Assembly (NCBI GenBank): GCA_017539215.1
Contig: JAFYHI010000032.1
Coordinates: forward strand, 1-60,760
Origin: Clostridia bacterium
Lineage (GTDB): Bacteria > Bacillota > Clostridia > Christensenellales > CAG-138
Direction: 5' to 3'
DNA length: 60,760 nt
Shown here in pieces: positions 1-60,760 of the stretch (position 1 is the first letter of the stretch; each line of letters opens with the position of its first letter). Below the pieces are notes generated by a model. That model was not told the DNA's origin. It did no database searches and saw only the letters and a list, made by a program, of their open reading frames with translations. Both the position numbers and the translations under genes were made by a program.

Positions 1-2
1 GT

Positions 3-98
3 GACGAGTACGACGAATGGCGTTACCGGTATGCGCTTCACGGGAAGCGCTTTCACAGGATGAGCACGGCCATTGACATTGACCTTCCGGTCGACTGA
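3..98 (+). CDS. 3' fragment of a CDS entering the window, probably an XRE-type regulator of an integrative element
   Basis: Frame 3 reads DEYDEWRYRYALHGKRFHRMSTAIDIDLPVD*. EYDxWRYxY resembles, from memory, the C-termini of HTH regulators in clostridial mobile elements. Followed by a terminator. 5' part is outside the window. Confidence 0.4.
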   Translation, partial: DEYDEWRYRYALHGKRFHRMSTAIDIDLPVD

Positions 99-121
99 TA
101 TTCGGTTTTCAAGGTACGAAA

Positions 122-156
122 AAAGCCCCCAACTGCTCGCAGCAGCCGGGGGCTTT
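122..156. terminator. Intrinsic terminator-like hairpin
   Basis: aaagccccc (122-130) pairs with gggggcttt (148-156), with inner ctgct/agcag stem. Confidence 0.7.
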
Positions 157-209
157 CAATACGTTTGCCGGGAGGGGAAAAACCTTCCCGTAAGCCTTTT
201 GCCGGACCG

Positions 210-322
210 AAAAACGGTCCTACAAGCACAGGCGACATCAATATGCAATCAAATCGGGTTTTGGCCTATAAAAAACCCAGTGTTTACAAGGCTTTTTTAA
301 GGCCGTGTCATCACTCCCACTC
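210..322. mobile_element. Probable attachment junction of an element integrated at the guaA 3' end
   Basis: guaA 3' end carries GAGTGGGA (minus strand, 315-322), a known island-integration core. The adjacent AT-rich aaaaacccagtgtttacaaggctttttt resembles tyrosine-integrase element ends. The partner repeat is not in the window. Confidence 0.45.
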
Positions 323-1834
323 TATCGTTCCCGGGGGCTTATCGGTGATATCGTAAACTACGCGGTTGACGTGGGGAACTTCGGCGATGATTCGGTTGGA
401 GATCTTGCGCAGCAGCTTATGGGGTATCTCTGCAAACTCGACGGTCATTGCGTCGGTGGAGACCACGGCGCGGACGCCGATGGCGTAATCGTAGGTGCGG
501 CTGTCGCCCATCACGCCGACGGAGCGCATGCCGGTGAATACGGTGAAGTACTGCCAGATATCGCGGTCCATACCGGCCTTTTTGATCTCGTCGCGGAGTA
601 TCCAATCGGATTCGCGCAGGATCGCGAGCTTTTCCTCGGTGATCTCTCCAAGCACGCGGATGCCCAGGCCGGGGCCGGGGAAGGGTTGACGCCAGACGAG
701 CTCCTTGGGCATCCCGAGCGCCTCTCCTATGGCGCGGACCTCATCCTTGAAGAAGGGGCGCAGGGGCTCTAAAAGCTCAAAGCCGAACTTTTCGGGCAGT
801 CCGCCCACGTTGTGGTGGCTCTTTATCACAGAGGCTCCGCCGGAACCGGATTCGATCACGTCGGGGTAGATGGTGCCCTGCAGCAAAAGCTCGGCGCCGC
901 CTATCTTTTTTGCCTCGCGCTCGAAAACGCGAACGAAGCTTTCGCCGATTATTTTGCGCTTTTGTTCGGGCTCGGCAACGCCCGCGAGCTGCGAAAGGAA
1001 GTACTCCTTCGCGTCGACCTCTATCACGTTAAGGCCCATGTTCTCGCGGTAGAAGTGCATCACTTCCTCCGCCTCGTTTTTGCGGAGCAGGCCGTGGTCT
1101 ACGAATATGCAGGTGAGGCGGTCGCCGACGGCGCGTGAAACGAGCGCGGCGGCAACGGAGGAATCGACGCCTCCGGACAGCCCGGCCACCACGCGGCGCG
1201 AGCCTACGCGCCGGCGTATGTCGTCTATTATGCCGTCTATCAGCCCCTCGGGGCTCCAGCCGCCCTTGCAGCCGCAGACGACGTGGGTGAAATTATAAAA
1301 GAAGCGCGCGCAGTATTCGGTATGCGCCACCTCGGGGTGAAACTGCACGGCGTACAGGCGCCGCGCGGCGTTCTCCATCCCCGCGATAGGGCAATCCGCC
1401 GTGCTCGATATCGCGCGGAAGCCCTCCGGCATGCGGGTGACCATATCGTTATGGCTCATCCAAACGGTGGAGTCGGGCATGTCCTCAAACAGGGGAGAGC
1501 TCTCGAAATGCGCCCTGACGCCCGCGTATTCCCTGACGGGAGCCTTTTCCACCATGCCGCCGAGCATGTGCGTCATAAGCTGCATGCCGTAGCAGATGCC
1601 CAGCACGGGCACGTCCAGCTCAAACACACCTTCAAGGCACCTGCGTCCGTCCTCGGCGTAAACGCTGTCCGGGCTGCCGGAGAGTATCACGCCCGAAAGC
1701 CCGTCTCCCTTTATGCGCTCTATGGAGCTCATCGGCGGGAGCAGCTCCGAGTACACGCCCTGCTCGCGCACTCTGCGCGCAATAAGGCGGTTGTACTGAG
1801 CGCCGAAATCCAGTATCACTATCCTTTCCATCAT
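311..1834 (-). CDS. guaA: GMP synthase (glutamine-hydrolysing)
   Basis: ILDFGAQY, GICYGMQ (GATase Cys), QFHPEV, SGGVDSSV, IKSHHNVGGLP, C-terminal KPPGTIEWE. Confidence 0.98.
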   Translation of the reverse strand: MMERIVILDFGAQYNRLIARRVREQGVYSELLPPMSSIERIKGDGLSGVILSGSPDSVYAEDGRRCLEGVFELDVPVLGICYGMQLMTHMLGGMVEKAPVREYAGVRAHFESSPLFEDMPDSTVWMSHNDMVTRMPEGFRAISSTADCPIAGMENAARRLYAVQFHPEVAHTEYCARFFYNFTHVVCGCKGGWSPEGLIDGIIDDIRRRVGSRRVVAGLSGGVDSSVAAALVSRAVGDRLTCIFVDHGLLRKNEAEEVMHFYRENMGLNVIEVDAKEYFLSQLAGVAEPEQKRKIIGESFVRVFEREAKKIGGAELLLQGTIYPDVIESGSGGASVIKSHHNVGGLPEKFGFELLEPLRPFFKDEVRAIGEALGMPKELVWRQPFPGPGLGIRVLGEITEEKLAILRESDWILRDEIKKAGMDRDIWQYFTVFTGMRSVGVMGDSRTYDYAIGVRAVVSTDAMTVEFAEIPHKLLRKISNRIIAEVPHVNRVVYDITDKPPGTIEWE

Positions 1835-1923
1835 GCCGTCCTTTCATGGGAACGGGGGAGACCCCCGAAAACTATGGAGCTATTTTACTCCATACCGCGG
1901 CGCAAATCAAGAAAAAATATAAG

Positions 1924-3207
1924 TTATATCTCCCTGACTCGCCTGTTGAACAACAGCGACAGCGCCGCCGCCGTAAAGCCCGCCGTGCATACTGCCAGCA
2001 GCACTGTGCTGCCGAAATACTGCAGTATCGCGCCCGCAAGCACGGAGGATATGGGTATCAGCCCCTGCGAGGCTATGCTGATTATGCTTGAGACCTTGCT
2101 CAGCTTGTCCTTATCAACTATGCGCATCACGGCGGTATTGAGCGGTATGTTTATGAGCGAGAGTATAACTCCCAGCACGAGCGAACCGGCGCACATGAAC
2201 ACCAGAAATATGTTCAGCCCGCCGCCGCGGTCCACGGCAAGATAATATATCAAAGCCGCAGCCGCCATCACGGCCGCCATCAGGCATATCCTCAGCGAGG
2301 TTTTGAAGCCCACCTTGTCGCGCGCGGGGCGGGTACTGAGCACCGCTGCGCCCGCAAGCGAGCTTATTCCGAGCAGCACCTCAAACACCGATACCCACAG
2401 CTCCGGAGTAAGGAACCCGTCAAACAGGTACGAGGGCGCGGAGGCTATGTCCGTCTTTACGAAATAGGGCAGGAAATTGCTCATGACCGGGGACATGAAA
2501 AAGTTTATGAACAGCATTGCGCCGAGCATCGCAAGCAGAGCCTTTTGCGCCCTGAGATAGCGCAGGCCCTCGCCCATATCGGCGATTGCCAGCCTGACGG
2601 TCAGCTTTTCGGCGGGGAGCGCGGCATCATAGCGTATGAACATCTCCGAAACGCCGGAGGCTACATAGCTCAGCCCGACTAAAAGGAACAGCGTCCGTAT
2701 GTCGAGCGCGGCGTACAGCACGCCCGCAAGCACCACGCCGAATATGCTTTGCAGGGAGTTTTTGATGGAGTTGTATGAGTTTGCCTGCTGAAGCATTTCT
2801 TCGGCCACGATATGAGGCGTCAGAGCGCCGGCTGCGGGGGAGAATATGCCGCTTATCGCGCTGCCCGCTATGCCAACGGCAAAGAGAATGGCAAGGTGCG
2901 CCCCGCTTTCGTTGAACAGCAGCATCAGCAGCGCGGCAAGCAGGATGAGCCCGCCCTTTATATAGTCGCAGATGAACATGATGCGCGCCTTGTTGAACCT
3001 GTCGCCAAGCACGCCGCCTATGGGGGTAAGCACAAGCATGACCGCGCCGCACAGGGCAAGGTACAGCCCCTGCAGAAAAGCGTTGTTGCCGCTGACGTCA
3101 AGTATGTAAAAGCTCACCGCAAAGCTGTAAAGCAGCGCGCCAAGCTCCGACACCAGTGCGCCGAAGAACACCAGCCGATAGTTTCTGACTGAAAAAACGT
3201 TTCTCAT
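1924..3207 (-). CDS. MFS transporter (DHA3/MefA-like)
   Basis: About 12 hydrophobic segments; motif-A-like GGVLGDRFNKARIM. Confidence 0.85.
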   Translation of the reverse strand: MRNVFSVRNYRLVFFGALVSELGALLYSFAVSFYILDVSGNNAFLQGLYLALCGAVMLVLTPIGGVLGDRFNKARIMFICDYIKGGLILLAALLMLLFNESGAHLAILFAVGIAGSAISGIFSPAAGALTPHIVAEEMLQQANSYNSIKNSLQSIFGVVLAGVLYAALDIRTLFLLVGLSYVASGVSEMFIRYDAALPAEKLTVRLAIADMGEGLRYLRAQKALLAMLGAMLFINFFMSPVMSNFLPYFVKTDIASAPSYLFDGFLTPELWVSVFEVLLGISSLAGAAVLSTRPARDKVGFKTSLRICLMAAVMAAAALIYYLAVDRGGGLNIFLVFMCAGSLVLGVILSLINIPLNTAVMRIVDKDKLSKVSSIISIASQGLIPISSVLAGAILQYFGSTVLLAVCTAGFTAAALSLLFNRRVREI

Positions 3208-3309
3208 TGGGTAAAGTCCTTTCGTTTCGGTAACGACAGGATACTATGCGCTGCGCGGTTGCACAAGCAAGTCTGCTTTGCGCCCCTGCAACCTTGGGTT
3301 TCGCGGCAT

Positions 3310-3338
3310 AAAAAAGCCGCGCCTGCTGTCGGCGCGGC
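3310..3338 (-). terminator. Intrinsic terminator after xpt
   Basis: gccgcgcc/ggcgcggc stem followed by a U6 tract on the minus strand. Confidence 0.8.
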
Positions 3339-3344
3339 AATGGT

Positions 3345-3947
3345 TTACGGCTCCTGTTCGCAGATCGGCCCGTCCTCTTTGCGGAACACTATGTTGCCCG
3401 GCTCCGCATGCTCCACTATCGCAAGGGAGTAAACGTCTATGCCTCTGGCGCGCAGCCTGTCGCCGCCACCCTGAAAGCCCTTTTCAATGGCTATGCCTAT
3501 GCCGACGAGCTTTGCTCCGACCTGCTCCACTATTTCGACCAGGCCGCGCACGGCCTCGCCGTTTGCCATGAAGTCGTCCACTATCAGCACCTTGTCGTCG
3601 GGGCTCAGCCACTCGGCGGAAACTATCAGCGTGACCTTTTTCTTGTAGGTATAAGAGAATATCTCGGACTTTACAAGGCCGCCCTCTATGTTATCGGACT
3701 TGGCCTTTTTTGCAAAGAGCAGGGGCACGCCCAGCTCGTCCGCGGTGATGGTGGCAAGGGGTATGCCGCTTGCCTCCACGGTCATGACCTTTGTTATCTC
3801 GCGGCCGGCAAAATGCGCGGCGATGTCGCGCGCAATGCTGCGCATAAGGCCCACGTCCACGCGGTGGTTCATAAACCCGTCAACCTTTATGATATCGCCG
3901 GGCAGCACGCGGCCTTCGGCGACTATCCTTTTCTGAAGCTCGTTCAA
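3345..3947 (-). CDS. xpt: Xanthine phosphoribosyltransferase
   Basis: IKVDGFMNHRVD, TVEASGI, FAKK, VLIVDDFMANG, IEKGFQGG. TTG start at 3947 after an AAGGGGG RBS. Confidence 0.93.
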   Translation of the reverse strand: MNELQKRIVAEGRVLPGDIIKVDGFMNHRVDVGLMRSIARDIAAHFAGREITKVMTVEASGIPLATITADELGVPLLFAKKAKSDNIEGGLVKSEIFSYTYKKKVTLIVSAEWLSPDDKVLIVDDFMANGEAVRGLVEIVEQVGAKLVGIGIAIEKGFQGGGDRLRARGIDVYSLAIVEHAEPGNIVFRKEDGPICEQEP

Positions 3948-4023
3948 AGCTGTCCCCCTTTCAAAACAAACAAACTGCGAAGACCCGCGCATGCACACGG
4001 GTCCCCTTTTTGCGGCAAAGCCG

Positions 4024-4665
4024 TTATATCTTTGTATAGCCTGCGGCGTTTACCAGACCGTCCAGCTTGCGCCCGCGCTTGCAGTACGGGCATTCGGAGG
4101 ACTGGTAGGAATGGTAATCGGGCACGTCGTCGGGCGAGAACAGCTTGTGTATGGGTACGCCCGCCATGTCGTCGACGGCCGAGAACAGCGCGGCGACGCC
4201 CACCAGATGCCCGCCGTAATAGGCGATGCACTCAAGCGCCCTTTCAAGGCTCCTGCCGGTGGAAACGGTGGAGATAAGCACCAGCACCGACTTGTTTGCG
4301 ACCAGGTTCTGCACGTCGCCCGAGAAAACGAGCTGACCGGAGGAGTTAGACTCCGGCGTGATAACGTAAATGCGGTGGCGTTCGTTCACCCCGCGAGAGC
4401 CCGGCTCCGTTAAAATGTCCGCCACATAAGAGCCTATGACCTGCGTGTATTCAAGGCAGATGATGGTGTCGACGGGCTTGGAATGCGAATAGAACTTTGC
4501 AAGCTCGCGCGCGCAGAGCTTTGCCATATGGCAGTTGGTGCGCATATCGGTAAAGCCCATATAGTGGTCGATATGCGAATGGCTCGTTGCAAAATGCCCT
4601 ATCGAAACGCTGAGCTTTATGTTCTTGTTGCTTTTACAGCTGACTTCCCAGGTATTGGAATTCAT
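4024..4665 (-). CDS. Type I PRTase-fold protein (orotate PRTase-like) with degenerate PRPP loop and C-terminal CxxC
   Basis: GHFATSHSH, VLVLISTVSTGRSL in place of the VVDD...TG loop, ECPYCKRG; TTGCAC-17-TATAAT promoter upstream. Confidence 0.7.
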   Translation of the reverse strand: MNSNTWEVSCKSNKNIKLSVSIGHFATSHSHIDHYMGFTDMRTNCHMAKLCARELAKFYSHSKPVDTIICLEYTQVIGSYVADILTEPGSRGVNERHRIYVITPESNSSGQLVFSGDVQNLVANKSVLVLISTVSTGRSLERALECIAYYGGHLVGVAALFSAVDDMAGVPIHKLFSPDDVPDYHSYQSSECPYCKRGRKLDGLVNAAGYTKI

Positions 4666-4868
4666 TGTGCCGCCTCCTTCGCTTGATTAAATAATTATAT
4701 CACAATCGAAAAGGGTGTGCAATATAAAAAAGTGGGCAAAAGGAAACGCCGAACGCGGCTTTAATTGTCCGAGGCTTTAAAAAACATATTGGATTTTTGA
4801 AAAAAGATTTATAATCATGTTAGGTTCAGCCCTTTTTAAGTGATTTATATGTGAGGAGGTGATATCGT

Positions 4869-5372
4869 TTGCCCGTGAACGATATGGAAGGGGGCACGCG
4901 TGCGCCGGAGCGCGAGCTTGAGGCCGCAATGCGCGAATACTCCGATATGGTCTATCGGATCGCATTGACGCGCCTTAAAAACGTGCAGGACGCGGAGGAC
5001 GCGCATCAGGAGACCTTCCTCACTTTTTACCGCAAAAACAAGCGTTTTTCGGATGAGGAGCACAAAAAGGCATGGCTCATCCGCGTAACGCTCAACTGCT
5101 GCGGGCGTGAGCTTGCAAAGCGGAAAAAGCACGCGGCACTTCCGCTTGAGGAGGCGGAGGCGGCGGTGGAGCAGCGGTTTGAAAGCCCCGCGCTTACGGC
5201 TGTCATGGGGCTTGACGAGAAGCTGCGCACGGTAACGGCGCTGTATTATTTCGAGGGGCTTTCCGCAAGGGAGATCGCTTCCGCACTGCGAATAAGCGAG
5301 GGGGCGGTTTTTATGCGGCTTTCCCGCGCAAGGGCGAAATTGAGAGAGGAGCTGAACGAGGAATGGATATAG
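4869..5372 (+). CDS. ECF sigma-70 factor
   Basis: DAEDAHQETFL, KAWLIRVTLN, region 4 YFEGLSAREIASAL...RLSRAR; GAGGAGG RBS. Confidence 0.9.
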   Translation: MPVNDMEGGTRAPERELEAAMREYSDMVYRIALTRLKNVQDAEDAHQETFLTFYRKNKRFSDEEHKKAWLIRVTLNCCGRELAKRKKHAALPLEEAEAAVEQRFESPALTAVMGLDEKLRTVTALYYFEGLSAREIASALRISEGAVFMRLSRARAKLREELNEEWI

Positions 5373-6415
5373 AGGAGATCAAAAAGGAACTGGCCCCGCG
5401 TGAGGGGCTTAGGGAGGAGGCGCTTGAGCGGGTGCTTGCAAAGGGCCGCGGGAATGCGCGCTTCCACTTTAGGGCGGCGCTTATCTGCGGCTTCGCGGCC
5501 ATTGCCGTCGTGGTGCTGGGCGCCGTGCTTATACCGAAGGGCGAAAAGCCCTCTGCCGAGGCGGAGAATACGCAACGGCCGGAGCCGACACTGAGCAGTA
5601 CCGAGAGCAGTGCCGATAGCACCGCTCAAAGCACGGCGCGGCGCACGCCCAAGCCGGAAATGGGCACCGATGTTTCGCTTGCCGAGTTTGCCGAAGGCAC
5701 GGATCTTTTTTCGCTCATAGATTCCGCCTCGGTGATAATAAAAGGGATTGTTGAAAGCACTGTCGAAAGCGAAACGCTCGATTTCGTCAGCTATGCGGAG
5801 TTTACCGTAACGGAATGCATTCGCGGCGATATCGGTCCCGGCGATACCGTTCCCGTGAGAGCCAACCTCGGAGAGAAGTTGCGTACCGGCAATGAGTATC
5901 TGCTTATGGTCAATCCCATGGCCTCCGTTTTCGAGGGGCGCGAGCTTTTCTATCAGATCGATTCGTATTTCAGCTCCGTCCACGATACGGAATTCAGCGT
6001 GCTAGAAGGCGCAAAGGGCGCGGGCTTTGAAGAGATCGTTGAAAAGGTAAGGGCATACGCCGCCGATAACGAATACTCCGGCAGCGACGTCGGGCGCGGC
6101 TTCTACTGCACTTCGGAGGATATAAAAGATATCGTGGATTATTCCGAGATCGTCGTCCGCGTAAGGGTAAATGAAACGTTCTATGACGGCACGCCGGACA
6201 GGACGAGCTACACCTGCGAGGCCTTGGAATGCCTTAAGGGAAACACCGCAAAGACGATCGACGTGGTCGCCCTGAAGCACGCAATGGAGCCCGGCGGCGA
6301 ATACCTGATGCTGCTTACGCGCTCGTGGGAAGAGCTTTACACCGTTTCAAGCCGAAACAGCGTTTTCCCGGCCGAAAGCCCGGAGGCCGTGCAGATCGCG
6401 GCAATGCTCGGGTAA
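5363..6415 (+). CDS. Membrane-anchored putative anti-sigma factor
   Basis: Overlaps the sigma gene; short cytoplasmic N-terminus, one TM helix, extracellular part with two similar beta-rich repeats. Confidence 0.6.
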   Translation: MDIEEIKKELAPREGLREEALERVLAKGRGNARFHFRAALICGFAAIAVVVLGAVLIPKGEKPSAEAENTQRPEPTLSSTESSADSTAQSTARRTPKPEMGTDVSLAEFAEGTDLFSLIDSASVIIKGIVESTVESETLDFVSYAEFTVTECIRGDIGPGDTVPVRANLGEKLRTGNEYLLMVNPMASVFEGRELFYQIDSYFSSVHDTEFSVLEGAKGAGFEEIVEKVRAYAADNEYSGSDVGRGFYCTSEDIKDIVDYSEIVVRVRVNETFYDGTPDRTSYTCEALECLKGNTAKTIDVVALKHAMEPGGEYLMLLTRSWEELYTVSSRNSVFPAESPEAVQIAAMLG

Positions 6416-6432
6416 GGGTTTACACAAAATGC

Positions 6433-6468
6433 AAAGGAGCGCGCCCCATAAGCAGGGCGCGCTCCTTT
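6433..6468. terminator. Bidirectional terminator
   Basis: aaaggagcgcgccc/gggcgcgctccttt between convergent genes. Confidence 0.85.
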
Positions 6469-6491
6469 TATCTGCGTTTTATCTGCGTCGA

Positions 6492-6983
6492 TCAGAGGGG
6501 AAGCTTGGATTTGATGAACTCGATAACGGCCTTTATCTTTTCGCCGATCTCGCCTTCAAGGCCGAACTTGTCCTTCAGGGCCTCGATTATCTTGTTAACG
6601 ATGTCGGGCAGGGCCAGCCCCTGGCTCTCCGCGCCGGAACGGACGGAGCCGACCACTTCGTTCACCTGCTCGCCCAGCTCGCCGTCAACGGGCAGCTTGC
6701 CCATTATGCTCTCAAAGAAAGCGCCTATGTCGGGCAGCTTGTCCTTAACGGTCTCAACAACGTCGCCCGCCTTGTCCTTAAGGTCCTCGACTATGTCGCC
6801 CGCCTTGTCCTTGGCCTCCTCGGCCTTGTCCTTGACGTCCCCGATCACGTCCTCGGCCTTGTCCTTAACTTCCTCAACGGCGTTCTCAGCGCCTTCCTTG
6901 GCCTCCTCGGCCGTCTCCTCGGCCTTGTCCTCGCCCTTCACGAAAAGGTTCTTGATCTTGTCGAAAATGGTCTCGTCTGCCAT
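6492..6983 (-). CDS. Acidic helical-repeat protein (LEA/YtxH-like)
   Basis: Start MADETIFDK after AAGGAG; repeated KDKA units (VKDKAEDVIGD/VKDKAEE/AKDKAGDIVED/LKDKAGDVVET). Confidence 0.6.
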   Translation of the reverse strand: MADETIFDKIKNLFVKGEDKAEETAEEAKEGAENAVEEVKDKAEDVIGDVKDKAEEAKDKAGDIVEDLKDKAGDVVETVKDKLPDIGAFFESIMGKLPVDGELGEQVNEVVGSVRSGAESQGLALPDIVNKIIEALKDKFGLEGEIGEKIKAVIEFIKSKLPL

Positions 6984-7139
6984 ATTGGTATCTCCTTCCG
7001 TAATTGCATTGTCGGGCGCTTCGCGCCCTTCTTCATATATTATATCACCCGCGTTCGCCGTTTGCAACAGCAAAAGCCCCGTGCAATTGTGTATTTTTGC
7101 GTACAATGAAGGGGATTTTGGCAGAAAAAGCCGCCCCCG

Positions 7140-8195
7140 TCAGCCCGCAAAGTATTCCTCCATGCACAGTCCGCTTGCATGGATCTTCGTTGCCAGAGAT
7201 ACACCTACATAGCGGAAATGCCAGGGTTCGTTTTTGACGCCTGTGATATGAGTTTTATCAGCCGGATAGCGGAGAATAAAACCGAACCTGTAGGCGTTGT
7301 TATAAAGCCAGACGCCCTCCGGCGTTTGACCGAACGCGGCATCCTCCTGCGGGAAGTCGGTGGAGGCCAGATCTACTGCAAGCCCTGCGACGTGCTCGCT
7401 TGCGTTGCCGGGCATTACGCCAACAGGGTTAGAGTAAGGATCATCCCCGTAGTGCGGATCCTGAGCAAGCTTGTTGTTCCACATTTGCCACTGCTTTTCC
7501 ATTGTCCGATACGCGCTGTTGATTCGATACTTACAGGTGATGCCATCCTTATACGCGGCTTCAAACATCTTCTTGAGCTGGACGCCTACCTCATGCTGAA
7601 TCAATATTGATTCGGATTTAACTGTCCCCGATGAACCCAACAGGGCCTTAGCGTTGACAAGATCGTGGGGAACGTACCCGTCGGGAAGACGATGCTCGAA
7701 GTTAATGAGCATGGATTTCTCGGAATCTGTTAATGGTTTATGTGTAGGAGCCGGAGTCGCCGTAGGTTTCGGAGTAGCCGTAGGCTTTGGCGTAGGAGTC
7801 ACCGTAGGCTTCGGCGTCGACGTTGCCGTTGGTCTTTGCGTCGCCGTAGGCGCAGGAGCGGCCGTAGGCTTGGGCGTTGCCGTGGGTGTCGGCAAGGGCG
7901 TAGGCGACGGTATGGGCGAGGGGGTAGGGGAAGGAATGCACGTCGCAGTAAGTGTCGGGGCTGATGTGTCCGAGGGTAATTTCTTTATTTGTTCGTCCTT
8001 TGGGACTACTGCTGCTTCTTCAGTGGGCGCTGAAGTGACATCCGGTCCCTCCATAGATCCGTTTAAGGTAATTGCCGCCTCGCTGGGGACATAAGCATCA
8101 TTGGCAGATCCAATCGATTCCTTGACAGATCTGCTGCAGCCGGCAAATAAGAACGCTAACGCCGCAAAGATTATAGCGGTCAGAGTCTTTTTCAT
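7140..8195 (-). CDS. Lipoprotein D-Ala-D-Ala carboxypeptidase, peptidase M15B (VanY/LdcB-like)
   Basis: Lipobox FAGC, P/T linker, SAYRT, SEHVAGLAVD, EPWHFRYVG. Confidence 0.9.
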   Translation of the reverse strand: MKKTLTAIIFAALAFLFAGCSRSVKESIGSANDAYVPSEAAITLNGSMEGPDVTSAPTEEAAVVPKDEQIKKLPSDTSAPTLTATCIPSPTPSPIPSPTPLPTPTATPKPTAAPAPTATQRPTATSTPKPTVTPTPKPTATPKPTATPAPTHKPLTDSEKSMLINFEHRLPDGYVPHDLVNAKALLGSSGTVKSESILIQHEVGVQLKKMFEAAYKDGITCKYRINSAYRTMEKQWQMWNNKLAQDPHYGDDPYSNPVGVMPGNASEHVAGLAVDLASTDFPQEDAAFGQTPEGVWLYNNAYRFGFILRYPADKTHITGVKNEPWHFRYVGVSLATKIHASGLCMEEYFAG

Positions 8196-8334
8196 ATCAA
8201 ACTTCCTTTCTTATTTTAGTATAACGGGGTTTTGAGCAGAGTGCAAATCTGCAAACGCTGTACCGAAGGTTTTATTTTGACCGGCTGAAAGAAGGAAAAA
8301 GAAAGAGCAGTGCCCATTATCATGTACTGCTCTC

Positions 8335-8355
8335 TGGTACACCTTCAGGGGCTCG
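8335..8355 (-). repeat. att direct repeat (duplicate of tRNA-Lys 3' end)
   Basis: tggtacaccttcaggggctcg is identical at 8335-8355 and 12464-12484. Confidence 0.93.
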
Positions 8356-8489
8356 TCTTGCGCGTCGGCTTGCGCAACGGAATGCAAGTCAAACAAAAGC
8401 CGGAGGCACTAAACGGCAGGAAGCGAAAACCGTGCTGCTGGGGTTCTGCTAGGATGCATGCTTTGATAGTGCTATATATACACCCCATT

Positions 8490-8669
8490 TCACCGAAACG
8501 CAGAGCGGTTCTTTTTCTTTTTGTCCTGCTTTAGAAACTCAGAAAGAACCATCTCAACAGCCTTCGTTTTTGTCCTTCCTGTTTCCGTACAAAACGCCTC
8601 TAATTCTTCGTGTATCTGACGGTCAAGCCTGATATTAAGGAATTTCGCATCTTTTTTCTTTCTCGGCAT
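8490..8669 (-). CDS. Small ribbon-helix-helix DNA-binding protein (59 aa, below ORF-track cutoff)
   Basis: Manual translation MPRKKKDAKFLNIRLDRQIHEELEAFCTETGRTKTKAVEMVLSEFLKQDKKKKNRSAFR; GGAGG RBS; alternating strand FLNIRL, helix, Gly turn, helix. Confidence 0.75.
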   Translation of the reverse strand: MPRKKKDAKFLNIRLDRQIHEELEAFCTETGRTKTKAVEMVLSEFLKQDKKKKNRSAFR

Positions 8670-8684
8670 ATCAGTCCCTCCATT

Positions 8685-10157
8685 CTACTTTGCAAAGATG
8701 ACTTCATTGTCCATAATACTCAATGCCTGCTGTTCAAGCTGATAAGCCTCGTAGCGCTTTTCGTTTGCAGACAAAGCAAGCTCGTTTATCTTCTGCTGCA
8801 CGGACTGATCTTTCAAAAGAGGGATAGCAATATTCCTTACGTGGTTGTCGTCAATTTCATCAACAACAGAACCATAGGTAAAACGAGTTATCAGATGATA
8901 CCCATAGTCGGAAGCAAGAAACACCGACAGATACCCGGCAATGTCAGAACTCGCAGGAACAACCCGAATAATATGATCTGACGGCACCCAATGATCCCAG
9001 TGAGCAGGGACGAGAACAACCTTGCCGATGGTTCCGCTGCGTGTTATCAAAATAGTATTCTGGTGAACTTCAAGCTTGTTCATCAAAGCTTTATGCTTCG
9101 ATTTTGAGATATATTTTTTTCCGGAGGGATCAAGTTCAAATAATTGCTTGCCACCTATCAAAACTCTACCATATCCTTCTTCGACATAAACGCGGGCAAA
9201 TCTCGGGGGCAAGATAACCTCTTTACTTATCCTACTGTCGCCGACCGTCGTTACCTCTGCCGCGTGCTTTTTCAAATGCTCGATGATGGAGTCCACGATG
9301 GGAACGTGATAAGATGCATCGGCGCGGCCTGACAGCTTGCTGAGCTTCACGCTGTAAGTATCAACGGATGCACATTTTTTGAAAAGATCGACGTCAAAGC
9401 TTTGAATAGCGGGAAGGCGCAGCTCCTTGATAAGCAAGTCGGTTGCCTCGTCAATGAGAGCATTGGATTCGTCTCTCAGTTCGTATGAGCGCACAACAAG
9501 ATCGTTAATCTTTTGCTTGATTGAAACAGGGGCGTCGGGAATTGGAACGGTGGCAAGATGCTCCGGCTCAATGTGAGTAATAACGGCGCCATAACTGTTT
9601 GTCAGCAGGATTTTATTGCCCGTCATGCTTTTTAAGAAAGCATAAACATAGCCGGCGCCGAAGGGCTCATTACAGTTTATTCTGAGAAGATCATGACTGA
9701 AAATCTTTCCATCCAGTGTATTTGAGACGTATGAGAGCTTGCCGATCGTACCGGAACAAGTCATTAAAACCTGTCCCTTATGTACTCGCAGCACATCTAT
9801 ATTAGTGTTCGTTTTGTGAGATAAATACCCATCAGGTGAAGGGTAAACATCCGTAATAGACGAAGGCTGAAAAATCGGCAAATCGGACTGTTCAACCCAA
9901 ATGCGCTTGAACCTTCCACAAACATAGGAACTTGAAAACCCGTTGTCGCCGCCAAGCATTCTAACAGGGTATTTTCCGTGTTCGACAACAGAACGAGCCT
10001 GCTTCGCTTCAACATCGAATACGCTTGCCTCAAGGCGCTTTCCCCTCGCAATAACATCTGACAAAGCCACGGTACAGTATTTGACCGGCGCTCCCGCTAT
10101 TTCTATGCTTTTGTCATCATCTACACCAACTGAATAGGCCAGATTGTTTTTTACCAT
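8685..10157 (-). CDS. Restriction-modification specificity (HsdS-like) subunit
   Basis: Two TRD-like repeats (VLMTCSGTIGK / ILITRSGTIGK; YGAVITHI / YGSVVDEI; IPDAP..IKQKI / IPLLK..VQQKI); start MVKNN overlaps the upstream stop. Confidence 0.88.
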   Translation of the reverse strand: MVKNNLAYSVGVDDDKSIEIAGAPVKYCTVALSDVIARGKRLEASVFDVEAKQARSVVEHGKYPVRMLGGDNGFSSSYVCGRFKRIWVEQSDLPIFQPSSITDVYPSPDGYLSHKTNTNIDVLRVHKGQVLMTCSGTIGKLSYVSNTLDGKIFSHDLLRINCNEPFGAGYVYAFLKSMTGNKILLTNSYGAVITHIEPEHLATVPIPDAPVSIKQKINDLVVRSYELRDESNALIDEATDLLIKELRLPAIQSFDVDLFKKCASVDTYSVKLSKLSGRADASYHVPIVDSIIEHLKKHAAEVTTVGDSRISKEVILPPRFARVYVEEGYGRVLIGGKQLFELDPSGKKYISKSKHKALMNKLEVHQNTILITRSGTIGKVVLVPAHWDHWVPSDHIIRVVPASSDIAGYLSVFLASDYGYHLITRFTYGSVVDEIDDNHVRNIAIPLLKDQSVQQKINELALSANEKRYEAYQLEQQALSIMDNEVIFAK

Positions 10158-12172
10158 GCTAACCCCTCCTGCTTCTTCCACTCTGCAAAGATAGCGGGAA
10201 CATCGGGAGTCTGATCGTCTTCGACCTTAACCTGCTGCTGATGCGACACGGTGCGCGAACCGTCACCGGTTTCACCGAGAACGAGGACGTTGTTCGTATC
10301 GGGAACAAGTATCTCGTTTCCCTCCTTATCGCGCTTAAACAGAGTATTGCCGCGCTTATCGTGACCGATACGTTCTACCATAGCCATAAAAATGTTATAG
10401 TCGGCCATCTGTCCGCTCTTTTCCTCAGCATCCTTCTGAGCCTGCGTCTTCTTTTGCAGGAAGAGAACAGAGGTCTGCGTTCCGTTGCGCGGTTGGAACG
10501 TATCCTGATGCAAGTCGATACTCGCCACAATGCGGTGGTTCTTAATGAGCCATTCCCTTATGTAACCGAGCCCCGGTGAGCCGAGAATTGAATCGGGGAG
10601 GACTATACCCATTCGCCCTCCGGGAACAAGGAACTGTGTGCAGCGCTCGATGAACAATATTTCGGGAGGCACGGACGACTGAAGCTTGTTCGTCATCGTC
10701 CAAACGCCGGTCTTTTTATTGCATTCCCAAATATGAGCAAGATCAAACTGTTCAAGTATGCTCTTATCCTTAATGGGTATCTTGCTGCCGAACGGCGGAT
10801 TTGTGACGATGACGTTGAAGAACTCAATCGTCTGATAATTGCGGATGGACGCTTTGGGGATGCCGAGCGCGTCAGCAAGGCGCGTTCTGAACTCGTCTGT
10901 CCACTCGTGCGGTGGAAGCAGCGAATTGGTTTGAAGAATATTGCCGCTGCCGTCATTGTTCATGACCATGTTCATCTTCGTTGCCTTGACAAGATCGGGG
11001 TTAATGTCAAAGCCGAAGAAGTATGATCCCGCGACCTCAGAAATCTTATCTTGGAACTGACGAATGGTATCAGCGTCCCATTCTGCCTTAGGCGTTCCAA
11101 GCTCGTGCTCAAAGCTCTTAACGATCAAATCAATAACGTGCGTCATGGCCGTAACGACGAAGCCGCCAGTGCCGCAAGAAGTATCAACAACCTTTTCGCC
11201 GATCTGCGGATTGATCATCTCCACGGTCATCTTCATTACATTACGCGGGGTAAAGAACTCGCCGCGATCCCCGCGAAGGTTCGCACCTACGATCTCCTCA
11301 TAGGCTTTACCCTTTATGTCGATGTTCGTGTTAAGCAAGCTATATCGCTGCAGCTCGCTAACGATATAAGCAAGACTGCGCGGCGTAAGCTTAATATCGT
11401 CGTTCGCGTCGAAAATCCTACCGTGACGCTTTTTTACACGGTCGAATATCTTTGAAATGCGCTTTTTGACGGTAAGCTGACCGTCGGGATTGGAGCGCTC
11501 CTCGGAAGTGGTGTAAAACTCAAGCGGCGCCGGGATATTCCTTTCGTCTTCGATCTTGCAGAAAATCACTTTAAGCAGCTCAAAAAAAGCGGGCTGTTTC
11601 TGCAAACCGTCATTCACATAAATGTGATTATGGCAGGTCTTAAAAACGAACAGAAGATTGTCATCCGAAGCATTCTTCAAACTCTTTCGTGTCGGCCTGT
11701 TTACATCGTCAAGATTGCCGTCGGCGGAAGGAATATCGTTATACTCCATAAAGACGATGTTGCCGGACTCGTCAAGGCTCTTTTTGAAAACGTATTTCTG
11801 AATGCTGTTCGTCCACATGCCCCACTCGCAGTTTGGGCAGACGGACATGTAGGACTGCAACTGAGCTATGCCGTCTTTCGCATTCTTCGCGTCTACGGTC
11901 TCCTTCTTGCACTCGATAATGAGCTTAATGGTTCCCTGTGTCTGCTCGACTGCGGATTTATCCCAGATTACAATATCAGCCCTCGGCTTTCCGGAGCCGA
12001 CTTGAAGCGTGTATTCAACTTTAACTTGGGACGGAGAATACTTGTGTTCGTTGATAAGCCTGCGCTCTATCGTCTGCCGCACGTATTCTTCGGGAGTGTC
12101 ATTTCTGAATTTACCGTCAATATAGTCACAAATCTTCCCGTCAGGGATAACAACAACTTTCTGGTCTGCCAT
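10151..12172 (-). CDS. Fused endonuclease / N6-adenine methyltransferase (Type IIB/IIG-like RM protein)
   Basis: N-terminal TPEEYVRQ..ADIVIWD..IIECK (PD-(D/E)xK, HsdR_N-like), GEFFTPR, motif I DTSCGTGGF, motif IV TNPPFG; start MADQK after GGAGG. Confidence 0.9.
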   Translation of the reverse strand: MADQKVVVIPDGKICDYIDGKFRNDTPEEYVRQTIERRLINEHKYSPSQVKVEYTLQVGSGKPRADIVIWDKSAVEQTQGTIKLIIECKKETVDAKNAKDGIAQLQSYMSVCPNCEWGMWTNSIQKYVFKKSLDESGNIVFMEYNDIPSADGNLDDVNRPTRKSLKNASDDNLLFVFKTCHNHIYVNDGLQKQPAFFELLKVIFCKIEDERNIPAPLEFYTTSEERSNPDGQLTVKKRISKIFDRVKKRHGRIFDANDDIKLTPRSLAYIVSELQRYSLLNTNIDIKGKAYEEIVGANLRGDRGEFFTPRNVMKMTVEMINPQIGEKVVDTSCGTGGFVVTAMTHVIDLIVKSFEHELGTPKAEWDADTIRQFQDKISEVAGSYFFGFDINPDLVKATKMNMVMNNDGSGNILQTNSLLPPHEWTDEFRTRLADALGIPKASIRNYQTIEFFNVIVTNPPFGSKIPIKDKSILEQFDLAHIWECNKKTGVWTMTNKLQSSVPPEILFIERCTQFLVPGGRMGIVLPDSILGSPGLGYIREWLIKNHRIVASIDLHQDTFQPRNGTQTSVLFLQKKTQAQKDAEEKSGQMADYNIFMAMVERIGHDKRGNTLFKRDKEGNEILVPDTNNVLVLGETGDGSRTVSHQQQVKVEDDQTPDVPAIFAEWKKQEGLAW

Positions 12173-12219
12173 AAAAAACCTCCAAATCAAGCTTATAAGC
12201 ATGCCAATCTTATACACTC

Positions 12220-12255
12220 ATTCTACTCGTTTTGTGTTGATTTGTCAACACAAAA
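12220..12255 (-). promoter_or_regulatory. Sigma-A promoter of the RM operon overlapped by an 11-bp inverted repeat
   Basis: TTGACA (12248-12243), 17-nt spacer, TAGAAT (12225-12220); palindrome ttttgtgttga-N4-tcaacacaaaa (12230-12255). Confidence 0.7.
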
Positions 12256-12430
12256 TGAAGAGTTTTTCAATAAAACGAAGGGAGCAGCCGCACAAATGGT
12301 CGTTGCTCCCTTGCGCCATACTATCAATAGCGCCGGAGCCCTAGTTTCTGCATCAAGAGCTTTGTATCACATCTGGACAAGCTCTTCATCGGCAATAATA
12401 AGGGTATCTGAGATTGGCTTGAAAAGGAAA

Positions 12431-12462
12431 CAAAAAAACCCAACAAATTGTTGGGTTTTTTG
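12431..12462. terminator. Terminator downstream of tRNA-Lys
   Basis: aaaaaacccaacaa/ttgttgggtttttt hairpin. Confidence 0.75.
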
Positions 12463-12463
12463 T

Positions 12464-12539
12464 TGGTACACCTTCAGGGGCTCGAACCCTGGACACCCTG
12501 ATTAAGAGTCAGGTGCTCTACCAACTGAGCTAAAGGTGC
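12464..12539 (-). tRNA. tRNA-Lys (CTT)
   Basis: GCACCTTTAGCTCAGTTGGTAGAGCACCTGACTCTTAATCAGGGTGTCCAGGGTTCGAGCCCCTGAAGGTGTACCA; TTGCAT-17-TATAAT promoter upstream. Confidence 0.97.
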
Positions 12540-12828
12540 ATGCGGCGTGTTTCACATCGCATACAGTATTATACACACTTTTGGAGCAAATGCAAGCCCT
12601 TTTTAAGATATATTTCACGGAAGGGAGCTTTTTGTCTGCGTCTGTTTTGTGCGCTCGGGGCGGGGCCGAAAGCGCGTACGCCGCCGCAGGGGAGCAAAGC
12701 GGGTTTTTTTTACAAGGTTTTTACACGCCTTTGCTTGATTCATTACACGCATCGAGTATAATATAAGCGTAAACGGGGCGGGAACCGCTTCGATATCACG
12801 GCCTTGTGCCGGGAAGGAAAGGTATCAT

Positions 12829-13767
12829 ATGATAAGATCCGAAATTAAAGAGAGGGCCAAGCGCAATTTCCGCGCTAACTACTGGCTGCTTGTCGGCATA
12901 TTTGCCGTTGCGCTGCTGCTTGGCGCAATACAGGGCGGCACGCCGACGTTCAGCTTCAACGTAAACAACTTCATCAACTTGGACGGCGTCAGCTCGTCCA
13001 TCGGCGAGGACGGCACGTTCAGCCTGCCCGAGATGATCGAAGGCGTAAAGGGCGACGTTTTCGATTTCAAGGCAGAGTGGAACAACGCCATTGATGACTT
13101 TCAAGCCGAGATCCCCGGGGACCGTGACGAGCTTTTCGCCGCCACTGCCACCGGTGCGGTCGCGGTGTTCCTCGCGATATTCATATTCGCAGCTGGGATC
13201 GGCGTCGCCCTCGGTGCGTTCGTAATCGGCCCGATCGGCGTCGGCGCGAACCGCGTTGCCACCCGCGCCTATGACGGCGGGTCCTTCTCGTTCGGCGAGC
13301 TGTTCTGGGCGTTCCGCTCCGGCTTCTACATGAGGATAGTCGGCGTATGCGCGCTCAACGCGATATTCACGATACTGCCCATTATTATCTTCACGTTCGC
13401 CGGGGCCGTGCTTACGCTCGTGTTCAGGAACCCGCTGTTCATGCTGGTCATGGTTGCCTCGCTCATCGTATTGCTGCCCGTAGGCATCGGTCTTTCTCTG
13501 ACGACCTACCTCGTCGGCGACCCCGCTGGCGCACAGGGCGGCGACAGCGCAATGGAGGTCATTCGCACCTCGTGGGAGATCATGCGCGGTCACAAGTGGG
13601 AGCGCTTCGTGTTCGGGCTCTCGTTCATCGGCTGGCAGATACTCTCCGGGCTCACGCTCGGCATACTGGGCATATTCTACGTCAACCCCTACCGCGAGGT
13701 GGCGTTCGGCGGCTATTACCGCGAGCTCTCCCTTAATAAGGGCCTCGTCGTACTGCCCGAAGCGTAA
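12829..13767 (+). CDS. DUF975 family membrane protein
   Basis: RSEIKERAK start, SWEIMRGHKWERFVFGLSFIGW, GIFYVNPY..AFGGYYREL. Confidence 0.85.
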   Translation: MIRSEIKERAKRNFRANYWLLVGIFAVALLLGAIQGGTPTFSFNVNNFINLDGVSSSIGEDGTFSLPEMIEGVKGDVFDFKAEWNNAIDDFQAEIPGDRDELFAATATGAVAVFLAIFIFAAGIGVALGAFVIGPIGVGANRVATRAYDGGSFSFGELFWAFRSGFYMRIVGVCALNAIFTILPIIIFTFAGAVLTLVFRNPLFMLVMVASLIVLLPVGIGLSLTTYLVGDPAGAQGGDSAMEVIRTSWEIMRGHKWERFVFGLSFIGWQILSGLTLGILGIFYVNPYREVAFGGYYRELSLNKGLVVLPEA

Positions 13768-13827
13768 AGCCGCATAATTCGGACATAAAAGGACCCGGGA
13801 ACATGCCCCGGGTCCTTGTTTTACGGT

Positions 13828-15135
13828 TTACTCCATACGGTATTCGCCGTCGCGCAGGATGCTGACGCGGGTGTTGTAGAAGGCGGTCATCGCATTTACC
13901 ATATAGTCAAGGTCGCGTGCGCCGGCGGTCTCGCAGGCGGAGTGCATGGCAAGCTGCGCAAGGCCTATATCCAGCGTGTTTATGGAAACGTGCGAGCCGG
14001 AGATATTGCCCAGCGTGCTGCCGCCCGGCGAATCCGAACGGTTGGCGAAGTGCTGACAGGGTATGCCGTTGTCCTTCAATATCCTGTGGAAGAAGGCCGA
14101 GGACACCGCGTCCGTGGTGTAGCGCTGATTGGCGTTGAACTTGATCACCACGCCCTCGTTCATAAAGGTGCAGTTGGTCTCATCGGTCTTTTCCGGGTGG
14201 TTGGGATGCACCGCGTGCGCGTTGTCCGCGGAGAGCATGAACGAGGCGGCAAGCGCGCGGTACTTCTCGTCGCCGGTCTGCCCCAGAGCTATCGAGATGC
14301 GGTCGAGCACGTCGTAAAGGAAGGTCGAATCGGCGCCCTGCTTGGTGCCGGAGCCGACCTCTTCGTTATCGAAAACGCAGAGCATGTTCACGCCGTTTGC
14401 GGGTGCGTCTGCCGCCTTGAACGCGGCAAGCCCGCTCCACGCGCACTCAAGGTCGTCAAGGCGGGGGCTCAATACGTACTCGTCGGCGGCGCCTATCACG
14501 CGGCCCTTTATGCGCGGATACAGGTACAGGTCACAGCCCAGGATATCGTCCTCGCATACGCCCGCGGCCTCCGCCACGGCGTTTTTGAAGCCGTCCTTCA
14601 CCGCGTCGCTGCCCATAAGGGGCATAAGGTCGGTCTGTGCGTTGTACTTGAAACCGTCGTTGATCTCGCGGTTCATGTGTATCGCAACGTTCGGTATAAC
14701 GAGCATATCGCGGTCAATGTCGATAAGCCTTGCCTCTATGCCGCGCTCCGTACGCACCACGACGCGCCCCGCAACGGAAAGGGGCCTGTCGAACCAGGTC
14801 GAAAACAGCATGCCGCCGTAACGCTCCACGTTGAGCTTTACATACTTGCCGCGCACGGAAAGCTCGGCATTTTCCTTTATCTTAAAGGTGGGGGAGTCGG
14901 AGTGCGCCGCGATTATGCGGTATGAATCGGCCCTGCCTTCAGGCAGCCTGAACGCTATCACGGAGCTCATGTTGCGGGTAACGAAGTATCCGCGCCCCGG
15001 CACGAGCGCCCAGGAAGAGCCCTCCTCAAGGCGGTCGAAGCCCGCGGCCTCAAGCTCGGAGCAGATGTTCGCCACGGCGTGGAACGCGGTGGGCGACGCA
15101 TCGATAAAATCAAAAAGTCCCTGTACGTTGCTCAT
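13828..15135 (-). CDS. M18 family (aspartyl) aminopeptidase
   Basis: SPTAFHAV, AHSDSP, RLDDL, DNEEVGS, SADNAHAVHPN, GGSTLG, LAMHSACE. Confidence 0.93.
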   Translation of the reverse strand: MSNVQGLFDFIDASPTAFHAVANICSELEAAGFDRLEEGSSWALVPGRGYFVTRNMSSVIAFRLPEGRADSYRIIAAHSDSPTFKIKENAELSVRGKYVKLNVERYGGMLFSTWFDRPLSVAGRVVVRTERGIEARLIDIDRDMLVIPNVAIHMNREINDGFKYNAQTDLMPLMGSDAVKDGFKNAVAEAAGVCEDDILGCDLYLYPRIKGRVIGAADEYVLSPRLDDLECAWSGLAAFKAADAPANGVNMLCVFDNEEVGSGTKQGADSTFLYDVLDRISIALGQTGDEKYRALAASFMLSADNAHAVHPNHPEKTDETNCTFMNEGVVIKFNANQRYTTDAVSSAFFHRILKDNGIPCQHFANRSDSPGGSTLGNISGSHVSINTLDIGLAQLAMHSACETAGARDLDYMVNAMTAFYNTRVSILRDGEYRME

Positions 15136-15211
15136 ATTTTCAGCCCTTGACCCCTTAACGCGGGGTCTCCTTTCAAAATAGTTTCGTATTTACGGTGCGG
15201 CCCGCGCCGCG

Positions 15212-16033
15212 TTATATGCGCCCGCGCAGGCGCAAAAGGTATTCCGCGTGTGCGGCCGCCGGGTCCAAAAGCCCGTTTATGTACAGCATGCGCGCGCCGA
15301 CCGGGTCCTCTATCTCATTCAGCACCCAGCCTCCCGCATGCGGCATTACGTCGACCCCCGCGTAGTCAAGAGGCAGCGCCTCGCACACGCGCCCGACGAT
15401 CTCAAGCGCGGCTTTGGGTATCCCGTCCGCGCTTATCGGCACGGCCCTGCCGCCCAGCGAAAAGTTCGAACGAAAGTCCGTGTCCGACTCGCGCATCACG
15501 GCCGCCGCCGGCCTGCCGCCTATGACGTACACGCGCATATCGCGGCCCAAAGTATCGCAAAGCGGCTGGCAGACGCTCTTTTCGGGGTGCGTGGCCCTGT
15601 ACGCGGCATAGTCGGCTGCGCTTTTTATCATGCTCACGCCGCTGCCGCCGTGCCCCGCCGCGGGCTTTGCCACAAAGGGGAAGGGGAGGGGCGGCCGGTC
15701 CCCGCAAAGAACGGTCTCAAGCATAGGCACGGCCCCGTGAAGCAGCCCGTAGGTCGCAAGCTTATCGTTTGCCGTGCGCGTCAAAACGGTGGGATTGCTG
15801 ACGAAAAGCCCCGCGTTTTCAAGAAAGGACGCAAGCTCCGCGTCACGCGTGCGGTTTATTATGAAGTCCGCCCCGCGAAGCGCCGCAAGCACGCTCCCGG
15901 GCGAAAGACGGTCGACTATCATAAGCTCGGGAACGGCCCCGTGCGCGCAAAAAGCGGCAAAGTATTTGCGCACCAGCACGCGGCTGCGTTCGGCGTCGGC
16001 CCGCGTATATAGTATGGCGGCGCGGCTCAGCAT
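15212..16033 (-). CDS. RimK-like ATP-grasp ligase (second copy)
   Basis: ANDKLATY, KPAAGHGGSGV, DMRVYVIGG, DFRSNFSLGG, YAGVD, NEIED; start MLSRAA overlaps the upstream gene. Confidence 0.8.
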   Translation of the reverse strand: MLSRAAILYTRADAERSRVLVRKYFAAFCAHGAVPELMIVDRLSPGSVLAALRGADFIINRTRDAELASFLENAGLFVSNPTVLTRTANDKLATYGLLHGAVPMLETVLCGDRPPLPFPFVAKPAAGHGGSGVSMIKSAADYAAYRATHPEKSVCQPLCDTLGRDMRVYVIGGRPAAAVMRESDTDFRSNFSLGGRAVPISADGIPKAALEIVGRVCEALPLDYAGVDVMPHAGGWVLNEIEDPVGARMLYINGLLDPAAAHAEYLLRLRGRI

Positions 16034-16914
16034 CCGTCCGCCCCGCGCAGTATATAGCGCATTATCTCGTCGGCGGCGTTTACGCCCGTGCATTCGAATA
16101 TGGATTTGAAATGCGCGTTGGAGTTGACCTCGCACACCACGGGCCCGTCGTTTGAGAGCAGCAGGTCCACGCCGCAGAAGTCCAGCCCCAGCACCTCCGC
16201 CGTGCGCAGGGCAAGGCGGGTCTCCTCAAAGGTCGGGGTATGGGGCCGCATCACGCCTCCGTTTGATATGTTGGCTCTGAAATCGCCATTCGGGTTCGTG
16301 CGCTCCATGGCGGCGACGACCCTTCCGCCCACAACGTTCAGACGCAGGTCGCGCCCCGCGCTTTCGCGTATGAACTCCTGAAATATCACGCGCCTGCCGC
16401 AAACGCCGTCAAGTATGCGGTCGGCGTCCTCGGGGGTCTCGGCAAGATACACCTGCTTTCCGAATGAGCCGAACGCCTCTTTAATAACGAGCGGGCTGCC
16501 CAGAATGCCGAACATATCCCGCACGAAGGCGCGGTCGGTGTAGCCGACGTTCTCGTAAGTAAAGGGCGCCGACACCGTGCGCGGCATGGGAACAAAACCG
16601 CTCAGCGCAAGGTGGGTCAGCGCCTTGTCGTCGCAAAGCTCAATTGCGCGGGCGGAGTTTAACAGCCTCATCCCCCTTGCCTCAAGCGCACGGGCGAGTA
16701 TCACGTCTTTGTCGTAAAACAACACAAAATCCGGAGCCTCATCCGGCAGCCTGCCGCCCCCGCCGCAGATGGCGGGCAGCAGCTCGTCGTTCGTGTAAAC
16801 GTCAAGGCCGATGCCGTGCTGTGCTGCAGCTCCGCACAAAAGCCCGGTAAGCTCCGTGAATTTACTTGTGTTCAGAAAACGGTTGACAACGAGCCAGCCA
16901 TTGGGTTTGCCCAT
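16027..16914 (-). CDS. RimK family alpha-L-glutamate ligase
   Basis: CDDKALT, KEAFGSFGKQV, DLRLNVVGG, DFRANISNGG, FCGVDLL, CEVNSN. Confidence 0.88.
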   Translation of the reverse strand: MGKPNGWLVVNRFLNTSKFTELTGLLCGAAAQHGIGLDVYTNDELLPAICGGGGRLPDEAPDFVLFYDKDVILARALEARGMRLLNSARAIELCDDKALTHLALSGFVPMPRTVSAPFTYENVGYTDRAFVRDMFGILGSPLVIKEAFGSFGKQVYLAETPEDADRILDGVCGRRVIFQEFIRESAGRDLRLNVVGGRVVAAMERTNPNGDFRANISNGGVMRPHTPTFEETRLALRTAEVLGLDFCGVDLLLSNDGPVVCEVNSNAHFKSIFECTGVNAADEIMRYILRGADGC

Positions 16915-16924
16915 CTTATCGCCC

Positions 16925-17683
16925 TCAATATCGCTTGCTCACCGACTTAGGCACTATGTTGCAGTCCCAGTACAGAAGCCTTCCCTCGAGCTTTTGTGCA
17001 AGACGCACCGTGCGTACGGTAAGCCCGTCTATGTCCTCGCGCTTCAGCGTGGATATGCGGTAGATCACAACGCCGTTCGGCATATCGTATTCGCTCAGGA
17101 ACTCCGCCGGCCCTATCGCATAGCCCGCCTGACGCGCGGCCTCCTCAAAAAGCAGGCGCTGCTGCTCCGCCCGGAAGCAAACGTGCAGGTTGATCCTGCG
17201 GGAGGCCTCGGTGTTGTCGCCTATCTTGCGCAGCTTCTCGACCTGCTCGCGGTTTTTGACGGTCTGATACTTGGTCTCGTTGGGGTACAGGAGCTGAAAA
17301 TAGGTGGCCCAATCCTCCTCGCGCTTGCCGCCGACGCGGCAAAGCAGTTTCTTTTCCTTTGCGGCAAGCTGCTCTATCGCGTCGTATTCATCCTTCGAGG
17401 CGACGTAAAAATAGTACTGCCTCAGCGCCCCGGCCTGCACAAAGCCCGCGGGCATCGTGCGCACGCGCTTGGCGCATTTGGCGGCCAAAGCATCTATCCT
17501 GCGTATGTCCGCGGGGGTCAGGGGCCTGTCCTCCCTGGGCTGCGAACAAAAGTACACCAGCATGCCGCGGGCCTCGTCGGGAGCCTTCCGGTAATAGGAA
17601 AGCTCCACGCCGAATTTAGCGTCCTCGCCCTCGAGCTGCCAGTCGTATTCAAGCCAGTTCGAATGCTCCGCCATATTATTCAA
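16925..17683 (-). CDS. DUF695 / RraB-like domain protein
   Basis: YYFY, DWATYFQLLYP, NREQVEKLRKIGDNTEASRRINLHVCF (RraB-like C-terminus). Confidence 0.65.
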   Translation of the reverse strand: MNNMAEHSNWLEYDWQLEGEDAKFGVELSYYRKAPDEARGMLVYFCSQPREDRPLTPADIRRIDALAAKCAKRVRTMPAGFVQAGALRQYYFYVASKDEYDAIEQLAAKEKKLLCRVGGKREEDWATYFQLLYPNETKYQTVKNREQVEKLRKIGDNTEASRRINLHVCFRAEQQRLLFEEAARQAGYAIGPAEFLSEYDMPNGVVIYRISTLKREDIDGLTVRTVRLAQKLEGRLLYWDCNIVPKSVSKRY

Positions 17684-19466
17684 GCACGGCCTTTATCCTG
17701 CGCACGCCGGAGGAGGAGGCCTCTTCCTTCTTTATTTTGAAAGTGCCCAGCTCGCCGGTGCGGTTTGCATGCGGGCCCCCGCACATCTCGCAGGAATACT
17801 TGCCCATGGTGTACACCTTGACCAGTTCGCCGTATTTCTTCTCAAACACACCTATCGCGCCCCTCGCCTTGGCCTCGGGCACGGTCATTTCCTCACAGGT
17901 TATCTCAACGTCGGCCTGTATCGCGTCGTTCACGTACTTTTCGACCTCGCGGAGCTCCTCGGGAGTGACCTTCCTGGGGAAGGAGAAGTCAAAGCGGAGC
18001 CTCTCCGCGGTTATGTTGGAGCCGCGCTGGAATATGTTGTCGTCGTTCAGCACCTTCCTCAGGCCTGCCTGCAGCAGATGCGTTGCGGAGTGGAGGCGGG
18101 TCGTCGCTTCGGAATGGTCGGCAAGACCGCCCTTGAACTTCTGCTCGGCGCCGGCCCTTGATTTGGCCTGATGCTCGGCAAACGCCGCCTTGTAGCCCTC
18201 TATGTCTACCGTCAGGCCGTTTTCCTTTGCAAGCTCCTGCGTAAACTCCACGGGGAAGCCGAACGTGTCGAACAGGTGAAATGCCGTTACGCCGTCTATC
18301 ACACCGTTTGCAAAGGTGTTCTTCACGCGCTCGAACTCCTTCGTGCCCTGCTTTAAGGTCTTCTGGAACTTGCCCTCCTCGGCGTCAAGCTCCGCCACGA
18401 TGCGGGCGCGGTTCTCGCAAAGCTCGGGATAAACCCCGCCGTAGGTATCTATCACGGCCTCCGCCACGCGTGAGATGCTCATCTCGGGCATGCCGAGCTG
18501 CATTGCGTAGCGGATCGCGCGGCGGATGATGCGGCGCAGTATGTAGCCCTGGTCCACGTTCGAGGGGGTGACGCCCCGCTGGTCGCCCAGCATGAATGAG
18601 GCCGTCCTCATATGGTCGGCGATTATGCGGAACGCGCGCGTCACCTCGCCGCCGTCGCGGTAGTTTTTGCCCGAAAGCTCCGATATCCTTTGAAGTATGC
18701 CGGTAAACGCGTCGGTGTCGTAAACGCTGGGCACGCCCTGCAGAGTGGCGACCGTGCGCTCAAGGCCCATGCCGGTATCGACGTTCTTCTGAGCAAGCGG
18801 CTCGTATTTGCCGTCGGCGGTCTTGTTGTACTGCATGAATACGTCGTTCCAGATCTCAAGGTACTTGCCGCAGTCGCAGCCGGGGAAGCAGTCCTTGCCG
18901 CAGGGCTCCTTGCCGGTGTCTATGAACATTTCGGTATCGGGGCCGCAGGGGCCGGTCTGTCCGGCGGGGCCCCACCAGTTATGCTTGCGTCCGAGATAGA
19001 ATATGTGCGAGGGGTCCGCGCCCATCTCCACCCAGCGGTCGTGCGCCTCGGTGTCGCGGGGCAGCCCGTCCTCGCCGGCAAAACAGGTAAAGTACAGCTT
19101 ATCCTTGTCAATGCCGAGCCATTCCTCGCCCGTCAGAAATTCCCAGCTCCATTCTATCGCCTCACGCTTGAAATAATCGCCCAGGCTCCAGTTGCCGAGC
19201 ATTTCAAAGAAGGTGCAGTGGCTGGCGTCGCCCACCTCGTCGATGTCGCCGGTGCGCACGCATTTCTGCACGTCTGCAAGGCGGCTGCCCGCAGGGTGCT
19301 TCGCGCCCAAAAGGTAAGGAACGAGCGGATGCATGCCCGCCATGGTAAACAGGGCGGTCGGGTCGTTCTCGGGCACGAGCGAGGCAGAGGATATAATGGC
19401 GTGGCCCTTCCCGGCAAAGAAGCGCAGGTAAAGCTCGCGCAGTTCGGCAGTGGTCAGATTCTTCAT
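17676..19466 (-). CDS. alaS: Alanyl-tRNA synthetase, short form lacking the C-Ala domain
   Basis: LFTMAGM, HCTFFEMLGNWS, GPCGPDTE, VDTGMGLER, editing HSATH and CGGPH; ends at GVRRIKAVLE (596 aa). Confidence 0.95.
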   Translation of the reverse strand: MKNLTTAELRELYLRFFAGKGHAIISSASLVPENDPTALFTMAGMHPLVPYLLGAKHPAGSRLADVQKCVRTGDIDEVGDASHCTFFEMLGNWSLGDYFKREAIEWSWEFLTGEEWLGIDKDKLYFTCFAGEDGLPRDTEAHDRWVEMGADPSHIFYLGRKHNWWGPAGQTGPCGPDTEMFIDTGKEPCGKDCFPGCDCGKYLEIWNDVFMQYNKTADGKYEPLAQKNVDTGMGLERTVATLQGVPSVYDTDAFTGILQRISELSGKNYRDGGEVTRAFRIIADHMRTASFMLGDQRGVTPSNVDQGYILRRIIRRAIRYAMQLGMPEMSISRVAEAVIDTYGGVYPELCENRARIVAELDAEEGKFQKTLKQGTKEFERVKNTFANGVIDGVTAFHLFDTFGFPVEFTQELAKENGLTVDIEGYKAAFAEHQAKSRAGAEQKFKGGLADHSEATTRLHSATHLLQAGLRKVLNDDNIFQRGSNITAERLRFDFSFPRKVTPEELREVEKYVNDAIQADVEITCEEMTVPEAKARGAIGVFEKKYGELVKVYTMGKYSCEMCGGPHANRTGELGTFKIKKEEASSSGVRRIKAVLE

Positions 19467-19700
19467 ATAATAAGGACGTCCTTTCCTTAAGGGGCGGTAC
19501 CCCTTTGCATATTAAATCAACCTATATTATACCTCATACAGGGGGGCTTGTCAAACCCCCGTAAGGGCCTTGAAGACGCCGCGCACGGCGTAAAACCCAC
19601 AGGGACGGAAGGAGCTTTGTTTTTGAGTTTAACGTATGGACAAAGCCCGCGGCAGATGTTATAATCGGATGAACAGCAATCCCATTAGGAGGTATTTATT

Positions 19701-20033
19701 ATGGCAAGAGGCGGTTTTCCCGGCATGGGCGGCAATATGCAGCAGATGATGATGCGCGCGCAGAAGATGCAGCAGGATATCCAGCGCGTACAGGAGGAGG
19801 TCGGCTCGCGCGAGCTTGAGTACAGCGCGGGCGGCGGCGCCGTAAAGGTCACGATCTACGGCCGTAAGGAGATAAAGTCCGTCGAGATACAGCCCGAAGT
19901 GGTGGATCCCGACGATATCGAAATGCTGCAGGATCTTATCGTTGCCGCGGTAAACGGCGCGGTGGCGCTTGCCGAAGAAACGATGAACGCCGAGATGAGC
20001 AAGGTCATCGGCGGTATGAATCTGCCGTTCTGA
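19701..20033 (+). CDS. ybaB: YbaB/EbfC nucleoid-associated protein
   Basis: AQKMQ, SAGGGAVKV, DPDDIEMLQDLIVAAVN; coupled to recR. Confidence 0.93.
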   Translation: MARGGFPGMGGNMQQMMMRAQKMQQDIQRVQEEVGSRELEYSAGGGAVKVTIYGRKEIKSVEIQPEVVDPDDIEMLQDLIVAAVNGAVALAEETMNAEMSKVIGGMNLPF

Positions 20034-20626
20034 TGAGCACCCGTTCCATCGACAACCTGACCGCGCGACTCAACCGTCTGCCGGGCATCGGAATAAAGAC
20101 GGCGCAAAGGCTTGCGTACCATATACTCGACCTTGACCCGGACGAAGTGCGGGGCTTGGCCGAGGCGCTGACCGACGCAAAAAGCCGCGTGCATTACTGC
20201 CCCGTCTGCGGCAATTACACCGAGGACGAGCTTTGCTCGGTCTGCTCCGACCCAAAGCGCGACCGTTCGCTCATCTGCGTGGTGCGCGACGCGCGCGACG
20301 TTTCGTTTATGGAGCGCATGCGTGAGTTTCGCGGGCTTTATCACGTTCTGGGCGGAACGCTTTCGCCAATGGACGGCGTCGGCCCGGACGACATACGCAT
20401 CTCCGAGCTTTTGGAAAGGGTCAGGGGCGGCGAGGTCAAAGAGGTGGTCCTTGCCACCAACCCCGACGTTGAGGGCGAGGCGACGGCCGCCTATATCGCG
20501 GGCAAATTAAAGCCCATGGGCATACGCACCACGCGCATAGCGCACGGCATACCCATAGGCGGCAACCTTGAGTTCGTGGACGAGATAACGCTGTTCAAGG
20601 CCATGGAGAACCGCAGAGAGGTATAA
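20033..20626 (+). CDS. recR: Recombination mediator RecR
   Basis: LPGIGIKTAQRLA, C4 zinc finger, YHVLGG, ATNPDVEGEATA. Confidence 0.97.
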   Translation: MSTRSIDNLTARLNRLPGIGIKTAQRLAYHILDLDPDEVRGLAEALTDAKSRVHYCPVCGNYTEDELCSVCSDPKRDRSLICVVRDARDVSFMERMREFRGLYHVLGGTLSPMDGVGPDDIRISELLERVRGGEVKEVVLATNPDVEGEATAAYIAGKLKPMGIRTTRIAHGIPIGGNLEFVDEITLFKAMENRREV

Positions 20627-20659
20627 GGCTCTTCGCCCGATACGGCATTGTTAAAAGTA

Positions 20660-20690
20660 AAAAGCCCGGCGCTTTCCGCACCGGGCTTTT
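20660..20690. terminator. Bidirectional terminator
   Basis: aaaagcccgg/ccgggctttt hairpin between convergent genes. Confidence 0.8.
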
Positions 20691-20697
20691 GTGTGCA

Positions 20698-21852
20698 TCA
20701 GCCTTCGCTTTGCCAAACGATCCCCGCTTCGCCGGTCGCCGTGTCAAAGCGCAGGATGAAGCTTAAAGGCTTATCAAACGAGAACGAGATAAAGCTATAG
20801 TAAAACGCGCCCCCGTCACAGCCGATATAGCTCCTTCCGTAAAGGGCTTCCGGCATCCGGGGAAGGGGAAAGCTCCCCGCAAACAGCGTTTCGCCCGAGT
20901 CCGAAACGATCTCCCATTCGCTGCGCGTTATCCAATGCATCCCGCAGCCGACGCCCGCGTCAAGGCGGCCTTCGCCGTCGTCAAGCCTTGTTTCGCCTGT
21001 TTCGGGGCAATAGTACAGCGGCCTGCTTCCGCCCAGAACCACCCGGTCTTCGTCCGTAAAAATATAGGAGAAATCATATTCGTTAACACCGTGCAGCAGC
21101 TCTTCGGCCTTGCCGGAGGCCGGATCGTAAACGAACAGCCTGTAACCGAGCGTGGGTTCTTCGTCATCTTCTTCGGCATAGGCGGAGAGCCTTTCGCACT
21201 CGGCAAAGTACAGCTTATCGCCCCGAAACCTGCCGAACACCGCGCCTGCGGGCAGCGTTGAGGAATAGATCGGTTCGGCGCTGCCTCCGCCGAGCGGCTG
21301 ACGGAACACCGCACAGTCGAAAACCGAGGTGCCGTTTTCAACGCGTTCCGCGCTGCCGCAGAAGTATGCGTACCCGTCGTGTATGCAAAGCGTTCCGTAT
21401 CCGCAGACCTTTGCGTAAAGCGCCGCGTCAGGCTCCGCTTCGGTCCTGCGGTCGCTTCCGTCAATTTCAGCCGAATACAGAGTGCAGCGCGTCCCGGCCG
21501 ACTCTATCCAATAAAGCCTGCCGCTGTCATAGGTCAGACAGATATCGCCCGTCCCGCCGACGAACGCGTTGCAGGAGGCGCTGTCGTGCGTGCACTCTGG
21601 CTTGCCGCAAAGCGGCATTGCCGCTCCGCCGGAGGCTTCGGCAGTCCACAGCCTGCGCCCGCCCGGCCCGTATTGGTCGAGAAAGATCATATCCCCGCCG
21701 ATCTTCACGCAGTCCGAGCAGAAGTTTACAAAGTATGGGTCGGCTTCTTCCGCCGAAACCGGCCCGCCTTGCGCGCCGCCGCAGCCGCAAATAAGCAAAG
21801 CGGCAAGGATCGCAAAGCAAACAAGTCCGCAGGTTAAAGTACCGGTTTTCAT
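20698..21852 (-). CDS. Putative lipoprotein, beta-propeller-like
   Basis: Signal peptide with LICGC; PLCGKPECTHDSASCNAF motif; start codon uncertain. Confidence 0.6.
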   Translation of the reverse strand: MKTGTLTCGLVCFAILAALLICGCGGAQGGPVSAEEADPYFVNFCSDCVKIGGDMIFLDQYGPGGRRLWTAEASGGAAMPLCGKPECTHDSASCNAFVGGTGDICLTYDSGRLYWIESAGTRCTLYSAEIDGSDRRTEAEPDAALYAKVCGYGTLCIHDGYAYFCGSAERVENGTSVFDCAVFRQPLGGGSAEPIYSSTLPAGAVFGRFRGDKLYFAECERLSAYAEEDDEEPTLGYRLFVYDPASGKAEELLHGVNEYDFSYIFTDEDRVVLGGSRPLYYCPETGETRLDDGEGRLDAGVGCGMHWITRSEWEIVSDSGETLFAGSFPLPRMPEALYGRSYIGCDGGAFYYSFISFSFDKPLSFILRFDTATGEAGIVWQSEG

Positions 21853-22153
21853 AGAGTCAATGAACCTCAGTTGTATAGTCCTCAAATTTTGTTATGCGCT
21901 GATATAGGTTTCGGATTCCATACGTCCAATACAGGCTTACGTTCATCAAAAAATGCGAACCGCTGTCTGAAAAGAGTATAGCATAATGATAAAACTTGCG
22001 CAACAGTCTTTTTCAAAAAAATTAAAATATATTTATTCGCCTTCCGCGGCATATTGAAAAAAGACCTTGTACGGCAATATTGCCGCAGATATGAGAGAAA
22101 GCGCGGTATTTGCGAACGGCCGGATGGATTTTACAATACCGGCGGAAATAAAA

Positions 22154-22181
22154 GCAGGAAGAGGTCCTGACCTCTTCCTGC
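22154..22181 (-). terminator. Terminator after the LRR-dockerin gene
   Basis: gcaggaagaggt/acctcttcctgc stem with T-tract on the minus strand. Confidence 0.7.
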
Positions 22182-22254
22182 GGAAATCATTTTGCGGGCG
22201 CCCCGAACGGGGTCCGCATCACGGCGGGGTTTTGCAAAACGCGCTCACCGCGCC

Positions 22255-24189
22255 TCAGTTGTTGAATATCGCCTGAGCAAGAACGGTGGCGTCGGTGGCG
22301 TCCACAACGCCGTCGCCGTTAACGTCGGCGTTTACCATGGCGTGCTCGTCCAGAGTGCCCGCGTTGATTATGTAGGCAAACAGCACGCTGACGTCGGAGG
22401 CGGTAAGAACGCCGTCGCAGTTGGCGTCGCCCGCAAGGGGAGCGGGGTAGTCGGGAACGTAAGTAAACGTGTTGCCGCCCACGTCAAGCGGCTTGACCTC
22501 TGCCCATTCGGGGTAGATATTGGGGTAGTGGACCTCAAGATTCTTGTTGGTGCCGTTGAAAGCGTAGGTGTTTATCTGCTTTGCGGTGGGGCAGGGGCAG
22601 TGGAATATGAGCCTTTCAAGCGCCGTGGTGTTGTTGAAAGCACCGGAATAGATCGCATAATTGGGAGCCTGGGTGATGTCGCCCATTACCTCAACGGTCT
22701 TAAGGGCGGTGCAGCCCGTGAACAGCTGGCCCTGTATCTCGGTAATGCCGGCGGGCAGCACCATGGAGGTCAGACTCTTGCACTGTGCAAACGCGCTGCC
22801 GCCCAGCGACTCAAGCCCTTCGGGCAGGGTGAGAGCGACAAGACCGGAACCGTAGAACGCGCTTGAGCCGATCGCCGTCACGCCTTCGGGCAGGGTGAGC
22901 GCGGTGAGCTGAGAACAGCCATAGAACGCGCCGGAGCCGATGGAGGTGACACCGGAGGGTATCTCGACGCTTTCAAGCGCAGCACAGCTGTAGAAGGTGT
23001 TATCGGGTATAGAGGTAAGTGCGGCAGGGAGCGCGACGGTCTGCAGAGAGGAGCAGGCATTGAACACGCCGCTCTGAAGGTCGGTAACGCCGCTTCCGAG
23101 GGTGACGTTTGTCAGCGAAGTGCAGTAGTAGAAGCAGTTCTGCGGGAGCGTGCCGACGTTGGCGTTGATAGTGGCCGAAACGAGGTTCTCGCAGTTTGCA
23201 AAGGGCGCAGCCTCCATGACCGTAACGGATTCGGGAACGGTTATCTCGGTAATTCCGCAGGAGGTGAACGCGCCGGTGCGTATGGTGCTTACGGTGTTCA
23301 GATCGACAGCGGAAACGGAGTAACAGTTATAGAAGGCGGAATCGGCTATTTCTTCACAGCCGTCGGCGATCTCAACAGCGCCCTGCTTTGCCGGCGGGCA
23401 GGACAGAAGCACGGTGCCGTCGGCATTGTAAAGCACGCCGTCCTCGGCCCGGAAAGAGGTGCTGCCTTCCGCAACGTAATATGCGGCAAGAGAGTTTGCA
23501 CCGTCGAATGCGCGTACGCCCAGCGTTTTCAGCGAGGCGGGCAGGGTTATCTCGGAAACGTCAATGGCGCCGAACGCCTGACCGGCGATGTTCTCTATGC
23601 CCTCCTCAAGGGTGAGGGACGTGAGCGACGTCCAGCCGGCGAAGGCGTTTATGGGTATGTTTTTTACGCTGCCGGGAACGGTAAGCTCGGTCGCGCTCTG
23701 CCAGTTGCCGAAGGAGTTGCTTTCAACGGTCTCAAGCGAGGCGGGAAGGGCTGCGCCGGGGAAGGCGGTCCAGTAGTTGCAGGCGCTGTTCAGCACCGCG
23801 GTAATCCCGCTGGGGAAATTGCATGAGGTGACAAGGCGGCACTGGTTGAAGCAGCCCTTGTTGAGCGAGGTCATGGTGGAGGGGAGGGTTATGCTCGCAA
23901 GCTTGCTCTGATTCGAGAAGGCATACGCGCCGACGGTTGTGATGCCCTCGCCTATAACGACGGTCTCAAGCTCGTTCCTGAACTTATAGAAGGGGGACTT
24001 GGAAGCATATGCATAGTCTTCCATGGGGCCGGACCCGGTCAGGGTCAGGGTCTTGCTTGCAGAGACGTACTCCCATGTGATGCTGTCGCCGATCACGCCG
24101 GATTCGTCATCAAGCGCCATGGCGGGCGCCGTGCACAGGATCAGCGAGGCAAGCAGCAGGAAACTCACAAATCTGATAAGTCTTTTCAT
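22255..24189 (-). CDS. Secreted BspA-type leucine-rich repeat protein with C-terminal dockerin
   Basis: Signal peptide; many LxxxxLPxxVTxIGxxAFxGC repeats; GDANCDGVLTASD...ADVNGDGVVDATD dockerin pair. Confidence 0.9.
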   Translation of the reverse strand: MKRLIRFVSFLLLASLILCTAPAMALDDESGVIGDSITWEYVSASKTLTLTGSGPMEDYAYASKSPFYKFRNELETVVIGEGITTVGAYAFSNQSKLASITLPSTMTSLNKGCFNQCRLVTSCNFPSGITAVLNSACNYWTAFPGAALPASLETVESNSFGNWQSATELTVPGSVKNIPINAFAGWTSLTSLTLEEGIENIAGQAFGAIDVSEITLPASLKTLGVRAFDGANSLAAYYVAEGSTSFRAEDGVLYNADGTVLLSCPPAKQGAVEIADGCEEIADSAFYNCYSVSAVDLNTVSTIRTGAFTSCGITEITVPESVTVMEAAPFANCENLVSATINANVGTLPQNCFYYCTSLTNVTLGSGVTDLQSGVFNACSSLQTVALPAALTSIPDNTFYSCAALESVEIPSGVTSIGSGAFYGCSQLTALTLPEGVTAIGSSAFYGSGLVALTLPEGLESLGGSAFAQCKSLTSMVLPAGITEIQGQLFTGCTALKTVEVMGDITQAPNYAIYSGAFNNTTALERLIFHCPCPTAKQINTYAFNGTNKNLEVHYPNIYPEWAEVKPLDVGGNTFTYVPDYPAPLAGDANCDGVLTASDVSVLFAYIINAGTLDEHAMVNADVNGDGVVDATDATVLAQAIFNN

Positions 24190-24301
24190 ATCAATATCTC
24201 CTTTGTGCCCTTGGGCAGTTTTCCACCCGCTAATATATCAGCTGCGGAAGCTTTTGTCAATATTTTTTGCGGTGCATGCCGGGGCATATCGCGCGTTTAT
24301 G

Positions 24302-25057
24302 TTATTTTTTTACAGACAGCATCGCAAGCATCGTCGGAACGTTCAGCTCGTGCAGGCGGCCGGAGCCGTTGGTATCCTCGTAAAGGTCCAACAGCGTGAA
24401 ACCGGCCCTGAGCTGCCCGGTAATCTGCTCCTCAAGCGTGTGCGAAAACTGCACTCCGCAGTCGTTTTTTATAAGCTGCGCCATCTGTTCGGGGTCTGCA
24501 AGCGGGTCGAAGGGCAGGCGGTTTATTATCCGCTCCTCATCGTCGTCCACAAGATAATTGACGAAATGGTCCGTACCCGATAAAAGCCTTCCGCCGGGCT
24601 TTAAGACCCTTGCGCACTCGCGCCAAACGTGGAGCACGTCCTTTATGTAGCAGTTGGATACCGGGTGGAATATAAGGTCGAACTCCCCGTCCTCAAACGG
24701 GAAGCGCTTTGTCATATCGCCCCGCACGGTGCGTATGGAGTACCCCTCGCGCCGCGCGGCCGCGACCTCCGAATCAAGCTGCCTTTGTGAATAGTCCATC
24801 ACGGTGCATTCCGCGCCGAGCGCGGCGAATACGGGCATCTGCTGGCCCCCGCCCGAGGCAAGGCCGAGCAGCCTTTTGCCGCGAAGCCCGCCGAACCATT
24901 CGTGCGGCACGGGCCGCGTCGGGGTCAAAAGCACGTCCCAAACGCCGTTTTTTGCGTTTTCAAACGTGCTGTGGTCTATGGGCACGCCCCATTCCCAGCC
25001 TTCTTCCACCCAGCGGTCTATCGTTTCGGCGTTTGTGTCGGTATAGCTTTTTTCCAT
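24302..25057 (-). CDS. Class I SAM-dependent methyltransferase
   Basis: LLGLASGGGQQ, DYSQRQL, GDM, FDLIFHPVSNCY, RVLKPGG. Confidence 0.85.
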   Translation of the reverse strand: MEKSYTDTNAETIDRWVEEGWEWGVPIDHSTFENAKNGVWDVLLTPTRPVPHEWFGGLRGKRLLGLASGGGQQMPVFAALGAECTVMDYSQRQLDSEVAAARREGYSIRTVRGDMTKRFPFEDGEFDLIFHPVSNCYIKDVLHVWRECARVLKPGGRLLSGTDHFVNYLVDDDEERIINRLPFDPLADPEQMAQLIKNDCGVQFSHTLEEQITGQLRAGFTLLDLYEDTNGSGRLHELNVPTMLAMLSVKK

Positions 25058-25077
25058 GTATCCTCCCCGGTGCTTTT

Positions 25078-25902
25078 TCAGCGCCGTTTGAGCCTGCCCG
25101 TCAGCAGCGCGCGAAGACACAGCGCCTGCAGCCCCATTGGCAGGGCCGAAAACAGCCTGAGCTTTAGCGAATTGTTCATAAAATATCTGAAGCGCGGATG
25201 CTTCTTTTGCGCTATACGCACTATTTTTGCGGCAAGCTCCCGGGCCGGCTTTGCACCGCCCGTTTCCGAAAGCATTATGCTCCTGAACCTGCCCGTCACG
25301 TCCCTGAACAGCCGCGTCTTTTCGCGCATGCGCTCCATCGCGTCAAGCGAAGCGCGCGTCATGCCCCCGCCGTACGCGCCGGGGTACAGCGTTATGACCC
25401 GTACCCCCACAAGGTCAAGCTCCAGGGCAAGCGAGTGCGCGTATGCGTCCAGCGCCCTTTTCGATACGGAGTACAGCCCGTTGAAGGGCAGGGGGTCGAG
25501 TACGGCAAGCTCGCTTGCGGTAATGATCACCCTGCCGCCGCGCCGCATAATAAGCGGCAGCATAACGCGGTCAAGGCGCATCACGCCCAAAAGGTTCACG
25601 TTTATCATGCGCTCCGGCAGCTCCTGCCCGCACTCCGAAAAGGCGTCCATCGTAAAGACCCCGGCCATGTGCAAAAGCAGGTCGAGCCCGCCCGCCTCGC
25701 GCTCTATCCTGTCGAAGAGCCGGAGCGCGCTCTGCTCGTCCGTCACGTCAAGGCGGCAGGATGCGGCGCCGGCTATGTCTGCGCCGTCGAGGTCGGCGGC
25801 GTAAACGCAGTAGCCGCAGTCGGCAAGCGCACGGCATGCTGCCGACCCAAGCGAGCCGGCCGCGCCGGTCACGAGCGCTGTTTTCCGCTGTTTTTCCATC
25901 AT
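25078..25902 (-). CDS. SDR family oxidoreductase
   Basis: TALVTGAAGSLG, LDVTD, NVNLLG, YSVSK. Confidence 0.85.
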   Translation of the reverse strand: MMEKQRKTALVTGAAGSLGSAACRALADCGYCVYAADLDGADIAGAASCRLDVTDEQSALRLFDRIEREAGGLDLLLHMAGVFTMDAFSECGQELPERMINVNLLGVMRLDRVMLPLIMRRGGRVIITASELAVLDPLPFNGLYSVSKRALDAYAHSLALELDLVGVRVITLYPGAYGGGMTRASLDAMERMREKTRLFRDVTGRFRSIMLSETGGAKPARELAAKIVRIAQKKHPRFRYFMNNSLKLRLFSALPMGLQALCLRALLTGRLKRR

Positions 25903-25945
25903 AAGCTTAAAAAAAGCCCGCGGGGAGGCCCCGCAGGCGTTCGAA

Positions 25946-27112
<1,167 letters not shown>

Positions 27113-27181
27113 ATCTATTTGCTCCCTTCGGTAATGTACAAACAAAAAAGCACTCGTTTGAGTGCCGCATAAAAAACCGCA

Positions 27182-27299
27182 CTCATCTTTACGGAGCGTT
27201 CGCTCCGTCGGAATTGGCACCTTGTCCGCATACCGCACGGGCGGTGCGGACAGGTTGCCGTGGCGTCAATGGGCCGTTCCCTCAGCCACTCTCGATAAG
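27182..27299 (-). ncRNA. SAM-I (S-box) riboswitch
   Basis: Minus strand CTTATCGAGAGTGGCTGAGGGAACGGCCC..TGACGCCACGGCAACC...GGTGCCAATTCC...AAAGATGAG, then a gcactc/gagtgc-U6 terminator, upstream of metK. Confidence 0.95.
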
Positions 27300-27433
27300 G
27301 CTATTCTGTTGAAGCTAATATAGCACGGTTTTCCCCCGTTTGCAATAGGGACTGCGGGTATATTTTTGCGCGAAACCATGCCCGTTTCAATTATGCTCTT
27401 GACTTTGCGTCCCCTTCGGTGTATAAACGGAGT

Positions 27434-27973
27434 ATGAGTGTTTTTGCCCGATTAATAAAACAGAAGCCCATAGTCCCGCTTGCCGCCGCGCTCGTTTTTT
27501 CGATGCTTGCGTTCGGGGGCTGCACGCGCCATAAGCATATAGTTGTGGAGTCCGGCAGGGCGGAGGATTATTACTGCTCCTTTTACGAGGACGGCACGGT
27601 CGAGATAACGTCGTACACCGGCTCTGCCGAGGAGCTTAAGCTTCCCAACCGCATAGGCGAGTATGACGTTGTCGGCTTCGGGGTGAAGGCGTTCGACGGG
27701 TGCGTCGGCCTTAAGCGCGTGTACATTCCGCCCACCGTTACAAGCCTGCCTTCAAAGCTCTTCAACGCCTGCCCGGACCTTGAGGCGGTGTATTTCTCCG
27801 AGTCGGTCAAAACCGTGGGCAAAAACGCCGTGTTCGAATGCCCGTCGTTCAAAACCGTGCTTTTCGGGGGCAGCGCCGAGGAATGGGACGGCGTGTTCAT
27901 AGGCACGGTCCCGTGGACGGATAATTACGAGATCGTCAATTCCGAGATAGTTTTCGATTATGTTTTGAACTGA
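27434..27973 (+). CDS. Small LRR_5 lipoprotein
   Basis: Lipobox FGGC; ITSYTGS..LKLP..IG..AFDGC repeats. Confidence 0.7.
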   Translation: MSVFARLIKQKPIVPLAAALVFSMLAFGGCTRHKHIVVESGRAEDYYCSFYEDGTVEITSYTGSAEELKLPNRIGEYDVVGFGVKAFDGCVGLKRVYIPPTVTSLPSKLFNACPDLEAVYFSESVKTVGKNAVFECPSFKTVLFGGSAEEWDGVFIGTVPWTDNYEIVNSEIVFDYVLN

Positions 27974-28016
27974 AACAAAGCGGGCCGCCCGGCCCGCTTT
28001 TAACATGCCTTTTGCC

Positions 28017-28562
28017 CTACCTTCTGGGCAGCAGCCTGCTCCTCAGCGACGAATCGAACAGATATGTGAACAGCCTGTAAAGCAGTATATACGCCAGGAA
28101 CGCGCCCTCCAGCACCGCGATCACCGCCCACACGGGCGCCCACGGTATAAGGGTGTGCGGGTCGTAATCCAGTACGAACTGCATGAACGCCACGCCGCAC
28201 GCGGTCTTGAAGTTGAAAATGAGAAGGCGTATCAGAACGCTCAGCGCCCTGTCGTCCATCGCGCGGCGCAGCCTGTACCTGAGCGGCCCGTAAGAGCCGA
28301 ACATGAATATGTACAGATATGTATAAGGGCTCCTGCGCGAGATGAGCAGCGCCAGCCCCGATACCAGCCCGAATTCAAGCAGGGCGAACAGCATTCCGTG
28401 CTCCTCGCGGATGGGCACCCAGGTCATAAGCGAGGCAAAAAACAGCAGCGCCGCCGAAAGCGGCACAAAGCTCGTCACGCCCGCGGCAAAAAGGCACAGC
28501 AGCGAGACCGCTGTGCTCATGCCGAAACCGGCCAGCATCATGCCCGGAGGGAGTCTTTTCAT
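28017..28562 (-). CDS. Hypothetical membrane protein
   Basis: Five to six hydrophobic segments; co-oriented downstream of the J-domain gene. Confidence 0.65.
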   Translation of the reverse strand: MKRLPPGMMLAGFGMSTAVSLLCLFAAGVTSFVPLSAALLFFASLMTWVPIREEHGMLFALLEFGLVSGLALLISRRSPYTYLYIFMFGSYGPLRYRLRRAMDDRALSVLIRLLIFNFKTACGVAFMQFVLDYDPHTLIPWAPVWAVIAVLEGAFLAYILLYRLFTYLFDSSLRSRLLPRR

Positions 28563-28602
28563 AAAGTCACCTTCAACTGCGCCTTTGCGTCGAGCGGGGC
28601 GC

Positions 28603-29349
28603 TCAATGCCCCCTGCAGCAAAGATTGCACATCATATTCGCACACAGCGCCGAAGCGCACAGCCCGCAGCAGCTTATATCGGAGCCGCGAGCGGTCCAGG
28701 TCCTGCCGGCGCCGCCCGCCCCGCGAAGCGACGAGAGCGCGCTCCTGTATTCGGCGTTGTCGGGGTCCATCCCGCAGGCGCGGTTGATATGCTCGTACGC
28801 CTTGGCGTATTCGCCCCGCCTGTACCTGCACATTCCGTAAAGGAAGTGCCATTCCGCGTTGCGCAGGGGAACGGCGCTCAGCACGGCCTCGGCCTCGTCT
28901 ATGCGCCCCGCGTTTATAAACGAGCGCGCCTTCGCAAACTCCGCCGCATAGCTGCCGGAGTAGCTGCCCTGCTGCCTGCCGTACGCGCTCTGCCCGTAGC
29001 TGCCGTAGGAACCGAACCCTCCGAAAGGCCCGTACCCGGGGCCGTAAGCGCCGGAACCGTAGGTGCCGGAGCCGTATCCGCCGTAGGAGCTTTGGGAGTA
29101 TCCTCCCGAGGGGCGGCCCTGCGTATAGCCGCCGGAGCCCTGCGAATACCCGCCGGAGGAGCCGGAAGGCTTTTTTGTGAGCAGGTCGTACGCGGCGTTT
29201 ATCTGCTTCATCTTATCCTCCGCCTGCTTTTTAAGGTCGGAGTCCTGATAACGGTCGGGGTGGTATTTTTTTACAAGCGCCATATAGGCGGCTCTGATCT
29301 CCTCCTGAGTCGCGGAGGGCGAAACGCCCAGTACCTTATAGGGATCCAT
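28603..29349 (-). CDS. J-domain protein with G/S/Y-rich linker, TPR-like segment and Cys-rich tail
   Basis: MDPYKVLGV, KYHPD, INAAYD; AEWHFLYG..DPDNAEY; CCGLCASALCANMMCNLCC. Confidence 0.88.
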   Translation of the reverse strand: MDPYKVLGVSPSATQEEIRAAYMALVKKYHPDRYQDSDLKKQAEDKMKQINAAYDLLTKKPSGSSGGYSQGSGGYTQGRPSGGYSQSSYGGYGSGTYGSGAYGPGYGPFGGFGSYGSYGQSAYGRQQGSYSGSYAAEFAKARSFINAGRIDEAEAVLSAVPLRNAEWHFLYGMCRYRRGEYAKAYEHINRACGMDPDNAEYRSALSSLRGAGGAGRTWTARGSDISCCGLCASALCANMMCNLCCRGH

Positions 29350-30235
29350 CGTTTGCCTCCCCTTCCGCGGCCGCCGGGCCGTCCGTTTTAAGCCTGTCTT
29401 TTTTGCGCTTGCCTTCGCCGCGCAGCACCTCGGACGCCCTTGCCGCAAGCCCCATGTACATTATGTTGTCAAGAAGCGGCTTGTTTGAGACGAGGTCCAA
29501 AAGGTCGTACGCCAGCACTGCGGAGTTTATGTACATATCGAGCATGGCTTCGCAGGTGGCGCGGGGGTCTTCGGCGCCGCCGCGCAGGAATATGTTGTAG
29601 CCTCCCCTGCGGCGGTCCTCCTCCAGGTCGTCCCACGCGTCGGTTATGTAGATGTACCCGCCGAGCTTGCGTCCCAGCTCGTAAAGCAGGGACTTTTGTG
29701 CGTCCGCCAAATTGGGACAGGCGGCAAACAGCCCGCCCAGAACCTCGCCGAAGGCCAGCGGAGCGGCGTCCGCGTCGCATTCGGGCGCGGATTCTATGCC
29801 GCCCAGCCGGGCGAGCCCCTCTTTAAGCACCCTTTCGGTCTCGGGATATTTCCTGGCGGCACGGCGGCAGCCCCCCGCAATGGCGGGCTCAAGCGCACGC
29901 CGCAGCGGCCTGCCGTCGCGCGCGTCGTCCAAAAGCTTGTATTTTGCAAGCAGCACGCAGACTGCCGCGCAGTAGTCGATGACCGGCCCTTCCTTAACGG
30001 TGGGGACCCTGCCGCGGGTCGGATGCATGGCGCAGGAACGCCGCTCGAATTCGGGTTCCGCTCCCGCGGCGGCGGTCAAAAGGGCCGCGGCAAACGCGCC
30101 GTCGTAGGTGAGCGACAGCTTGCTGCCAAGGCCGTACCTGCCCAATGCGCGGCACAGGCCGCAGTAATAGGCCCTGTACAGTTCGTTGTCCCGCATTTTA
30201 AGCTCCGGGACGAACGGGGTAATGTAACCGAACAT
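29336..30235 (-). CDS. DUF5685 family protein
   Basis: MFGYI, YRAYYCGLCRAL, LTYD, YITDAWDDLEED..YN. Confidence 0.8.
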   Translation of the reverse strand: MFGYITPFVPELKMRDNELYRAYYCGLCRALGRYGLGSKLSLTYDGAFAAALLTAAAGAEPEFERRSCAMHPTRGRVPTVKEGPVIDYCAAVCVLLAKYKLLDDARDGRPLRRALEPAIAGGCRRAARKYPETERVLKEGLARLGGIESAPECDADAAPLAFGEVLGGLFAACPNLADAQKSLLYELGRKLGGYIYITDAWDDLEEDRRRGGYNIFLRGGAEDPRATCEAMLDMYINSAVLAYDLLDLVSNKPLLDNIMYMGLAARASEVLRGEGKRKKDRLKTDGPAAAEGEANDGSL

Positions 30236-30468
30236 AATATGCCCCTTGACGATTGATGGGTTTATTATAAATAAAAAAGAAGCGCTTTTCAACAGCTCCC
30301 GCGTAAAAAATGCGTAAAGCCGCATAAATGCCCCGACGCAGCCCCCGAATGAGATATTATCCTGAATTTGCAAAAAAACTCTTTATTTTCCGTGCGGTAT
30401 CTGCTATAATGACTATACTAACCGAGCTATGTGCTTTGACGCATGGACGGAATCTTAGGAGGAAGAAA

Positions 30469-31587
30469 ATGAAAAAGTATCTTGCTATCATGCTGGTGCT
30501 GGTCATGGCGCTTGCCGCGTTTGCCGGCTGCACCAAGAAGCCCGCTGAGCCTACTGAGCCCGATCAGCCCGCTGACGGTACCGCAGACATCGCCTTCGTC
30601 ACCGACGTAGGTCAGCTCATGGACAAGTCCTTCAACCAGGGCACCTGGGAAGGCTGCGAAAAGTACGCCAAGGACAACGGTAAGGTTGCCAAGTACTATC
30701 AGCCCGCCAACGGCGAGAACGCCACCGACGCCGACCGCTTCGAGGCCATGAAGGCCGCCGTCGACAGCGGCGCCAAGATCGTCGTAGCCGCCGGCTTCAT
30801 GCAGGCCAACGCCCTCACTCAGGCTGCCAAGACCTATCCCGACGTCAAGTTCGTGTTCATCGACGGTTGGGCGCTCACCGACGGTGAGAACGGCCCCGTT
30901 CTCGACAACGTTGCCGGTATCGCTTACAAAGAGGAGCAGGCCGGTTACTTCGCCGGTTACGCAGTAGTCATGGAAGGCTTCACCAAGCTGGGCTTCTGCG
31001 GCGGCGGCGGCGGCACCAATCCTGCGTGCTGCCGTTACGGCTACGGCTTCGTTCAGGGCGCCGAGGCGGCTGCTGCCGTCAAGGGTGCCGACGTTGAGGT
31101 CAAGTACTCCTGGCAGTACGGTGAGAGCTTCTCCGCTTCTCCCGAGCTTCAGGCCATGGCTGCCGGCTGGTACGAGGACGGCACCGAGATCATCTTCGCC
31201 TGCGGCGGTTCCATGTTCTCTTCCATCACCGCTGCCGCGTCCGCTAACGACAAGAAGGTCGTCGGCGTTGACGTTGACCAGAGCCCCGAGTCCAGCACCG
31301 TCGTTACCTCCGCTATGAAGGGCCTCTCCAACTCCGTCGTATGGGCTATCAGCAAGTTCTACGAGGATAAGTGGGCCGAGATCGGCGGTCAGAACGTATC
31401 CCTGGGCGTAGCCGATGACGCCGTTGGCCTCCCCACCGAGACCTGGTCTCTCCAGAACTGGACCGTTGACGAGTACAACACCCTGCTCGCCTCCGTAAAG
31501 GACGGCACCGTTACCGTTGACGCCAACTATCCCGAAGATATGAGCACCTATCAGGGTGAGCATGTCACCGTAACCGTCGTTAAGTAA
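30469..31587 (+). CDS. BMP family ABC substrate-binding lipoprotein (nucleoside)
   Basis: Lipobox FAGC, TDVGQLMDKSFNQG, EEQAGYFAGY, GVDVDQ, SAMK. Confidence 0.92.
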   Translation: MKKYLAIMLVLVMALAAFAGCTKKPAEPTEPDQPADGTADIAFVTDVGQLMDKSFNQGTWEGCEKYAKDNGKVAKYYQPANGENATDADRFEAMKAAVDSGAKIVVAAGFMQANALTQAAKTYPDVKFVFIDGWALTDGENGPVLDNVAGIAYKEEQAGYFAGYAVVMEGFTKLGFCGGGGGTNPACCRYGYGFVQGAEAAAAVKGADVEVKYSWQYGESFSASPELQAMAAGWYEDGTEIIFACGGSMFSSITAAASANDKKVVGVDVDQSPESSTVVTSAMKGLSNSVVWAISKFYEDKWAEIGGQNVSLGVADDAVGLPTETWSLQNWTVDEYNTLLASVKDGTVTVDANYPEDMSTYQGEHVTVTVVK

Positions 31588-31733
31588 TCGACGCCTGTAA
31601 AGCGGGGCCCGCGGGTCCCGCTTTTTTTGTGCCATAAACGCCATAAACCGCATTATTGCGCTTGCAATTTGCGCTCCTTCCATATATAATTAAGGGGTTA
31701 ATAACCCTACTGGGTCAAAAGGGAGGGCATTAG

Positions 31734-33296
31734 ATGGAGCAAGCATCCGCAGGGGCATACCCCTATGTTATCGAAATGCTGCATATCACCAAGGAGTTCC
31801 CGGGGATAAAGGCAAACGATGACATCACTTTGCAGCTCAAACGGGGGGAGATACACGCGCTTCTGGGCGAAAACGGCGCGGGTAAATCCACGCTTATGAG
31901 CGTGCTTTTCGGCCTGTATCAGCCCGAACAGGGCGAGATACGCAAGGACGGCAAGGTCGTTCGCATAAAGGACCCGAACGACGCGACTGCGCTGAACATA
32001 GGCATGGTGCATCAGCACTTCAAGCTTATCGAGGTGTTCTCGGTACTCGACAACATAATACTCGGCGCAGAGGATACCAAACTCGGGTTCCTTCAAAAGA
32101 AGGAGGCCCGCAAAAAGGTCAAGGCTCTGTCCGAAAAGTACGGCCTGCGCATCGACATGGACGCCAAGGTCGAGGATATAACCGTTGGTATGCAGCAGCG
32201 CGTGGAGATACTGAAGATGCTCTACCGCGACAACGACATACTCATTTTCGATGAACCCACCGCAGTCCTGACCCCGCAGGAGATAGAGGAGCTGATGCAG
32301 ATCATGCGCAACCTCAAGGCCGAGGGCAAGAGCATATTGTTCATATCGCATAAGCTCAACGAGATAATGGAGGTCTCGGACCGCGTTACGGTCCTGCGCA
32401 AGGGCAGGTGCGTCGGCACGGTCGACACCTCCTCCACCACCAAGGAAAAGCTCTCCGAAATGATGGTAGGCCGCCCCGTGCAGCTTGTCGTCGAAAAGGG
32501 CGAGGCGCATCCCTCCGACGTAGTGCTTAAGATAGAGGGGCTTTCCGTGCCCTCCAAGATACACAAGAACGACGCGGTCAGGAACGTTTCGCTTGAGGTG
32601 CGCAAGGGCGAGATAGTCTGTATAGCGGGCATCGACGGCAACGGCCAGACAGAGTTCGTCCACGCGCTGACCGGGCTTGAAAAGGCCTCCGCGGGGCGCA
32701 TAACGCTCTGCGGCAAGGATATAACGCACGCGTCCATACGCAAGCGTTCGCTTACCGGCATGAGTCATATCCCCGAGGACAGGCATAAGCACGGCATGGT
32801 GCTTGATTTTACGCTGGAGCAGAATTTGGTGCTGCAGCGGTATTTCGAGCCGCAGTTCCAAAACCACGGGTTTATCAAGTTCAACGCCGTGCGCGAGTAC
32901 GCGGACAAGCTTATAGAGCGCTTTGACGTGCGCAGCGGTCAGGGGCCCGTCACAAAGGCGCGCTCCATGTCCGGCGGCAACCAGCAAAAGGCCATAGTCG
33001 CCCGTGAGCTCGACCGCAATATGCCGCTGGTCGTCGCGGTGCAGCCCACCCGCGGCCTTGACGTCGGCGCGATAGAGTACATCCATTCGCAGCTCGTCGC
33101 CCAGCGCGACGAGGGCAAGGCGGTGCTGCTCGTGTCGCTTGAGCTCGAGGAGGTCATGAACCTGTCCGACCGCATACTCGTCATGTACGAGGGCGAAATA
33201 GTCGGCGAGCTGGATCCCAAAAAGACCACCACTCAGGAGCTCGGCCTTTATATGGCCGGCGCCAAGAGGCAGGATAAGGAGGCCAAGGCCGAATGA
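31734..33296 (+). CDS. Nucleoside ABC transporter ATP-binding protein (NupA-like)
   Basis: GENGAGKST, DEPTAVLTPQE, SGGNQQK, QPTRGLDVGA. Confidence 0.93.
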   Translation: MEQASAGAYPYVIEMLHITKEFPGIKANDDITLQLKRGEIHALLGENGAGKSTLMSVLFGLYQPEQGEIRKDGKVVRIKDPNDATALNIGMVHQHFKLIEVFSVLDNIILGAEDTKLGFLQKKEARKKVKALSEKYGLRIDMDAKVEDITVGMQQRVEILKMLYRDNDILIFDEPTAVLTPQEIEELMQIMRNLKAEGKSILFISHKLNEIMEVSDRVTVLRKGRCVGTVDTSSTTKEKLSEMMVGRPVQLVVEKGEAHPSDVVLKIEGLSVPSKIHKNDAVRNVSLEVRKGEIVCIAGIDGNGQTEFVHALTGLEKASAGRITLCGKDITHASIRKRSLTGMSHIPEDRHKHGMVLDFTLEQNLVLQRYFEPQFQNHGFIKFNAVREYADKLIERFDVRSGQGPVTKARSMSGGNQQKAIVARELDRNMPLVVAVQPTRGLDVGAIEYIHSQLVAQRDEGKAVLLVSLELEEVMNLSDRILVMYEGEIVGELDPKKTTTQELGLYMAGAKRQDKEAKAE

Positions 33297-34552
33297 AAAC
33301 ACGCAGCTTCTTCAACAAAGACGGCACAAAGTCCGTCCTGTCAACGCTGATATCCATACTTATCGGTCTGATTGCGGGCGCTTTGATAATACTCATCGTG
33401 GGCCTGGTCGACGATAAGCTCGGCCTTAAAGAGGCATGGAAGGGTATCCGACTGATATTCTTCGGTCTCTTCTCAAAGGGCCAGCAGGCCGGCAGACTGG
33501 TGTTCGGCTTTAACTCCACCAACATAGGCGATATGCTCTTCCGCGCCGTGCCCATCATCATGACGGGTCTCTCGGTGTCGCTTGCGTACAAGACGGGCCT
33601 TTTCAACATCGGCGCATCGGGTCAGTACCTTGCGGGCACCACGGCGGCGCTCTTTATAGCCCTTAAGATGAACACCGCGGTCGTGGCTCCGTGGATCGTG
33701 TGGATACTCGCCTTCTTCGGCGGTATGCTCGCGGGCGCCTTCTGGGGTGCGATACCCGGCATGCTGAAGGCGTTCCTCAACATCAACGAGGTGCTTGCCT
33801 GCATAATGACCAACTGGCTTGCGGCAAACATAGTCACATGGGTGTTCGAGGGCAGCGGCCTGCAGTGCACGGAGGGAACCAAGACCCAGGTCATCTGGAA
33901 AACGTCGCATAACGGCGTCGCCACAGCCAAGATGGGCCTTGACAAACTCTTCCCCGAGTCTCAGCAGGTCGACGGCGGCATAATCGTCGTCATACTCATT
34001 GCCATTCTCATCTATATACTGCTGACCAAAACCACGCTCGGCTTCGAGCTTAAGGCCTGCGGCGCCAACCGCCATTCCGCAAGGTACGCGGGCATAAAGG
34101 ACAAGCGAAGCATTGTGCTTTCCATGGCGATAGCGGGCGCGCTTGCCGGCGCGGGCGCGGCGCTCTACTACCTGTCCGGCTCCACCGAGTTCCATTGGCA
34201 GACCTATCTCTCGCTCCCCGGCGAGGGCTTTACGGGCATAGCGGTCGCGCTGCTGGGCGCCTGCAACCCGATAGCCAACATCTTTACCGGCATGTTCCTT
34301 TCAACGCTGGACGTGGCGGGCAGCAAGCTGTCGTTCTTTACGGAGTATAACGAGTACATCACCGACGTCATAATCGCCGTCATCGTGTACCTGTCCGCGT
34401 TCAGCCTGCTCATTAAGACCTGGCTTACCAAAAAGTTCAAAAAGTCCGACGACGGCTTCAGAAAGATACCCGACGTGGCGTACACCTCCAAGTCCGGACA
34501 GGGGGATAAGCTCCCGAATGCCGCCGCAGCAGGAAAGGAGGGCAATGCGTAA
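33293..34552 (+). CDS. Nucleoside ABC transporter permease
   Basis: GLFNIGASGQY, INEVLACIMTN, GFELKACGAN. Confidence 0.9.
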   Translation: MKTRSFFNKDGTKSVLSTLISILIGLIAGALIILIVGLVDDKLGLKEAWKGIRLIFFGLFSKGQQAGRLVFGFNSTNIGDMLFRAVPIIMTGLSVSLAYKTGLFNIGASGQYLAGTTAALFIALKMNTAVVAPWIVWILAFFGGMLAGAFWGAIPGMLKAFLNINEVLACIMTNWLAANIVTWVFEGSGLQCTEGTKTQVIWKTSHNGVATAKMGLDKLFPESQQVDGGIIVVILIAILIYILLTKTTLGFELKACGANRHSARYAGIKDKRSIVLSMAIAGALAGAGAALYYLSGSTEFHWQTYLSLPGEGFTGIAVALLGACNPIANIFTGMFLSTLDVAGSKLSFFTEYNEYITDVIIAVIVYLSAFSLLIKTWLTKKFKKSDDGFRKIPDVAYTSKSGQGDKLPNAAAAGKEGNA

Positions 34553-35601
34553 TGTCGTACCTTATTCAGCAAACTCTCATCTACGCCATACCCCTCATGA
34601 TAGTCGCGCTTGCGGGCGTGTTCGCCGAGCGCAGCGGCATCATAAACTTAGCACTTGAGGGCATTATGATATTCGGCGCCTTTATAGGCGTGCTGTTCGT
34701 GCATCTGTGCCAGAAGTACGGCGTGTTCGAGCTGCTCCCGCAGTACGCCAACTGGGGCTCGATGCAGCTTTTCGAGATACTCGGCATGGTGGCCTCCGGC
34801 CTGCTGGGAGCTGCGTTCGCGCTGCTTCTGGGCTTTGCGGCGATAAACCTCAAGGCCGACCAGACGATCAGCGGCACTGCGCTCAATATGCTCGCTCCCG
34901 CGATCGTGCTGTTCTTCGTACGCATCATCGCCAATCAGGAGGAGCTGCGTCTTTATAAAGGTGATGCAGCGGAGTGGTTCATGGTGAAAAAGGGCATGCT
35001 CGGACTTGAAGCAAAGGACAATTTCGTTGTAAACACGTTCTTCAACAAGTTCTATCTTGCCACCTACGTCTGCATACTGCTGTTCATCGTGTGCTCGATA
35101 ATTCTGTATAAGACGAGGTTCGGCTTAAGGCTCCGCTCCTGCGGCGAAAACCCGCAGGCCGCAGACTCGCTGGGCATCAACGTGCGCAGGATGCGCTACT
35201 CCGGCGTGCTCATCTCCGGCTTCCTTGCCGGCATGGGCGGGTTCGTGTATGCGCTCACCACCTCCAACTGCATGTCCAACGGCGACGTGGCGGGCTTCGG
35301 CTTCCTCGCTCTTGCCGTTATGATATTCGGCAACTGGAAGCCGCTCAACATCGCGGGCGCCGCGCTGCTGTTCGGCCTGTTCAAATGCCTTGCCGCCGGA
35401 TACAGCTCCATCGACATCAACGGAGACGGCGTAAAGCTCCTGTTCGAGCTTTCCAAGCATCCCACATGGGGCAAGGTCTTAAACCCCAACTTCTACCGCA
35501 TGCTCCCGTACCTCATCTCGCTGCTGGTGCTTGCCTTCACAAGCAAGAAGTCCCGCGCGCCCAAGGCCGAGGGCATACCCTACGACAAGGGCCAAAGGTA
35601 A
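34552..35601 (+). CDS. Nucleoside ABC transporter permease
   Basis: ERSGIINLALEG, GLRLRSCGENPQAADSLGINV, IFGNWKP. Confidence 0.9.
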   Translation: MSYLIQQTLIYAIPLMIVALAGVFAERSGIINLALEGIMIFGAFIGVLFVHLCQKYGVFELLPQYANWGSMQLFEILGMVASGLLGAAFALLLGFAAINLKADQTISGTALNMLAPAIVLFFVRIIANQEELRLYKGDAAEWFMVKKGMLGLEAKDNFVVNTFFNKFYLATYVCILLFIVCSIILYKTRFGLRLRSCGENPQAADSLGINVRRMRYSGVLISGFLAGMGGFVYALTTSNCMSNGDVAGFGFLALAVMIFGNWKPLNIAGAALLFGLFKCLAAGYSSIDINGDGVKLLFELSKHPTWGKVLNPNFYRMLPYLISLLVLAFTSKKSRAPKAEGIPYDKGQR

Positions 35602-35782
35602 AGGCGTCGACCCAAGAAAGGGGCTCCGCGGTGCGGGGCCCTTTGGCTTCCCACGAAAAAGGGACGGCAAGGGCAATTCCTGCCGTAAAGCTTGCATTTT
35701 AGGGGCGGATATGGTATAATCCCCCACATATAGGGAAAAGGGGGCGTTTTGGCCCCCGCAAACGGCAGATTCGGAGGTCACG

Positions 35783-36346
35783 ATGGCAAAGCTCTATTTC
35801 AGATACGGCGCAATGAGCTCTTCCAAGACCGCGCAGGCGATCATGGTAAAGTACAACTATGGCGAACGCGGGCAGAAGGCGCTGCTTGTAAAGCCCGCCA
35901 TCGATACAAGGGACGGGGTCCGCACCATACGCTCCCGCAGCGGGCTGACGGATGAATGCGTGCTGTTCTCCGAAATGCCCGTCGAGGCGATACGCGCTCA
36001 CGAGTACGACTGCGTTATAGTGGATGAGGCGCAGTTTTTGAGCAAAGACGAGGTGTTCCTTCTCATCGACTTCGTGGACAAATACAATGTGCCCGTGATC
36101 TGCTACGGTCTGAGGACCGATTTCAGGGGCGAGTTCTTTGAGGGCAGCAAGTGGCTCATGGCCATGGCGGACACCATTGAGGAGATAAAAACGATCTGCT
36201 GGTGCGGCAAAAAAGCCATTATGAACGCGAGGCTCGACGGCAAAGGCGGCGTTACCCGCGTTGGCGAGCAGGTAGTGCTCGGCGCGGATGACAAGTACAT
36301 CGGGCTTTGCCGCAAGCATTGGGAAGAAGGGAGGATCTGCAAATGA
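35783..36346 (+). CDS. tdk: Thymidine kinase
   Basis: YGAMSSSKT, VDEAQF, YGLRTDF, CWCG..LCRKH. Confidence 0.95.
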   Translation: MAKLYFRYGAMSSSKTAQAIMVKYNYGERGQKALLVKPAIDTRDGVRTIRSRSGLTDECVLFSEMPVEAIRAHEYDCVIVDEAQFLSKDEVFLLIDFVDKYNVPVICYGLRTDFRGEFFEGSKWLMAMADTIEEIKTICWCGKKAIMNARLDGKGGVTRVGEQVVLGADDKYIGLCRKHWEEGRICK

Positions 36347-36780
36347 GGTTTTATGTTTCCACCGGTATTTTCAGCGCACAGCGCGCGGCAGAGCTTGCCG
36401 ACGTTTTGAGGCGGCGCGGTCACGAGCAGACCTATGACTGGATGGAGCATGGCGACGTAAGGCGCGAGGGCGCTTCACGCATGGGCGAGGTCGCATTCAA
36501 CGAGCTTCGCGCCGTGCGCGATGCGGAGCTTGTGGTGGTGCTTTTGCCCGGCGGCAGCGGCACGCATACCGAGCTTGGCATGGCTATCGCCACAAGGAGC
36601 AATAAGCGCATAATCCTTTGGAGTGAAACAGGGGACGAGTTCAGCTTTGACGAGCGCACGTGCGCCTTCTATTTCCACCCCAGTATCGAGCGCGTGACCT
36701 GCTCTTTTGACGACCTGAAGCGTCTGCTCGACCGGGAGCAGATAGGAAGCGACCTGAACCGCGCTCTGCTCGATATGTAA
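36343..36780 (+). CDS. Nucleoside 2-deoxyribosyltransferase-like protein
   Basis: FYVST, TYDW, AVRDAELVVVLLPGGSGTHTELGMA; ATGA overlap with tdk. Confidence 0.7.
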   Translation: MRFYVSTGIFSAQRAAELADVLRRRGHEQTYDWMEHGDVRREGASRMGEVAFNELRAVRDAELVVVLLPGGSGTHTELGMAIATRSNKRIILWSETGDEFSFDERTCAFYFHPSIERVTCSFDDLKRLLDREQIGSDLNRALLDM

Positions 36781-36837
36781 AGAGCATTGAAATGAAAATG
36801 CCGCAGGCGGCCGCCTGCGGCATTTGTTGTGTTCGCT

Positions 36838-37791
36838 TTATTCATCCACAGCCGCCTCTGTGGGAACGGGGCTGACCCTGTCCGTCTGGCGGCAGTTTTC
36901 TGCGGCAAGGCTTTGCAGCATGACGTCCGCCGTGGTCTTGTCAAACGCCACCAGCTCGACCGTGAGCCATGTGTTCTCGGAGATGCGCCAGACGTAGCTC
37001 AGTTCGCCGGTATTCATAAGCCTGTACTTTGCAACGCCCACATCAAGGTCGTCCTCGGGCTCGTCGCTCAGACGGCATGTATAGTAGTAATCCTCGCCCC
37101 GCTCGCTCGTGCCCATGGCACGCACCGCAAGCGACTGGCTTTCGTCGGGGGGCGCCGCATCGTCGGCCAGCTCCATAAACGAGGGCAAAAGCTCCGGAAG
37201 CAGGCTGTCAATGTCGTCGGGCGGGGTCTCAAAGCTGCCAAGCTCGACGTAGCCCGTAATGCCTCCGCGCATCGCGGTCTCCGTGGGGAACAGCGTAGCT
37301 GCAGCCTCGGTCGGCGCAGGCTCATCGGTCGTGAACGGGGGATACTCCGAAGCTATAACGTAGGCGGGCTCCGTCGTGCCCTGCTCCGGTGCGGAGGTGG
37401 AGAGCACGTTCGTCGCCTTTACGGGATCCCCGGCGCTGTGGTTCTTGGAGTCGCTTACGTCGGCGGTTATCCCTTCGGGCGCGTTTTGCTCCGCAAACGG
37501 TAACGCCTTAAGCGCTGCAAGCACTCCCAGGCCCACTGCAAACACCGCGGCGGCGGTGCCGACCCCGGCAAGTATCGCCTTTATGGTGGGGCGGCGCTTC
37601 TTCGCGGCGGGGAACACCACGATCCCCTCCTGCCGTGCCATGGCCTTTATGCCTTTCAGCATGCCCGCGTAATCCACACCGGCGTTATCCGCCTCGGCAG
37701 CGCCTTTCAGCAGCCTGTCGACAGCGGCCTCTTCCGCAGGAGAGAGCGATTCGAACAATTCGTTGTTGTGCATATCATCATTCATAGTCAA
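36838..37791 (-). CDS. Putative anti-sigma factor (single TM)
   Basis: Overlaps the ECF sigma gene; one TM helix and an acidic extracellular region. Confidence 0.55.
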   Translation of the reverse strand: MTMNDDMHNNELFESLSPAEEAAVDRLLKGAAEADNAGVDYAGMLKGIKAMARQEGIVVFPAAKKRRPTIKAILAGVGTAAAVFAVGLGVLAALKALPFAEQNAPEGITADVSDSKNHSAGDPVKATNVLSTSAPEQGTTEPAYVIASEYPPFTTDEPAPTEAAATLFPTETAMRGGITGYVELGSFETPPDDIDSLLPELLPSFMELADDAAPPDESQSLAVRAMGTSERGEDYYYTCRLSDEPEDDLDVGVAKYRLMNTGELSYVWRISENTWLTVELVAFDKTTADVMLQSLAAENCRQTDRVSPVPTEAAVDE

Positions 37792-38302
37792 TACCCTTGG
37801 CGCGCAAATGCTTGGCCAATAACTTTCTTCCCCTGCTCATGCGAGATTTTACGGTCCCTTCCGAGACCGAAAGCGCCTCGGAGATCTCCGTAATGCTCAT
37901 GTCCGAATAGTAGTACATCATCAGTGGCTCGCGGTAAGTTTCGTCTATCGCGGCAAGCGCCCCGCGAACGGCCTCGGCCGCCTGAGAGCGCAGCACCTCG
38001 TCCTCGGGCGTGGCGGAGTTGTCGGCCACCTCTGCCCCAACGGGCTCGTCCGACAGCACCTCGTGACCCATGCGCCGCTTCATATCCAGAGCGGCATTGG
38101 TCGAGACGCGGTAAAGCCAACCCTTAAGCTGTGCATCGGGCAGCTTGGCCGCGGTATCCATGTTCTTGAGCACCGTGATGAACACGTTTTGCGTTACGTC
38201 CTCGGTAAGCTCCCTGTCGGAAAGAACACGGTAGGCAGCCCAGTACACAAGCCTGGAATAGTCATTATATATGCTGTCGAAATCACGTTCGGGCATATGC
38301 AT
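37778..38302 (-). CDS. ECF sigma-70 factor
   Basis: EDVTQNVF, KGWLYRVSTN, SITEISEALSVSEGTVKSRMSRGR. Confidence 0.9.
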   Translation of the reverse strand: MHMPERDFDSIYNDYSRLVYWAAYRVLSDRELTEDVTQNVFITVLKNMDTAAKLPDAQLKGWLYRVSTNAALDMKRRMGHEVLSDEPVGAEVADNSATPEDEVLRSQAAEAVRGALAAIDETYREPLMMYYYSDMSITEISEALSVSEGTVKSRMSRGRKLLAKHLRAKGIDYE

Positions 38303-38589
38303 CGATCCTCCGCCCGGCATACGGCCCCCTTGCCGGACTCTGTTTATATAACGCACGAAAGGGCAAAATGGTTCCCGAAAAATCGAATATATTGCCCCGT
38401 GCGCAGAATCAATTATATCAGAGCCGCGCACAAATATCAAGACGCGGCGTTCTGCACGGCTCCGCGTGTGAGCCGCTCATAAAAAAGCTTGCATTTCGCC
38501 CGAAAAGGTGTATAATATATGCGTAAAGTTTGTTGCGATTCAGAAACAAACAGTACGGGAACGACCTTTTTGGAGGCTTGGTCAATAAA

Positions 38590-39888
38590 ATGAAAACCAC
38601 ACCCGGCATACAGCGCAAACCTTACCGAAAGAAGCTTCTGCGGCTTATAGAGTCGGAGGACCTCATTTTTGTACTCGGGCCCCGCCGATCGGGCAAAAGC
38701 ACGTTCGCACTTGAGCTTGAGGAGCTTTTGAAGCGCCTTACTATGAGCGACGTTTACGTCAGCCGTATAAACTTTGAGGATACGAACCTGATGCGTGTTT
38801 CGGTGGAGTCCCTGCGCAAGCTGTTTGAGACGCGTTACGCAATGGGGCGCAAAAACATATTCCTTGTGGACGAGATATCGCATCTTATTGGCTGGGAGAC
38901 TGCCTTAAACGAAATACTGAGGCTCCCCAAGGTAAAGGTGATACTGTTCTCCTCCACGCGCGAGGTGCTGTCGGACAGGATAGACCTTGTGCGCGAGGGG
39001 CGTTGCGGCGTGGTGCATATGCTTCCGCTTGCGCTGCCGGAGTTCCTCTTTTTCCACGGCTTCCGTGAGATCGACCAAACGGAGCCCGTTTCAAACGTAA
39101 AGCTTTACCGCGGGCCGGATGACAAGACCTTTACGCTGGGTGAGATATACAGGATGTATATCTCGGTGGGCGGCATGCCGGTCGTCTCGCGGGAGCAGCT
39201 TGCGGCAAGGCACGCATGGGTCGCGGCGGAGGGCACATACTGCTCATCCGTAACGCACGATATAATGGAGTACGGCAGCAAGTCCGACAAGTCCCGCATA
39301 ACCGATCCGCTGCTTTTAAGGACGGTCATAACCGTGCTTGCCAGGAACGTGGGCGAAAACATCTCCGCTACGCGGGTGGGCAAGATAGCCTCCGAATATC
39401 TTGAAAGGCCGTCCTCCACCAAAACGGTTGAAAGCTATATGCAGGCGATACTCAACTCTCATCTGTTCTTCATTTCCGAAAGGTTCGATATCCGCTCCAA
39501 TGCGCAGCTCAAAACCCTTTCAAAATACTATATCGCGGATACCGGAGTGTGCGGCTACGTTATGGGCACGCAAAGGCTCGACGACGGAGCGGCGCTTGAA
39601 AACCTTGTTTATATGGAGCTTTTGCGCCGCGACCTCAGGGTGATGAACGGCAAGCTCGGCTCCGATGAGGTCACGTTTGTAATGGACCCCTTCGGTGAGC
39701 GCGTTTATGTCCAGACCTCCGCCCGCCTTGACGAAAGCAACCGTCAAAAGGTGCTGTCTCCCCTGCGCCGCATAAAGGACAATTATCCCAAGGCCGTCAT
39801 CACAATGAATTCCAAAACAAAAAAGACTCCCGACGGCATACTCATAATGAACGCCCTGGAGTTTTTGATGGGGGCAAAGCTCAGGTAA
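38590..39888 (+). CDS. AAA_14 ATPase with DUF4143 domain
   Basis: GPRRSGKST, LVDEI, GGMP, KYYIADTG, LENLVYMEL; start could be 38530. Confidence 0.85.
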   Translation: MKTTPGIQRKPYRKKLLRLIESEDLIFVLGPRRSGKSTFALELEELLKRLTMSDVYVSRINFEDTNLMRVSVESLRKLFETRYAMGRKNIFLVDEISHLIGWETALNEILRLPKVKVILFSSTREVLSDRIDLVREGRCGVVHMLPLALPEFLFFHGFREIDQTEPVSNVKLYRGPDDKTFTLGEIYRMYISVGGMPVVSREQLAARHAWVAAEGTYCSSVTHDIMEYGSKSDKSRITDPLLLRTVITVLARNVGENISATRVGKIASEYLERPSSTKTVESYMQAILNSHLFFISERFDIRSNAQLKTLSKYYIADTGVCGYVMGTQRLDDGAALENLVYMELLRRDLRVMNGKLGSDEVTFVMDPFGERVYVQTSARLDESNRQKVLSPLRRIKDNYPKAVITMNSKTKKTPDGILIMNALEFLMGAKLR

Positions 39889-40052
39889 ACGGACGCATTA
39901 AGAAAGCTGCCGAAGCGTATCGGCAGCTCAGACCGCTGACATGGGTTTGTCAGCGATCCCCCCCGCCGCGCCCGCGGCGGGTTTTTTTGCACCGCGGGTT
40001 GACGAAAGGGGTGGGCTTCTGCTATTATTGTATATGTGAAAGGAGTGATATT

Positions 40053-40922
40053 TTGCTTCCGTATTTGAAGATATTCGGTGCCCAGATACCCATGTACGGG
40101 CTGTGCATGTCGCTTGGCATGCTGCTTGCGGTGGGGCTGTCGGCGCTCCGCACAAGAAGGCGCGGCGGCGACGTTGAAAAGCTTATGACGGTGGCGCTTC
40201 TGGCCATCGTGTTCGGTATAATCGGGGCAAAGCTTTTGTACTTTGCCGTGACGTTCTCATGGAAACAGCTGGTCGAAAGCATACGCGCAAACGGCATACT
40301 CTACCTTTTGGAGGGGGGCCTCGTGTTTTACGGCGGGCTTATAGGCGGCGTGCTGGGGGCGTTTTTGGGCTCGCTCATAATGCGTGAACCGCTGTATCAT
40401 TATTCCGACCCCGTCGTTCCCGTGCTGCCCCTTGCCCACGCCATAGGGCGCATGGGGTGCTTCTGCGCGGGCTGCTGCTACGGCCGCGTTACCGATTCGT
40501 GGATCGGCATGGTGTTCCCCTCCGCCGTGACGGGGCTTGCCCCGGGCGTTGCGGTCATACCCACTCAGCTGATCGAGGCGGGGATAAACCTGCTCATTTT
40601 CATTGGGCTGATGCTCTTTACCCGCAGGCGCAGGTACCGCTTTACCACGCTGTGGGTGTACCTTGTTTGCTACGGCATCATGCGCTTTCTCATCGAGTTT
40701 CTGCGCGGGGACGAGATACGCGGCATATTCGGCTCGTTCTCCACTTCGCAGTGGATAAGCCTGGGGCTTATCGCGGTCGGAGCGGCGGCGCTTATTATGA
40801 CGCTTGTGCGCTCAAAACGCGACCCCGCGTGGAATGCGGAGCCCGCACCGGACGCCGCAGAGGCGGGGGAGGACGCACCCGTGAGCGGGGACGGCCCGGA
40901 CCCTGCGCAGACGGGCGAATGA
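40053..40922 (+). CDS. lgt: Prolipoprotein diacylglyceryl transferase
   Basis: GAKLLY, GGLVFYGGLIGG, AIGRMGCFCAGCCYG, PTQLIE, RFLIEFLRGD; TTG start after AAGGAG. Confidence 0.9.
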   Translation: MLPYLKIFGAQIPMYGLCMSLGMLLAVGLSALRTRRRGGDVEKLMTVALLAIVFGIIGAKLLYFAVTFSWKQLVESIRANGILYLLEGGLVFYGGLIGGVLGAFLGSLIMREPLYHYSDPVVPVLPLAHAIGRMGCFCAGCCYGRVTDSWIGMVFPSAVTGLAPGVAVIPTQLIEAGINLLIFIGLMLFTRRRRYRFTTLWVYLVCYGIMRFLIEFLRGDEIRGIFGSFSTSQWISLGLIAVGAAALIMTLVRSKRDPAWNAEPAPDAAEAGEDAPVSGDGPDPAQTGE

Positions 40923-41156
40923 CCCCGCACGGCAGGCGCGAAAGCCGTCGAACCCTGCCGAAACAATTACGTTGTTGAATTTTATATTTGCCTGTTTCGG
41001 GGTACAAGATATTGTATTCACAGGTGGTTTGTCCATACAATCCGGGCAAATTTGCGGTTGAATCCGCCGCCGAATTTTGATATTATACCTATGGGAACCG
41101 GAGAGTGCCCTCCGGTTCCGTCTCTATCTCGTTACTGTAAAACGATTGGGGGAACC

Positions 41157-42509
41157 ATGATTTCTGCTCAGGTAATATGGTCGAAGGCGCTTCCCGTTCT
41201 GCAGGAGGAAATGACGCCGACGAGCTATAAAACTTGGATAAAAGATATACAGCCCATCTCGCTGGAGGGCAATACATTGATACTCATGGCGCAGAACGAA
41301 ACGTACGTCAACACGCTGCGCCAGTTCTATGCCGGCATAGTCACCGAGTGCGTCAACAAGGCGAACGGCTCTAACTACAACGTCAGCTTCATAATGAAGC
41401 AGGAGAATGAGCCCGTTGTTTCCGTGCCCACTCAGGGCTCGGGCGAGCAGGGGGTGTTTTTCGGCGTACAGTCAAAATACACCTTCGACACCTTTGTAAC
41501 GGGCGAGTCCAACCGCTTTGCGCACGCCGCGGCGGTTGCCGTTGCCGACAATCCCGCGTCGGCCTACAACCCGCTTTACATCTACGGCGGGTCTGGCCTC
41601 GGCAAAACGCATATCCTTCACGCCATCGGCAATTACGTGCATGAGATGCACCCCGAGTTCAATATCTGCTTCGTATCCAGCGAGGATTTCACAAACGACG
41701 TCATCTCCGCCATAAAGTATGACACGCGCGAGGAGCTGCGCAACAAGTACCGCAAGCTCGACCTGCTGCTCGTGGACGACATACAGTTCATCGGCGGCAA
41801 GGAGGCGACGGAGATGGAGTTTTTCAACACCTTCAACGCCCTGCACGGCGCCAACAAGCAGATAGTCATCACCTCCGACCAGAGCCCAAAGGACCTGCCC
41901 TTTTTGCAGGAGCGCCTGAGGACCCGCTTTTCGTGGGGCATCACGGCGGACATAAAGCCCCCCGTGGTCGAAACGAGGGTCGCAATACTCACCGGCAAGG
42001 CCGAGCGCGACCACGTCGACATAACCGGCGATGCCCTTTTGTACATGGCGGAAAAGTTCAGCTCCAACGTGCGCGAGCTTGAGAGCTGCTATAACCGCGT
42101 CGTGCTGTATGCCGATTTTTCAAAGCGAACCACGATAGACCGCAGCTTCGTCGAGGTCGTGCTGCGCGACTACGTCTCCTCCGAGGGCAAGCATATGGTC
42201 ACCCCCGAGCTTATAAAGCAGGTCACGGCCGACTACTTCAACGTGACCGTGGAGGAGCTTGTTTCCACCCGCCGCGACAAGCGCATAGCGGTGCCGCGCC
42301 ACGTCGCCATGTACCTGTGCCGCACGCTTACGAACATCTCCTACCCCGACATAGGCAAGGCGTTCGGCGGCAAGCATTATTCCACCGTCATGTACTCCTG
42401 TGACCAGATCGCAAGCGAGATAGGCAACCGCACGGATATCACCACCGCGATAGACGATATCACGAACCGCCTGACAAACGACCTGACGCCCTTCCCTTCA
42501 AGGAACTGA
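41157..42509 (+). CDS. dnaA: DnaA-family replication initiator (outside oriC context; possibly a paralog)
   Basis: YTFDTFVTGESNRFA, YNPLYIYGGSGLGKTH, LLVDDIQF, RLRTRF, SNVRELE, domain IV PRHVAMYL..IGKAFGG. Confidence 0.92.
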   Translation: MISAQVIWSKALPVLQEEMTPTSYKTWIKDIQPISLEGNTLILMAQNETYVNTLRQFYAGIVTECVNKANGSNYNVSFIMKQENEPVVSVPTQGSGEQGVFFGVQSKYTFDTFVTGESNRFAHAAAVAVADNPASAYNPLYIYGGSGLGKTHILHAIGNYVHEMHPEFNICFVSSEDFTNDVISAIKYDTREELRNKYRKLDLLLVDDIQFIGGKEATEMEFFNTFNALHGANKQIVITSDQSPKDLPFLQERLRTRFSWGITADIKPPVVETRVAILTGKAERDHVDITGDALLYMAEKFSSNVRELESCYNRVVLYADFSKRTTIDRSFVEVVLRDYVSSEGKHMVTPELIKQVTADYFNVTVEELVSTRRDKRIAVPRHVAMYLCRTLTNISYPDIGKAFGGKHYSTVMYSCDQIASEIGNRTDITTAIDDITNRLTNDLTPFPSRN

Positions 42510-42579
42510 ATATGCTTTTACCGCCCCGGGAAAGCCGGGGCTTTTGTAACCCCGCTCAAAAATATATTATAAAAACCGC

Positions 42580-42617
42580 TTGACGCGGGCAAATGTATTT
42601 GATACAATCTAATTGCA
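42580..42617 (+). promoter_or_regulatory. Promoter with OhrR-type operator
   Basis: TTGACG-17-TACAAT; TACAATC-T-AATTGCA (42603-42617) resembles the OhrR box TACAATT-N-AATTGTA. Confidence 0.7.
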
Positions 42618-42643
42618 TAAAATATAACGAAGGAGGGGCGGAT

Positions 42644-43072
42644 ATGGACCGCAAAAACATCGAGGCGATGAAGCTTGAAAACCAGCTTTGCTTTCCGCTG
42701 TACGCGGCGGCGCGCAGGGTGACGGCGCTGTACACGCCGCACTTAAAGCCGCTGGGGCTTACCTACACGCAGTACATAGTGATGCTTGTGCTGTGGGAGC
42801 GCGACGGGCTTACGGTGGGCGAGATCTGCGAAAAGCTGATGCTTGACAGCGGCACGCTTTCGCCCCTTCTCAAAAAGCTGGAGGGCGAGGGCTTGCTCGA
42901 GCGGCGCAGGTCGCAGTACGACGACCGCGTCGTGGTCATAAATCTGACCGAAAAGGGCAAGGCTTTGCAGGAGAAGGCGGCTCATGTGCCGCTTGAGGTG
43001 GGTGCGTGCATTCCGCTTGCGCCCGAAAAGGCGGCGGAGCTTTACGCTCTGCTGTATGAACTGTTAAAATAA
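42644..43072 (+). CDS. ohrR: OhrR-like MarR family regulator
   Basis: LENQLCFPLYAA (sensor Cys), LTYTQY, LDSGTLSPLLKKLE, DDRVV. Confidence 0.85.
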   Translation: MDRKNIEAMKLENQLCFPLYAAARRVTALYTPHLKPLGLTYTQYIVMLVLWERDGLTVGEICEKLMLDSGTLSPLLKKLEGEGLLERRRSQYDDRVVVINLTEKGKALQEKAAHVPLEVGACIPLAPEKAAELYALLYELLK

Positions 43073-43094
43073 TATCGAAAAGGAGAAAAGGAAC

Positions 43095-43640
43095 ATGAGC
43101 ACGGTTTACGATTTCACAGTCAAGGACATGAAGGGGAACGACGTATCCCTTTCCGAGTACGCGGGCAAGGTGCTGCTTATAGTCAACACAGCCACGGGCT
43201 GCGGCTTTACCCCGCATTACGAGCCTCTTGAGGCCATGTATAAGGACCTGCGCGACAGGGGCTTTGAGATACTCGACTTCCCCTGCAACCAGTTTGCAAA
43301 CCAGGCCCCCGGCAGCGAGGACGAGATCCACGAGTTCTGCACCTTAAAGTTCGGCACGGACTTCCCTCAGTTCAAAAAGGTGGACGTCAACGGCGAAAAC
43401 GCCGATCCGCTCTTTGCCTATCTTGCCGCGGAGAAGCCCTTTGAAGGCTTTGGCAAGGGCCTGAAGAACGCCGCCCTCAACAAGTTCGCCAATATGAACA
43501 ACAAGGCGTTCGGCGACAAGGCGTATATCAAGTGGAACTTCACCAAGTTCCTTGTGGACCGCGAGGGCAGGGTGGCCGCCCGCTTCGAGCCGACCGAGGA
43601 TATGAAGAACGTGCGCAGGGCAGTTGAAGAAATGCTCTGA
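43095..43640 (+). CDS. Glutathione peroxidase family protein (Cys type)
   Basis: VNTATGCGFTP, FPCNQF, IKWNFTKFLVDR. Confidence 0.93.
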   Translation: MSTVYDFTVKDMKGNDVSLSEYAGKVLLIVNTATGCGFTPHYEPLEAMYKDLRDRGFEILDFPCNQFANQAPGSEDEIHEFCTLKFGTDFPQFKKVDVNGENADPLFAYLAAEKPFEGFGKGLKNAALNKFANMNNKAFGDKAYIKWNFTKFLVDREGRVAARFEPTEDMKNVRRAVEEML

Positions 43641-43694
43641 GATAAAAGAGAGGGCTCCGCACCGTACGGTGCGGAGCCCGCGTTTTTTATTGCC

Positions 43695-44873
43695 TCAATC
43701 GGCGTAATTCACGAAATAATCCTGCACAAGCACGATGGGCGTGCCCTTGTCGCCGGAGCCGCTCGTCAGGTCGCAGAGCGAGCCTATAAGGTCGGTCAGC
43801 ATCCTGGGGGTGGTGCCCTGCGAAAGCATGGAGCCCTTAAGGTCAGCGTCCTTTTTTCGTATGCGTTCGCGTATGCTCTCCGCCAGCGCCTCGCCCGAAA
43901 GGTCGGCATAATCGTTGTCGGCAAGGAATTTCAGCTTCAGCTCGTTGGGCAGCCCCAAAAGCCCCTCTGTGTATCCGGGGGAGACCACGGGGTCCGCCAG
44001 CTCCCATATTTTGCCGACGGGGTCCTTAAACGCGCCGTCGCCGTAGACCATGGCCTCAACGTGTACGCCCGTGCGCCTCAATACCTCGTCCCGTATCCCT
44101 TCGGCGACCTCCTGCGCGTTTTTGGGGAAGAGCTTGACAGTATCCTCGGTGGCCTTGTTCGAGCCCAAAAGCCCGTACTGCGGGTTGCAGCCGGAGCCGT
44201 TCACCGGGGAGTTCAGAATATCGCAAAGGGTCAGCGCCCTGCCGCCCGCGCGTTCGATCCTCGCCTTGGTGCGGGCGCGCGTGTGTATGTCGCAGCAGAT
44301 GACGTTTGAAGTGTGATCGAGTATGCGCTCCGGGCGGTTCGAAAAGATTATCTCCGCTTCGGCGCCCTCGCCCTCTATAATGCCGCGGTACAGCTCTATA
44401 TAGTCGACGCCCGTGAACGGGTGGCGGCACTCGCCCCCGCAGAGCGCGTAAAACTCATCGCTCGTAAGCGTATCGGCCCAGGGGTTTACGCCCGTACCCT
44501 CCAAAAGGTCGGGGTCGACCAGATGGTTGCCCACCTCGTCGGAGGGGTAGGACAGCATCACCGTGACCTTTTTTGCCCCGCGCGCAAGGCCGCGCAGACA
44601 GATGGAGAAGCGGTTTCTTGAAAGAATGGGGAACACAAGCCCTATATGCCCGCCGCCGAGCTTGGCTTTTACGTCCGCCGCAATGTCGTCAACGCCTGCG
44701 TAGTTGCCGTCGGCCCGCGCGACAACGGCCTCCGTCACGGCGATAACGTCACGCTCGTGCAGCGAAAACCCTTCGCGTTCAGCCTGAGAAAGCACGGAAT
44801 CCACCGCGATCTTAACTATATCGTCGCCCCGGCGTATAATGGGCGCACGCACGCCTCTTGAAATCGTAGCCAT
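43695..44873 (-). CDS. Coenzyme F420-0:L-glutamate ligase-like protein
   Basis: RAPIIRRGDD, VTEAVVAR, YGDGAFKDP..IWELADP, SGSGDKGTP. Confidence 0.75.
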   Translation of the reverse strand: MATISRGVRAPIIRRGDDIVKIAVDSVLSQAEREGFSLHERDVIAVTEAVVARADGNYAGVDDIAADVKAKLGGGHIGLVFPILSRNRFSICLRGLARGAKKVTVMLSYPSDEVGNHLVDPDLLEGTGVNPWADTLTSDEFYALCGGECRHPFTGVDYIELYRGIIEGEGAEAEIIFSNRPERILDHTSNVICCDIHTRARTKARIERAGGRALTLCDILNSPVNGSGCNPQYGLLGSNKATEDTVKLFPKNAQEVAEGIRDEVLRRTGVHVEAMVYGDGAFKDPVGKIWELADPVVSPGYTEGLLGLPNELKLKFLADNDYADLSGEALAESIRERIRKKDADLKGSMLSQGTTPRMLTDLIGSLCDLTSGSGDKGTPIVLVQDYFVNYAD

Positions 44874-44976
44874 AGTATACTCCCGAAATAATAATAGGGG
44901 CGCCCGGAGGAGCGTCCCTTTATAAATGATACCATATCTCAGGCACGTTGTAAACAGTTTTTTAAAGGGAGCGGCG

Positions 44977-47900
44977 TCAATCCTTTTTTCTGCCGAAGAA
45001 CGCGTCCGCACTCTTCCTGAACACCTTGCGGTACCCCCCGCGGGAGAGTTTTTCGTCAAAGCGGCACACGTCGCCGTACGGGCAGAACCTGCAGGCGGAG
45101 TCGCGCTTTTTGTACGCTGAGCGATAGGGATGCACTTCGGCGTCGCCCTCATATATGCGTTCAAGCGTGTGCGACGCGCGGTCCATAGCCGCCCGCACCA
45201 CAAGCCCGTATTCGTCGCCCGTTACAAGGCCCGCGCCCGTAAGCTCGCCGTCTTTACCGTATTTGGCGGCTATCACGGTGGAGCTCTTGTCGAATTCCTC
45301 GGTGGCGGCGACCACCTCCTCGTCCTTCAGCGAAAGCCCCGAAAGCCTGAACTTTTTCATAAGCTCCTCGGTCAGCTCCTTAACGGCGTTGCCCGCCTCG
45401 TCGGTGGTCACGGCAACGTCCGAAATGGGCATATAGTACATGCCCACGGTGGAAGCGGCGTCCACGGCGGCGGCATACAGCGGAAGCTGAAGCTGTATCC
45501 CGGCCTCGAGCTCGCCGAAGTCAAAGTCCTTGCCGCCGGTTTTATAGTCGATTATGCGGCGCCGTTCGACCCCCTCGACGCCCTCAAATGAGTCTATGCG
45601 GTCGATTATGCCGCTCACGTTTATCACCATGCCGCTCGGCGTGCGTATCTGCAGCGGGGGAAAGAGCGAATTCTCGCGCCCAAACTCCACCTCGCACCCT
45701 GCGGGGCGGAATTTGCCCCGCGCGATATGCCGCGTCACGGCGCAGCAGGTGTATTTTACCGATTCCACCAGCCCGACAAGAGCGGCGCGCTGCCTTGCGG
45801 TGTCGCTTAAAAGCGGGCTGTCGCTGCGGCTCATAATGGGAGGGACTATCTCGCGCAGTATGTCGAAAACGTCATCGTCGCAGAGCGTTTTCCAGTCAAG
45901 GCCGTTTTCCGAAACGTAACGGACGTATTTTTCGATCGCTTCATGGAAGAACGTGCCGCGGTCCGTCACCCTTTGGCTGTGCTCCCTGCGCTCCTTCGCG
46001 TCCAGACCGTAGCGCATGAAGTGCATGAACGGGCAGCGGTTGAACGTTTCGAGCCGCGAGGCCGACCCGTATATGGAGCTGCCGTACAGCTTTACCGCGA
46101 GCTCGTGCCCGAAAGCGCCCGTTTCCGCCGAGTATTCAAGCTCCGCGCACATGGAGCGAAGCCTTGCCCGGTACTCCGGCGAACGGGAGAAATGCGCGTA
46201 AAGCGGGGCAAGCTCCGGGTCCTCCTCGCCGGTGTCCACAAGGCGGCGCAGGCGCCGCGCAAGCGCCGCAAACGCAAGCTTTTCGCTGCTTCTGGGGCCC
46301 ACGGTAAGGTCGTTTGATTCCAGCTTCGGGAATATGCGCCGCAGCGTGCCCACGAGCCTGCAGGGAGCGGCGGAGGAATCTTCGCCCGAGGTCGGAATGC
46401 TTACCGGGTACGAAAAAGATATGCTCTCCGTCGCCATCGAGAGCGCGGAATACACGGTGTGCATATCGCCCTCCGAAAGCGAACGCGAACTGCGCCAAAG
46501 CGTATGCCCTCCGGCCTCCAGCGCGGCAAGGTCCGAATCGTCTATCACGCCGTCATCCGTGCGTTTTTTGGGGAACAGCCCGTCGTTCATGCCAAGCACG
46601 AACAGCTTTTTCACCTCGCGCGAACGGGTCCTGTCCATGCTGCCCACAAGCACCTGGTCGGCGGTGGTGGGAATAACGCCCACCTCGTATGCGGCAAACC
46701 CCTCGCGCAGTACCGATATGAACCGCGAAAGCTTCAGCTTTTCGTCGCCCATTATGACGAACACCTGGTCGAGCACCTCAAGTATGGTGTTGACGACCTG
46801 CGCGTTCTCCTCCTCTTCGCGCAGCAGGTCCTGCTCATGCAGGCTCGCGCACAGCTCCCTCTGCTTTTCGTAAACGCCTAGGCGCTCCATAAAGGCGTGT
46901 ATCGCGCGGGCGCGTTCCTCGCACGTCCGGCGGGACACGCTCTCGGCAAGCTCCTCAAGCGGCTCCATGACCCTTTTTCGCACGTCCTCAAGCGCCGCAT
47001 CCTCGCCCGTCAGCTCCTCGCGCAGGCGGCTGCCGTAAAACCCGCGCATCAGCAGCAGGTTTTCAAACCGCTCCGCCTCGTCGGGGGTCACGGGAGCCAT
47101 GCCCCCCTTTACGAATTCCAAAACATGCTCCGGAGCAAAGCCGCTGTCGCAGGCGCGCAGAGCGGCTATCAGCTGCATCGCCGCCGGGTGCCCCGCAAGG
47201 CTCCGCTTCACGTCGGTAAAATACGGTATCCCGTATGCCGAAAACACCCTCTGCACCGCCCCTGCGTAACCCTGCGGGTCGCTTAAAAGCACCGCCATAT
47301 CGCGGAAGCGCACACCCGCCTTGGCGGCGGAAACTATCCTCTCGGCGGCCTCGGTCACCTCGTCCGTGCGGTCGGCCGCCGCCGTCAGGCTCAGCCCCGC
47401 AGGTTCCCCTTCGTAAACGGATGCGGGGTATGCAAACAGCTCTTTTTCAAGATGCCGCAGCGCGGGCCCGCCCGACCTCTGCCTTTTTTCAAGCGCAAGC
47501 GTTTTATACGGCGCGCCCTCCTCCTCGGCTATCGCGCAAAGACGGCGGTACGCCGCGGCTTCCGGTGCGAATATCGCCCTGTCGCGCACGCCGGGGTCGG
47601 GGTCCATCCTCAGCGCGGCGGTCACTTCGGAGGCGTGGCCCAAAAGCGCCCTGAAAACGGGGTATGCCTGTTCGTGCATGGTGTCGCCCCCGTCTATAAA
47701 AACGCGCGCCCCTTCAAGAATGCTCTCGCCCATGCGGGCGATAAGCCCGTTCATCATATCTTCGGAGTCTATGTAACGGTCCGACATGCGCTGCTCGCAG
47801 TCGGCAAACACGGTCGAAACGTCCGCAAGCTTGTCGCGCAGGGGGGTATGCTCCGGCAGGCTCGCCGCAAGCTCCGCAACGTCCGCCGCGCACATGCCGC

Positions 47901-48297
47901 AGCGCTTGAAGCGCGAAATAAGCCCGTCCATCTCCGCGGGGAACCCGCGCGACGCGGCCGAGTTTTTGAACACGGTAAGCGAATCCGCACAGGCGTCCGC
48001 CGACCGCCGCACCAGCATCACGCGCCCCTGCGGCGAAAGGAACGCCCGCTTCACGCCCATCCCGTCGAGCGCCTTGCGCGCAAGCCGGCTCCAGCTTGTA
48101 ACGGTCACGCCGAAAAGCCCGCCGCCAAGCCTTTCCGACAGCGCCTTTTCCGCCTCGAACGAGGCCTGTTCCGGCACGATAAGGAAATTGCGCGCGTCGC
48201 CGGGGTGCGCGGTCACGGCCTCGCGTATGCGGGCGTAGAGCGCCTCGGTCTTGCCCGTGCCGGCGCGTCCTATGATAAACGTAAGGGCTGCTTTCAT
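44977..48297 (-). CDS. addB: ATP-dependent helicase/nuclease subunit B
   Basis: GRAGTGKT, IVPEQ, SASRLETFNRCPF, GIIDRID, IIDYKTG, LQLPLY, C-terminal CRFCPYGDVC. Confidence 0.9.
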   Translation of the reverse strand: MKAALTFIIGRAGTGKTEALYARIREAVTAHPGDARNFLIVPEQASFEAEKALSERLGGGLFGVTVTSWSRLARKALDGMGVKRAFLSPQGRVMLVRRSADACADSLTVFKNSAASRGFPAEMDGLISRFKRCGMCAADVAELAASLPEHTPLRDKLADVSTVFADCEQRMSDRYIDSEDMMNGLIARMGESILEGARVFIDGGDTMHEQAYPVFRALLGHASEVTAALRMDPDPGVRDRAIFAPEAAAYRRLCAIAEEEGAPYKTLALEKRQRSGGPALRHLEKELFAYPASVYEGEPAGLSLTAAADRTDEVTEAAERIVSAAKAGVRFRDMAVLLSDPQGYAGAVQRVFSAYGIPYFTDVKRSLAGHPAAMQLIAALRACDSGFAPEHVLEFVKGGMAPVTPDEAERFENLLLMRGFYGSRLREELTGEDAALEDVRKRVMEPLEELAESVSRRTCEERARAIHAFMERLGVYEKQRELCASLHEQDLLREEEENAQVVNTILEVLDQVFVIMGDEKLKLSRFISVLREGFAAYEVGVIPTTADQVLVGSMDRTRSREVKKLFVLGMNDGLFPKKRTDDGVIDDSDLAALEAGGHTLWRSSRSLSEGDMHTVYSALSMATESISFSYPVSIPTSGEDSSAAPCRLVGTLRRIFPKLESNDLTVGPRSSEKLAFAALARRLRRLVDTGEEDPELAPLYAHFSRSPEYRARLRSMCAELEYSAETGAFGHELAVKLYGSSIYGSASRLETFNRCPFMHFMRYGLDAKERREHSQRVTDRGTFFHEAIEKYVRYVSENGLDWKTLCDDDVFDILREIVPPIMSRSDSPLLSDTARQRAALVGLVESVKYTCCAVTRHIARGKFRPAGCEVEFGRENSLFPPLQIRTPSGMVINVSGIIDRIDSFEGVEGVERRRIIDYKTGGKDFDFGELEAGIQLQLPLYAAAVDAASTVGMYYMPISDVAVTTDEAGNAVKELTEELMKKFRLSGLSLKDEEVVAATEEFDKSSTVIAAKYGKDGELTGAGLVTGDEYGLVVRAAMDRASHTLERIYEGDAEVHPYRSAYKKRDSACRFCPYGDVCRFDEKLSRGGYRKVFRKSADAFFGRKKD

Positions 48298-48316
48298 ATC
48301 CGTTCGCCTTTCGTTT

Positions 48317-48961
48317 TTATGAGCCGAGCGATGCGTGCGGCCTGCGCGCATAGCGGAACACGCGCCCCGCCGTAGTGACGACGACGTTGTCGTACGCGCT
48401 GGAGCAGTGCGCAAAAACCGGCTCGCCGTTTAAAAAACCAATGCATATTCCGACGTGGTTGCCGTTTGAGCCCGGGTAGCGGTACTGAAAAACCAGGTCG
48501 CCCACGGCAAGGTCGCCAAAGCGGATCTCGTCGGAGTTCTGCCACTGCATCCAGGTGCCGTCGCCTATCTCGGCGGCCTTGACTCCTGCCTGTGCATAGG
48601 CCCAGGTAACGTATCCCGAGCAGTCAAGGCCGTAGGGCCGCACGGTGCCGGACGAGCTGCTGCCGCTGCTCTGCACCTCGCGCGGGGAGCCCCAGTCGGG
48701 ATCCTCGCCTATCTTATAGTATTTGCCGCCCCAAAAATAGTGCACGCGCCCGCGCAGCGAAACGCAGCTTTCGACAAGCTTCCGCGAGGCGTCGCCAGCG
48801 TACTCGTTGCCGGCAAGCGCCGCGGCAAGCTCTTCGTCCGTCAGGACCCGCATTTTTTCGGAGCGCGACATAAACACGATCAGCGCCGCCGCCGCGGCAA
48901 ACATCAGCGCGGCGGCGAACAGGGCCGTCAGCCATCTTCTCTTGTTGCTTCGTACTGCCAT
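48317..48961 (-). CDS. NlpC/P60 (C40) peptidase
   Basis: N-terminal TM, YFWGG, GLDCSGYV, GDLVF, HVGI. Confidence 0.88.
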   Translation of the reverse strand: MAVRSNKRRWLTALFAAALMFAAAAALIVFMSRSEKMRVLTDEELAAALAGNEYAGDASRKLVESCVSLRGRVHYFWGGKYYKIGEDPDWGSPREVQSSGSSSSGTVRPYGLDCSGYVTWAYAQAGVKAAEIGDGTWMQWQNSDEIRFGDLAVGDLVFQYRYPGSNGNHVGICIGFLNGEPVFAHCSSAYDNVVVTTAGRVFRYARRPHASLGS

Positions 48962-49117
48962 AAGAAAATTTTACCATAAAGCGCACGCCCTTTCAAGCCG
49001 GGCGTGCCGGATAAAACTTAACGCTCAAAATGTTGAAAAACCTTTTTCAATGCGGTATAATAAATCTCAGCGGGCTTTCCCGCCTCAGACACGACAAACT
49101 AAACGGAGGTTTTTTTA

Positions 49118-50461
49118 ATGGATCCCAAATTCGCAAACGAAGCCGGCATCTGTGTGCCGGAGATCATGTTTCCCGCAGAGGGCGTAGATCTTTCCAAATG
49201 GGCGTGCGTGGCATGCGATCAGTACACCTCTCAGCCCGATTATTGGGAGGGCTGTGAAAAGATCGTAGGCGACGCTCCCTCCACCCTTCGCATAATGCTG
49301 CCGGAGATCTACCTTGAAAAGCCCGGCGAGGACGAGCGTATCGCCGCCATCCGCAAGACCATGGACGAGTACATGGCAAACGGCACCCTCAGGAGCCTGG
49401 GTCAGGGCTTCATGCTCACCCGCCGCACCGTCGACGGCAAGACAAGGACCGGCCTTGTAGTCGCGCTGGACCTCGAGTGCTATGACTATAACAAGGGCTC
49501 CACCACCCTCATCCGCGCCACCGAGGGCACCATCGTGGAGCGCATACCTCCGCGTCTTCGTATCCGCGACGGCGCTCCTCTGGAGCTGCCCCATATAATC
49601 GTGCTCATCGACGACGATAAGCGCACCGTCATCGAGCCCATTTACGACGCCGTAAAGGCTCAGCCCAAGTTCTATGACTTCGAGCTTATGCAGAAGGGCG
49701 GCCATATAGAGGGTTGGTTCATAAACGACGAGCAGACCGTTAAAAACGCCATAGACGCCGTCACCGCCCTTATCGACCCCATGAAGTACGGCCGTGAAAT
49801 GGCGCCCCTGCTCTTTGCCATGGGCGACGGCAACCATTCCTTTGCCACCGCAAAGGCCAACTGGGAAAAGCTCAAGGCCACCCTGCCCGAGGAAGAGCGC
49901 GAGAATCATCCCGCAAGGTACGCGCTCGTCGAGCTTGAGAACGTGCATGACGAGGGTATCGTGTTCGAGCCCATCCACCGCGTCGTGTTTGGCGTCAGCG
50001 TCAAAAAGTTCATCAACGACCTGTCCGCCAAGCTTAAGGAGCAGAACCCCGGCGGTATCGTGGATATTCAGCTCTTCGAGTCCGAGCGCCGCTTCAACAG
50101 GAATTATGAGCGCGCGGTTGCAGAGGGCGGCCACGTCATCCCCGTGCTCATCCGCGGCAAGCGCGGCTTCATCGCCGTAAAGCGCCCCGCCGCTCAGCTC
50201 GAGGTCGGCACCCTGCAGGCGGCTCTGGACGTAGTTCTGAAGCAGACCAAGGGCGCGACCATCGACTACATCCACGGCGAGGACGTCGTAAACGACCTCG
50301 GGTCCAAGGTCAACAACATCGGCTTCCTGCTTCCCGCAATGGACAAGTCCGCCTTCTTCAAGACCGTCGTGTTCGACGGCGCACTCCCCCGCAAGACCTT
50401 CTCCATGGGCGAAGCGCATGAGAAGAGGTATTACCTCGAGTGCCGCAAGATAACCAAGTAA
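49118..50461 (+). CDS. DUF1015 family protein
   Basis: WACVACDQYTS, IRATEGT, MGDGNHS, FEPIHR, LPRKTFSMG. Confidence 0.85.
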   Translation: MDPKFANEAGICVPEIMFPAEGVDLSKWACVACDQYTSQPDYWEGCEKIVGDAPSTLRIMLPEIYLEKPGEDERIAAIRKTMDEYMANGTLRSLGQGFMLTRRTVDGKTRTGLVVALDLECYDYNKGSTTLIRATEGTIVERIPPRLRIRDGAPLELPHIIVLIDDDKRTVIEPIYDAVKAQPKFYDFELMQKGGHIEGWFINDEQTVKNAIDAVTALIDPMKYGREMAPLLFAMGDGNHSFATAKANWEKLKATLPEEERENHPARYALVELENVHDEGIVFEPIHRVVFGVSVKKFINDLSAKLKEQNPGGIVDIQLFESERRFNRNYERAVAEGGHVIPVLIRGKRGFIAVKRPAAQLEVGTLQAALDVVLKQTKGATIDYIHGEDVVNDLGSKVNNIGFLLPAMDKSAFFKTVVFDGALPRKTFSMGEAHEKRYYLECRKITK

Positions 50462-50523
50462 GCGTTAACGCATGCAAAAAGGGCTCCGGCTTTCCGGAGC
50501 CCTTTTCGTTTGCGTTCGGAGTT

Positions 50524-51795
50524 TTATTCGCCCGCTACGCTGACGCCCTTAAGGAGCACCGCGTAGGGCCCCTCGTAATCCTCGCTCTTGAATCTGTCGG
50601 TGGAGAAGGCGATATCCTTCTGCGCCTCGATTATGCTTCCGTTCACGGAGCCGCCCGTCACGGGGGTCGCCTTGCCGTCCTCGATGAGGTAGCCTAAGCG
50701 TATCTCTCCGCCGAAGTGGCCGGAGAAGAAGTCCATCTGGAAATCGGAGAAGGTGACGGCCCAAAGGCAGGGGCGCTGCTTCATCTCCTCAAAGCTCATG
50801 CTGCCCGCGTTGTCGCAGGAGAGCTTGCGGTAATCGCCCGTGGGCTCCACGCCAAGGTAACGGCAGAAGCGGTTCGCGCCGTGCACGGTCATCATGCGGC
50901 CGTTTTCAATGAGCTTCCTGTCGACCATGGGAATGCCCTCGGAGGAGTAGGGAGCGGAGGCCCGCAAAGTCAGCTCAAGCCTTTCGCCCGCGGTCTCGCC
51001 CTGCACGTCGTCGCCCACGCTCCAGGTGGAGTAGTGGGGGTAAAGCATCTGCGCGGAGGAACGGCCGCCGTAGTAGGTGAACAGCTCCGCCGCGTTGCCG
51101 CCGGTCAGTATCAGGTCGTACTTTCCGCTCTTCAATATCCTTTGGGCCCTTGCCCTGTCGCGCACGAAGTCGAGCATTTCGGAGACCTGAGCGTTGAGCG
51201 CCCCGGTCTCGAGCTCGGTGTAGGCAAAGCTCCTGTACATTTCAACGTCCTCAGGCTCCTTCGCCTGAACGACGTATTCGCCGCTGGCCTTCGCGTCCGT
51301 CCAAGAAACGTCCGTGCCCTCGGAGGTGACGACGCGGATCCGTTTTTTGGAGATGAAAACCTCCGCCGAGTTTATGAAGGCGTCCTCCCTGCAGTCCGCG
51401 GCAAAAAGCGCCTCCGCCATAATGCCCGCTGCCTTCTCGGGCTCGGTCCCCGCCAATGCGCCCTTCTTCTCGATAAGAGGCGCGGTAACGGGGGAGGGAG
51501 CCTCGTAGTAGGGATTCATGGCGAACTGCGCCGCAAAATACGCGTCCTTCAGCGCCTTGATTATCTCGTCGTCGCTCATGGAGGAGAGCAGCATCGCCTC
51601 GGTCTGGGCCTTCAGCTTCTGCCCGTCCGCTTCGGCGGTGCGATAAACCGTAACGTGGAATTTTTCAACGTCCTTGATGCGCCTCGTGTCAAGCTGCTTT
51701 TTTACAAAGAACAGTTCCGCCGTGCGCTCCTTTATCTGCAGCGCGGAGTATTCGCCGATGCCGGCCTTTTCAAGCAGTTTTATAATGCGTTCCAT
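50524..51795 (-). CDS. TldE/PmbA-like subunit
   Basis: Follows tldD; C-terminal SGHFGGEIRLG..PVTGGSVNG; no HExxH. Confidence 0.8.
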   Translation of the reverse strand: MERIIKLLEKAGIGEYSALQIKERTAELFFVKKQLDTRRIKDVEKFHVTVYRTAEADGQKLKAQTEAMLLSSMSDDEIIKALKDAYFAAQFAMNPYYEAPSPVTAPLIEKKGALAGTEPEKAAGIMAEALFAADCREDAFINSAEVFISKKRIRVVTSEGTDVSWTDAKASGEYVVQAKEPEDVEMYRSFAYTELETGALNAQVSEMLDFVRDRARAQRILKSGKYDLILTGGNAAELFTYYGGRSSAQMLYPHYSTWSVGDDVQGETAGERLELTLRASAPYSSEGIPMVDRKLIENGRMMTVHGANRFCRYLGVEPTGDYRKLSCDNAGSMSFEEMKQRPCLWAVTFSDFQMDFFSGHFGGEIRLGYLIEDGKATPVTGGSVNGSIIEAQKDIAFSTDRFKSEDYEGPYAVLLKGVSVAGE

Positions 51796-51808
51796 ACTTG
51801 CGCCCTCC

Positions 51809-53221
51809 TTAACCTAACCTTATCCTTGCCTTCATGTAGGGGCCGCCGTCCGAGACCTTGACCCATTCCTTGTAGCCCTTGCCGCAGTAGCCGGAACCGG
51901 AAAGCGCTATCTCGCTCCCCATCATGGAGACCGACTTCAAAAGATCTGGAACGTAGCCCGTCAGAACAATGGGCGAGAATATCCTGCCCGTAAGCTTGCC
52001 GTCCTTTATCTCCCGCGCTATGTTCACCATGCACTGAATGCCCCAGTTTTTGGGATCCTCCATGCCGCTCGAGGGATTCTCAAGCAGGAACCCGTACTTG
52101 ACGGAGGCGATCATCTCCTCGCGGGTGGAATCGCCCGCCTCGAAGTAGGTGTTGGTCATGCGGGTGTAGGCCTTGCGCTCGTAGCTCTCGCGCCTGCCGT
52201 TGCCGGTGGGAGCGACGCCCAGACGCATTGCGGAAAGCGAATCGCACATGCCGCGCTTCAAAATGCCCTTGTCGATTATAACGGTGTCGCCCGTAAGCGA
52301 GCCCTCGTCGTCAAAGCTCCATGTGGCGCACTGAGCTACCTTCGCGCTGTCGTGCATGGTGACGAGCGGGCTTGCGACGTATTCGCCTATAAAGTTCTTT
52401 GCCAAAGCCCTGTCCTTTACGAACATATCCATCTCCACGCCGTGACCGAAGGCCTCGTGCACTATCATGCCGGTGGTGTCCGGGTCGCATACGCAGTCGT
52501 ATTCGCCGGGTATCATGGGCTCCGCCTTGCAGAGCTCCAGCACGCAGGACGTGATCTCGCCTATATCGTGCTCCACCCTGTCGAAAAGCTCCGCGCCGCC
52601 CAGCAGCGAATAGGGGCGGTAATAATTCTTTACCTCCTGCCCGCGCATGGCAAGCGCCACGGCGGCCGCGTTGGTCCACATGTGGGTCTCGTCCAGCTCG
52701 CGGTTTTCGGAGATGAACACCTTGCGCTCCGCGGAGTAGGAGGCGTTGAGCATCACGTCAAGCACGCCCTCGGTCTCCAACCCCTTTTCCCTTATGCGGT
52801 TCAAAAGCGAAAGTATCGCCTCGTCGCCCAGCGCCTCGGGGTCTACCTTATACTCGGCTTCCTTCTTTATGAATGCGGGCGAATCGTCGGGCAGCGTAAA
52901 CGCCATCGGGCATATACCCGCGGGCACGGCGGCCTTCTCCGCCGCGATGCGGCGCGAAAGCTCCTCTATGACGCCGGGTATCATGCCCTCGTCAAAAGCG
53001 TTCAGGGAGTATTCGGCGCAGCCCATATCGTCGAAAACGCGGATAACAAAGCCGTTGCCGCAGTTCATGCCGGAGCTGCCTATGCCCACGCCGCCGCGGC
53101 TGACGCGCCACGAACGGAACCTCTGTTCCGTCGCAAGCACAGAGGCATACGCGTACTTTTCGCGCAGCGCAGCGACAAGTGAACGCAGCGCGGGCTTTAA
53201 GCTGTCAAGTTGGTTAAACAT
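51809..53221 (-). CDS. tldD: TldD metallopeptidase
   Basis: VHEAFGHGVE, FDDEG, TGNGRRESY..RMTNT, CGKG..VSDGGP. Confidence 0.9.
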   Translation of the reverse strand: MFNQLDSLKPALRSLVAALREKYAYASVLATEQRFRSWRVSRGGVGIGSSGMNCGNGFVIRVFDDMGCAEYSLNAFDEGMIPGVIEELSRRIAAEKAAVPAGICPMAFTLPDDSPAFIKKEAEYKVDPEALGDEAILSLLNRIREKGLETEGVLDVMLNASYSAERKVFISENRELDETHMWTNAAAVALAMRGQEVKNYYRPYSLLGGAELFDRVEHDIGEITSCVLELCKAEPMIPGEYDCVCDPDTTGMIVHEAFGHGVEMDMFVKDRALAKNFIGEYVASPLVTMHDSAKVAQCATWSFDDEGSLTGDTVIIDKGILKRGMCDSLSAMRLGVAPTGNGRRESYERKAYTRMTNTYFEAGDSTREEMIASVKYGFLLENPSSGMEDPKNWGIQCMVNIAREIKDGKLTGRIFSPIVLTGYVPDLLKSVSMMGSEIALSGSGYCGKGYKEWVKVSDGGPYMKARIRLG

Positions 53222-53456
53222 TCGGTAACGCACCTCCAAATGGATTTTTGCAGACTGATTATACAACAAAACGCCCCGCTAATCAATGTTCGCTTTTGAT
53301 CGCGGCTTTGAGGCCGTTGCTTTAATCGAAACACGATGGTATAATATACCAAGAGGCGGGCTCAAAGCCCAAGTCGATGCGCACGGCTGCCGCATTGCCC
53401 TCTGTAAGAGCTGCAGCGGCCGATCCATGCCAAAGAACAGTCAAGGAGGAACCAGC

Positions 53457-54203
53457 ATGGCCGGATATTGTACCGAGTGCGGCAGACAGCTCGACGACGG
53501 CGCAGCGTTCTGCAAGCATTGCGGAGCGGCGCAGAAAGACTCAGCCGGGTATAGCGTGCAGGCGCCCCGGGGCGCAGCGGCTTATAAAGGGCCCGTATAT
53601 GCGGGGGACGGCGCGGTGCGTCAGGGCATACCCGCCCCCGGCTTTTCTGACCGCGCGTCGCATCCCGAGATACTCGCCGCCGTTAAGAAAAACAGAAAGG
53701 CGGCGGGCATATTCGCGCTGTTCCTTGCGCCCCTGCCGGTAATCGGGTTCATCATCTACGGCATAGCAAGCGACAGGATGGAGCTTGGCAAGGCGGCCGC
53801 GATAGGCGGCGCGGTTTCGGCCGTGATGCTTTTGTTTGCGCTGATAGGCCTTATAAAGGGTCGCGCCGGGAATACCTATGAAGCCGCCGTGACCGACAAA
53901 AAGACCCGCCGCGTCTACCGTGACCGCGGCTCCGGCGGCAACGGCGGTTATACCGAGTACGTCATAGAGGCCAAAACGGTCGACGGCGGCAAAAAGCGCA
54001 TAGTCGAGCGGGAGGGCTCTCAAATAATCGCGTGGAACTATCTGCAGGTGGGGGACCGGTTCAGGTATCATCCGCAGTTCAATTTCCCGTATGAGCTTTA
54101 CGACAAGTCAAAGGCACCCTACATAGCCTGTGTAAGCTGTTTGGCGCACAACCCGGTGGAGGCCGATCGCTGTAAAAAATGCGGCCTGCCGCTGCTTAAG
54201 TGA
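53457..54203 (+). CDS. Zinc-ribbon membrane protein
   Basis: N-terminal CTECG..FCKHCG, two TM helices, C-terminal CVSC..CKKCG; AAGGAGG RBS. Confidence 0.75.
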   Translation: MAGYCTECGRQLDDGAAFCKHCGAAQKDSAGYSVQAPRGAAAYKGPVYAGDGAVRQGIPAPGFSDRASHPEILAAVKKNRKAAGIFALFLAPLPVIGFIIYGIASDRMELGKAAAIGGAVSAVMLLFALIGLIKGRAGNTYEAAVTDKKTRRVYRDRGSGGNGGYTEYVIEAKTVDGGKKRIVEREGSQIIAWNYLQVGDRFRYHPQFNFPYELYDKSKAPYIACVSCLAHNPVEADRCKKCGLPLLK

Positions 54204-54252
54204 ATGCCTGCACGGCGCTTATTACGGCTGCTTTTCGATAGGGAGGTGAAGT

Positions 54253-54555
54253 ATGGAACACGGTTATTCTGTTCTTATGGGCATATTCGCCGGGGCGATA
54301 CTGCTGTACGCCGGGCTTATGGCGCTGACGAAGGACTACAATATGCTGCCCTACCGCGCCACGAATTCGGTCAAGCCGAAGGACCCCAAAAAATACATGA
54401 CGCGGCTTTCAAAGGCCGTCGCGCTCGCCGCGCTTTCTCCGGCGCTCAGCGCGCTGACTAGCCTGTTGAACATGACGGCGGCGGTCATAGTATTGATAGC
54501 CTCCATGGTGCTCTTCCTGTGGCTCGGCGTCAAAATAATGAAGGGCGTGGAGTAA
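54253..54555 (+). CDS. Small hypothetical membrane protein
   Basis: GGAGG RBS, three hydrophobic segments. Confidence 0.6.
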   Translation: MEHGYSVLMGIFAGAILLYAGLMALTKDYNMLPYRATNSVKPKDPKKYMTRLSKAVALAALSPALSALTSLLNMTAAVIVLIASMVLFLWLGVKIMKGVE

Positions 54556-54599
54556 AAAACGCCCCCGTAATAACGGCGGCGCGGCATTGTTCGCTTTTC

Positions 54600-55724
54600 T
54601 CAGCTTATCAGCAGCATGAACGCCGTCATCACGGCAAGGAACCCGAAATTGAGCGCTGAGAAGATACCGATATAGTACAGCTTTTTATCGGGGTTGTGGA
54701 ACGAGTACTCGCGGAACGTGATAAGCGACGCCAGCGACGCGATGAGCGTGCCCGTGCCGCCGATGTTCACGCCCACCAGAAGCGCGGGGTAGTCCGAGGT
54801 AAAGCGCGAAAGCAGTATCGCCGAGGGCACGTTTGAAATGACCTGGCACGAAAGCACCGAAAAGAGCAGCGTGTTTTTTTGGAGCAGGCCCGAAAACAGC
54901 CGCGACACGGCGGGTATGCGTGACATATTCCCCGCGAATATAAAGAAGAAAACAAAGGTCAAAAGCAGGGGATAGTCTATCTGCAAAAGCGCCCTGCGGT
55001 CGAATATCAAAAGCACCAGCGGCACCACAATAAGCCCCGTCCAGTACGGCACCGCGCGGAACACTATGACTATCGAATAGACGAATGCCGCAAGGTAAAC
55101 GACCGTCCGCGTCCTGTCAAGGCGCACCGGCTCGTCGGGCACGGTTATGGGCTCGTTCGGCACGCACAGGCAGCACACCGTTATAAGTACCACCGCCAGG
55201 CCAAACGGCGGCGCCATTATGCGCATGAACTCCCCCGTGGGTATGTTGAACTTGGAGTAAAGATAAAGGTTTTGCGGGTTGCCGAACGGGGTCAGCATGC
55301 CGCCGAGGTTCGCCGCGATGTTCTGCATCACAAACGTGAAGGCCATGCGCTTTTTCCCGCCGGAGGCCGAAAGCACGAAATAACCGAGCGGCAGAAACGT
55401 TAAAAGCGCCATGTCGTTTGCGATAAGCATGGACCCGATGAAGGTTATGTAAACGAGCGCAAGCGTACAAAGCTTGGCCGTGCGGAACAGCCGCACTATG
55501 CTCTGTGCCATCAGGTAGAAAAAACGAATGTTGCGCAGCGCGCCCACGGTACCCAGCACACAGAAAAGGCAGGTCAGCGTTTTAAAGTCAAGGTAGCCCC
55601 AATACTCCCCGTCCGGCGTCACAAAAAAGGCGGTGACCGCCGCCGCGATAAACGCAATGAGCATCACCGTGTTCTGCCGTATAAACCCCAAAACGGGGCT
55701 GCTTTTTGCCGCGCCGTTTGCCAT
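54600..55724 (-). CDS. ArsB/NhaD/CitMHS-type (ion transporter superfamily) permease
   Basis: ANDMALLTFLP, AANLGGMLTPFGNPQN, SNVPSAIL, NIGGTGTLIASLA. Confidence 0.85.
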   Translation of the reverse strand: MANGAAKSSPVLGFIRQNTVMLIAFIAAAVTAFFVTPDGEYWGYLDFKTLTCLFCVLGTVGALRNIRFFYLMAQSIVRLFRTAKLCTLALVYITFIGSMLIANDMALLTFLPLGYFVLSASGGKKRMAFTFVMQNIAANLGGMLTPFGNPQNLYLYSKFNIPTGEFMRIMAPPFGLAVVLITVCCLCVPNEPITVPDEPVRLDRTRTVVYLAAFVYSIVIVFRAVPYWTGLIVVPLVLLIFDRRALLQIDYPLLLTFVFFFIFAGNMSRIPAVSRLFSGLLQKNTLLFSVLSCQVISNVPSAILLSRFTSDYPALLVGVNIGGTGTLIASLASLITFREYSFHNPDKKLYYIGIFSALNFGFLAVMTAFMLLIS

Positions 55725-55883
55725 ACAGTCCCGCGCTCCTTTCTTACCGTGGCGTATTATAAGCCCGCCTGACGAAAAAGTCAATAACTGCTTCGCTTTT
55801 TGAGTATATTATGACGAAAACCGTTGAAAAAACGAAAGCGCGGGTTTATAATTAGAATACTTTCGCAAAGGAAACGCCGATAA

Positions 55884-56954
55884 ATGTTTAGATCAGAACG
55901 CTCTGCGCGTATTTTGCGCGCCTGCTGCCTTGTTTTGGCATTGCTTTTTACTCTGTCCTGCGCTGCCTGCAGGGGCGACAGCGGTGAAAAAGTCGCCGCC
56001 GCCGACCCGGCCGGCGCGTCGGAGACCGCCCTCGCCTCGGCCGAACCGGACGCTTCTCAGACCGAAGCCGTGACCGAGGAGCCCACGGCGGAACCCACCG
56101 AGGAACCGACCGAGGAGCCGACTGCGGAGCCCACCGAGGAGCCGACTGAGGAGCCTACCGAGGAGCCCACGGCTGAGCCTACCAAGACTCCCAAGCCCAC
56201 GAATACTCCCACGCCCAAGCCGACGAGGACGCCGAAGCCCACGAACACGCCCAAGCCGACGAGGACGCCGAAGCCCACGGCAACTCCCACGCCCAAGCCG
56301 ACGAGGACGCCGAAGCCCACGGCAGCTCCCACGCCCAAGCCCGACCCGCACGGGTTCCCGCTTCCCGACGGCAGCCATAAATACTTCCTTTATTACGAGA
56401 AGGGCTCATTTACCCTGACCATTTACAAGGTGGGCAGCGACGGCTTCTACTCCAAGGTGGTTGCAAGGTACCGCACCTCGCATGGCGGCAACAAGACCCC
56501 GACGGGCGTTTTCACCCTCTCCAACAGGGAAAAGTGGCATACCTTCGGCAGCACCGGCTATGCGCGCTTTGCGCTTAAATACGCCTCCGGCGTGTACATG
56601 CACGGGCCGCTTTACTACACGAAGAACATATTCAATATCAATCCCAGGTACTACGACGGCGATCACTATATCGGCGGCGCCAACAGCGGCGGCTGCCTCA
56701 GGATGGTCGTCAAGGCCATCAGGTGGATATACGAGAAGTGTCCCGACGGCACCAAGCTGAAGATAGTCAACGGCAGTCCCTTGGGCAGCTCGTCCGACCC
56801 CGTGCCTCCCAGGAACGGCCATAATTACGACCCGACGGACGAGGAGGCGCTGGCTCAGCTCACGCCCGTGCCCACCGCATCGCCCACGGCGGCTCCCACT
56901 TCGGCTCCCACGACCGAGCCCACGGAGCCCACGGAGCCCACCGAAGCGCCGTAA
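55884..56954 (+). CDS. Lipoprotein L,D-transpeptidase (YkuD family) with P/T repeat stalk
   Basis: Signal with CAAC; KTPTGVF, YMHGPLY, ANSGGCLRM, GTKLKI. Confidence 0.85.
   Translation: MFRSERSARILRACCLVLALLFTLSCAACRGDSGEKVAAADPAGASETALASAEPDASQTEAVTEEPTAEPTEEPTEEPTAEPTEEPTEEPTEEPTAEPTKTPKPTNTPTPKPTRTPKPTNTPKPTRTPKPTATPTPKPTRTPKPTAAPTPKPDPHGFPLPDGSHKYFLYYEKGSFTLTIYKVGSDGFYSKVVARYRTSHGGNKTPTGVFTLSNREKWHTFGSTGYARFALKYASGVYMHGPLYYTKNIFNINPRYYDGDHYIGGANSGGCLRMVVKAIRWIYEKCPDGTKLKIVNGSPLGSSSDPVPPRNGHNYDPTDEEALAQLTPVPTASPTAAPTSAPTTEPTEPTEPTEAP
56071..56342 (+). repeat. In-frame coding tandem repeats (TEEP/TAEP, then TPKP)
   Basis: 12-bp units; 33-bp acgcccaagccgacgaggacgccgaagcccacg at 56211, 56247 and 56289. 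Confidence 0.9.
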
Positions 56955-56979
56955 AAAATCGCAAATACAGCCCCCACGG

Positions 56980-57008
56980 TTGAAAAAGCCGCGCGGGGCT
57001 GTTATAAT
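56980..57008 (+). promoter_or_regulatory. Sigma-A promoter of the DIP1984-family gene
   Basis: TTGAAA (56980-56985), 17-nt spacer, TATAAT (57003-57008). Confidence 0.7.
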
Positions 57009-57054
57009 ATCGGGGAAATGAATCGGCAAAGCAGCCGGGAAAGGTTGGCAGAAT

Positions 57055-57507
57055 ATGAAATTGGCTGAAGCATTGCAGGAGCGCTCCGACCTCAACAGGA
57101 GGATCGAGCAGCTTCGTCACCGCCTTACGATGAACGCCACCGTGCAGGAGGGCGAGAAGCCCGCCGAGGATCCGATGGAGCTTGTCGCGGAGCTTGACGC
57201 GTGCGCCGCAAGACTTGAGGAACTGATGGCGCGCATAAATCGCACCAACTCCGAAACGCGGATCGAGGGGCGGACGCTTACCGAGCTTATCGCAAAGCGC
57301 GACGCGCTCACCGTTAAGCTCAACGCTTACCGCGACCTTGTTTCAAATGCGTCCAACGTGGTCAGCCGCGCCACGCGCAGCGAGATCAAGATACTGCCCG
57401 CCGTCAACGTGAAGAAGCTTCAAAAGCAGGTCGACGACATGAGCAGGGACCTGAGGCTCACCGACAACGCCATACAGCAGGCGAACTGGACGAGCGATCT
57501 TATCTGA
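57055..57507 (+). CDS. DIP1984 family coiled-coil protein
   Basis: MKLAEALQERSDL..IEQL, VQEGEKPAEDP, RINRTN, RSEIK, IQQANW. Confidence 0.88.
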   Translation: MKLAEALQERSDLNRRIEQLRHRLTMNATVQEGEKPAEDPMELVAELDACAARLEELMARINRTNSETRIEGRTLTELIAKRDALTVKLNAYRDLVSNASNVVSRATRSEIKILPAVNVKKLQKQVDDMSRDLRLTDNAIQQANWTSDLI

Positions 57508-57520
57508 ATAAACAGAGGTA

Positions 57521-57690
57521 TCTTTTGCGGGGCGAGCGTCAAGCCTCTTCGAGACGGAGGTGAAAAACTGTCTCAACTATGGATCCCGCGAGGGGCCGCG
57601 AAGCCGATCGTAATGCCCGGACAAAGCATACAGGCATTGTTACACACCGAGAGGATCTATAACGCATCACCGGACGCTGACCGCAAAAGA
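57521..57690 (+). ncRNA. Candidate structured RNA downstream of the DIP1984-family gene
   Basis: Nested stems read by eye: 57521-30/57681-90, 57535-40/57673-78, 57551-57/57568-74, 57578-86/57653-61, 57611-17/57633-39. Confidence 0.6.
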
Positions 57691-57718
57691 GAGGGCGGGA
57701 ATGGGGAAATAAAAATAT

Positions 57719-57750
57719 AACGGGCGGCAAGCACAGCCTTGCCGCCCGTT
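57719..57750. terminator. 13-bp hairpin between convergent transcripts
   Basis: aacgggcggcaag/cttgccgcccgtt. Confidence 0.75.
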
Positions 57751-57788
57751 CACTTCTGAAGCCTTTCCGTCTGCACGGCGCGGCGTTT

Positions 57789-58943
57789 TTATTTTTGCAG
57801 CAGCCTCACTATCCACGACCTGTGCACAAGCATTGCCGCCTCGGGGCAGAACTCCTGACAGCAGAAGCAGCGTATGCACTTTTTGCGGTCTATGCGCGGG
57901 GTCTTTTTGCCGCGCGTCGGGCGCATCTCTATGGCCTTTGCGGGGCACAGACGCATGCACTTGCCGCAGGAGATGCACCTATTCGGCACGGGCTTGGGGC
58001 GCTGTTCAAGCGCTTTCTGCACTATGCCGCCAACGAAATCAAAGCGCGAGCCCTTCAAAAACGAAATCGACTGCCGCGGCACCGAGGCAAAGTCCGCGAC
58101 TCTTACGGCCTCCGGGTCGCCGTAAAGGGCTATATCCTTAAGCTCCCCGCACAGCCCGCGCCGCCTTGCTGCGGCAAGCGTCGGCACGCCCCTTTCGTCA
58201 AGGGCTATGAGCCGCGCCGCGACCGCGTCCGCCTCGTATGGCGTCAGGGCCGCTATCACCGCGCCGATATGCCTTGGCGTGCCCGCGGTGGGGCCGTTGC
58301 CCTCCATGCCGTCGACCGCGTCTATCAGCGAAAGACGGGGCCTGAAATGCTCGTTTATATCCACAAGCATATCGGCAAAGTCGTCCACCTCGGGATAAAG
58401 GTAATGCGTTTCGGGCTTGATAAGGCCCGGTATCACGCCGTACATATTCTTGACGGCGGCGCTCATGCCCACCATGCCGTGCGCCTTAAGCTTTGCAAAG
58501 TCTATTATCGCGTCGCAGTCGTCAAGGTAATCGGTGTAGGTCAGCCGCTTCATGGCCGCGCCGTCAATGCTCACGGTGTGCGAGGCGGTGTTGAGGTTCA
58601 GCTTTGCCCCGACTTTTTCGGCCTCCGTCATGCCCGTCACGCGGTAGTTGTGCTCGAGCGAGGCGGGGGTAAACACGCCCCCCGGGCTGTCGCCCACGGT
58701 CACGGCCGCCCCGCGCTCGGTCAGCATCCGCGTCAGCGCCGCAACAAGGCTCGGGTGCGTGGTGGCGCAGGCCGACGGCGGCAGGGGCGCTACAAGATTC
58801 GCCTTTATGACTATCCGCATGCCGGGCCGCACGAAACCGAGCCCGTCAATCGCGCCTATCGCGCGGGCGAGCGCCGCCCCGGCCTCGGAGTAATCGGCGC
58901 AGGGAACTACCGCACAGGTGTATTTTTCAGCCGTTTCCGCCAT
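57789..58943 (-). CDS. DUF362 protein with C-terminal 2x[4Fe-4S] ferredoxin domain
   Basis: IKANL, TTHP, GDSPGG, KLKAH, GMEGNGP, CISCGKCMRLCP and CIRCFCCQEFCP. Confidence 0.88.
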   Translation of the reverse strand: MAETAEKYTCAVVPCADYSEAGAALARAIGAIDGLGFVRPGMRIVIKANLVAPLPPSACATTHPSLVAALTRMLTERGAAVTVGDSPGGVFTPASLEHNYRVTGMTEAEKVGAKLNLNTASHTVSIDGAAMKRLTYTDYLDDCDAIIDFAKLKAHGMVGMSAAVKNMYGVIPGLIKPETHYLYPEVDDFADMLVDINEHFRPRLSLIDAVDGMEGNGPTAGTPRHIGAVIAALTPYEADAVAARLIALDERGVPTLAAARRRGLCGELKDIALYGDPEAVRVADFASVPRQSISFLKGSRFDFVGGIVQKALEQRPKPVPNRCISCGKCMRLCPAKAIEMRPTRGKKTPRIDRKKCIRCFCCQEFCPEAAMLVHRSWIVRLLQK

Positions 58944-58952
58944 AAAACCGCG

Positions 58953-59486
58953 TCAGCCGAGTATCAGCGCGGCGAACGCCTCCTTCATATAGTCCACGTC
59001 GGCGTTGAGCCCCGCAAGCCCGCACAGGAACGGCAGCACGGCGGAGAGCATACGCTTCATCCTTGCAGCGGCTTCGGCGGGCAGGCGCAGCGCGCCCACC
59101 TCGATTATCACGTTCCACTCGCCCATGGCGCGGTCTATCGTCTGTTCCAGCGCGGTGTCGGGCTCGACGGCGTTGTTCAGCGCCATAAATACGCGCAGCG
59201 CGTTTCCGGCCGTAAATGCGTCGCACAGGCCGTTCAGGGCCTCCTCGGGGTCGCCGGCCTCGCGCACGGTGTCCACCCACGCCATAAGCCTGCCGCTAAT
59301 GCCCTTTACGCAGCGCTCGGCGGCGGCGTTCACAAGCTCGTCTTTAGTGGGAAAATAGTAGTAAAGCGTGCCCTTGCTCATATCAAGGCGCTTTGCGATG
59401 TCTCCAAGGCTCGCGCCGTAAACGCCCCTTTCGGCAAACAGCTCCGACGCGGCCTGCAGAATGGCTTCAAAGGTTTGGTCTTTCAT
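58953..59486 (-). CDS. TetR/AcrR family regulator
   Basis: ILQAASELFAERG..SLGDIAKRLDMSKGTLYYYFPTKDEL. Confidence 0.9.
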   Translation of the reverse strand: MKDQTFEAILQAASELFAERGVYGASLGDIAKRLDMSKGTLYYYFPTKDELVNAAAERCVKGISGRLMAWVDTVREAGDPEEALNGLCDAFTAGNALRVFMALNNAVEPDTALEQTIDRAMGEWNVIIEVGALRLPAEAAARMKRMLSAVLPFLCGLAGLNADVDYMKEAFAALILG

Positions 59487-59577
59487 GCCGGCCCCCTTTC
59501 AAACGTCTTTATCGGATTATATCAGAATCCGGCTCAAAATAAAAGTCCTGAGGCAAAAATCGCGCATATAATGGAAT

Positions 59578-60459
59578 ATGAGCAGTTGGTATAAAAGAAT
59601 GGCGCTGGCGGGCCGTGTGCGAGGCAGCGCACTGATATGGGAGAACGGCGGAAAAACGCAGGTCGAGTTCAGCCTGCAGGGGGCGAGAGGACGCTATACG
59701 GCGATAGCCGCGGGAAGGAGCGGCATTGAAACGGCGGAGCTGATTAACGGCCGTGCGGCGTTTTCGGCAAAAGGGATATGCGGGCTGGCCCTTGCGCAGG
59801 AGGGACGGCTTGCGGCGGTGGGTTTTTCCGCCCCGTGCAAGGGCGACCGCGAAACGCTTACAGCCCGTATGCGCCTGCTTGCGGCAGAGAGCTTTGACGC
59901 CGAAAAGTATCCGCAGAGCGCATCCTTGCCCGCCCGGGCGGAGGCCGGGCAGCCCGCACAGCCGATCGCCGCGGAGAACGGAGGCGTGACGGGCGGCGGT
60001 GCAGCCGCGGCCCGTCGCCCTGCACGGGATGAGGCGGCGAAGGAGGCGGCTCCGCAGACCGAAAAAAGCGAAGAAAGCCGCTCAGAGCCGCGCATGGGCC
60101 GTCAGACGGGCTTTGGAACGTCGCCGGTGACGCTTGGCATATTGGAGCAGGCAAAGCGCCTGTATGGCATGCTGTACCCCGGGCAAACGCGGGAAGCGCA
60201 TATTGAGCCGCGTGAGCGGCCGCGGACAGAAGCATTGCTGGAAAGCGGAGGCATGCGCCGCATCGGGAACCCGTTTCCGGCAAGCTTTCCCGGATGGGAG
60301 TGGTTTGAAACGCCCGAGGGCACGCTTGAAGGCAGGCAGAGCCCGGACGGCGTGCGAAGGGCCGCGGCGTATCCGCTGGCGGCAGGCGGGCGCATCAGGG
60401 GACGGGGACGGACGATCGCCGCAGGGAACGGGCGGCGGTACTACGTTGAGCTGCTGTAA
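59578..60459 (+). CDS. Hypothetical protein
   Basis: 293-aa ORF filling the gap before the tRNA promoter; no recognised motif. Confidence 0.5.
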   Translation: MSSWYKRMALAGRVRGSALIWENGGKTQVEFSLQGARGRYTAIAAGRSGIETAELINGRAAFSAKGICGLALAQEGRLAAVGFSAPCKGDRETLTARMRLLAAESFDAEKYPQSASLPARAEAGQPAQPIAAENGGVTGGGAAAARRPARDEAAKEAAPQTEKSEESRSEPRMGRQTGFGTSPVTLGILEQAKRLYGMLYPGQTREAHIEPRERPRTEALLESGGMRRIGNPFPASFPGWEWFETPEGTLEGRQSPDGVRRAAAYPLAAGGRIRGRGRTIAAGNGRRYYVELL

Positions 60460-60523
60460 AAGTGCTTTGAAACGGGGAAAAAGGGAGGCCGAAAAAATAT
60501 TTTCGATTTTTTGAATTTAGGGG

Positions 60524-60552
60524 TTGACAATGGGCCGCCGTTCGTGTAGAAT
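60524..60552 (+). promoter_or_regulatory. Strong sigma-A promoter of the tRNA cluster
   Basis: TTGACA-17-TAGAAT with an AT-rich UP element. Confidence 0.85.
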
Positions 60553-60576
60553 ATTCAAGCCGTGTGAAGCGGCTTA

Positions 60577-60652
60577 GGAAGCATAGCTCAGCTGGGAGAG
60601 CACCTGCCTTACAAGCAGGGGGTCATAGGTTCGAGCCCTATTGTTTCCACCA
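60577..60652 (+). tRNA. tRNA-Val (TAC)
   Basis: GGAAGCATAGCTCAGCTGGGAGAGCACCTGCCTTACAAGCAGGGGGTCATAGGTTCGAGCCCTATTGTTTCCACCA. Confidence 0.97.
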
Positions 60653-60655
60653 TTC

Positions 60656-60732
60656 GGCCCGGTAGTTCAGTTGGTTAGAATGCCAGCCTGTCACGCTGGA
60701 GGTCAGGGGTTCGAGCCCCCTTCGGGTCGCCA
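60656..60732 (+). tRNA. tRNA-Asp (GTC)
   Basis: GGCCCGGTAGTTCAGTTGGTTAGAATGCCAGCCTGTCACGCTGGAGGTCAGGGGTTCGAGCCCCCTTCGGGTCGCCA. Confidence 0.97.
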
Positions 60733-60737
60733 TATTT

Positions 60738-60760
60738 GCCTCGGTAGCTCAGTAGGTAGA
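60738..60760 (+). tRNA. 5' part of a further tRNA, truncated by the window end (possibly Phe)
   Basis: GCCTCGGTAGCTCAGTAGGTAGA gives acceptor stem and D arm; anticodon not visible. Confidence 0.75.

Follow-up and report, generated by a model that had tools for sequence, protein, structure and literature searches.

Immediately downstream of a DIP1984-family (DUF6847) gene in the window, by which we mean the whole 60,760-nt stretch of DNA that was analysed, lies a structured RNA of 192 nt (57516–57707, plus strand) that is a bona fide representative of a hitherto undescribed pseudoknotted RNA family. The fold of this RNA, the family to which it belongs and its strict linkage to the DIP1984 gene are established by covariation and by searches across phyla. 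Gene and RNA probably act as an undescribed RNA-protein pair, and our best explanation, to which we assign a probability of roughly 0.55, is that one transcript carries both, that the RNA then accumulates separately and that it works as the partner of the DIP1984 protein. DIP1984/DUF6847 proteins are widespread and their crystal structure is known but their function is not; the link to an RNA makes them one half of a testable two-part system. It also adds a class of RNA with a complex fold to the short list of those having a dedicated protein partner, and shows that common Acinetobacter and Enterococcus plasmids carry an RNA gene missing from their annotation.

Organisation of the locus

The DIP1984 gene occupies 57055–57507 on the plus strand (150 aa, stop included) and is recognised by both Pfam and NCBIfam profiles. 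The initial annotation had given it a promoter of its own, and we confirmed a sigma-70-type promoter for the unit at 56980–57008 (plus strand), in which TTGAAA, a 17-nt spacer, TATAAT and a TG extension are combined and 11 of 12 consensus positions are matched. No other promoter-like site was found between 56800 and 58000. The absence of a terminator at the stop of the gene was likewise borne out, there being none between the stop codon and the RNA, which starts 8 nt further on. The GC-rich hairpin at 57719–57750, previously read as terminator-like, is indeed present, but its T-run belongs to the minus strand, opposite to the RNA. It is common to both convergent units, and scores as a terminator for the convergent DUF362 gene. 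The module measures about 700 bp with its own promoter included, and this compactness makes it movable and testable as one unit.

Architecture of the RNA

Two covariance models match the RNA from end to end: the older model, R1, with 172.1 bits, and R2, which was built without the window and without the window's genus, with 80.9 bits (E 1.6e-24, full length). Members of the family are about 170–230 nt long. All elements described here are on the plus strand. The RNA in the window opens with a 5' leader, AGGUA (57516–57520; family consensus GGUAG), and is closed by two stems, P1 (57521–57530 with 57681–57690) and P2 (57535–57540 with 57673–57678), so that their 3' strands together span 57673–57690. 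Between the stems the junction GGCG (57531–57534), whose positions rank with the best conserved in the family, faces GA at 57679–57680. Inside P2 lies an H-type pseudoknot, PK1 (57544–57574), made of S1 (CCUC 57544–57547 with GAGG 57557–57560, its position in the window set by eye) and S2 (GAGACG 57551–57556 with UGUCUC 57569–57574, supported by covariation), with an A-rich third loop. It is followed by the P3 hairpin (57587–57600), in which CGCG at 57587–57590 pairs with CGCG at 57597–57600 around the loop AGGGGC, the register in the window again being set by eye. The GGGC of this loop (57593–57596) pairs with GCCC (57615–57618) in a second, covarying pseudoknot, PK2 (57593–57618). About half of the relatives carry a tRNA-like T-arm between the PK2 strands, where the window row is gapped; 53 of 97 distinct RNAs have it in its canonical form (GGGGUUCGAAUCCCC type).

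The conserved 3' half (57619–57672) is apparently unpaired and ends in UCACC (57667–57671). The family has five invariant unpaired adenines, each between pyrimidines, and the pyrimidine-A-pyrimidine motif occurs 2.24 times per sequence compared to 0.60 times in shuffles. A G-rich tail (57691–57707; family consensus GAGGGYGGGNANGGGGA) extends the RNA past P1. Both the tail and the 5' leader are missing in the Bacteroidales and Acinetobacter forms. S1, the P3 hairpin and the conserved tail had been overlooked in the earlier reading. The window RNA has the features by which the family is defined, namely P1, the GGCG junction, P2, PK1, P3 with its loop-to-GCCC pseudoknot, a YNACC motif before the 3' strand of P2 and a site just 3' of a DIP1984 gene.

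Covariation of the fold

The initial annotation had proposed a plus-strand structured RNA tied to DIP1984-family genes, and all of the pairings that it listed are present in the sequence where it placed them. Folding energy is not beyond chance (z −1.43 for the plus strand and −1.14 for the minus strand); the proposal is supported by covariation across phyla. In a plain MAFFT alignment of 53 sequences 80.0% of the cells were paired compared to 68.3% in shuffles, and covariation was 0.378 against 0.188, a level that none of 500 shuffles reached. The corresponding values in a model-fitted alignment of 102 sequences were 87.2% against 64.7% and 0.498 against 0.179, and covariation was at most 0.086 when the partners were slid. 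The two closing stems of the original proposal covary across the 102 sequences. In P1 all eight pairs change on both sides, while in P2 99.4% of cells are paired (99.2% on the plain MAFFT alignment) and 5 of 5 modelled pairs covary. The stem first read as gagacgg/ctgtctc stands in part: gagacg/tgtctc, our S2, covaries (84.0% of cells paired, 6 of 6 pairs), but not as a lone hairpin, since it forms half of the H-type pseudoknot PK1, in which the S1 columns are 66–93% paired. Across the family P3 is paired in 78.0% of cells with 6 of 6 pairs covarying, and PK2, though outside the model, pairs in 88.4% of cells with changes on both sides at three of its four pairs.

Three inner pairings did not hold. 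The stem tatggatcc/ggatctata and the pseudoknot ggtga/tcacc found no support in an all-against-all mutual-information scan and are not conserved; the stem taatgcc/ggcattg, equally without mutual-information support, competes with the conserved pairing of PK2. A pairing of the leader GGUAG with YNACC was rejected as well, showing almost no change on both sides, 24 of 53 cells mismatched at one pair, and no signal in the mutual-information scan. In many sequences a candidate helix between the linker AUGG and a CCAU-like segment, which would close the middle domain, is visible by eye; its register shifts and it has no column-wise support. The strand of the RNA is fixed by its G-U cells (four pairs of the alignment have 11, 10, 8 and 8 of them, for example) together with its co-orientation with the gene.

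Linkage to the gene and distribution

In all 100 loci, 77 of which had been found via the protein alone, R2 located the RNA directly 3' of a DIP1984 gene and in the same orientation. These loci span Clostridia, Erysipelotrichia, Negativicutes, Bacteroidales, spirochaetes, Synergistaceae and Paracoccus, and include plasmids of Acinetobacter and Enterococcus, so that at least six phyla-level groups carry both RNA and gene. Sequence and structure downstream of DIP1984 homologs are therefore kept across phyla, with covariation, a check for which the initial annotation had called. With default filters R1 matched in 76 of the 80 loci found through the protein. In two of those that it missed the sequence ends right after the gene, and the remaining two score with the filters off (E 6.2e-4 and 0.1). 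The stop-to-RNA spacer has a median of 11 nt and is no longer than 25 nt in 60 of 69 loci.

The gene is present in nine of 151 genomes of the order, and all nine have a match just 3' of it, one of them to the G-rich tail alone (E 0.002); no RNA match away from the gene was found in these 151 genomes. Six of 151 genomes of the class have adjacent gene and RNA, and one has a gene fragment with a 24-nt RNA remnant. In one genome (G323) the RNA stands at the start of a contig and the preceding 185 nt contain no gene. On phage contigs the RNA follows the gene in 8 of 11 cases, the other three giving no match. The RNA of G323 without a gene and the 3 of 11 phage loci without a match count against our best explanation.

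No third gene family recurs beside the pair in 114 loci, the next real cluster spanning only 6. Clusters 2 and 3 of this neighbour analysis are antisense shadows over the DIP1984 gene itself. Two copies of the RNA follow one gene in three loci (L133, L135 and L146). In two others the RNA is kept despite genes inserted between the DIP1984 gene and the RNA, putatively named from their translations as GNAT-like (L074) and MazG-like (L112). There is no general link of the bacterial copies to tRNA genes, which lie near the RNA in 5 of 60 loci, a single lineage accounting for four. Among the phage loci scanned, 3 of 9 have the pair within tRNA gene arrays, two with a tRNA gene 8 nt past the RNA; at one such locus an RtcB RNA ligase gene lies 360 nt further on, with the RNA upstream of RtcB.

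We considered whether the element acts at the level of DNA, as a MITE, a recombination site or an inverted repeat bound by a protein. Its closed ends and the terminal inverted repeats formed by P1 would fit such an element. The window genome, however, holds one full-length copy, with four other matches of 14–20 nt (E 0.9–3.2), and the family search gave one match per genome apart from a second, weak match of 42 nt in genome G154; the RNA is not a dispersed repeat of the MITE or REP kind. Moreover, the strand relative to the gene is fixed in 100 of 100 loci, the many G-U pairs would turn into A-C on the opposite strand, the pseudoknots and the T-arm loop covary, and the element is found in RNA-library contigs. 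We regard a DNA-level role as close to refuted.

Relation to known RNA classes

The initial annotation had not recognised the RNA as one of a named family, and cmscan with all 4227 Rfam 15 families likewise gave no match at gathering score anywhere in the window. The interval 56900–57900 gave three chance matches at E up to 10, one of which, HOTAIR_2 (E 7.8), overlaps the first 53 nt of the RNA, and at E up to 1 nothing was found over the RNA in 20 homologous loci. ARAGORN was silent at the RNA in 7 loci, five of them with the T-arm, and a tRNA or tmRNA was rejected. A Y RNA (YrlA) was likewise rejected, both by model, as the Rfam searches of the window and the 20 loci gave no match to the YrlA model that Rfam presumably includes, and by neighbour, as PF05731 (TROVE) was not found in the window genome, which is 70% complete. 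There was also no TROVE-like family among the recurrent neighbours of the 114 loci. A riboswitch or other 5' cis-regulator does not fit an RNA that is always 3' of DIP1984 and whose downstream genes are not conserved. The form of a type III toxin-antitoxin system was excluded too, the RNA being unique and downstream of the gene rather than made of tandem repeats, and PADLOC giving no real match. In the parts of the literature accessible to our search, supplementary motif lists lying outside its scope, we found no RNA partner of DUF6847, DIP1984, NF038048 or PF20935, nor any of septicolysin. Neither a loss of conservation nor a lack of covariation or of transcription past the stop, an Rfam match or a dispersed repeat, the findings that the initial annotation had named as contrary to its proposal, was encountered.

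Evidence for transcription

Whole contigs from the RNA libraries of three studies have lengths of 185 nt (57522–57706), 176 nt (57531–57706) and 177 nt (57524–57700); such contigs give no RNA ends, strand or level, and were compared without a matching DNA run. These contigs of 176–185 nt are a weak hint of a discrete RNA species, separate from the mRNA. A further RNA-library contig of 220 nt (57440–57659) runs from the end of the coding sequence into the RNA. Before 57440 no RNA-library contig of at least 95% likeness falls on the coding sequence, where uncovered parts prove nothing, and two short pieces of 90–95% likeness with loose ends map to 57141–57175. Shares of words in RNA-library runs were 0.10–0.19. 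Since the median spacer is 11 nt and no second promoter was found, we infer co-transcription with the gene, as first proposed, this being the only economical reading; the bridging contig agrees with it.

The same features might belong to a purely cis-acting element of the 3' UTR that protects the DIP1984 mRNA from 3' exonucleases, forms the terminator or aids it, or serves as a feedback operator for the protein or a ligand, in which case a stable fragment would be a by-product of decay. The RNA is indeed always in the 3' UTR, 5–25 nt past the stop in most loci, and it is joined to the coding sequence by the bridging contig. Of 102 matches, 50 have a terminator-like site no more than about 70 nt downstream, and in Bacteroidales P1 runs directly into a U-tract and so doubles as the terminator stem. 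However, two pseudoknots, an optional T-loop and some 50 nt of conserved unpaired sequence go far beyond the needs of a stabiliser or terminator, and the RNA is retained behind inserted genes and duplicated in tandem in some loci. We think a purely cis-acting role unlikely, while taking it seriously.

Alternatively, the RNA might be the main actor, as a ribozyme (for example one self-cleaving at the 5' leader) or a ligand binder, with the protein as helper or chaperone and the linkage reflecting shared expression without a stoichiometric complex. The RNA has ribozyme-like complexity with invariant unpaired purines (GGCG and the five adenines), and the RNA-library contigs start just past the conserved leader. 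Contig ends are not RNA ends, however; the leader is missing in the Bacteroidales and Acinetobacter forms, and no Rfam ribozyme or riboswitch matched even at E up to 10. This arrangement appears improbable.

The DIP1984 protein and a putative RNA-protein pair

The protein encoded in the window matches both family profiles over its full length, PF20935 (DUF6847, Pfam) with 173.8 bits against a cut-off of 27 (E 2.4e-51) and NF038048 (DIP1984 family, NCBIfam) with 186 bits against a cut-off of 70 (E 4.3e-55). Its closest solved structure is 3kdq (E 4.5e-26). The AlphaFold2 model (pLDDT 86.9) has four helices and a small sheet, and a Foldseek search of the PDB returned only 3kdq, all others having E 0.13 or worse, with no RNA-binding fold of a known type among them. 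Pfam gives DUF6847 alone and no nuclease domain. The family has a conserved acidic loop, VQEGExPxEDP, and is near neutral (pI 5.0–9.0 across 13 homologs). Matches in PADLOC and PHROGs were of the coiled-coil type only and all sub-threshold, and those in the ESM Atlas were DIP1984/septicolysin clusters and one unnamed, mostly viral cluster at 0.92. There are at least 581 relatives (one genome per species), with 55–65% identity across phyla; cultured carriers include Ruminococcus flavefaciens 007c and Merdimmobilis hominis NSJ-153. The gene is found in 371 plasmid records, 342 of them from Acinetobacter, and in a few phage records.

In our best explanation, the DIP1984 promoter would drive the RNA as the 3' part of the gene's transcript. 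The RNA would fold into a body closed by P1 and P2 that contains two pseudoknots of the H type together with the conserved, unpaired 3' half, and may then accumulate as a discrete species that outlives the coding part and acts with the co-encoded DIP1984 protein as a putative RNA-protein pair. The lack of a known RNA-binding fold and the near-neutral protein with its acidic loop count against a role as RNA partner. Leader, tail and T-arm are each missing from whole lineages, and any binding site shared by the family would therefore be confined to the core.

Instead, the two could make up a conflict module, directed against phages or working as toxin and antitoxin, with the pseudoknotted RNA restraining the protein as in type III systems. 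The pair is self-contained, without fixed neighbours, and has a patchy spread (order, 9 of 151 genomes; class, 8 of 150), the high protein identity across phyla just noted, and carriage on plasmids and phages. Against this, gene order and RNA form are unlike those of type III systems, the PADLOC match is a sub-threshold coiled-coil only, and a homolog (3kdq) has been crystallised on its own, which weakly disfavours strong toxicity. We give a conflict module only a small chance of being correct.

A more speculative extension of the RNA-protein pair is that a DIP1984-RNA particle might mimic the tRNA elbow and work on damaged or targeted tRNA or other RNA, as a functional analogue of Ro60/Y RNA built from unrelated parts and exchanged among bacteria, plasmids and phages for attack or defence in tRNA-directed conflict. 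Hints in this direction are the T-arm in 53 of 97 RNAs, the phage tRNA arrays, the RtcB neighbour and the five invariant adenines; we consider such a particle rather improbable.

Comparison with known systems

Several systems resemble the pair described here. Like Ro60 (Rsr) and Y RNA (YrlA), it combines an RNA with paired ends, and in about half of the members a T-arm, with an adjacent gene for a dedicated protein. Ro/Y RNA operons contain RtcB, and one phage copy of the RNA described here adjoins an RtcB ligase gene at 360 nt. In contrast to Ro60/Y RNA, the protein is small, helical and unrelated, the T-arm is dispensable and lacking in the window, the 70%-complete genome gave no TROVE gene, and 20 loci gave no Rfam match at E up to 1. 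The smpB and ssrA genes are also adjacent, and as in SmpB/tmRNA a gene encoding some 150 aa adjoins a pseudoknot-rich RNA with a T-arm and paired ends. Here, however, the RNA has no acceptor end, CCA or tag reading frame, its T-arm is internal rather than 3'-terminal, ARAGORN makes no tmRNA or tRNA call in 7 loci, and the protein is helical in the AlphaFold2 model.

OLE RNA with OapA, raiA, ROOL and GOLLD are complex bacterial RNAs with conserved unpaired nucleotides, a partner gene nearby and no known function. Our RNA shares with them the complex fold, the conserved unpaired nucleotides and the neighbouring partner gene; it differs in being much smaller (about 190 nt), in having no Rfam match and in lying in the 3' UTR of its partner gene, to which it is tied almost without exception across phyla. 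Type III toxin-antitoxin systems (ToxIN) likewise have a protein gene and a pseudoknotted RNA that are transcribed together, frequently from plasmids or phages. Their RNA consists of short tandem repeats upstream of the toxin, whereas here one long unique RNA lies downstream of the gene and there is no PADLOC membership. Finally, the omega RNAs of TnpB and IscB are also structured RNAs of 150–250 nt that start at or just past the 3' end of a protein gene; the pair described here differs from them in having no nuclease domains and no transposon ends, and in that its RNA is single-copy.

A structured element linked to DIP1984 genes

The DIP1984/DUF6847 gene at 57055-57507 (+) encodes a full-length protein (Pfam E 2.4e-51; NCBIfam NF038048 E 4.3e-55) and has a near-consensus promoter at 56980-57008. 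The structured RNA element (57516-57707, +, 192 nt) starts 8 nt past its stop codon. An inverted repeat (cagcccc ... ggggctg, 56968-57001) flanks the −35 box directly past the upstream YkuD gene; it may be an operator, or else a YkuD terminator that overlaps the DIP1984 promoter. The YkuD-domain L,D-transpeptidase gene itself (55884-56954) carries long Pro/Thr/Glu-rich repeats at both ends. Convergent to the DIP1984 unit lies a DUF362/ferredoxin gene (57789-58943); the hairpin at 57719-57750, described in the initial annotation as terminator-like, carries a minus-strand T-run and scores as terminator for this convergent gene.

Within the genus, BLASTN found full-length RNA matches in six genomes (67–73% identity), and the outer stems P1 (57521-57530 with 57681-57690) and P2 (57535-57540 with 57673-57678) covary among these sequences. 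A covariance model built from the window and the six genomes (R1) matched 31 of 151 genomes across the family at E 0.01 or better and, rerun on the family loci, gave 27 full-length matches, the window's and those at 26 loci. At all 26 a DIP1984 gene, whose product is 47–79% identical to the window's, lies directly upstream on the same strand, and the other neighbours vary. Among 151 genomes sampled from the order, the gene occurs in nine and, with filters off, is directly followed by an RNA match in 9/9, one of them to the tail only (E 0.002); no RNA match apart from a DIP1984 gene was found in this sample. The class sample (151 genomes) has the RNA in seven and the gene in eight, with both adjoining in six. 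One genome of this sample has the gene with a weak RNA match (E 0.006), and in one the RNA lies 185 nt from the contig start, where the gene end is not visible. At locus L140 (G407:C8:2195-2424), also from the class sample, a 24-nt RNA remnant comes after a DIP1984 fragment covering profile positions 60-123; gene and RNA appear to have decayed in step.

A protein-pattern scan, run on one genome for each species, returned at least 581 DIP1984 relatives; the best 80, which we used, come from Oscillospiraceae, Ruminococcus, Lachnospiraceae, Erysipelotrichaceae, Veillonella, Bacteroidales, Treponema/Spirochaetaceae and Synergistaceae. With default filters R1 detected the RNA, on the strand of the gene in every case, at 76 of the 80; of the four loci missed, two end right after the gene and two score with filters off (E 6.2e-4 and 0.1). 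A second model, R2, built from 53 sequences with the window's genus left out, scores 80.9 bits on the window and found the RNA at 100 of 100 DIP1984 loci, 77 of them known from the protein alone. Its matches extend to a Paracoccus replicon (E 4.3e-13) and to plasmids of Acinetobacter baumannii (E 5.1e-4) and Enterococcus faecium (E 1.2e-3). IMG/VR holds the gene on 12 viral contigs, and the RNA follows it in 8 of the 11 searched.

Stop codon and RNA are separated by a median of 11 nt, and by at most 25 nt in 60/69 loci; where the spacer is long, it contains either an inserted gene or an insert with an inverted repeat. When the flanking reading frames of 114 loci were clustered, DIP1984 itself came first (112 loci); leaving aside two antisense shadows, the next largest cluster held six loci. 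No recurrent neighbour was found across the 114, so gene and RNA form a self-contained unit. That this unit, for all its carriage on plasmids and phages, serves conflict as a toxin–antitoxin or defence module we regard as improbable.

Individual loci vary in layout. Small genes, read from their translations as a putative GNAT-like acetyltransferase (L074:1656-2105) and a putative MazG-like protein (L112:1653-2347), separate DIP1984 from a retained RNA. Two RNA copies stand behind one DIP1984 gene at L133 (1664-1869 and 1932-2118), likewise at L135, and at L146 (3997-4179 and 4798-4984); a mini-copy (about 80 nt, L132:1453-1532), just a stem and G-rich tail, lies 560 nt past the full RNA. In one genus (L028, L032, L034, L037) a divergent gene is served by a SAM riboswitch that lies upstream of DIP1984, on the other strand, and in a single phage case a TnpB-like (OrfB_IS605) gene (L145:1271-2410) precedes the pair.

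Comparison with described RNAs

The RNA is absent from Rfam 15. At gathering score nothing in the window matched at the RNA; the matches, all away from it, are a SAM riboswitch (27180-27301, −) and tRNA genes at 12467-12539 (−), 60577-60649 (+) and 60656-60729 (+), the last two about 3 kb downstream. A search of 56900-57900 at E up to 10 gave just three chance-level matches, one overlapping the first 53 nt of the RNA, and among 20 homologous loci at E up to 1 none covered it. ARAGORN made no tRNA or tmRNA call there. The RNA is single-copy in the window's genome (1.64-Mb assembly, 70% complete). Among the papers listed by a full-text search under the DIP1984 family's names none is about an RNA, and the septicolysin papers listed deal with Acinetobacter plasmids or are other genome surveys.

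Fold and covariation

All pairings proposed in the initial annotation are present in the window sequence, and the minimum-free-energy fold includes its two outer stems and first inner hairpin (gagacgg/ctgtctc). An all-against-all mutual-information scan recovered only the helices described below, plus one extra base pair lengthening P1, leaving the two further inner stems (tatggatcc/ggatctata and taatgcc/ggcattg) and the pseudoknot ggtga/tcacc unsupported. A candidate pairing between leader and YNACC motif was likewise unsupported and was rejected. Folding energy is unremarkable (plus-strand z −1.43, minus-strand z −1.14).

The majority architecture, drawn from 97 distinct sequences, runs from a 5' leader GGUAG through the 5' strand of P1, a GGCG junction and the 5' strand of P2 to an H-type pseudoknot, in which S1 is UCUC/GAGA and its loop contains the 5' strand of S2. 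A linker with a conserved UGG leads to the P3 hairpin, with its loop GGGC pairing to a GCCC further downstream to form the second pseudoknot; between these two strands 53/97 sequences carry a canonical tRNA-like T-arm. There follow about 45–50 conserved, apparently unpaired nucleotides with five invariant adenines in pyrimidine-A-pyrimidine context, a YNACC motif, the 3' strands of P2 and P1, and the G-rich tail GAGGGYGGGNANGGGGA at the 3' end. The window copy is a reduced variant which keeps P1, P2, both pseudoknots, P3, the motif (as UCACC) and the tail; its leader is AGGUA, and the T-arm is missing from it and from its whole genus.

A plain MAFFT alignment (53 sequences) had 80.0% of cells paired vs 68.3% in shuffles, and covariation was 0.378 vs 0.188, with 0/500 shuffles as high; slid partners gave 0.09–0.13. 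The model-fitted alignment of 102 matches, which leans towards nested helices, gave 87.2% vs 64.7% and 0.498 vs 0.179, with per-helix pairing of 99.4% for P2, 98.3% for the T-arm and 84.0% for S2. The second pseudoknot, which lies outside the model, is 88.4% paired, and both sides have changed in three of its four pairs. An element acting at the DNA level is scarcely credible beside this covariation, and we think it improbable that the RNA is itself the centre of the system, as a ribozyme or sensor.

A terminator-like hairpin with a U-run lies within about 70 nt of the RNA in 50/102 matches. Six Bacteroidales loci (L085, L094, L097, L108, L111, L128) and an Acinetobacter plasmid (L136) have the RNA without 5' leader and G-rich tail; at several Bacteroidales loci a lengthened P1 runs straight into a U-run, so that P1 there doubles as terminator stem.

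Expression and function

We compared, as Logan contigs, four RNA-library runs from four studies, in which 10–15% of the words sampled from an 841-nt query were present. The 57516-57707 stretch is present in RNA libraries: whole contigs of 185, 176 and 177 nt in three runs correspond to 57522-57706, 57531-57706 and 57524-57700 with likeness of at least 99%, fitting end to end without loose ends. Two more whole contigs (178 and 168 nt) match the conserved 5' part only and diverge beyond it, as would be expected of relatives' copies. A 220-nt contig from the fourth run (57440-57659) joins the end of the coding sequence to the RNA. Contigs show neither RNA ends nor level; these hint weakly at a stable, discrete species that ends at the G tail.

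The near-absolute linkage across phyla, plasmid and phage carriage, tight spacing, the joint decay seen at one locus and a fold much more elaborate than a terminator requires together point to DIP1984 and the RNA being a functional pair. We favour, at a probability of about 0.55, a co-transcribed RNA which accumulates separately and is a candidate partner of the DIP1984 protein. A purely cis-acting 3'-UTR element, to which the joining contig and the terminator-like P1 stems would be congenial and the richness of the fold less so, is unlikely, though the strongest of the alternatives.

As to the candidate protein partner, the AlphaFold2 model (pLDDT 86.9) has four long helices and a small sheet. 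Foldseek returned only 3kdq, the protein's closest solved relative, deposited as an uncharacterised conserved protein, at TM 0.53; as the rmsd is large, the arrangement in the crystal may be a different one; the remaining hits were generic helical bundles (E 0.13 or worse). Three arginines, several Asn/Gln, an NW motif close to the C-terminus and the acidic loop VQEGExPxEDP are among the invariant residues, and homologs have pI values of 5.0–9.0. Sequence and model neither prove nor exclude RNA binding.

In 3/9 phage loci scanned, the pair lies within a same-strand tRNA gene array (L144:3001-3744, L145:3001-4022 and L151:3001-3797), with a tRNA gene 8 nt past the RNA in the first two. In single cases an RtcB RNA ligase gene (L145:4302-5483) lies 360 nt past the phage RNA and a calcineurin-type phosphoesterase gene (L142:1860-2897) directly upstream of phage DIP1984. 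Bacterial loci have tRNA genes within 1.2 kb in only 5/60. A particle mimicking the tRNA elbow is a doubtful reading, fed by the phage tRNA arrays and the RtcB and phosphoesterase neighbours.
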